From Bacteriovoracia bacterium (GTDB lineage: Bacteria; Bdellovibrionota; Bacteriovoracia; Bacteriovoracales; Bacteriovoracaceae): a stretch of DNA of 30,492 nt. Location of the stretch: positions 1-30,492 of the forward strand of contig JBKHVI010000035.1 of assembly GCA_046570105.1 (NCBI GenBank). The letters run 5' to 3'. The notes under the pieces are model-generated. The model was not told the DNA's origin. It did not search any database and saw only the letters and a list, made by a program, of their open reading frames with translations. Positions 1 to 30,492 of the stretch are shown in pieces. The translations under genes were made by a program, and so were the position numbers. Every line of letters begins with the position of its first letter. Position 1 is the first letter of the stretch.

Positions 1-207
1 ATCGTTGTGGCGAAGGGCATAGAGCACCACTTGCACCACTTCCTTGGCACCATAGCTCGATGAGGGATGCGGGATACTCGTATCGATATCACCGATAACT
101 TTCGCCGCTTCTTTATTGGCAGTCCCCACGTAAAAGCGCACCAGCAAAAACTGGACGATAAACACGGCCGCAAGTGTAGGCAGGAGAAGTTTTAAGTTCT
201 TTTTCAC
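1..207 (-). CDS. Partial (runs off left edge) N-terminally membrane-anchored protein, DUF4864-like
   Basis: Not in the ORF track; translated by hand from GTG at 207: MKKNLKLLLPTLAAVFIVQFLLVRFYVGTANKEAAKVIGDIDTSIPHPSSSYGAKEVVQVVLYALRHND, open to base 1. Basic N-terminus plus hydrophobic helix; the P-x-P...EVV..VL.ALRHND pattern recalls DUF4864-type proteins (family call from memory). Confidence 0.6.
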   Translation of the reverse strand, partial: MKKNLKLLLPTLAAVFIVQFLLVRFYVGTANKEAAKVIGDIDTSIPHPSSSYGAKEVVQVVLYALRHND

Positions 208-378
208 TTGAATATGATGCCGATTTTCTGACCATAAAACAATCTAGTCTTTACCAAATAGTGCCAGGTTCAACCTCTACAACCCTATGACTCGTGTTTC
301 AACTTAGGACTTTCAGCTAGTTTTGCCACCCTTTGAATCGACCAATGGGTATTACAAGAAGTTATAATAAGAACCATG

Positions 379-411
379 TAGGTTGATTTAAACCTATGTC
401 CAATGTATTGT
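379..411 (+). promoter_or_regulatory. Putative sigma70 promoter overlapped by an inverted-repeat operator for the toxin-antitoxin pair
   Basis: TAGGTT(379-384)-N6-AACCTA(391-396) perfect inverted repeat overlapping TTGATT(383-388)-17 bp-TATTGT(406-411); SD GAGGAG at 415-420. Confidence 0.45.
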
Positions 412-425
412 AATGAGGAGTATGT

Positions 426-716
426 GTGGGACGTGCTGAATTGACCTTCTATGAATGCCAAAAAGTTGAAGAAATTTATCTTTTGGAACTATGTATTTGG
501 CATGTCGATGATAAAAGATACTCACATGGTGCTAAGTACTCGTTGATTTTGGTTAATACTCTCAATGGGGAACGAGTACTGATGGATAATCATTTCCCTA
601 AGGGGGATCATTACCATCTAAATTCAGCAGAGTTTCCTTACGAGTATTCGAATGAAGCGAAGCTGATTGATGACTTTAAAGTATTAGTTCACAAGCATTT
701 AGGGGTTAAGCTATGA
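426..716 (+). CDS. DUF6516 (TumE-type) putative toxin
   Basis: Motifs HGAKYSL...GERVLMDNHFPKGDHYH and YEY...KLIDDF typical of DUF6516; GTG start with GAGGAG SD; ATGA overlap with the downstream HTH gene. Confidence 0.75.
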   Translation: MGRAELTFYECQKVEEIYLLELCIWHVDDKRYSHGAKYSLILVNTLNGERVLMDNHFPKGDHYHLNSAEFPYEYSNEAKLIDDFKVLVHKHLGVKL

Positions 717-1078
717 AAAAACTAATTGTTTCGTTCAAGCCGACGAGTGATGTTCTGAACGATTTTAAGCATGCACTAAAGAAAGCGCATACTGGAAATT
801 TTAAAAAACATTTTGAAGTCTCTTTCGATGATAGAAAGGACTTCAATAAATTTATTAAAAATATCGATGTTTTGATTTGTATTCAAACCATGAAGCCCGA
901 CTCAGTGTATCATCTAGCTAAGCTGATGAAAAAAGACCAATCAAACCTCAATAAAATTCTCAATCTCTTTGAGTCTTATGGTGTGATTCACTTTGATAAG
1001 ACGACACGAGAGAATCGTAGTTTGAATCGGCCGATAGTGGGTTATGACAAAATAGAATTTGATTTAAAGGCTTCATGA
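713..1078 (+). CDS. Winged-HTH DNA-binding protein (HVO_A0114-like), putative antitoxin
   Basis: KPDSVYHLAKLMKKDQSNLNKILNLFESYGVI HTH and C-terminal RPIVGYDKIEFDL; this architecture is the usual DUF6516 partner; 4-bp ATGA overlap. Confidence 0.75.
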   Translation: MKKLIVSFKPTSDVLNDFKHALKKAHTGNFKKHFEVSFDDRKDFNKFIKNIDVLICIQTMKPDSVYHLAKLMKKDQSNLNKILNLFESYGVIHFDKTTRENRSLNRPIVGYDKIEFDLKAS

Positions 1079-1151
1079 TTTCCAAAAAGTAACGGGTAAT
1101 CTCTGGCTCATATTCGGATGTAAGCTGTCCGATTAGTGTGCAGGAGGTGAT

Positions 1152-1346
1152 ATGAAGAAAATTTTTTTATTAAAAAAAAATTCAAATCCGCTGCCAGATG
1201 AACCAACGAAAGAGGTTCATGTTCCGGGAAAGGATTTTTCAGTTGAAATGAGAGCGATGACGCAAAGGCTCACTATACGAGTTTGGGGAATTTTAGTAAT
1301 TACAGATATAATACTCTACATTGCTCTTAGATTATCGGGTTACTAA
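1152..1346 (+). CDS. Small tail-anchored membrane protein (64 aa) with a DUF1640-like C-terminus
   Basis: Strong SD AGGAGG at 1142-1147; single C-terminal hydrophobic helix preceded by EMRAMTQRLTIR. Confidence 0.55.
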   Translation: MKKIFLLKKNSNPLPDEPTKEVHVPGKDFSVEMRAMTQRLTIRVWGILVITDIILYIALRLSGY

Positions 1347-1421
1347 ACTTATAACTGATCTTAAGCGACTCTCGACTGATCGGAGCTAATCTGAAATCAT
1401 AGCTTTATCGAAGGATTAGCT

Positions 1422-2615
1422 ATGTCTCTGACCCATCCCCGCATGAGTACGATCGTCACTGTTGCAGTGATTTTTCTCCTAATTGGAACGTTCACCTCCG
1501 TGACGGTACAAGGAGGCTTTCAGGTTCTCTTCGCCATTCCACTTGCCTTTTATTTCTGGCGCGCCTTAGGTCGTGATTTTCAATTACCGGCCAGCAGCTG
1601 GTGGATGTTGGCCTTTGCCGTGGTGGCACTGATCTCTGTCTTGGCCAACTGGAGTGATATCCCAAAGCCAGGTAAAAACTTAGGCAAAGTGAAATATTTT
1701 ATCTATGCCTCTCTGGGGATCTTTCCTATTGGCGTGTGGCTAAAGCGTGTCAGTGATCGAACCAAATCGCGCTTAGTGATTTTGTTTGCCTTGGTGGTTT
1801 TCGGCTTAGGTCTCTACTGCGCTTATCAAGTGGTCGTCACTGGCCGCTGGAAAGCGAAACCTTTAACTGAAACTATGCGATATAGTTATGGTTCCGCGCT
1901 CGTTCTTATTATTTGGATTAGTCTTATTTTCCAAAGTGAGAAATTTAAAAGCTGGCTAAATCTTAGATGGTCCATTCTTGGAGTCATTGGATTAATTCTA
2001 AGTTCTGTATTTGTACAGGCACGAGGGGCTCAAGGAGCAATCGTTTTGGCGCTTCCTTTTACATTATTTTATTGGAATAAAAAAATTGGGATTGTGGCTA
2101 TTTTATGTGGTTTCTTGGCCATGAGTTTTTTGGGTTACAATTATTTCTTCAGAAGCAGTACTACTTCCACAATCAAAATTCTTAAAACTTCACAAAATAA
2201 TTCAGACCAGATTCGCCGCTCACAGTGGCTTGCCGCGATCAAAGCGATCGAGGAGCGTCCGATTTTAGGTTGGGGACATGGTAATTTTCATACTCAAGTT
2301 GAGCGCATTAAGAATCAGTACGATCTTCCTCGCAAAGAGTACAAAAATAATCACTCTCATAATGTGCTCTTAGAAGTAGCAGCTGGTACGGGGATTATTG
2401 GGATGATTTTGTTTCTTATCGCGTTCTGCACTTGGGTGTGGGAGTGCTGGCGCGCTGGTGGTGTGATCAGAGCTGTCATGATGCCATTTTTTGTTGCAGT
2501 CGCCTTTGAGGCTCAGTTTGAAGTGATTTTGGATGCTAACAACGCCACTTGGATTGGTTTCTTGTATGCTGTCAGTCTCGCTGCTCAAAAGCGTTACCAA
2601 TTAGTTTTTGCTTAA
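1422..2615 (+). CDS. waaL: O-antigen ligase family protein (Wzy_C/WaaL-like)
   Basis: About 12 hydrophobic segments; R..QW.AA...I.ERPILGWG.G and HSHNVLLEVAAGTGIIG motifs; located among LPS genes. Confidence 0.85.
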   Translation: MSLTHPRMSTIVTVAVIFLLIGTFTSVTVQGGFQVLFAIPLAFYFWRALGRDFQLPASSWWMLAFAVVALISVLANWSDIPKPGKNLGKVKYFIYASLGIFPIGVWLKRVSDRTKSRLVILFALVVFGLGLYCAYQVVVTGRWKAKPLTETMRYSYGSALVLIIWISLIFQSEKFKSWLNLRWSILGVIGLILSSVFVQARGAQGAIVLALPFTLFYWNKKIGIVAILCGFLAMSFLGYNYFFRSSTTSTIKILKTSQNNSDQIRRSQWLAAIKAIEERPILGWGHGNFHTQVERIKNQYDLPRKEYKNNHSHNVLLEVAAGTGIIGMILFLIAFCTWVWECWRAGGVIRAVMMPFFVAVAFEAQFEVILDANNATWIGFLYAVSLAAQKRYQLVFA

Positions 2616-2625
2616 AGGTCTCGGG

Positions 2626-2650
2626 TCGGGTGGAAATAATTTCCATCCGA
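2626..2650. promoter_or_regulatory. 12-bp-arm palindrome: candidate sigma54 enhancer (bEBP site) or terminator stem after waaL
   Basis: TCGGGTGGAAAT-A-ATTTCCATCCGA (one mismatch), centred about 80 bp upstream of the -24 element at 2719. Confidence 0.45.
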
Positions 2651-2716
2651 GAAAGAATTTTTTCCTCTGGTACAATTTCCAATCAAATCAATTCCTTCAC
2701 TTAGATTTCATCCTAG

Positions 2717-2733
2717 TTGGCCTCTCTTTTGCT
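2717..2733 (+). promoter_or_regulatory. Putative sigma54 (-24/-12) promoter of the DUF1640 gene
   Basis: TTGGCCTCTCTTTTGCT: GG(2719-2720)-N10-GC(2731-2732), matching TGGC-N7-TTGCW; 40 bp upstream of the ATG with an AGGAG SD. Confidence 0.6.
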
Positions 2734-2773
2734 CTTGTGTGATCGATTAACTTAACCGATCAGGAGAAAAGTC

Positions 2774-3292
2774 ATGCAAACATTGGTGTATACTCAAAGA
2801 CTAGAGAAAGTGGGATTTGCACGAGCACAAGCGGAAGAAGTGGTGCAGACCATGGAGGATGCGATGAATGATAAATTGGCGACAAAAGTTGATCTCACAC
2901 GCGAGACAACTTTTCTAAGACATGAGAACCAAGTTTTTCGCGAAGAAGTGAAAAGCGAGTTTCAACAAGTTCGAGCCGAAGCACAGATCTTCCGTGAGGA
3001 AGTGAAAAGCGAGTTTCAACAAGTTCGAGCCGAAGCGCAGATCTTTCGTGAGGAAGTGAAAGCTGAGTTTAAGCAGGTCAGAGCAGAAGCTCAGATCTTT
3101 CGTGAGGAAGTGAAGGCTGAGTTTAAGGATGTTCGCGCAGAAACTCAGCTATTACGCCAAGAGATGCACAGTGAATTCAAACTCGTTCGTCATGAAATGC
3201 GCTCAATTTCAAATGAGATCATCATTAAGCTCGCCAGCATCATGACGATCTTGATGGGATTCTGGACTGGTGTAATGACCTATCTACGATGA
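2774..3292 (+). CDS. DUF1640/CCDC90-family membrane-anchored coiled-coil protein
   Basis: Head LEKVGFARAQAE, neck motif LATKVDL, repeated coiled-coil stalk and C-terminal IIIKLASIM... transmembrane anchor. Confidence 0.8.
   Translation: MQTLVYTQRLEKVGFARAQAEEVVQTMEDAMNDKLATKVDLTRETTFLRHENQVFREEVKSEFQQVRAEAQIFREEVKSEFQQVRAEAQIFREEVKAEFKQVRAEAQIFREEVKAEFKDVRAETQLLRQEMHSEFKLVRHEMRSISNEIIIKLASIMTILMGFWTGVMTYLR
2930..3199 (+). repeat. In-frame 54-bp tandem repeat (4 clear copies plus 1 degenerate) encoding QIFREEVK(S/A)EF(Q/K)QVRAEA
   Basis: Units start at 2930, 2984, 3038, 3092 and 3146; units 1 and 2 share AAAAGCGAGTTTCAACAAGTTCGAGCCGAAGC exactly. Confidence 0.95.
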
Positions 3293-4057
3293 CGCCAAAA
3301 GCTGCTTGGCCAGATCATCCAGTCGTTGAGAGCGTTTCTTGTGAGGAATAAATTTCTTAAGTCCCATCAGTTCTTGCGTGACGGCCTGTAATACTTTTAA
3401 GCGAGCATAAGGTTTATCATCGCTGGCAATCACGTACCATCCTGGGCACTTCTCAATCATTAGATCGCTGGCTTTAACATAATCATCCCAGCGCTTGCGG
3501 TTGCGTACATCTTCTTCGGTGATTTTCCAGCTTTTAAACGGATCTTCCAGACGGGCTTTAAAACGTGCCATTTGTTCTTTTTTAGAAACAACTAAAACAA
3601 TCTTCACTAAGATGATGCCGTCATCAATGAGCATTTTTTCAAATTGATTGATCTCACGATAAGCATCTTTAACTCTTTTCGCAGTGGCATAGCCCTCGAC
3701 CTTCTCAACCAGAACCCGGCCATACCAGCTGCGATCAAAAACTACTATGTGACCTCTATCCGGGAGCTTCTTCCAGAAGCGCTGTAGATAGTGTTGCCCA
3801 AGTTCTCGCTCGGAGGGCTTACCAATCGGAACAACCGTATGGCTGCGGGGATCGAGTGATTCTGTTAAGTGACGAATGCAGGTGCCTTTGCCGGCAGCAT
3901 CGAAGCCTTCAAATAAAATCACCACGCGCTGACCTGTGGTAAAAGCCGCTTGTTGAAAACGCAGCATTTGCATCTTAAGAGATTCCATCTCGGCCGTTGC
4001 TCGTTTTTCGTCTTTAAGACGAGGGGCTTTTTTCTTAAGTGCTTTAGATACATTCAT
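3284..4057 (-). CDS. ppk2: Polyphosphate kinase 2 family protein (single domain)
   Basis: Walker A FEGFDAAGKG, FDRSWYGRVLVEKVEG and lid WKITEED motifs. Confidence 0.9.
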   Translation of the reverse strand: MNVSKALKKKAPRLKDEKRATAEMESLKMQMLRFQQAAFTTGQRVVILFEGFDAAGKGTCIRHLTESLDPRSHTVVPIGKPSERELGQHYLQRFWKKLPDRGHIVVFDRSWYGRVLVEKVEGYATAKRVKDAYREINQFEKMLIDDGIILVKIVLVVSKKEQMARFKARLEDPFKSWKITEEDVRNRKRWDDYVKASDLMIEKCPGWYVIASDDKPYARLKVLQAVTQELMGLKKFIPHKKRSQRLDDLAKQLLASS

Positions 4058-4965
4058 AATTTGAGCCTTCGTCTAATTTCACTCACCAGATCATCACCTT
4101 GGAGTGTGCGCATGCATTCCACGTTTATCGGACATTCTACGTTTTGATTACACGGACGACAGGGAAGATCTTTTTCGAAAAAACTCACCGAGGCATTTTT
4201 TGGGCCTGATCGTCGCGTGACGTTGGGTCCATAGATGCCAATAGCGGGAGTTTCGAGGGCAGCAGCAATATGCAATAGTCCGCTATCCGCACCAATAAAG
4301 AGCGAGAGACTGGCCAGCAAATCTTTCACTTCACCCAGTGAGCGTTTTTCATAGCGTGGGATATTGTTCGTTTCGCGCAGAATTTCCTGCGCCATCTCAT
4401 TTTCTGTGCCCAAGAGATGAATGATAAAGCCTTGTTCGTGCAAAAAGCTAATCGCCGATTTAAGCAAATGAATCGGAATCACTCGTTTGGCATTATGCGC
4501 ACCGAAATGAATTCCGACAGTCTTCTCTAGTCGCGGCGTTTTCGTTTTTAGTTGAGGTATGCGTGAGGATTCATCGCCCATCAAACGTATAACAGGATAA
4601 TAATCATCGACGATATGATGATTTAGCATCTTAGGCACCATCTTGTGATAAGTTACCCAGTGGCGCAGCTTTTGCCAGAGATCTTTGACTCGACCGACTT
4701 TTTTTCTACCATTAAGCTTTCGCATGAGTTTGCGACTCTTGCTGTCGGAAGTCAGATCAAAGATCCAATCAAATTTCTGCGAAGGGATTTGATCAATGGT
4801 ATAAATATTTTTAAGTCGTGAATCATTATGAAATAAGGGAGGGAGCGCCTTTGGCACCAACAGTGAGACCTCAAAACCCTGCTCGACTAATGAATCCAGC
4901 ACGACTGAACCACAGATGATGTCGCCAATATCGGATATGTGAACAATCAAAGCGGTTTGTTTCAT
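4054..4965 (-). CDS. Glycosyltransferase family 9 (LPS heptosyltransferase-like)
   Basis: SDIGDII N-terminal motif, FIGADSGLLHIAAAL, C-terminal CRPC..C...C. Start moved to ATG 4965 (MKQTALIV), just after the upstream stop. Confidence 0.85.
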   Translation of the reverse strand: MKQTALIVHISDIGDIICGSVVLDSLVEQGFEVSLLVPKALPPLFHNDSRLKNIYTIDQIPSQKFDWIFDLTSDSKSRKLMRKLNGRKKVGRVKDLWQKLRHWVTYHKMVPKMLNHHIVDDYYPVIRLMGDESSRIPQLKTKTPRLEKTVGIHFGAHNAKRVIPIHLLKSAISFLHEQGFIIHLLGTENEMAQEILRETNNIPRYEKRSLGEVKDLLASLSLFIGADSGLLHIAAALETPAIGIYGPNVTRRSGPKNASVSFFEKDLPCRPCNQNVECPINVECMRTLQGDDLVSEIRRRLKL

Positions 4966-4969
4966 AGTT

Positions 4970-5992
4970 TTATCTTTTGATGGCATTCCATACTCGCCAT
5001 TCTAGGCCCGGGCGGTAAAAGCGGTCTACCTTCATAGTTTGTTGAATGACTAAAATTCGCTCAACGATATAAATCAGAAAATGCAGACGCATCGTCACAG
5101 GCTTAATCTCACAGTTAAATTCCTGTGCTTGCCACGTCGTGAAACCTTTAAAGAAATGATGATAGCTGGGCGAAAAGATGCGACCCAACTTTAAGGCCAT
5201 AAAGAGCAATCTCTTTTCAATCGTTAGCTTTTGTAGATGACGAGTATAGCGATCAAAGGCATCAAGCAGCACGAGGCCTTCAATGCGATTTTCCCAGTCA
5301 ATGACCGCTAATCCTTGATGGTCGCACATAATATTATTTTCATTTAAGTCAGCATGAATCATCGATTGAACAAGTTTCATCTGTGGGTCGAACTGGCGAT
5401 CCGCTTGAATAGCTTCGATCAATGTCTGGATTTTTGTTTTGCTTGGATGATTTAAAGAGCGCTCTTGTGCGGACTGTAACCAAGTCTCAAGTGTGATTTT
5501 ACAATGGCCAGCTTGCTGATAAAAAGGAGTCATCAGCGGGTAAATATCTTTTTCTATAACTTGATAAATGGCTGCGGTGGGATTCTCTTCTAATTTAAAA
5601 CTGACTTCATTAGGACAATATGTGCTCAAGAGCCATTGGCCCTGAGTGGAGGTCGTGCCGTGATTTATATAGTGAGATGTTTTGAGTTCAGGATTATTTT
5701 TAAAACCCATTAACGTTTGAGTTTCAACAGCGAGCAATTGATTGAATGTAGGATGAAAAAAAAGTTTCAGAACACGCTGCTCACTTGCCGAGAGTACGAT
5801 GAGTCCGTTTTTCTGTGACCGTAAGTGTACGATGGCATCGGTCGGAAGTGGCAAATTGAGCGAGCGATCGGCCAGCATTACGCTGCGAAGAGGTGCTTCT
5901 TGCCAGAGGCCTTTTAATTCATCGAGACCACCTGCAATAAGGTCGATGGCTTGATCACTCATAGATGGATTCATGATGTCTGATGTTAACAT
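4970..5992 (-). CDS. APH/protein-kinase-fold phosphotransferase (possible LPS/sugar kinase)
   Basis: Brenner-type HADLNENNI and IDWE motifs; directly upstream of GT9. Start uncertain (several in-frame Met). Confidence 0.65.
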   Translation of the reverse strand: MLTSDIMNPSMSDQAIDLIAGGLDELKGLWQEAPLRSVMLADRSLNLPLPTDAIVHLRSQKNGLIVLSASEQRVLKLFFHPTFNQLLAVETQTLMGFKNNPELKTSHYINHGTTSTQGQWLLSTYCPNEVSFKLEENPTAAIYQVIEKDIYPLMTPFYQQAGHCKITLETWLQSAQERSLNHPSKTKIQTLIEAIQADRQFDPQMKLVQSMIHADLNENNIMCDHQGLAVIDWENRIEGLVLLDAFDRYTRHLQKLTIEKRLLFMALKLGRIFSPSYHHFFKGFTTWQAQEFNCEIKPVTMRLHFLIYIVERILVIQQTMKVDRFYRPGLEWRVWNAIKR

Positions 5993-6096
5993 TATGGCGT
6001 CTTAGCGCCTCGCCCTTTTTAATGACCCGGCGAGTCTTTTGGTGACGAATGCGAGCTTGAGGAGTAAAACCATAGGGAAATCTCAAGGAGAGCAGC

Positions 6097-7410
6097 ATGA
6101 AAGTCACCATCATTGGCACCGGTTATGTCGGACTTGTTACCGGAACCTGTTTTGCGGAAATGGGCCACACCGTGACTTGTGTGGATATCGACGCCAAAAA
6201 AGTTGAGCGCATGCGTGCCGGTGAGTGTCCTATCTATGAGCCAGGCCTTGAGGCCTTGATGAAGTCGAACATTGAAGAAAAACGTCTGATGTTTTCCACT
6301 AAATACGAATCTGTCGCCCAGGCACAAACTATTTTTTTGGCGGTGGGAACACCTGCTTCTGATGATGGTCAAGCCGATCTTAAATATCTTTTCAGTGCCT
6401 GTGATGGGATTGCTTCTCATTTGCAAGATGGCAGTGTGGTGGTGGTTAAGTCGACAGTACCAGTGGGCACTGGACACAAAGTAAACGAGTACCTCAAAAC
6501 TAAAACGGCTAAAAAATTCTCAGTGGTGAATAATCCTGAGTTCTTGAAAGAGGGCTCAGCTGTCGAAGATTTTATGAAGCCAGAGCGGATTATTATTGGG
6601 ACGCAAAATGAGAGTGCTGCCGCCGTCGTGGAAGAATTGTACGAACCATTTAATCGTCAGATTAAGCGCACTATCCGTATGTCGAATATCAGTGCAGAAA
6701 TGACGAAGTACGCTGCCAACTGTTTCTTGGCGACAAAGATTTCTTTTATGAACGAAATTGCACGTCTCTGTGATCTTATGGGCGCAGACGTGGAAGAAGT
6801 TCGCCAAGGTATTTCAACTGACTCACGTATTGGTAGTCAGTTTTTGTATCCAGGCCCAGGCTACGGCGGTTCTTGTTTTCCTAAAGATGTAAAGGCCTTG
6901 GTGTTTACTGCGAAAGAGCAAGGAATGAATCTTCAAATTGTCGAAGCCACCGAGCTGGTGAATGCGGAACAGAAAAAATACATGGTCGGTAAAGTACTCA
7001 AGCACTTTAAAGGTGATGTGAAAGGGAAGATCTTTGCTCTTTGGGGTGTCGCTTTCAAAGCAAACACAGATGATATTCGTGAAACTCCTGCGATTGAGAC
7101 GGCCCGCGCCTTGGTTAAGGCCGGTGCTAAAGTGCGCTTCTACGATCCAGAAGCAGCGGAAAATTTTCAATCATATATGAATTCGATCGAAATCCCGGTG
7201 GATGGTTTCGAGAATAAATACGATGCGCTTTCAGGTGCTGACGGAGTGATTGTTCTTACCGAGTGGAAGCAATTCCGCGCTCCAGATTTTGAAGAAATGA
7301 AGTCGCGCTTAAAAGAAAAAGTAATCTTCGATGGTCGCAATCTTTACAACACTCATAAAGTGTTGGAGTTGGGCTTCAAGTACTATGCTGTAGGAAAAAG
7401 AATTCCTTGA
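6097..7410 (+). CDS. ugd: UDP-glucose 6-dehydrogenase
   Basis: GTGYVGL Rossmann motif, KSTVPVG, NPEFLKEG, catalytic GYGGSCFPKD, FKANTDDIRE; AAGGAG SD. Confidence 0.95.
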   Translation: MKVTIIGTGYVGLVTGTCFAEMGHTVTCVDIDAKKVERMRAGECPIYEPGLEALMKSNIEEKRLMFSTKYESVAQAQTIFLAVGTPASDDGQADLKYLFSACDGIASHLQDGSVVVVKSTVPVGTGHKVNEYLKTKTAKKFSVVNNPEFLKEGSAVEDFMKPERIIIGTQNESAAAVVEELYEPFNRQIKRTIRMSNISAEMTKYAANCFLATKISFMNEIARLCDLMGADVEEVRQGISTDSRIGSQFLYPGPGYGGSCFPKDVKALVFTAKEQGMNLQIVEATELVNAEQKKYMVGKVLKHFKGDVKGKIFALWGVAFKANTDDIRETPAIETARALVKAGAKVRFYDPEAAENFQSYMNSIEIPVDGFENKYDALSGADGVIVLTEWKQFRAPDFEEMKSRLKEKVIFDGRNLYNTHKVLELGFKYYAVGKRIP

Positions 7411-8468
7411 TAGATCTCAAGAGTCTTTTCACCAGTTCTTTTATAAGAGAATTCCTGGGCCAGCTTAAGGGCATTTTGGATGAGTTTTTCACGAAGTGTC
7501 CCACGAGCATAAACTAGATTTTCTACATGAGTCGCTAGCATAGTGTGATCTCCGACGGGAGCGAGTAGGCCTGTCTCTGAATGTTTCACGATTTCAGGAA
7601 TTCCACCGGCCGCCGTAGCAATGACGGGTAACCCCACAGCAAAGGCATCTAAGATACTGGTGCCGAGTCCTTCTTCTTTTGAAGTAATGAGAAAGGCATC
7701 AGCGCTGCCTAAAAACTGAGGCAGATCTTTTCTAAATCCTAGAAAATGAACGGTTTTCTCCAGTCCCATCGAGAGGGCCTGGGTCTTAATTTGCTCCTCC
7801 ATTGGGCCTTCGCCACAGATAACAAAATGCAAATCGGGGTGATGGAGTTTAAGTGTCTGAGCCACTTTTAGAAATGTTCCATAATCTTTTTGTGCAGAAA
7901 TCGCAGCCGTTGAAACCACCACGGAAGCATCAAGAGGAAGCTTTGCCAGTGTGCGAATATTTTCTTTAGGAGTGGCAGGAAAGCGATCCATATCAATGCC
8001 GGAATAAACCGTCATCGCAAGGCCCGGATTTTTTAAATCGCGAGAAATGATTTCACGAATCTTATCGGAGACACAAAGAAAGCGAGCGATAGAGGGATGA
8101 TTAAACTTCCAGCGCGAAAAAGAATTATTTTTGACAGGGTAATCAGTGCGCTTGCTGACGATGACGGGAACTTTAGCACCTAGATGTGCTGCGAGTACGC
8201 CAAGCGTATGACTGTGGCCAGAGTGAGTGTGGATGAGATCAATCTTTTGCTCTTTGACAATTTTTTTGATTTGAAGTGCTGTCCACAGATCCCATTCACC
8301 TCGAAAGGGCAGTTCGATTGATTCGGGATGACGACGAACCATCTCTGAGCCACTGCGAGCCGCAATAACATTTTCCACGCCACGAGATTTGAGTACACCC
8401 ATCAAATAAGAAATCTGTTGTTCTCCACCGCGCCAGGTTCTTTCACTTGATAGATGTAATACTCGCAT
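7383..8468 (-). CDS. Glycosyltransferase family 4
   Basis: WRGGEQQ N-terminal motif and EGLGTSILDA...GGIPEIV; 3' end overlaps ugd by 28 bp. Confidence 0.9.
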   Translation of the reverse strand: MRVLHLSSERTWRGGEQQISYLMGVLKSRGVENVIAARSGSEMVRRHPESIELPFRGEWDLWTALQIKKIVKEQKIDLIHTHSGHSHTLGVLAAHLGAKVPVIVSKRTDYPVKNNSFSRWKFNHPSIARFLCVSDKIREIISRDLKNPGLAMTVYSGIDMDRFPATPKENIRTLAKLPLDASVVVSTAAISAQKDYGTFLKVAQTLKLHHPDLHFVICGEGPMEEQIKTQALSMGLEKTVHFLGFRKDLPQFLGSADAFLITSKEEGLGTSILDAFAVGLPVIATAAGGIPEIVKHSETGLLAPVGDHTMLATHVENLVYARGTLREKLIQNALKLAQEFSYKRTGEKTLEIYQGILFPTA

Positions 8469-8476
8469 AACTCTTC

Positions 8477-9244
8477 CTAAAAATTTAAACGTGCGCCGAG
8501 AACGAAACCTTTGAAGTACTCGCGATCATCGTAGTAATAACGTGTGCCTGAAAATACACGATACTGGTGGGCGTAATTAAATTCCTGACGGAACAAGATA
8601 TAAACTCGCAAAATCGACATCTCTCCAAAAAATCCCCAATGCTGGTCATATCCGCGAGAATAGTGGGAGTCGGTACGGATACTTTTTTTGTAACGATACT
8701 GACCTTCTACGCCGAAGTGACGAAAGATATAAAGATTGGCAAGTGCACCATAATAACTTTGCTCAAAATTGCCAATAAATGCATGCTCCGATTTTTGTTT
8801 ACCAGTCAGTAGCGTGAGGTGAGTCGTCTGTGTCGATGAGCCTAGAATACGAAGATAGAAAGTTCCCTCATCACGCTCCCAGTATTGTTCTTTGGCACTG
8901 AATTTATATTGATCGCGTTGAATACCAAATCCCACCGGTCCAAAGTGAATCTGTAATCCGCCGCCGGCCGCTTTTGTAGGGCGTTTTTTTGGATCATAAC
9001 CAGTGCGCATGAAATTCATCATGCCAAAGCGAGCATCGGCCATCAGTTCGAAATGTGGACCTTTCTTAAGGTTAAGTGGCATCCACTGCTCCATCGCCTT
9101 TGATTTGCGATTGGGAGCAATAATATTTTCTAGCGCCCAGCGAGTGCGTACTTTTTCTGTTAGTTTGCGGTTAACGGGATCATAGACGCTGTCCTGGGCC
9201 AGTGTATGTGCAGAGAGAAAAATAGTCAGGAGTAAGAGAATCAT
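8477..9244 (-). CDS. Exported hypothetical protein, probable outer-membrane beta-barrel
   Basis: Signal peptide ending AHTLA-Q; alternating aromatic/Gly strands; C-terminal GFVLGARLNF with terminal Phe. Confidence 0.6.
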   Translation of the reverse strand: MILLLLTIFLSAHTLAQDSVYDPVNRKLTEKVRTRWALENIIAPNRKSKAMEQWMPLNLKKGPHFELMADARFGMMNFMRTGYDPKKRPTKAAGGGLQIHFGPVGFGIQRDQYKFSAKEQYWERDEGTFYLRILGSSTQTTHLTLLTGKQKSEHAFIGNFEQSYYGALANLYIFRHFGVEGQYRYKKSIRTDSHYSRGYDQHWGFFGEMSILRVYILFRQEFNYAHQYRVFSGTRYYYDDREYFKGFVLGARLNF

Positions 9245-9339
9245 CCTAGATAGGATATGAGCTTTGAGGAATAGCTACAAGCATGTTTGTCTGGCTCTTG
9301 TCTCAGGCAAAAATGAGATCAACGTGTCATAGTCACCCC

Positions 9340-10011
9340 ATGAAAAACTATTTAATTATTGGTGGTAGCCACGGCATCACTGAAACTCTGGTAGAAAATC
9401 TTAAAAATGAAGCAAAGCTCTATTGCCTTTGTCGCAGTGAGGTTCAAGGAGTGGAGCACATCTCCTTCGATGTTTTGAAAGACGAGCTTCCCATGGAGCA
9501 ATTGCCTGAAATCATCGACGGTGTAGTTTATGCCCCAGGTTCAATTAACTTAAGGCCCTTTCATCTGCTTAAAGACGAAGATTGGGAGAATGATTGGAAG
9601 TTGAATGTGATGGGTGCAGTCAAAGTTCTCCGAGCTGTTTATCCCCGTCTTAAAAAGTCTGCTAATCCCAGCGTGGTTTTATATAGCACCGTGGCAGTTA
9701 AAAAAGGCATGGCCTATCATGCCTCGATCGCTGCCTCTAAGGCCGCCGTCGAAGGTCTGACGCGCTCCCTAGCTGCTGAATGGGCACCGCTGATTCGTGT
9801 CAATGCCATTGCTCCCTCGCTAGTTGAGACTCCTCTTGCAGCTAAGTTAACAGCGAATGCAAAAGTCAAAGAGCAGTCGATAGAAAAACATCCACTTAAA
9901 CGTCTTGGAACAACAGAGGATCTCGCTCGAGCAACACAATATCTGCTAACACCAGAGTCGGCCTGGGTAACAGGTGTAGTGCTGGCCGTGGATGGGGGGA
10001 TGTCGTTATAA
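9340..10011 (+). CDS. SDR family NAD(P)-dependent oxidoreductase
   Basis: GGSHGI cofactor motif, IRVNAIAP, VDGG; the YxxxK site reads IAASK (atypical). Start moved to ATG 9340. Confidence 0.85.
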   Translation: MKNYLIIGGSHGITETLVENLKNEAKLYCLCRSEVQGVEHISFDVLKDELPMEQLPEIIDGVVYAPGSINLRPFHLLKDEDWENDWKLNVMGAVKVLRAVYPRLKKSANPSVVLYSTVAVKKGMAYHASIAASKAAVEGLTRSLAAEWAPLIRVNAIAPSLVETPLAAKLTANAKVKEQSIEKHPLKRLGTTEDLARATQYLLTPESAWVTGVVLAVDGGMSL

Positions 10012-10018
10012 TCTAGCT

Positions 10019-10468
10019 ATGCAAAATCTAGATTTGTTCAAAGGTATTCGTTTTTTCGAAGCTTTTCCTGAAGATCAGCTAGTCCAGATTCTCCCACTCA
10101 CTGAGCGTAAAACGTTCAAAGAGGGAGAAGTGATACTGGAGCAAGGTCATCTCAATCTCTATTTTTTATTATCGGGCTCAGTCGATGTCAGTATCGACAA
10201 ACAATTTGTGGTGACTGTTTCTTCCCATGGACAAGTCTTTGGAGAGATGTCGATCGCCAATCACACGACATGTACTGCAACGGTGAAGGCCAAAACCGAT
10301 ACTGTAATGTTGATTCTAAATTTTGAAGAACTTAAAAATTCTTTGAAGCTAGATAATCGTGATGGAGTCTTAAAGAATTTTTATCAGGCCTGTGCTGAAA
10401 TCCTGGCTAAGAAACTCATCAGTACAAATCAAATCGCCAAAACTTTTCGGGCCGAGCATGGCACTTAA
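10019..10468 (+). CDS. Stand-alone cyclic-nucleotide-binding domain protein
   Basis: GEVILEQG..LYFLLSGSV and GQVFGEMSI motifs; no C-terminal HTH. Start moved to ATG 10019. Confidence 0.85.
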   Translation: MQNLDLFKGIRFFEAFPEDQLVQILPLTERKTFKEGEVILEQGHLNLYFLLSGSVDVSIDKQFVVTVSSHGQVFGEMSIANHTTCTATVKAKTDTVMLILNFEELKNSLKLDNRDGVLKNFYQACAEILAKKLISTNQIAKTFRAEHGT

Positions 10469-11153
10469 GAAAAAAGCCATTGTCGTTCATTCCGGTGGAA
10501 TGGACTCGAGTCTCTGTCTGGCCGCTGCCGTCAACGAGTTTGGTGCTGATCAAGTTCTCTCACTTTCTTTTGATTACGGACAACGTCACCAAAATGAAGT
10601 GGCTCGTGCCAAAAAAATAGCCACTCACTTCAAAGTAGATCATGCGGTTTTAGAAATTAATTGTCTCAATGAGATTACCGAAAATGCTCTCACCAGAGAT
10701 ATTCCTATTCAGCATAAGGCCGGAGAAACACCCAATACTCTCGTGGTTGGTCGCAATGGTTTGATGGCCCGACTGGCTGGCATTCACGCTCATCAATTAG
10801 GAGCGCAGTGTATTTATCTCGGTGTAATGGAGCTGGAAGGCGCCAATTCTGGCTACCGTGATTGTTCACGCGCTTATATGGATCTGATTCAAAGTGCTCT
10901 GCGCTTAGATTTTGCCAACGATAAGTTTGAGATTCGCACACCCTTGGTCAAGATGACTAAATTACAAACCATGGAGTTGGGGCATCAGCTTAAAGTGTTG
11001 CCGTATCTTCTAGAGAACACTGTGACTTGTTACCAAGGCATTGAGCATCAAGGCTGTGGTATTTGTCCGGCATGTAAGTTGAGAAATGACGGGGTGAAGG
11101 CTTTTGTTGCTCTTCACCCAGAGATAGAATTTTCTTGGAAAACTAAGCTGTAA
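10458..11153 (+). CDS. queC: 7-cyano-7-deazaguanine synthase
   Basis: SGGMDS, FDYGQRH, GYRDC and TCY...CG.CPAC.LR zinc motifs. Start moved to ATG 10458. Confidence 0.95.
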   Translation: MALKKKAIVVHSGGMDSSLCLAAAVNEFGADQVLSLSFDYGQRHQNEVARAKKIATHFKVDHAVLEINCLNEITENALTRDIPIQHKAGETPNTLVVGRNGLMARLAGIHAHQLGAQCIYLGVMELEGANSGYRDCSRAYMDLIQSALRLDFANDKFEIRTPLVKMTKLQTMELGHQLKVLPYLLENTVTCYQGIEHQGCGICPACKLRNDGVKAFVALHPEIEFSWKTKL

Positions 11154-11679
11154 GAGCGTCTTGTAGCTCTTCCCACAACTCATTCAATTCGCGGCGATAT
11201 TTTTTGCCTTCTTCCGTCCAAACATCTTGGTCTGTGCGAGAAGTTCCATCAGCAACCCATTCATCAATTAATAAAAGATGGTCTTCCATCTCATCAAGCA
11301 GTTCGCCGACTTCATCATCTTGATCATCCACTGACATGCCTGCCAGAGTAATGCCCATCAGAAAGAAATCTCCCAAACGGCCAACGGCGACTAATTCATC
11401 TTGAAGTTTTGGTAGCTCAAGACTCAAAAGTGATTTGCGACGTTTCTCAAGACTTTTTTCAATGTCTTTCCAGAGCTTCGTCAGCTCATCGGTAATCGTT
11501 TTTTTATCACCAGGAGTATTGAACTTTACGGGAACCTTAGTGTCTTCTAAGTAAAGCTCTTTGAGTGCTTTGGGTAGTGGCATGGGATCGTCAGCCGTCA
11601 TGGCGCCAATAAAAAAAGCTTCCACTTCTTTGGCGTTCATCTCGATATCGCATCCGGCGAGACTGTCTTGTAGGGCCAT
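11143..11679 (-). CDS. Acidic helical hypothetical protein, weakly UPF0149/YecA-like
   Basis: 178-aa ORF directly downstream of the nitroreductase; MNAKEVEAFFIGAMTADDPMP resembles the UPF0149 N-terminus (from memory). Confidence 0.5.
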   Translation of the reverse strand: MALQDSLAGCDIEMNAKEVEAFFIGAMTADDPMPLPKALKELYLEDTKVPVKFNTPGDKKTITDELTKLWKDIEKSLEKRRKSLLSLELPKLQDELVAVGRLGDFFLMGITLAGMSVDDQDDEVGELLDEMEDHLLLIDEWVADGTSRTDQDVWTEEGKKYRRELNELWEELQDALTA

Positions 11680-11680
11680 C

Positions 11681-12457
11681 TTAAACCTCTTTAATAAATT
11701 GAGCTTCCGGGAACCTTAAGCGTGGGCCATAGACACCATTGGGAGCACGACGACCCACACTTATTACCATCACAATATCATCCTTACATCCGAGGCTTAA
11801 GAGTTTTTTCACTCGCTTTGAATCAAATCCTTCCATGGGGCAGGTATCAAAGCCCTGGGCAGAAATCCCGAGCATAAAGTTCTGACAAGCTAGGGCACAG
11901 CTCTTGTTGGCCCAAATGCGCATTTCACTCCAGCTGGTCGGCTCACGCGGCGTAATTTGGGTGAGGCCTCGAATAAAGAACAAAATTTTCTTTAAAAAGC
12001 CCAGTGTCCCTAGAAAGCCTTGGGTGTAAACAAAAGGGGCGAGTTTGGCGTAATAGGCGCGGGCACTTTTAGGGACGGGTGTTTTTGATTGATCAAAATG
12101 CTGCAACATTTGTTGAGCATGTTCGCGCCATTTTTGAGGTCGAGCGATGCAGACAATAAGTTCCTGGGCCGTCCGAGCCGCCGGTTGATTGAAACAAAAC
12201 TTGGCCAACAAACGCTTTTTTTCCAGACTTTTGACCCACTGAAATTCCCAGCATTGCAGGTTAGATGAATTGGGCGCCAGGAGAGCTGCGCTTAGCGCAT
12301 GACGGATAACTTCGGCGGGAACAGGCTCAGGGCCATAAACTCTCACACTTCTGCGAGCGGCCAATATTGCGTCAAACGCCTTCACATCAGTTGGTGGAGC
12401 GGTCTCGCTATAACCTAATTCTGGGATCTTAGAGAAGATATCGGCACCGTCACTCAT
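11681..12457 (-). CDS. Nitroreductase family protein
   Basis: RRSVRVY, APNSSNLQCWEF and GFDTCPMEGFD motifs; AGGAG SD before ATG 12457. Confidence 0.9.
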   Translation of the reverse strand: MSDGADIFSKIPELGYSETAPPTDVKAFDAILAARRSVRVYGPEPVPAEVIRHALSAALLAPNSSNLQCWEFQWVKSLEKKRLLAKFCFNQPAARTAQELIVCIARPQKWREHAQQMLQHFDQSKTPVPKSARAYYAKLAPFVYTQGFLGTLGFLKKILFFIRGLTQITPREPTSWSEMRIWANKSCALACQNFMLGISAQGFDTCPMEGFDSKRVKKLLSLGCKDDIVMVISVGRRAPNGVYGPRLRFPEAQFIKEV

Positions 12458-12524
12458 CAAAAACTCCTAGAAATATTACAGAGCAGGGGCGAGTTAGCCC
12501 AATCTTCGCCTAGGATAGCCTGAC

Positions 12525-13379
12525 ATGAAAAACTTGGTCTCATTTTATTCTTTGATTTATTACGCCTGCAAAATATTGCTGATTATCTCCTTATTTAATT
12601 GGTGGATAGGCCATGCCGATGCAGCTGAAGCAGAGAAGATGGCCTTCGAAGCTCTTGAGGCTCTTGATAGCGATCAGAAAATGATCAACATGCTAGGCAA
12701 TGGCATGTTTAAGTTCAAACAAACCATCGCATGTACTTCAAAATTTAATGGCACAGATCGTTTTATAAGCGGGCGGGAATCAGTTGTATATCGTCGCTGT
12801 CCGGATTTAACAGTAAGTTTTGATCAGCCCAATTCATCAGGAGCTGGCGGCTGGAACGGGTACTGCGGACAAACTGCGGTCAGCAATACTACGGCGATGT
12901 TCTGCACTCGTTTTTTGAATCCAACTTTCATTGATCAGTACGCAACTGACGTGACTCCAGGAAATCGTCCTGACACAAGCGTGCGTGCTCTTCGTAAAAT
13001 ATTTTCGGAAGCTCACCCCATTTTTAGAAGCCGCAACAATCCTTGTCCGGAAGGACGTTGGGTGAATGAGAGTCCTTGGACCGCCAAAGGCTATTTACAG
13101 GGATTGCGTGAAGCTTTGTGGGATGGACAAGGGAGAGTTCAGCGTAAACGTCCCGATGGTTCAATCATACACATCTCTCCCGTGATGCTTTTAATTGCTT
13201 CCGGAGTGCAGGCCTTGCATTGGGTTACGCTGGTCGATTTTCATCAGAATAGCGATGATAAGTATGGTTGCGATGCTGTGGTGAATACTTGGGGGTCGCA
13301 GCGACTTTTGACTTGTGAAAATCTAGTCAAATATGGGCAGACACCTATTTTTGGTTATCGTTATCTCAAATTTGAATAA
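12525..13379 (+). CDS. Secreted hypothetical protein, candidate papain-fold (C39-like) cysteine peptidase
   Basis: Signal-like N-terminus ending ADA-A; Q101...YC114GQTAVSN, PVMLLI...LH232WVTLV and VN254TWG in papain-fold order. Confidence 0.55.
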   Translation: MKNLVSFYSLIYYACKILLIISLFNWWIGHADAAEAEKMAFEALEALDSDQKMINMLGNGMFKFKQTIACTSKFNGTDRFISGRESVVYRRCPDLTVSFDQPNSSGAGGWNGYCGQTAVSNTTAMFCTRFLNPTFIDQYATDVTPGNRPDTSVRALRKIFSEAHPIFRSRNNPCPEGRWVNESPWTAKGYLQGLREALWDGQGRVQRKRPDGSIIHISPVMLLIASGVQALHWVTLVDFHQNSDDKYGCDAVVNTWGSQRLLTCENLVKYGQTPIFGYRYLKFE

Positions 13380-14162
13380 TTATTTTTTGAATGGATCAGT
13401 GAGTTTCTCTCCGGCCTGCAAACGCCAAATTTTAACCGCACGAATAAAGATATTGTGAGCACTCAAAAGTGAAACCACAAGCCCGTGCGTTCCATCTAAA
13501 AAACCCAAACGCCAAATATAGTGACGAACAAATCGACCTAAGGGACGAAAGAAAAGATACATCCAGCTAATTCGACGGCCTGTTTTCTGAAATTTCTCAA
13601 AGCGATCCATCGCTCCCCAGGTGGTATAGCGATCAGCTTTTTTGAGATAGCTCGCGAGATCAACATAGGTGTAGTGAATGATTTTATTTTTGAGTTTTGA
13701 AATACTACCACTCGATTCAATTTCGGCATGAACTTTGAGATCTTGGTACTTGCAAGTATCGCGCTTAAACAAGCGGACAACTTTATCTGACTGCCATCCT
13801 GAGTAATTAATTTTCTTACCCATGAAATGATTCACTCGATGAATCCAGTAAGCATCATGGGCCGGCTTAGCGACTACTGCTTTCATTTCTCGTTCAAGTT
13901 CAGGGGTGCAGCGCTCATCCGCATCGAGTAGGAAAATCCAGGGATGACTGGCCTGAGGAATCGCCCAGTTTTTCTGTGAAGCAGAGTAGCCGTACTCACG
14001 CTGAATGACTTTAGCTCCGTTCTCACGTGCGATTTCTACTGTGCGATCAGTACTGAATGAGTCCACCACTAAGACTTCATCGGCCCACTTAACAGAGGCG
14101 ATAGCGTCCTTGATATGGCGCTCTTCATTAAAGGTAGGGATGATGGCCGTGACTTTTTCCAT
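13380..14162 (-). CDS. Glycosyltransferase family 2 (WaaE/KdtX-like LPS core glucosyltransferase)
   Basis: IIPTFNEE, VVDSFSTDRT, LDADE, VHAE and GFLDG motifs. Start moved to ATG 14162 to avoid overlap with the divergent gene. Confidence 0.9.
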   Translation of the reverse strand: MEKVTAIIPTFNEERHIKDAIASVKWADEVLVVDSFSTDRTVEIARENGAKVIQREYGYSASQKNWAIPQASHPWIFLLDADERCTPELEREMKAVVAKPAHDAYWIHRVNHFMGKKINYSGWQSDKVVRLFKRDTCKYQDLKVHAEIESSGSISKLKNKIIHYTYVDLASYLKKADRYTTWGAMDRFEKFQKTGRRISWMYLFFRPLGRFVRHYIWRLGFLDGTHGLVVSLLSAHNIFIRAVKIWRLQAGEKLTDPFKK

Positions 14163-14185
14163 AAGCTCGCCTATCATCTTAACTG

Positions 14186-15220
14186 ATGACACACTCTCTC
14201 GCCAAACCGATTCTGATCATCCAGACCGCCTTTATTGGCGATACCATCTTGGCATCCTCCTTTGCTCGCTCAGTCAAGGAACTCTATCCTGATAATGAGC
14301 TGCATTTCTTCTTGAGAAAGGGCAATGAAGCCGTCATTCAAGGACTGCCGTTTATTCAAAAAGTCTGGGTTTGGGATAAAGGCGAAGGCAAGGTCAGCTC
14401 ACTTTTAAAGCTCATCGGCGAGATGAGAAAGTACCAATATGAGGCGGTCTTCAATCTGCATCGACACTTCAATTCTGGTTTTATTACTGCTCGCATGAAG
14501 GCCCAGCGAAAAATTGGCTTTAAAGAAAATCCTCTTTCCATTTTTTATACCGACAAGGTCACCCATCGAATTCCACATATGGAAAACCAAGTGGCGTGGC
14601 ATGAGACGCAAAGAAATTTACAGCTTTTGAAAGCACTCAACCCCACTTTTCAGATATCTCAGGACAAAGCAAAACTGAGACCCGTGCTTCCGATTCAGAT
14701 AAAGCATCGTGAGAAAGTACAAAATTACAAACAGAAGCCTTTCGTTGTAGTGGCCCCTGCCTCGGTCTGGTTCACCAAGCAATGGGAAGAGGCGAGCTAC
14801 ACTCAACTCGTCCAAGAACTCTCACCAAAGCTGCAAGTCCTTTTGATCGGTGGTCCAGGAGATAAGGAGCTCTGTGATCGAGTGAAAGGTCAAACCCAGG
14901 CGATCAATCTCTGTGGGCAACTCAATCTACTGGAGAGTGCAGCGCTGATGGAGGGAGCTGAGCGCGTTTTTGTGAATGATTCAGGGCCTCTCCATCTGGC
15001 CAGCAGTGTGAACGCCAAAACCACCACTATGTTCTGTGCTACTATCCCTGAGTTCGGTTATGGCCCTCTGGCCGATCAAGCGATTGTGCTTGAGTCTCCT
15101 GAGAAACTTAATTGCCGTCCCTGCGGTCTCCATGGCCATAAGGTCTGCCCTGAGGGGCATTTTAAGTGTGCAAAATCGATAACTGTCGAAAATGTCATCC
15201 GGACAATTTCACAAGCGTAA
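14186..15220 (+). CDS. Glycosyltransferase family 9 (heptosyltransferase II-like)
   Basis: IQTAFIGD, APASVWFTKQW, NDSGPLHLAS and CRPCGLHGHKVCP.GHFKC motifs. Confidence 0.9.
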   Translation: MTHSLAKPILIIQTAFIGDTILASSFARSVKELYPDNELHFFLRKGNEAVIQGLPFIQKVWVWDKGEGKVSSLLKLIGEMRKYQYEAVFNLHRHFNSGFITARMKAQRKIGFKENPLSIFYTDKVTHRIPHMENQVAWHETQRNLQLLKALNPTFQISQDKAKLRPVLPIQIKHREKVQNYKQKPFVVVAPASVWFTKQWEEASYTQLVQELSPKLQVLLIGGPGDKELCDRVKGQTQAINLCGQLNLLESAALMEGAERVFVNDSGPLHLASSVNAKTTTMFCATIPEFGYGPLADQAIVLESPEKLNCRPCGLHGHKVCPEGHFKCAKSITVENVIRTISQA

Positions 15221-15317
15221 AATCCATTCTTACCGGCCTACACATTCTTAACATCAAACTCTTTGTTCAAATCCACTCCTCGCGCTATAAGTGCGCCAAC
15301 TAACCCAGGAGTGCTTT

Positions 15318-15674
15318 ATGAAAATGATTCTTGCTATCCTTATGCTCAGTATTGCAATGCCATCGTTTGCCAATATTATTGGCTCAGAACTCTCTTCACG
15401 CCACCAAGCAGTTATTGCTAAGGCCGTTGCTGAGAAGTGCTTCCTCACAAGAGGATTGACTGAAGTAAAAACAGAAGTGCGTGTTGATCGCGTTGATCAA
15501 GGTGTAATTGATTACTATTACACTTCTGAATTGACTGCTGTTGATTACATTGATCAAGGTGTGTTTGATACTTACAAAGTTATCGTAGAGTCAGCGATTT
15601 TCTCTGGTTACGACCATGAAGCTCAAGACTGGGGTTTGATCGACGTTCAATCAGTTAAATGTACTATGCTTTAA
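15318..15674 (+). CDS. Small secreted hypothetical protein with a duplicated DxxDQGV motif
   Basis: AGGAG SD; signal peptide ending SFA-N; two Cys; followed by its own terminator. Start moved to ATG 15318. Confidence 0.75.
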   Translation: MKMILAILMLSIAMPSFANIIGSELSSRHQAVIAKAVAEKCFLTRGLTEVKTEVRVDRVDQGVIDYYYTSELTAVDYIDQGVFDTYKVIVESAIFSGYDHEAQDWGLIDVQSVKCTML

Positions 15675-15687
15675 TTTGTTTTTTGAT

Positions 15688-15718
15688 AGGGGTGGGCAGT
15701 TCAACCCACCCCTTCTTG
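15688..15718 (+). terminator. Rho-independent terminator
   Basis: AGGGGTGGG-cagttcaa-CCCACCCCT followed by TCTTG. Confidence 0.7.
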
Positions 15719-15766
15719 TCTCGGCGGGACTAGATTTTATCGATAGTTTCACGTTATCCTTAGTTC

Positions 15767-16141
15767 ATGATTATTAGCCTAGAACCCTTCGAAAAAGCCC
15801 TAAAAACTCTTGAATCAGCCCTCAAAACAGATTCACCAAGTGATCTTGAGCGTGATGGCATTATTCAGCGCTTTGAGTACTGCATCGAGCTATCCTGGAA
15901 GACGGCTAAAAAGAAACTTGACCAGAACGCTATTGAGACGGACTCACCAAGAGAAGTTTATCGCCAGATGGCTAAACTGAGGTGGATCGCTGACGCGGCT
16001 ATTTGGTTTGAGTTTTTGAATGCCAGAAATAAAACAAGTCATATGTATCGTGAGGATGTTGCTAAAGAAATTTTTGCAATTGTTCCATCCTTCCTAGTAG
16101 AAGCCCAATTACTGCTAAAAAAACTTAAAGCTCTGACCTGA
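15767..16141 (+). CDS. HEPN-domain toxin, HI0074/nucleotidyltransferase substrate-binding family
   Basis: RDGIIQRFEYCIELSWK and SPREVYR motifs; R87-NKTS-H92-M-Y94 (RX4HXY). Confidence 0.9.
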   Translation: MIISLEPFEKALKTLESALKTDSPSDLERDGIIQRFEYCIELSWKTAKKKLDQNAIETDSPREVYRQMAKLRWIADAAIWFEFLNARNKTSHMYREDVAKEIFAIVPSFLVEAQLLLKKLKALT

Positions 16142-17148
16142 TGAAAGCATTCGGTATTGATCAGAAATACTTAGAGCTCCTCGCGAAACTATTCGAAAAG
16201 CATCTTGCTGATATTCCTTCGACAAAAGTGTGGATTTTTGGTTCTCGGGCCAAAGGCAAACAAAGACCCAATTCTGATATTGATTTACTGATCTCTGCTA
16301 AGACAAAAAAAGTTAAAGACAAGATTACTGGGCTTAGTGCGGATCTTAAGGATTCGGATCTTCCTTTTGTTGTCGATATTGTTTATCAGCCAGAATTAGC
16401 TGAAGAGTTCAAAGCAGATGTTCTTAGAACAAGAATGATGTTTTGGAATCCAGAGATGATTAGAAAGAGAACACCCTGGAGAGTTTGTCCACTAGGGCAG
16501 TACTGGGTATCACGACATGATAGACCCTATCCATCTGGCATTTCTGATGTTGATGGATACTGTCGATCATACAAAAAAAATAAAGATATTCTTTTTTTCG
16601 ATGAGATTAGACTAATTGAAAAGACTAAATTGTTTAATGAAGCTTTGCAGCCTAATCCATTTAAATCTAAACCTGACTGGGGAAAAGAATATGATAAAAA
16701 AATTGCAGGCTGGGTTAGATACTGGAACGAAACGTTGGAATTAAAAAATAAAATAGATCCCAATTTGATAAAAGCTCTTATCGCTTCGGAGTCAAGTTTC
16801 AATCCAAGTGCTTATACTAAAAATACTCCCAAGTCGAAGCAAGCAAGAGGCTTAATACAAATCATTCCTGAGACAAGACGAATATTAGGTAATATTAATG
16901 GCGAACTTAAGGATCATTTTGTCGATGCAAAACCAGATGAGTTATTTGATCCTACTGTTTCAATCGCTGCCGGCGTAAGGTGGTTAGTTAGGAAACAGCA
17001 ACTCGCTTCACGTAAATTGAAAAGAGAAGCTACTTGGAAGGAAGCAATACTTGAATACAAAGGGATATTAATGCAAAATCCAAAGAAAGGTAAGAATCCT
17101 GTGATCAGGCAGAGCTTAAATGATCTCTACAGTGATTTAGGTATTTAG
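16141..17148 (+). CDS. Fusion protein: minimal nucleotidyltransferase (MNT) antitoxin + Cys/His linker + SLT lytic transglycosylase domain
   Basis: aa 1-102: G34S-X10-D46ID48 and VD79IV; aa 205-310: IDPNLIKALIASE217SSFNP, ARGLIQI, FDPTVSIAAGVRWL, AILEYKG. TGATG overlap with the HEPN gene. Confidence 0.8.
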   Translation: MKAFGIDQKYLELLAKLFEKHLADIPSTKVWIFGSRAKGKQRPNSDIDLLISAKTKKVKDKITGLSADLKDSDLPFVVDIVYQPELAEEFKADVLRTRMMFWNPEMIRKRTPWRVCPLGQYWVSRHDRPYPSGISDVDGYCRSYKKNKDILFFDEIRLIEKTKLFNEALQPNPFKSKPDWGKEYDKKIAGWVRYWNETLELKNKIDPNLIKALIASESSFNPSAYTKNTPKSKQARGLIQIIPETRRILGNINGELKDHFVDAKPDELFDPTVSIAAGVRWLVRKQQLASRKLKREATWKEAILEYKGILMQNPKKGKNPVIRQSLNDLYSDLGI

Positions 17149-17639
17149 TAAAAAATCTTTTCGATCTCATCCTCCTCTAACCACTGACCTTTAAGCGTTT
17201 TTAGTCGAGAAATATACCATAATTCAAAATCCCCAGTGTGTTTGTGGCGAGGAAGTTGTGCAGCAAAGACACACACATATTTTTCATTTTGAATTAAATC
17301 ATACCATTCATTTATTATTTGGGTTGCGTCCCATTTAAAATAGGGTGTTAATTCGTAATATGCCTGTATATTAAATTTAAATATTCGTAATGAAGGGATA
17401 TCTCTAGGGCCTTGATAATTCAATTGCGTAGTAGTGACTAGTATCCGCTCTACTGGAAAACAATTCCACTCATTAAAACTTGCCCAGAAGTCAAAGTCTG
17501 AAGTTGCTGAATTCATGGCCGGAAAATTACTTGCTTCTATTTCAAGTTCTAAATCCTCCTCATTGAGGATTTGATAAGCATCGATCTGATCTCGAACTGA
17601 TTGCATCTCTAAAAAAAGTGATAAAAATATTTCACCCAT
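17145..17639 (-). CDS. AT-rich acidic hypothetical protein convergent with the MNT-SLT gene
   Basis: Open frame with a GGGGGG SD-like run before ATG 17639; stop codons interlock in TTAG at 17145-17148. Confidence 0.65.
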   Translation of the reverse strand: MGEIFLSLFLEMQSVRDQIDAYQILNEEDLELEIEASNFPAMNSATSDFDFWASFNEWNCFPVERILVTTTQLNYQGPRDIPSLRIFKFNIQAYYELTPYFKWDATQIINEWYDLIQNEKYVCVFAAQLPRHKHTGDFELWYISRLKTLKGQWLEEDEIEKIFY

Positions 17640-17716
17640 ATTTCCCCCCAAGGAAAGTATGGAATCGAGATTGCATAATAAATTAGATAAAAGAAAGCTC
17701 TAAGAGGTTGCGGGTT

Positions 17717-20700
17717 CTAAGTTAAGAGCATCGAGAAATCGTCTTTCGTCAATTTCCCACTAAAGTATTCATCATCATCCTCGGCCATCAAATCACGGAA
17801 CAATTCGCGTTTGGCCTGCTGGAGAGTCAGAACTTTTTCTTCCACAGAATTTTTCATGAGTGGACGATAAACCGTCAGTTTATTTTCTTGTCCGATACGG
17901 TGAGCTCGGTCAACTGCTTGGCGTTCAACGGCTGGGTTCCACCATGGATCCATCAAGAAAATATAAGAAGCGGCGGTGAGGTTCAAACCGAAACCACCGG
18001 CCTTCAAGCTAATTAAGAATACTTGCGCATCACCTTCTTGGAACAGCTCCACTTGCTCAGTACGCTTCTTAATGGTTTGTGAACCATCAATACGGGCGTA
18101 CTTCCAGCTGTTGGCGCGGATCTTGTCTTGGATGATGTCGAGATATGTGGTGAACTGCGAGAACACCAAAACCTTGTGACCTTCTTCCATCAACTGAGAA
18201 AGATTATCCATCAAGAAATCAACCTTGGTGGAATAGAGGCTTGGTCCTTGCTTCTGCCACAGACACATCTGACGAAGCTCTAAAAGTGATTTTAAGACTT
18301 CACCATAGCGCTTGGTAAATGTTGGATTCACCATCTGTGAGCGCACCAAATCGAGACGCTTCTGATAGTTCTCACGCTCAATATCCGTGAAATCGAGGAA
18401 CACATGGTTTTCAATTTTTTCTGGCAACTCTTTTAGAACTTGCTCTTTAGTACGACGAAGAATGAATGGCTTAACTGTACGACGAGCGAGGAGACGATTT
18501 TTGGCTTTGGAGCTTGAGCGCACTAAAGACATATCACCCCAAACACCGGGAACACACAAATCCATAATATTGTAGAATTCGGCGAGATCGTTTTCTACTG
18601 GCGTACCTGTCAAACAGATACGGAATTTAGCTTTAAGTTGGCGAGCGGCATTGGCGCCAAGGCTTCGGATGTTTTTTAGATGCTGAACTTCATCAAAAAT
18701 AATGATGTCGAAATCTTCACGCGCAAAAGCTCCCAGAGATTCTTTTTTCATTAGGCCGTAGCTGGTGAGCACGACTTGTGTTTCTTCCGGGATTTCACGC
18801 TCTTCGCCGTAGAAAATTCCCCACTTAAGATTAGAGAATTTTTCTAATTCGTTTTTCCAGTTATAAAGAATCGAAACCGGACAAATGATAATGGCGCGCT
18901 TAATTTTGCCTTCATCCATGAGGGATTGCAGCAGCATGATGGTCTGGAGTGTTTTACCTAGACCCATATCATCAGCTAGACACGCACCAAAACCGTGATC
19001 CCATAAGAAGCGCAGCCACTGGAAGCCAGTGGTTTGATAAGGACGAGCAATTTCTTGATAGCGTTTCGGCAGCTCAACTTGCGGCATCGATTCAAGATTC
19101 ATGATCTGCTCACAGAAGGCTTCTTCTTCTTTGGTGAGTGCGCCATCGACACCGAGACGCTTGAGTTCAAATAACTCAAAGACGCGGGCGCGGTGGAGAG
19201 TCAGACCAAAGCGGCGCATGCCAGGGGCACCGCCTTCTTTTTTCTCACCCTCAAGTTTCGTATAGCGCTTCATAAAGCGCAGCAGATCTTTTTCTTGGTC
19301 GGTCAAAAGCACGAGACCGTTTTCAGTGAGAATATAGTTATCAGTGATCTCGGCACTACGAATGACTTCAAGATCCTCATCACTAATGACTAGATCAAGC
19401 TCAAACCAGTCGAGGCGTCTTTGATTGCGCTCGAAACGAATGGCGCTCTTCCAATTACGAACCGCCACATCGTTGTACATGAGAGGAATACTGAGAGCTA
19501 AGAGACGTGTATGTAGCGCTGAAACACCTTCGAGCAGAGTGTTCTTCGGAAGCTGCATTATGATCTTGCGCTCTTCTGGTGGAGAGAAAACTGTGCGCCA
19601 GACTTGCTCTGTTAAAGTATCTAAGAGCGCCAGCATGACTTTTTTAAACATGCTGGTTGAAAGCGTGTAGAAAGCGCGATGATGGGAATCCCAAAAAGGA
19701 ACATCTGAATCATTGATGACGACATCAACCCAATCCTGGATACGCTGTTTTTGACTGGCGCCGTGCAGGTGCTTGCGATGGATGAGAGTTTCGCGGCCAA
19801 AGTCTTCTACCAGATGATGGTAGAAGGTACTTGAATCATTTTTAGTTCTGAAGCTTCCGCCCCAACCACCTTCCGTCACGAAAATCTTGAATGGCTCCGG
19901 TGGTTCAACTAAACGATTCAACTCATCAGTCAGCTCAATTTGCAGATTAAGAAAACTTTTGCGAGTCGAAGGCATGATACCAAAACGGATTTGCACCGGT
20001 TGTGGCACGATCTGTTTCCAGTCCATACCTTCCAAGCGCAAATCAAGAATATCTTTGTCGCGTGTTTCTTTAAAAATACGCAGCCATTCATTTACGCTGA
20101 GCCATGGATCGAGTTGTTTGACTCGTTTCATGGTTTCCATTAATTCATGAGGCAGATCAAGAGCGACGCCTGTGCGCCAGTTAAAAACAGTGAAAACGTC
20201 GAAGAGTGAAATGTCTTTTGACTCTACACCTTGCTCATCTTTCCAGCTAAAGCAGGCGATATGCTTACCTTGCGCGCTGGGTAGGTCTTTAAGATTTTCT
20301 TCTTCAGAAGTTGGAACTAAATCCACAACGAGAGTCCCGCTCCACTTAATAGGAGCAGGGTAGGTCACGACTTTGCGATTTAATAATTGATAGCTGACTG
20401 AACCAAAAGTTGAACTTGGTTTGGCACCTTGCAGATAAGAGGCCTGCTTAACCATCATACCCATGTGAACGGGTGTTACGCCCTCGCCAAAGAAACTAGG
20501 TCCTGAAGTTGTTTTGAGCTTTTTGTCTGCTCCAGCGGCAGAGAATTGTTGCCAGCGAAACCACAGAGCGGCGCCATGAACACAGGTGCCTTCTTGCGGC
20601 CAGAGTGGACAGTTGCATTTCGCTTGAAAGACTTGTCCTTCTTTGCGCCAAGTGAATTTAGTCTCGTAAGTGGTATTGTTGTCGCCCACGATGCCAGAGA

Positions 20701-20830
20701 CGACTAAGTGAACGTCGAGCTGGCCTTTGATGAAGGAGAGTGACACTCGACCCAGCTCAACCAGCTTGCGCGCTTGAAAGCGCACACTGTCGCTATAGCC
20801 CGCTTCAACCAGGGCCGAGACTTCGCTCAT
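17717..20830 (-). CDS. SWIM zinc finger-SNF2 family helicase/ATPase
   Basis: SWIM CNC...CVH; LADDMGLGKT, DEVQ, TGTP.EN, SLKAGGFGLNL and DPWWNPAVE.QA.DRAHRIGQ motifs. ATG 20830 preferred over TTG 20851. Confidence 0.92.
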   Translation of the reverse strand: MSEVSALVEAGYSDSVRFQARKLVELGRVSLSFIKGQLDVHLVVSGIVGDNNTTYETKFTWRKEGQVFQAKCNCPLWPQEGTCVHGAALWFRWQQFSAAGADKKLKTTSGPSFFGEGVTPVHMGMMVKQASYLQGAKPSSTFGSVSYQLLNRKVVTYPAPIKWSGTLVVDLVPTSEEENLKDLPSAQGKHIACFSWKDEQGVESKDISLFDVFTVFNWRTGVALDLPHELMETMKRVKQLDPWLSVNEWLRIFKETRDKDILDLRLEGMDWKQIVPQPVQIRFGIMPSTRKSFLNLQIELTDELNRLVEPPEPFKIFVTEGGWGGSFRTKNDSSTFYHHLVEDFGRETLIHRKHLHGASQKQRIQDWVDVVINDSDVPFWDSHHRAFYTLSTSMFKKVMLALLDTLTEQVWRTVFSPPEERKIIMQLPKNTLLEGVSALHTRLLALSIPLMYNDVAVRNWKSAIRFERNQRRLDWFELDLVISDEDLEVIRSAEITDNYILTENGLVLLTDQEKDLLRFMKRYTKLEGEKKEGGAPGMRRFGLTLHRARVFELFELKRLGVDGALTKEEEAFCEQIMNLESMPQVELPKRYQEIARPYQTTGFQWLRFLWDHGFGACLADDMGLGKTLQTIMLLQSLMDEGKIKRAIIICPVSILYNWKNELEKFSNLKWGIFYGEEREIPEETQVVLTSYGLMKKESLGAFAREDFDIIIFDEVQHLKNIRSLGANAARQLKAKFRICLTGTPVENDLAEFYNIMDLCVPGVWGDMSLVRSSSKAKNRLLARRTVKPFILRRTKEQVLKELPEKIENHVFLDFTDIERENYQKRLDLVRSQMVNPTFTKRYGEVLKSLLELRQMCLWQKQGPSLYSTKVDFLMDNLSQLMEEGHKVLVFSQFTTYLDIIQDKIRANSWKYARIDGSQTIKKRTEQVELFQEGDAQVFLISLKAGGFGLNLTAASYIFLMDPWWNPAVERQAVDRAHRIGQENKLTVYRPLMKNSVEEKVLTLQQAKRELFRDLMAEDDDEYFSGKLTKDDFSMLLT

Positions 20831-21116
20831 AATGTCGGGTGTATCACTCAAAAGTTTAATCCTGCGCTGCGTTTAAAAGAATTAAGCATACAGGAAAAAG
20901 CTCGATCTGGCGTTAGAAAAAGCCGGGAAGTTATCAAATTCAACCATCTCATCCTGGCGCAGAGATTCGTTAATACCCAATAGTAGGTGCCAGGATGAAT
21001 TCATGTTTCTAGTAGAAAGCTTGAGGCGTCCTCAAGTCATATTTTGAATTTAAAAATAAGCTTTGAGCTTCGGACTTTATGGTTGAATTTGAGATTACTT
21101 AAATTGAAAAATGAGC

Positions 21117-21144
21117 AAAAAAAAGGGAGCCGAAGCTCCCTTTT
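21117..21144 (-). terminator. Rho-independent terminator of rpoD
   Basis: Minus strand GGGAGC-TTCG-GCTCCC-T8 (UUCG tetraloop). Confidence 0.92.
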
Positions 21145-21150
21145 AAAAGA

Positions 21151-22890
21151 CTAGTTATCGAGATAACTCTTCAAAAGTTTCGCACGACTTGGGTGGCGAA
21201 GCTTTCTAAGCGCCTTGGCTTCGATCTGACGGATACGTTCGCGAGTAACGAAGAAGTCCTGACCCACTTCTTCCAAAGTGTGGTCTGATTTTTCGCCGAT
21301 ACCAAAACGCATGCGAAGGACTTTTTCTTCACGTGGAGTGAGTGTCGAGAGAACAGAGCGAGTCTGTTCAGACAAGGTGATCGACATGACAGCTTCTGCT
21401 GGGCTGATGATCTTTTTGTCTTCGATAAAATCACCCAATGAAGAATCTTCTTCTTCACCGATCGGAGTCTCAAGAGAGATAGGTTCTTTCGAGATCTTGA
21501 AGACCTTCTTCACCTTATCAACCGAGAGTTCCATACGATCTGCAATCTCTTCCGGAGTTGGTTCGCGACCAAGCTCTTGAACGAGTTGACGTGAGGTACG
21601 AGCAAGCTTGTTGATGGTTTCGATCATGTGAACTGGGATACGGATCGTGCGGCCCTGGTCAGCAATCGCACGTGTGATTGCCTGACGAATCCACCATGTC
21701 GCATAAGTTGAGAACTTATAACCACGACGGTATTCGAACTTATCAACGGCTTTCATCAAACCGATGTTTCCTTCCTGGATCAAGTCCAAGAACTGAAGAC
21801 CACGGTTGGTGTATTTCTTCGAGATTGAAACCACGAGACGAAGGTTAGCTTCCACCAATTGAGCTTTGGCTTTATCGGCTTTCTCTTCACCTGTGATGAT
21901 AATGTTGTACACGCGCTCGATATCTTCAAACGCCATACCGGCATCAATCACTAAGCGGCGAAGCTTACGAAGGATATCTTCCTGCGTACGGATCATCTGC
22001 TCGATCTTCGCGTCTGTAGTGTAGAGCTTACGAGCGAGTTCACGCTTGAAAGCATCGTCTTCCAAAAGACGCTCGAACATCACACGGTATTCTTCGTCGT
22101 TTGGTACTTCGAGGAATTTGTAGATACGTTCTTGTTGCTCATAGAGTTCACGGAACTGAAGGTAGTAGCTCTTTACCGGTTCAGTGAAGCTGTTGATGAT
22201 CTTACGGTTGAAGGTAAGGTCAACGAGTTCGTTACCGACTTTATCCATTGTGCCAGTTTCATCAGCTGATAACTTTTTAAGTGTTCCGTCTTCGTTAACG
22301 ATAACACCCAAGAGGTCACGGACGTGATCAACGACTTTGTAGATACGCTCGCGAACATCGTGAATATCTTTTTCAGGTGATTCGTCATCCAAACCACGCA
22401 CGAGATCTTTCACGTATTCGTTTTGCTCTTCAGCTTGCTGAATCTTCGGCTTCATCTTCACGATCTCTTCAAGAGCGTGTTTAGACTTCAAGCACGAGAG
22501 AACGATTTCTTTTTCGCCCTCTTCGATTTCTTTAGCAATTTTCACTTCGCCTTCGCGAGTGAGAAGGGCGACTGAGCCCATTTTTTTCAAGTATAATTTA
22601 ACTGGGTCAGATGAAGAGGTACGAAGCTCTTCTTCTTCGGCAGCAGCCAGTGGATCTTCCACCACTTCAGGTTGTGCCTTCTCTGCTTCCTCTTCGTCAG
22701 TCTCAGGAGCACGAACGATGATACGAGCTTCATCGATCTTTTCCATGATCATGTCGATAGAGTAAACATCAACGATACTCGCCGGAATGGCGTCGTTGAT
22801 TTCTTCTGGTGTGAGATAAGTTTGATCCTTACCTTTCATCAGGAGACGAGAGAATTCTTTTGAGTTCAGAAATGCGACGACTACCGACAT
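21151..22890 (-). CDS. rpoD: RNA polymerase primary sigma factor
   Basis: Region 1.1, [53 protein letters not shown] and [17 protein letters not shown]. Confidence 0.98.
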
Positions 22891-22910
22891 TCGGATTCTC
22901 CTCGACGAGA

Positions 22911-24800
22911 TTAAACGGGATTCTTTTTCAATTCTTGCAGTTCGCGGTCAATTCTAGTGATCTCTTGCATGTAGAATACGACCTCTTCCTGCGTCTGACT
23001 TTGTTTCTGGCGTTCAGTGCTCTCACGTCGCTTTTGCTTTAACTGCTCAAGCTGCATGCGCACCTTCATATCTTGCATCAACCGGGCGATGACTTTGTCA
23101 TTCAACGGCTCGAGTTTATAAAGTTCGAGGGCCTCAGCTGCTACGTTCTTAACTTCATGCCCGAACTTCTCCGAAAATACTTCGTCGGATAAGATGGACA
23201 CGTATTCTTGCTCGTCAATTTCCAAATAAATTTTACCGAGCCAAAGAATTAATTCTTTTACCTCAGGATGAGACGTATAAGCAAGAATTTCATGGAGTTG
23301 CGGTAGAGCGAGACACTCTGGGTGAGTCATCAAAGTTTTCAGTAAGAGCTTTTCACTGGCGAGCATCGGCGGCGTTTCTGTTTTTGCCAAGGGTGCTTCA
23401 ATCGCGCTGACTTGAATCTCAGTGGACTCACTCGCGTCATCCGCTTTATTTTCAGTCGCTTGAGGTGCAGGACGGACCTCGCGTTTGGGATATTCCTGGG
23501 CCTTGAGCGTTTGTTTGTACTGCTCGATCAGACTTGAGTCATCGGTTCTGAGCTGAAGCGCTTTGGCGGTGGCGATAACGCGCTCTGTCGCTTCGAGATG
23601 ATCTTTCAGGGGAGAAAGGGCCTCAAAAACCTCTTTCATGACCTGCAACTTGCGATCAATGGTTTCAGGAATTGGCACCGGTAGCATCTTTTCCAGCAGC
23701 ACATCGATGAAGCGCGGAGCTTTTTCAATCCGCTCCAATAGGCCTAGTCGGCCTAATCCTGGCTGGCGAAGAAATTCATCGGGATCTTTCGCGGGCTCGA
23801 AGGAAACATAACGAGGTAAAACACCTTGGGCCATAAAGGCTGCATTGATACTCGTCATCGCCTTCATGCCAGCGGTATCAGAATCCATCGCCAAAATTAT
23901 ATTCTTGGTCATATTGGCGAGCAGCTTCTGTGATGATTCACTGAGAGCAATCCCCATGGTGCCAACAGTATTTTTAAAACCATACTGATGCATCATCACT
24001 ACATCCATATTGCCTTCCACTAAAATCGCCATATCACTTTGGCGAATAGCATTTTTGGCAAGGAAGTACCCAAAGAGGATGCTCGCCTTATGGAAAACAA
24101 ATGAGTCACTGGAATTCAAAAATTTAGGATTTTGATCGGGCAAAACCGAGCGACAACTAAAACCGCGCACCTGTCCTGAGTGATCGTGAATGGGAAATAC
24201 CACACGATCACGATAGAAATCATAGGGACGACCGTGATTTTCTGAGACCTTCACGAGATTTAATTCGCGCGCCATCTGTTTGGCTTCATCTTGTTGGGCT
24301 TCGGGAATTTTATCAAATTGCAACATCAGCTGATTATTTCCAGGAGCATAACCGATCTGAAATTCAGTGATGGATTCAGTCGAGAGTCCACGCTTCTCGA
24401 CGAACTTTTGAAAGTGCATGGGATTTTGTGCCGCTACATGGGTGTAGAGACGATTAGCAAAATTTAAAACGCGAAAGGCGAGTTCTAGGCGTGGATTCTT
24501 TTTTCTCTCACGATTGAGTTCATCTTCGGGAAGACCCAAAATCTTAGCGCACTCGCGCATCGACTCGATGAAATCTAATTTGCGATAAAGTTTTACAAAC
24601 TCAAGATGATCTCCACCCGTGTTACAGGCCCAGCAGCGAAAAAGACCGAGCTTATCATTCACTGTCATGGAAGGTTTTGAGTCAGCATGAAACGGGCACA
24701 GGCCCACGAGTCCACTGCCGCTTCGTTTAAGCGGAATGAAGTGTCCCACGATCATGGAGATCGGTGACTGCTTGATGAGGTCACGCAGTTGGCCTGACAT
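22911..24800 (-). CDS. dnaG: DNA primase
   Basis: CPFH...CWAC zinc finger, RVVFPI, TOPRIM VEGNMDV, DSDTAG and KDPDE; directly upstream of rpoD. Confidence 0.95.
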
Positions 24801-24807
24801 GAATTCC

Positions 24808-25515
24808 TTATTTCTTTTTGAGCTCTAGCGCCTTGATCAATGTACCTTGAGAGAGAAAGATTTTCTCGAATTTGGTGGTGTAGGCGGCCAAAAAATGCTC
24901 TGGGTGCTCGCGTCGTAGATCTAGTGATTTCAACACTATTTCGAAGCGCGTCTCATTTTTTAGCTCATTGAGCATCCATTCAAAGTAGCCGTCGTGATCG
25001 GTTTTGACCCACAAGGTACCATTTGGCTTGAGCACTTTGTGAGCAGCATCAAGGAAAGGTTTTTGGAATAAACGCTTTTTGAAGTGACGAGTTTTGGGCC
25101 ATGGATCGGGAAAGAAGTAAAAAATATTACTGACTTCTGCCTCACCAAAAATAAATTCTAAGCGCTCACCGCGGCCGCGCAGATAACGAAAGTTTTTATT
25201 GGTGATCTTGTCGAGTTTCTTGGCGAGATGAAAACTGCGCTTGAAACGGTGATCAAGGCCCACGAAATTTTCCGTCGGATTGTTGCCACACCACTCAAGC
25301 ATGAATTCGCCGTAGCCAGTACCAATTTCAACATTGAGTGCTTGTTCGTTACCAAAAACGTCTTTCCATTTACCACGATGAATTTCGGCTTCTTCATCCC
25401 GCATGACAAAAGCCTCAAAGGCCTTGAGCTTGTCGTGATACGGATTATCCTTCGCGTACTTATTAAAGTCTTCGCGGTAGATATGGTTCTGCGACATTGA
25501 CGAGTTTTGTGTCAT
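24808..25515 (-). CDS. trmB: tRNA (guanine-N7)-methyltransferase
   Basis: EIGTGYG, FPDPWPK.RH.KKRL, KTDH and TKFE motifs. Confidence 0.92.
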   Translation of the reverse strand: MTQNSSMSQNHIYREDFNKYAKDNPYHDKLKAFEAFVMRDEEAEIHRGKWKDVFGNEQALNVEIGTGYGEFMLEWCGNNPTENFVGLDHRFKRSFHLAKKLDKITNKNFRYLRGRGERLEFIFGEAEVSNIFYFFPDPWPKTRHFKKRLFQKPFLDAAHKVLKPNGTLWVKTDHDGYFEWMLNELKNETRFEIVLKSLDLRREHPEHFLAAYTTKFEKIFLSQGTLIKALELKKK

Positions 25516-25560
25516 AGGGGAGCGGTTTTAGCAGACGGGAGAGGGGATGCCAAGGACGAG

Positions 25561-25591
25561 AAACAAAAAGAGGGCCCCTTGCGGAGCCCTC
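25561..25591 (-). terminator. Rho-independent terminator of flagellin
   Basis: Minus strand GAGGGCTCC-GCAA-GGGGCCCTC-TTTTTGTTT (GNRA loop). Confidence 0.9.
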
Positions 25592-25604
25592 AGTTTAGTT
25601 ACGA

Positions 25605-26435
25605 TTAACCAATCAATTTCAAAGCTTGTTGGCCGTTCATATTCGCCTGAGCGAGAACTGAAGTACCAGCAGACTGCAAGATACTATTGGTTGCTTGCTT
25701 AGCCGTCTCTTCAGCGTAGTCAACGTCACGGATACGTGAGTTAGCTGCGCTCAAGTTCTCTTGTGTCACCTGCAAGCTATTGCTGGTTGAAACAAGGCGG
25801 TTTTGCAAAGCTCCCAAGAAAGCTCGCTGACCTGACACTTTTTCAATCGCTGCATCCACGTTAGCAAGACTTGATTGTGCACCATCTTTCGTGCCCACTT
25901 CCAAACCTTCGACACCTAGATCACCGATTGTGGCATTAACTTGGCTGGCTTCGAATGAGATCTGTGAATTTTCATCGCCTTTCGAGCCGATTTGAAAATC
26001 AAGTTTCCCAGCTTCACCGTTCAAGAGCTTAATGCCGTTGAACTCAGTCACTTTAGAGATACGGTCCATTTCCTGTACCAGGTTTTGGTATTCCATATTC
26101 GTAAAGCCGCGCTCTACATCACTTACTGTGTCTGACGCTGATTGGATCGCCAATTCGCGGAGACGAGTGAGGATGTTTTGCGTTTCGTTCAAACCACCTT
26201 CTGCTACTTGCACCATACTAATACCGTCGTTGGCGTTACGATCTGCTTGTTTGATCGAGCGGATCTCGGCCTTCAACTTCTCACTAATCGCCATACCTGC
26301 TGCATCGTCGGCCGCTTTAGTAATTCGCTGACCAGAGCTTAGTTTCGAGAACGAAGACTCTTGCGCTTTACTTGTTTGACCTAGGCTGCGCTGTGCTGAC
26401 AATGACGGAACGTTCGTATTAATTCTAAAACCCAT
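25605..26435 (-). CDS. fliC: Flagellin (short, essentially D0/D1 only)
   Basis: RINTN, LSSGQRITKAADDAAG, NANDGIS, RLRELAIQSA, LGALQNRL, SRIRDVDYAEE and LAQAN motifs. Confidence 0.97.
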   Translation of the reverse strand: MGFRINTNVPSLSAQRSLGQTSKAQESSFSKLSSGQRITKAADDAAGMAISEKLKAEIRSIKQADRNANDGISMVQVAEGGLNETQNILTRLRELAIQSASDTVSDVERGFTNMEYQNLVQEMDRISKVTEFNGIKLLNGEAGKLDFQIGSKGDENSQISFEASQVNATIGDLGVEGLEVGTKDGAQSSLANVDAAIEKVSGQRAFLGALQNRLVSTSNSLQVTQENLSAANSRIRDVDYAEETAKQATNSILQSAGTSVLAQANMNGQQALKLIG

Positions 26436-26550
26436 AAACCTATCCTCCAGTTAAAAACATCCAAAACCTCCTTGATGGTCGCGAGTGTTCAGTTCGCGTG
26501 GGCTCCATGCCCTTCTTGATTAATTGACTACCTCACCATGAAGTAGTCGT
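26436..26550 (-). promoter_or_regulatory. Structured flagellin 5' UTR with CsrA-type GGA sites
   Basis: GGGC-ATGGA-GCCC hairpin (26500-26512), further AAGGA, TGGA and SD-overlapping GGAGGA; hairpin GACTAC...GTAGTC (26526-26548). Confidence 0.7.
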
Positions 26551-26562
26551 TGTTGACCTAGC

Positions 26563-26589
26563 GTTTCGGTATGTTTTTGGATAACCTGA
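26563..26589 (-). promoter_or_regulatory. Putative sigma28 (FliA) promoter of fliC
   Basis: TCAG-N15-ACCGAAAC versus consensus TAAA-N15-GCCGATAA. Confidence 0.6.
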
Positions 26590-26666
26590 GGAAAAATTTA
26601 CCTAAACCTGATAAGAATTCTTGATAAATTTCGAGGCGATTTTGTCAGGTATTTGCAAGTGTGCAG

Positions 26667-26695
26667 AAGGAGAGGAATATCCTCTCCTTATTTTT
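26667..26695. terminator. 10-bp hairpin downstream of the DegT gene, probable terminator
   Basis: AAGGAGAGGA-ATA-TCCTCTCCTT; the T-run (ATTTTT) lies on the plus strand, so orientation is ambiguous. Confidence 0.55.
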
Positions 26696-26724
26696 GAAAT
26701 CTTAAAAACTATTATTTTAAAATA

Positions 26725-27834
26725 TTATTTGTACTGGTTAACCGTGGTGATGACGTAATCGATTTCGGCCTGGGTCATATAAGCAAAACAGGGAAGGTTG
26801 ATCACTGATTTTGCAATCCAATCAGCATGACCGTGAGAAATTTTTCCACCCAAGAAATCTTTCGCGCCTGGTTGCTCACTCATCGCACCGGGATAAACAG
26901 TTCCGTAACCAATGTCATGCTTTTTCAAATACTCAATGAAAGGAGCACGCGATTCAGGAGTCATAAGTGCAACTGAAAGATAACCGTTCTCCCAAACGCT
27001 CGCAGCAGGTGCCACAAATTTCAAGAGAGGATTTTTAATTTTTTCACGGTACTGCTGGCATACGACACGACGACTATCTAGACGAGCATCAAGATGTTTA
27101 AGCGCTTCCACCATGAAACTGGCTTCATAAGCACCCAGGCGTGAGTTCCAGCCAATCAGGCCATGTTCATAGTGACCAGTGCGACCGTGGTTCAAAAGAA
27201 TCTGGGTGGTCTTAGCAATTTTCTCGTCTGTAGTGAACACACCACCAGCATCACCGCTGGCACCTAAAACTTTTGCTGGATAGAAGCTCGTTGTTGCCAC
27301 GTGAGCGTTGGTGAGAAGACTTTCTCCATTGATTTTTGTGCCAATCGCTTGGGCACAGTCCTCAATCAGAAGGACATTTTGCTCTTTACAGTATTTACGA
27401 ATCTCAAGTGTTTCAGGACAGGCCCAACCGTAGAGGTGAACCATTAAAAGGGCTTTGGGTTTGAACTTTTCAACGCCTTCTTTGACTGAGGCCAGAGTGA
27501 CGTGAAGAGTTTCACGAGAGACATCGATGGTGTAGGGAATAGCGCCGACGTTGACGATGGATTCGAAGGTGGCCCAGAAAGTCATGTCGGGAAGGAGCAC
27601 TTTATCATTCTTGTTCACACCAGCAGCACGAAGAGCAAGTTGAATCGCATCTGTTCCATTAGCGCAACCAAGCGCGAATTGGGTGTGAGTGTATTTTTTT
27701 AAAGCACCTTCAAATTCACCGACAACGGGGCCACCGACAAAGTGACCGTTTTTGATGAGTGCGGTGGTTTTTTCAGTCACGGTTTCGAAGAAGTTTTTTT
27801 CAAAACGGAGAATATCGATAAATGGAACTTTCAT
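26725..27834 (-). CDS. DegT/DnrJ/EryC1/StrS family PLP-dependent sugar aminotransferase
   Basis: CANGTDA, VHLYG, IEDCAQA and SFYPAKVLGASGDAG motifs. Confidence 0.92.
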   Translation of the reverse strand: MKVPFIDILRFEKNFFETVTEKTTALIKNGHFVGGPVVGEFEGALKKYTHTQFALGCANGTDAIQLALRAAGVNKNDKVLLPDMTFWATFESIVNVGAIPYTIDVSRETLHVTLASVKEGVEKFKPKALLMVHLYGWACPETLEIRKYCKEQNVLLIEDCAQAIGTKINGESLLTNAHVATTSFYPAKVLGASGDAGGVFTTDEKIAKTTQILLNHGRTGHYEHGLIGWNSRLGAYEASFMVEALKHLDARLDSRRVVCQQYREKIKNPLLKFVAPAASVWENGYLSVALMTPESRAPFIEYLKKHDIGYGTVYPGAMSEQPGAKDFLGGKISHGHADWIAKSVINLPCFAYMTQAEIDYVITTVNQYK

Positions 27835-27897
27835 GGTTTCCCTCTCTTGGATGGGGCCAGTTTACTCCCAAAAATGAAAAGAGGAAAACAAATTGAA

Positions 27898-28086
27898 TTA
27901 AGACTTTTTAGACTTTTGCGTGAGCCATAGCTCAATGATTTGAGCTGCTTTACGCGCCATGCGAGGGTCTGATTCAAGAAGGCCGTTGATTTTATTCTTC
28001 AAATCAATCACGGCCTTCTTTTCAGGAGAAGGTGAGTCCGCATAAAGCTTTTGATAGCTCGTTACGGGTTTCTTAAGAGCACCCAC
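27898..28086 (-). CDS. Small basic hypothetical protein (62 aa) with a FliF-C-like tail
   Basis: GTG 3 nt after the upstream stop; fills the gap between two minus-strand genes; amphipathic helices ending DPR....AAQIIELWL. Confidence 0.6.
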   Translation of the reverse strand: MGALKKPVTSYQKLYADSPSPEKKAVIDLKNKINGLLESDPRMARKAAQIIELWLTQKSKKS

Positions 28087-28089
28087 GTC

Positions 28090-28326
28090 TTAGACGGCTT
28101 CGGCCACACGTCCACGCTGTTTATTGCCAGCGACGCGCTCCATATGCTCTTCAATGATTTGGTAAAGCTCGAGTTTAGTTGTCTTTGGATCCATGCCTTC
28201 AGGCATAACAGAATAGATCATCTCGCCATTTGATTCGGCGAAAATGAACCAAGTGTTACCGATGCGCTGGAACAACACATCTTTGTGAACAGAGTGAGTA
28301 TTTTTCTTATTTGATTTTGTGCTCAT
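28090..28326 (-). CDS. Small hypothetical protein (78 aa)
   Basis: Strong AGGAGGAG SD before ATG 28326 (MSTKSNKK...); the ORF-track extension to 28443 is promoter/UTR. Confidence 0.75.
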   Translation of the reverse strand: MSTKSNKKNTHSVHKDVLFQRIGNTWFIFAESNGEMIYSVMPEGMDPKTTKLELYQIIEEHMERVAGNKQRGRVAEAV

Positions 28327-28405
28327 GTTTCTCCTCCTGAGAAAGCGTGGCGGACGTCCTGTCCGTCTTGCATCAAGCTTTTCGTCTCTGTGCGTCCAAA
28401 CTTTA
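28327..28405 (-). promoter_or_regulatory. Putative sigma28 promoter plus GGA-rich leader
   Basis: TAAA(28405-28402)-N15-GACGAAAA(28386-28379); leader contains ACGGA, a GGAC-AGGAC-GTCC hairpin and CAGGAGGA. Confidence 0.65.
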
Positions 28406-28455
28406 GACATTTTTTTCAATGACTGAAAAAAACTTTCGCACAATATCGGAGGATT

Positions 28456-29532
28456 TTAGTAGGACGAATGAAGGCCTACAGTTCCTGCGAAGGTAAAAGC
28501 GATACTGCTTCTAAAGCTATCACCCTTGCCTTCACCCCACCATTGCGAGCGATTGGTGGCAGTTTTGGCCTGTAAATCCATAGGAGATTCGATCTCGCCC
28601 CATAACCCTAAGGTAAAGTCGAGGTTCTGAAAGAACTTAACTCTCATCCATTGGCCTTCAAGCCTGGCGGCGCTATTCCAGCCGGTATACTGTCTGATTT
28701 CTTCGTCGCGACTGGAGCGATCGGTTTGGCGAATGCTTACTTGATTTAAAGGGTAGGCCAAGAGGATACCCTTGATGGTGATGCGGGCCTTTTCAGATCG
28801 CCAAGGATCATAGCTGATGAGTCCACCAGCTCCCAACCGAGTCCATTGCTCCTGAGCGACGCGTGTTTCTAAGCGGTATTCATTTTCCACTGTCCGGACT
28901 GTGATCATTCCTCCGACGTACCAACGACCAGATAGTTCACGATCAAGGACGCGCATCAGATGAGCATTGAATTCAAATTGATTACCGTAACCTTCGGAAG
29001 TAATCCTTTGGTTGTAGCGGTAGTTAGTGGTCTGCGGTGAGGTAAGTGAAAAACCAAATGAGCCACGAATTTTAGGAACGCGTGCGATCGGGTAGCCATC
29101 AGGGAGAGGTTCCAATAAGCGGTAATCAGTATTGTCTGGGTTAGCGGCTTTTTGTGAGAACTCACGAGGATCGCCGTACCAGATAGTGACATGCTCTCTC
29201 AGCATCCAAGCATCACGGCCCTGATTGTCCTTAGTTAGAACGAAATCAGAACCATCATGATAATTTTCAATGTCTTCAGTCAGTGAAAAGGGATCGTCTT
29301 TATCTTGCGTGCCGAGTTTGGTGTCTTCTGGGAGAGTACCGTAAGCGGTGCGATCAACGAGGACCAAAGGATGAATATAAACTTTTTCACCCTTATGAAC
29401 GTATTGAATGACATCAGCGTTGCGATTGGGTCTTTTAAAGAGTGGTGCTTCTAAAACATTCACCATGCCTTCAGCTGAAAAGACATTTCCACTGATTAGG
29501 ACACATATTGAAAGGATGAGTTTGCTTACCAT
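28456..29532 (-). CDS. Exported protein: SH3b-like N-domain plus probable outer-membrane beta-barrel
   Basis: Signal peptide ending VFS-A; APLFKRP...ADVIQYVHKGEKV SH3b-like segment; amphipathic strands; terminal Tyr. Confidence 0.55.
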   Translation of the reverse strand: MVSKLILSICVLISGNVFSAEGMVNVLEAPLFKRPNRNADVIQYVHKGEKVYIHPLVLVDRTAYGTLPEDTKLGTQDKDDPFSLTEDIENYHDGSDFVLTKDNQGRDAWMLREHVTIWYGDPREFSQKAANPDNTDYRLLEPLPDGYPIARVPKIRGSFGFSLTSPQTTNYRYNQRITSEGYGNQFEFNAHLMRVLDRELSGRWYVGGMITVRTVENEYRLETRVAQEQWTRLGAGGLISYDPWRSEKARITIKGILLAYPLNQVSIRQTDRSSRDEEIRQYTGWNSAARLEGQWMRVKFFQNLDFTLGLWGEIESPMDLQAKTATNRSQWWGEGKGDSFRSSIAFTFAGTVGLHSSY

Positions 29533-30491
29533 ACAAATCCTTGGGTGAAATGCAGACCAATTAAATCATTAGTAGATTCTGAGGGAGTTTTAGATACCGT
29601 CTCATCTTGGCTACGTAATTTGGGCCAATCACGTTGCCAAGAAACACCCCAGCTCCATTCACCAAAACGATTATTGAATACTCGCTCCCAACCTAGCACG
29701 GTAGTTGTCGTGCGCAGTAAAATTTCCTCACGATACTGAGAGGTTTGCAGCACCAATTGTCCAACAGGTCCAATGCGAAACTCACCCACTACACGCCAAG
29801 GAAATCCACCCCATTCAACGTTGGGTGATTTGGCGGCGACACCGAAAGAGTAGTTGCGATAACGGGCTTCGCCATTCTCGATTGTGTGCTGAGAATTTTC
29901 TAATTGCACGACAGCGCCGAGCTGAAATTTTCCACCCAAATTGGCCATGTAGCGGCCGCCAATCAGATAGCCTGTACCTGTGCGTGCACTGGTGTCGTTA
30001 ACAATGTCACTCGTCCAAACTGAATTGGTTAAACCAGCGCTTAACATAACTTCGGGATACCAACTTAAGTCTTTGTCGTAGGGAGAAATATTTTTGCGTT
30101 CTTTGACTTCGTTAAAGGAGCGCGGCTCTTCGTACATGACCAACTCATGATTGATGGGGAAAACCATGCGAGAGGCCACTCGATGCGTGATTTTTTTCTC
30201 TTTATTAACGATGTAGCAATTATCCTGCGCATCGGTCAGTTCATGAACCTCAACAATAATATTACGTTCAAGAATTTTTACTTCATTGGTTTTGAGATCG
30301 GTGAGCTGAGAAAGTCGCGGAATCGATTTTTGAATCAATCGACTCTTGGCAATCATCTCCATTGTAGCGCCCTGAACTGGGAGCGGGCGACGAGGTTCTT
30401 TGTAGATCGGAGCTTCACCAAAAGTGGGAGGAGGAAGAAACTTGTCTTCAACTTTTTGTAGCAACTGAGAATCAGGTTCAGTGGCAAAGCT
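29526..30491 (-). CDS. Partial (start beyond right edge) probable outer-membrane beta-barrel protein
   Basis: Frame stays open from 30464 to the window edge; alternating Gly/aromatic strands; ends IGLHFTQGFVW; overlaps the next gene's ATG. Confidence 0.55.
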   Translation of the reverse strand, partial: SFATEPDSQLLQKVEDKFLPPPTFGEAPIYKEPRRPLPVQGATMEMIAKSRLIQKSIPRLSQLTDLKTNEVKILERNIIVEVHELTDAQDNCYIVNKEKKITHRVASRMVFPINHELVMYEEPRSFNEVKERKNISPYDKDLSWYPEVMLSAGLTNSVWTSDIVNDTSARTGTGYLIGGRYMANLGGKFQLGAVVQLENSQHTIENGEARYRNYSFGVAAKSPNVEWGGFPWRVVGEFRIGPVGQLVLQTSQYREEILLRTTTTVLGWERVFNNRFGEWSWGVSWQRDWPKLRSQDETVSKTPSESTNDLIGLHFTQGFVW

Positions 30492-30492
30492 G

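Follow-up and report, generated by a model that had tools for sequence, protein, structure and literature searches.

Organization of the locus

The window analyzed here is a 30,492-nucleotide stretch of DNA from a Bacteriovoracia bacterium (contig JBKHVI010000035.1 of assembly GCA_046570105.1). It carries a HEPN–MNT toxin–antitoxin (TA) pair in which the antitoxin reads on into a lytic transglycosylase (SLT) domain, with a convergent partner gene immediately behind. The features of the locus are as follows.

15688..15713, + strand: terminator-like G+C hairpin (stem of 9 pairs, 7 of them GC), lying 3′ of an unrelated upstream 127-aa gene
15767..16141, + strand: HEPN toxin gene, HI0074/NTase_sub_bind family, 124 aa; RX4HXY motif R87..H92.Y94
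16141..17148, + strand: 335-aa fused ORF (MNT + Cys/His + SLT); stop codon 17146–17148
16141..16455, + strand: MNT (minimal nucleotidyltransferase) antitoxin domain, residues 1–105 of the fused ORF; GS-x10-DID plus D79
16462..16620, + strand: Cys/His beta-domain, residues ~108–160, predicted docking site of the partner; consensus PWRxCPxGxHWVxxHxR...GHCRxNP
16663..17148, + strand: SLT/GH23 lytic-transglycosylase domain, residues ~175–335; E217-S218, GLIQ 237–240, RW 280–281, EYKG 305–308
17145..17639, − strand: convergent partner gene, 164 aa; ATG at 17639 preceded by GGGGGGA; stop overlapping the SLT stop

The HEPN ORF matches Pfam NTase_sub_bind (PF08780, E = 7.2e-33) and NCBIfam HI0074 (TIGR01987, E = 8.6e-26), both over cut-off, and it is the single PF08780 match in the source genome. 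Its stop codon and the start of the fused ORF share base 16141, which produces a TGATG overlap. The ORF positions and family matches thus bear out the first-pass annotation of this DNA, which had described an RX4HXY HEPN gene joined by TGATG to a 335-aa ORF. The same order of HEPN gene and MNT fusion recurs at seven further loci. All 7 HEPN orthologues compared share R87, N88, S91, H92, and Y94; an eighth is truncated at a contig end and stands outside this motif count.

The hairpin at 15688..15713 marks the left boundary of the cassette. In one genome of the same genus, the 127-aa gene upstream of the hairpin adjoins SNF2 and the cassette is absent. None of three other genomes of this genus (0/3) carries the Cys/His–SLT module, and in all three the flanking GT9 and SNF2 genes adjoin each other. 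The cassette is accessory.

An antitoxin fused to a lytic transglycosylase

MNT antitoxins of HEPN–MNT systems are usually stand-alone proteins of ~100–140 aa. The first ~102 residues of the fused ORF had been read as a complete MNT, and this reading holds. Pfam Polbeta (1.4e-11, residues 29–98) and NTP_transf_2 (5.8e-9) both match the ORF, and all 8 fused orthologues keep G34, S35, D46, D48, and D79. In an AF2 model of the whole ORF (pLDDT 89.7), residues 1–105 adopt an HI0073-type fold, matching the MNT of 8xeh (Z 15.6, rmsd 1.7, 101 aligned) and HI0073 itself (1no5, Z 14.3); the Foldseek match of the domain has E = 3e-6. The NCBIfam MntA equivalog scores 39.3 bits on the fused ORF, under its cut-off of 60. 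By analogy with known pairs, the MNT half presumably silences the HEPN RNase by AMPylation of Y94.

Intact-MNT fusions have a HEPN gene upstream in 8 of 8 cases. A further 14 N-terminal domains are homologous to MNT (hhalign 94.6%, E = 7e-8) and are without GS and DxD, and no HEPN was found among the neighbouring genes scanned for these 14 dead-MNT forms. These forms show that the antitoxin chemistry is retained only while a HEPN is present, and they amount to a natural experiment on antitoxin chemistry versus HEPN presence.

The first-pass annotation had allowed for a chance read-through, since Met106 can be read as a former start, and stand-alone versions of the module do begin just before the PWR motif. 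We find such an accident, or an error of assembly, vanishingly unlikely. The MNT–SLT fusion occurs at 8 genomic loci with identity down to 36%. Both Pfam domains are found together in 12 of the 120 homologue clusters listed, down to 39% identity, and MNT plus SLT accounts for 7 of 69 representatives of the Cys/His domain of at least 200 aa (clusters at 50% identity). Three runs of another study yielded contigs that cross the junction (15700–17368, 15700–17700, and 15700–16674), and within the ORFs these differ from the window by substitutions only, with no indels. The listed sequencing runs include no RNA run that holds the sequence. The junction sequence, (R/K)IPFWD..I, is conserved, dead-MNT forms included. 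Recurrence in other genomes and contiguity of the junction were among the checks proposed at first reading. The antitoxin is genuinely joined to an SLT domain of lysozyme fold, and the fusion is old, conserved, and contiguous in independent runs.

The statement that no MNT–SLT fusion has been described also stands as far as literature searches go: we found no paper describing such a fusion or a TA operon whose third gene encodes SLT. In the main text of PMC3710099, the words "transglycosylase," "lysozyme," and "peptidoglycan" do not occur.

A Cys/His–SLT module

The stretch 108–160, which could pass for a linker, proves to be a conserved Cys/His domain that was missed in the first reading. W113, C116, G119, and C141 are invariant and H126 is at least 90% conserved; the copy in the window has Y121 and Y140 at positions where His is the majority residue. 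The two invariant Cys and the conserved His are suggestive of a cytoplasmic metal site. No Pfam family matches this beta-domain. A profile built from it retrieved 246 representatives, 69 of them at least 200 aa long, and of these 69, 61 carry SLT and 8 carry no Pfam family.

The SLT motifs that had been noted in the C-terminal part, including catalytic E217, are confirmed by a Pfam SLT match (PF01464, E = 6.5e-14, residues 200–287) and by conservation. A 42-row alignment shows no variation at S218, G237, Q240, R280, W281, and K307, and conservation of at least 90% at E217 and Y306. The domain also has the lysozyme fold: in the AF2 model, residues ~175–335 match MltF, phiKZ gp144, MltE, and MltC with Z 11.4–11.9. 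PHROG endolysin and lytic-tail families match the module with E = 8.6e-8 to 7e-7. With its catalytic Glu kept, the SLT enzyme of the module looks active.

No export signal was found in the fused ORF, whose N-terminus is the MNT fold, in agreement with the earlier remark that the ORF is without a signal peptide. This property is general. Of 75 unique module proteins, a crude test for hydrophobic segments picked out 1, and the segment in question is a helix in a dead MNT domain, a false positive. Residues ~108–335, that is, the Cys/His beta-domain together with SLT, form an autonomous module.

A conserved partner of the module

The ORF at 17145–17639, also missed in the first reading, is a conserved module partner. 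An alternative TTG start at 17651 is disfavoured by 1-nt indels at 17646/17650 in other strains. Among the downstream neighbours of modules, 75 of 85 belong to one HMM family and 8 more form a second type, and most partner genes overlap the module gene by 4–16 nt. The partner has no Pfam, PHROG, or PADLOC family, a search of the protein Atlas gave no usable match, and a word-based homologue search returned 2 proteins. Its AF2 model is confident (pLDDT 94.4), and the similarity of its fold to OB-like structures is weak (Foldseek best E 0.056; VIA best Z 5.9, rmsd 3.1, 84 aligned).

Most partners appear to be exported. In the same crude test, a signal-like N-terminus was scored in 67 of 73 unique partners versus 1 of 75 modules. 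The partners of the window and of one other locus (L003) have no signal peptide, and the lineage of the window has lost most of the partner's conserved cysteines along with the signal peptide. A cytoplasmic location is therefore predicted for all three window proteins.

In complex prediction, the partner docks on the module. The ipSAE is 0.72 (runs 0.77, 0.69, and 0.72), the best control reaches 0.00, and the runs have at least 66% of contacts in common with partner pLDDT of at least 81. Among solved complexes, 116 of 157 attain the same mark, as do 2 of 215 mismatched pairs; these counts hold only roughly because author-made alignments were used. The predicted interface comprises residues 110–147 and 154 plus 250 and 262–264, away from the catalytic E217 region. 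The partner is thus predicted to clamp onto the beta-domain. Since the interface lies mainly there and not at the E217 region, inhibition is not implied.

Distribution and TA context

The module is present in 100 of 401 sampled Bdellovibrionota genomes and in 70 of 203 genera, mostly as a stand-alone protein of ~240 aa and in 1–5 copies per genome. The cassette is phylum-wide and attached to many TA types. A short N-terminal tail is all that precedes the module in 46 of 75 unique cases; stand-alone forms have lysine-rich tails and start a few residues ahead of PWR. One of the loci, L006, lies within a complete Peredibacter genome.

Other fusions exist among the 69 representatives, namely, to HepT (2), DUF4325 (3), and YhcG_C (1). 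At the HepT–SLT loci, the MNT gene is upstream and the partner downstream. These TA pairs end in HepT, and thus the module fuses with whichever TA gene is last.

The cassette occurs in TA-rich islands and usually supplies the final genes of a TA or Abi operon. We parsed 84 module-bearing loci out of 371 genomic loci, a motif search having recognized the module gene in 63 of 82 loci of a first set and 21 of 30 of a second. The upstream gene is TA- or Abi-like for 38 of 64 module genes (at L002, the assignment came from BLAST clustering), and these counts cover related, partly duplicated loci. The idea that TA genes sit only upstream has to be softened, since TA-like genes occupy positions +2/+3 downstream at 11 of 52 loci. 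Because they are common downstream as well, the TA link is partly an island effect. The module also occurs with no TA neighbour at all, for example at the B. stolpii loci L039, L043, L053, and L063.

A phage or plasmid origin of the module was considered and rejected: tblastn matches to 5 phage and 71 plasmid records are at the level of the SLT domain only, none covers 80% of the query, and these collections hold no whole-length match. PADLOC returned nothing for the HEPN, the module region, or the partners; the MNT half alone matches, to the candidate system PDC-S09 and others.

Interpretation

HEPN–MNT pairs are usually viewed as closed systems of two proteins. The antitoxin at this locus has long carried a wall-cutting enzyme. 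The two-gene SLT–partner cassette is previously undescribed, and in predatory bacteria it is joined to the 3′ end of at least 12 TA/Abi families. Its recognition makes three questions testable: the role of a signal-less lytic transglycosylase, the role of its usually exported partner, and the reason for recruitment by TA systems.

We favor a reading in which an intact HEPN–MNT pair has absorbed an effector–binder cassette, each half keeping its own job and the partner holding or neutralizing the SLT enzyme; we put its probability at roughly 0.5. One unit is an HI0074/HI0073-type HEPN–MNT pair, its MNT half presumably serving the HEPN. The other is a two-gene Bdellovibrionota cassette, made up of a signal-less Cys/His–SLT enzyme and a small partner, that typically forms the end of a TA/Abi operon, with translational coupling. 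Several Bacteriovoracia lineages would then share an ancestor in which the stop codon separating the MNT gene from the module gene was lost, yielding the 335-aa fusion. The SLT half may act as a peptidoglycan-cleaving effector that the partner holds or neutralizes in effector–immunity style, and the TA operon would provide transcription, translational coupling, and probably addiction. The partner appears to be exported in most members, so the enzyme would be expected to meet both peptidoglycan and partner in a periplasm. Against this reading, no export route for the enzyme was identified and no holin-like gene adjoins it. The partner in the window is without a signal peptide, so the literal logic of periplasmic immunity does not apply here.

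The cassette could instead be a TA-gated suicide or lysis module, as was suggested earlier in the form of a second lytic effector released on membrane damage. The TA system would fire, for example, on phage attack or envelope damage, the SLT enzyme would reach the wall through the damaged inner membrane and finish off the cell, and the partner would serve as a safety catch. Such a module would fit the conserved SLT catalytic residues, the endolysin-like lack of a signal peptide together with the PHROG endolysin matches, the operonic and often translationally coupled position behind TA/Abi toxins (TA-like upstream at 38 of 64), and an accessory, patchy occurrence like that of defence genes. Yet we hold it to be possible but unlikely, because no holin-like or membrane-disrupting gene is conserved near the module, no PADLOC model covers the module region or partner, exported partners are ill-suited as a cytoplasmic safety catch, and the module persists without a TA neighbour at the B. 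stolpii loci. Quite unlikely, in our judgment, is a released or delivered wall-degrading weapon from which kin are protected by the exported partner, with the TA genes as neighbours and drivers only. Such an enzyme, comparable to a bacteriocin or a predation enzyme, would exit the producing cell through lysis or some unrecognised route and then reach the periplasm of other cells. A signal-less hydrolase gene followed by a signal-bearing binder gene is a known effector–immunity pattern. Pesticin, for example, is a wall hydrolase with a periplasmic immunity protein, and some colicins usually have a convergent immunity gene, like the convergent partner in the window. The structural neighbours Tse3–Tsi3 (4luq; Z 8.1, rmsd 4.3, 172 aligned) and TseP (8xcl; Z 7.6, rmsd 3.3, 145 aligned), the several partner types, the 1–5 module copies per genome, and the lysine-rich tails of stand-alone forms point the same way. 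However, one would not expect an exported weapon to be fused with cytoplasmic TA domains, the partner in the window is not exported, and the invariant Cys and conserved His resemble a cytoplasmic metal site. In addition, no secretion or uptake machinery was identified. Delivery by a type VI secretion system (T6SS) or a contractile sheath lost support in particular: the markers PF05943, PF05638, and PF04984 (TssC, Hcp, and contractile sheath) were not found in the source genome, which is 87.8% complete.

Two further readings keep all three window proteins in the cytoplasm. In the sensor model of the first-pass annotation, an SLT domain in the cytoplasm would recognize muropeptides or some foreign protein and gate the MNT allosterically, linking wall status to the HEPN RNase. 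Our results do not support it, and we consider it very improbable: the module is mostly stand-alone and is also fused to the HepT toxin and to unrelated domains, its catalytic Glu and the motifs of its substrate groove are conserved as they would be in an enzyme, dead-MNT forms retain it without a HEPN, and module variation shows no tie to the MNT active site. In favor of the model are the absence of export signals from all three proteins, the nearly linker-free joint between MNT (ending at ~105) and module (PWR starting at 112), and the predicted docking of the partner beside the MNT-proximal beta-domain. The partner is predicted to be cytoplasmic in the window's lineage, and therefore a three-protein cytoplasmic switch of HEPN, MNT–SLT, and partner may form there. 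The partner occupying the beta-domain, or wall fragments occupying the SLT groove, would set the activity of the antitoxin, and the cassette would be a generic trigger or executioner added by Bdellovibrionota to many TA types. We regard this as improbable; if true, it would mean that the state of the cell wall is wired to an RNase.

The locus can be compared with several known systems. With type VII HEPN–MNT systems (MntA–HepT of Shewanella, HEPN/MNT of Aphanizomenon, HI0073/HI0074 of Haemophilus; 8xeh, 1no5, 7bxo, and 7ae9), it shares two overlapping genes, the HEPN RX4HXY motif, and the MNT fold with GS-x10-DxD and a third Asp. It differs in the 230-aa C-terminal Cys/His–SLT module of the antitoxin and in having a conserved third gene, the partner. 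Compared with family-1 GH23 lytic transglycosylases (MltE, MltC, MltF, Slt70, and phiKZ gp144), the module has the same fold (Z 9.8–11.9), the catalytic Glu-Ser, GLxQ, and a C-terminal motif containing Tyr. Unlike them, it has no signal peptide or lipobox, its SLT is preceded by a beta-domain of no known family, and it resides, together with a partner gene of its own, in TA-rich islands. The cassette resembles pairs of hydrolase effector and periplasmic immunity protein such as Tse3–Tsi3 in that a wall hydrolase without a signal peptide is followed by a small predicted binder with one, in its several partner types, and in its patchy, multi-copy distribution. In contrast to these pairs, it stands in an operon with TA genes, and we found no apparatus that could deliver the enzyme. 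The partner is predicted to touch an accessory beta-domain rather than the catalytic cleft, and in the window it has lost its signal peptide. Finally, the polyvalent proteins of phages and conjugative elements, as described in PMC5512222, indicate that Pol-beta-type nucleotidyltransferase and lysozyme or transglycosylase domains can share one polypeptide in conflict settings. Those proteins are giant, multi-domain, injected products of mobile elements, whereas the fusion in the window is a 335-aa chromosomal protein encoded beside its HEPN.

Gene pair and fused module

The locus is laid out below; L numbers denote parsed genomic loci, the window's included, and the module is defined further on.

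Genes at the locus (positions, strand, description)
15291-15674, +, ORF, 127 aa, no Pfam family; a signal-like segment lies inside it
15767-16141, +, HEPN ORF, 124 aa, HI0074 / NTase_sub_bind family
16141-17148, +, MNT-SLT ORF, 335 aa, with Polbeta, NTP_transf_2 and SLT matches
17145-17639, -, convergent partner ORF of the module, E 2e-21 against the co-directional partner in L050
17717-20851, -, SNF2-family helicase gene, 1044 aa, followed by rpoD and dnaG

The HEPN and 335-aa ORFs share base 16141 within TGATG. The HEPN ORF scores over the family cut-off against both Pfam NTase_sub_bind (E 7.2e-33) and NCBIfam TIGR01987 (E 8.6e-26), and the 335-aa ORF has Pfam matches to Polbeta (1.4e-11, residues 29-98), NTP_transf_2 (5.8e-9) and SLT (6.5e-14, residues 200-287). 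All motifs named in the first-pass annotation are present and conserved. All 7 HEPN orthologues share R87, N88, S91, H92 and Y94, and all 8 intact fusions share G34, S35, D46, D48 and D79; in the SLT part of 42 module sequences, S218, G237, Q240, R280, W281 and K307 are invariant, with E217 and Y306 at least 90% conserved. An alignment of 42 rows gave an AlphaFold2 model of mean pLDDT 89.7. In superpositions its MNT half (residues 1-105) shares a fold with the HEPN-bound MNT of 8xeh_E (Z 15.6; rmsd 1.7 over 101 residues) and with HI0073 (1no5; Z 14.3), and its C-terminal half (residues ~175-335) shares one with MltF, phiKZ gp144, MltE and MltC (Z 11.4-11.9).

The MNT-SLT fusion is real and old. 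Both nucleotidyltransferase and SLT Pfam domains occur in 12 of the 120 homologue clusters listed (P0001-P0008, P0010, P0013-P0015), at identities down to 39%. Species-representative genomes yielded 371 relatives in a scan, from which 80 loci were kept, and the intact fusion is found in eight parsed loci, the window's among them (L001, L003-L008, L027). Contigs from three sequencing runs of a different study from the one that probably produced the window span the MNT/SLT junction unbroken (15700-17368, 15700-17700 and 15700-16674) and differ within the ORFs only by substitutions. Read-through and assembly artefact are therefore both rejected.

The residues between MNT and SLT are not a linker; they make up a small, conserved beta-domain (consensus PWRxCPxGxHWVxxHxR...GHCRxNP) whose W113, C116, G119 and C141 never vary and whose H126 is kept in at least 90% of sequences. 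The window's copy has Tyr at two sites where most members have His. This Cys/His beta-domain and the SLT together (residues ~108-335) constitute an autonomous module. A beta-domain profile searched against 1.84 billion representatives matched 246 proteins; among the 69 of at least 200 aa, SLT is present in 61 and no Pfam family in the other 8, and fusions comprise MNT+SLT (7), HepT+SLT (2), DUF4325+SLT (3) and YhcG_C+SLT (1). In the proteins examined, the beta-domain was observed only in the company of SLT. Most unique parsed module proteins (46 of 75) carry merely a short N-terminal tail, often lysine-rich. By a crude test, none of the 75 has a credible signal peptide, the single flag falling on the helix of a degenerate MNT domain.

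The partner gene

Downstream neighbours were examined only where a motif search recognised the module gene, giving 85 cases (in a first set of 82 loci, 63 contributed 64 module genes; in a second set of 30, 21 contributed 21). One HMM family of 109-218 aa accounts for 75 of the 85, and a second type of ~275 aa for 8; of the remainder, one locus has no such gene and one is a script orientation artefact. The partner gene is usually co-directional and shares 4-16 nt with the module gene; at the window's locus, L003, L005 and L027 the two genes converge and their stop codons overlap. For the window's partner the likeliest start is ATG 17639, behind GGGGGGA, giving 164 aa: single nucleotides at 17646 or 17650, which lie between this ATG and an upstream TTG (17651), are deleted in other strains.

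The family has no match in Pfam, PHROGs or PADLOC, and its model (pLDDT 94.4) yields only weak, OB-like fold matches. A signal-like N-terminus was flagged by a crude test in 67 of 73 unique partners, 12 of them with a lipobox-like motif. Four of the six unflagged partners look like signals overlooked by the rule; the signal is truly absent in those of the window and L003, which have also lost most of the conserved family cysteines. The second partner type (L023, L031, L033, L042, L058, L060, L061, L093) directly follows the module, is unrelated to the usual partner and takes its place in one module clade; it is ~270-290 aa long, with a signal peptide, the motif NWTGGAHCCH and a weak FG-GAP-like Pfam match (E 0.0032).

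Complex prediction with module residues 105-335 and the window's partner gave an ipSAE of 0.72 (runs 0.77, 0.69, 0.72), the best control scoring 0.00; runs shared at least 66% of contacts, with partner pLDDT at least 81. The ipSAE mark is reached by 116 of 157 solved complexes versus 2 of 215 mismatched pairs, counts that apply only roughly to a prediction made from our own alignments. The confident interface comprises beta-domain residues 110-147 and 154 together with residues 250 and 262-264, away from E217. The model supports, short of demonstrating binding or inhibition, a partner that binds the module.

Association with toxin-antitoxin genes

Of 64 module genes, 38 have a TA- or Abi-like gene just upstream, and many of these upstream genes overlap the module's start codon; this count and the one for the control below are descriptive, being taken over related, partly duplicated loci. 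HEPN is the gene directly upstream in the eight fusion loci, in one of which a contig end truncates it, and an HATPase precedes each DUF4325-SLT fusion. The other upstream families are AbiEii/AbiEi, AAA_14-DUF4143, Schlafen-AlbA_2/HATPase_c_4, DUF4258, DUF2442, Zeta-like kinases, HicB, BrnT/BrnA, Phd, PIN, RelE, HigB, Gp49, DUF6036, RhuM and an MNT+HepT pair; the L002 gene was assigned by BLAST clustering. As a control, +2/+3 genes belong to TA-like families in 11 of 52 loci, which places the cassette (module gene plus partner gene) in TA-rich islands; beyond this, it has real operonic coupling and repeated fusions on its upstream side. One Bacteriovoracaceae contig (L036:3000-7800) holds two cassettes with degenerate MNT domains, 2.5 kb apart and interleaved with BrnT/BrnA-like and ParE/Phd pairs in a dense TA island. 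In one lineage (L020:2931-3839 and L104), the gene over the module's start is not TA-like; it encodes an LD-carboxypeptidase (Peptidase_S66), a cytoplasmic peptidoglycan-recycling enzyme.

Degenerate fusions provide a natural experiment. In fourteen module proteins of ~330 aa, the N-domain is a homologue of MNT (hhalign 94.6%, E 7e-8, 99 columns) without GS and DxD. Among the upstream genes scanned, HEPN precedes none of these 14 dead forms versus all 8 intact fusions, so MNT chemistry is retained only together with HEPN. This pattern fits an MNT half that acts as the HEPN's antitoxin. The rest of the fused protein persists in the absence of both. A quick tree places intact, dead and DUF4325 forms in one clade of 33 rows (SH-aLRT 93), and its starred branches imply no fewer than 3 changes to explain the dead forms.

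Interpretation

The locus is best read as a composite, in which an intact HEPN-MNT pair has absorbed a cassette of wall-cutting enzyme and binder and each half does its own job. The MNT half would be the antitoxin of HEPN, presumably through AMPylation of Y94, and the module would cleave peptidoglycan. Partner and enzyme would stand in an effector-immunity-like relation, with the TA operon as the driver of the cassette. HepT-SLT loci have MNT upstream and the partner downstream, so the module is fused to whichever TA gene comes last, the antitoxin in HEPN-MNT order and the toxin in MNT-HepT order, which argues against an antitoxin-specific logic.

The partner in the window's lineage is not exported, and this locus may therefore operate in the cytoplasm alone. 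This leaves low odds for a bolder switch model, in which occupancy of the beta-domain by the partner, or of the SLT groove by wall fragments, would set the activity of the fused antitoxin. On how a signal-less enzyme would reach an exported partner and the wall, searches came back negative: neither T6SS nor sheath markers turned up in the window's own genome (87.8% complete), the neighbours include no holin-like gene, and no phage or plasmid matches the module over its whole length. Full-text literature searches covering main texts returned no description of an MNT-SLT fusion, of the Cys/His-SLT module or partner family, or of a TA operon carrying cargo of this sort. While the TA core is unremarkable, what is new is the attached cassette and its association with TA operons.

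Distribution and history

The module is accessory, occurring in 100 of 401 sampled Bdellovibrionota genomes and 70 of 203 genera, and a carrier genome has from 1 to 5 matches. The module is absent from all three other genomes of the window's genus, in which the heptosyltransferase and SNF2 genes adjoin with no cassette between them. The cassette adjoins an SNF2 gene in distant relatives too (L006-L008, L027; on the opposite side in L027), so the simplest history is an ancient presence followed by repeated loss. The window's cassette lies within the core chromosome and not in an obvious mobile element. The 127-aa ORF separates the cassette from the heptosyltransferase gene and is no part of the cassette itself, since a cassette-less genome of the genus has a 50%-identical copy in the same place.

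The module-bearing contigs of L037, L052, L057, L071, L031 and L075 are titled as Pseudomonadota, Legionellaceae, Lysobacteraceae or Myxococcota MAGs, which points to mis-binning or else to a transfer beyond Bdellovibrionota. A second cassette is present in the genome of the window itself, on contig C5 (L002:1076-2272, -), where a DUF4143-type ATPase gene precedes a dead-MNT-SLT gene whose 3' end is cut by a Mutator-family transposase insertion that takes the place of its last codons. Contig C41 opens with a 180-aa signal-bearing partner (L122:92-634, +) beside an LpxC-like gene; a break of the assembly at the IS is probable.
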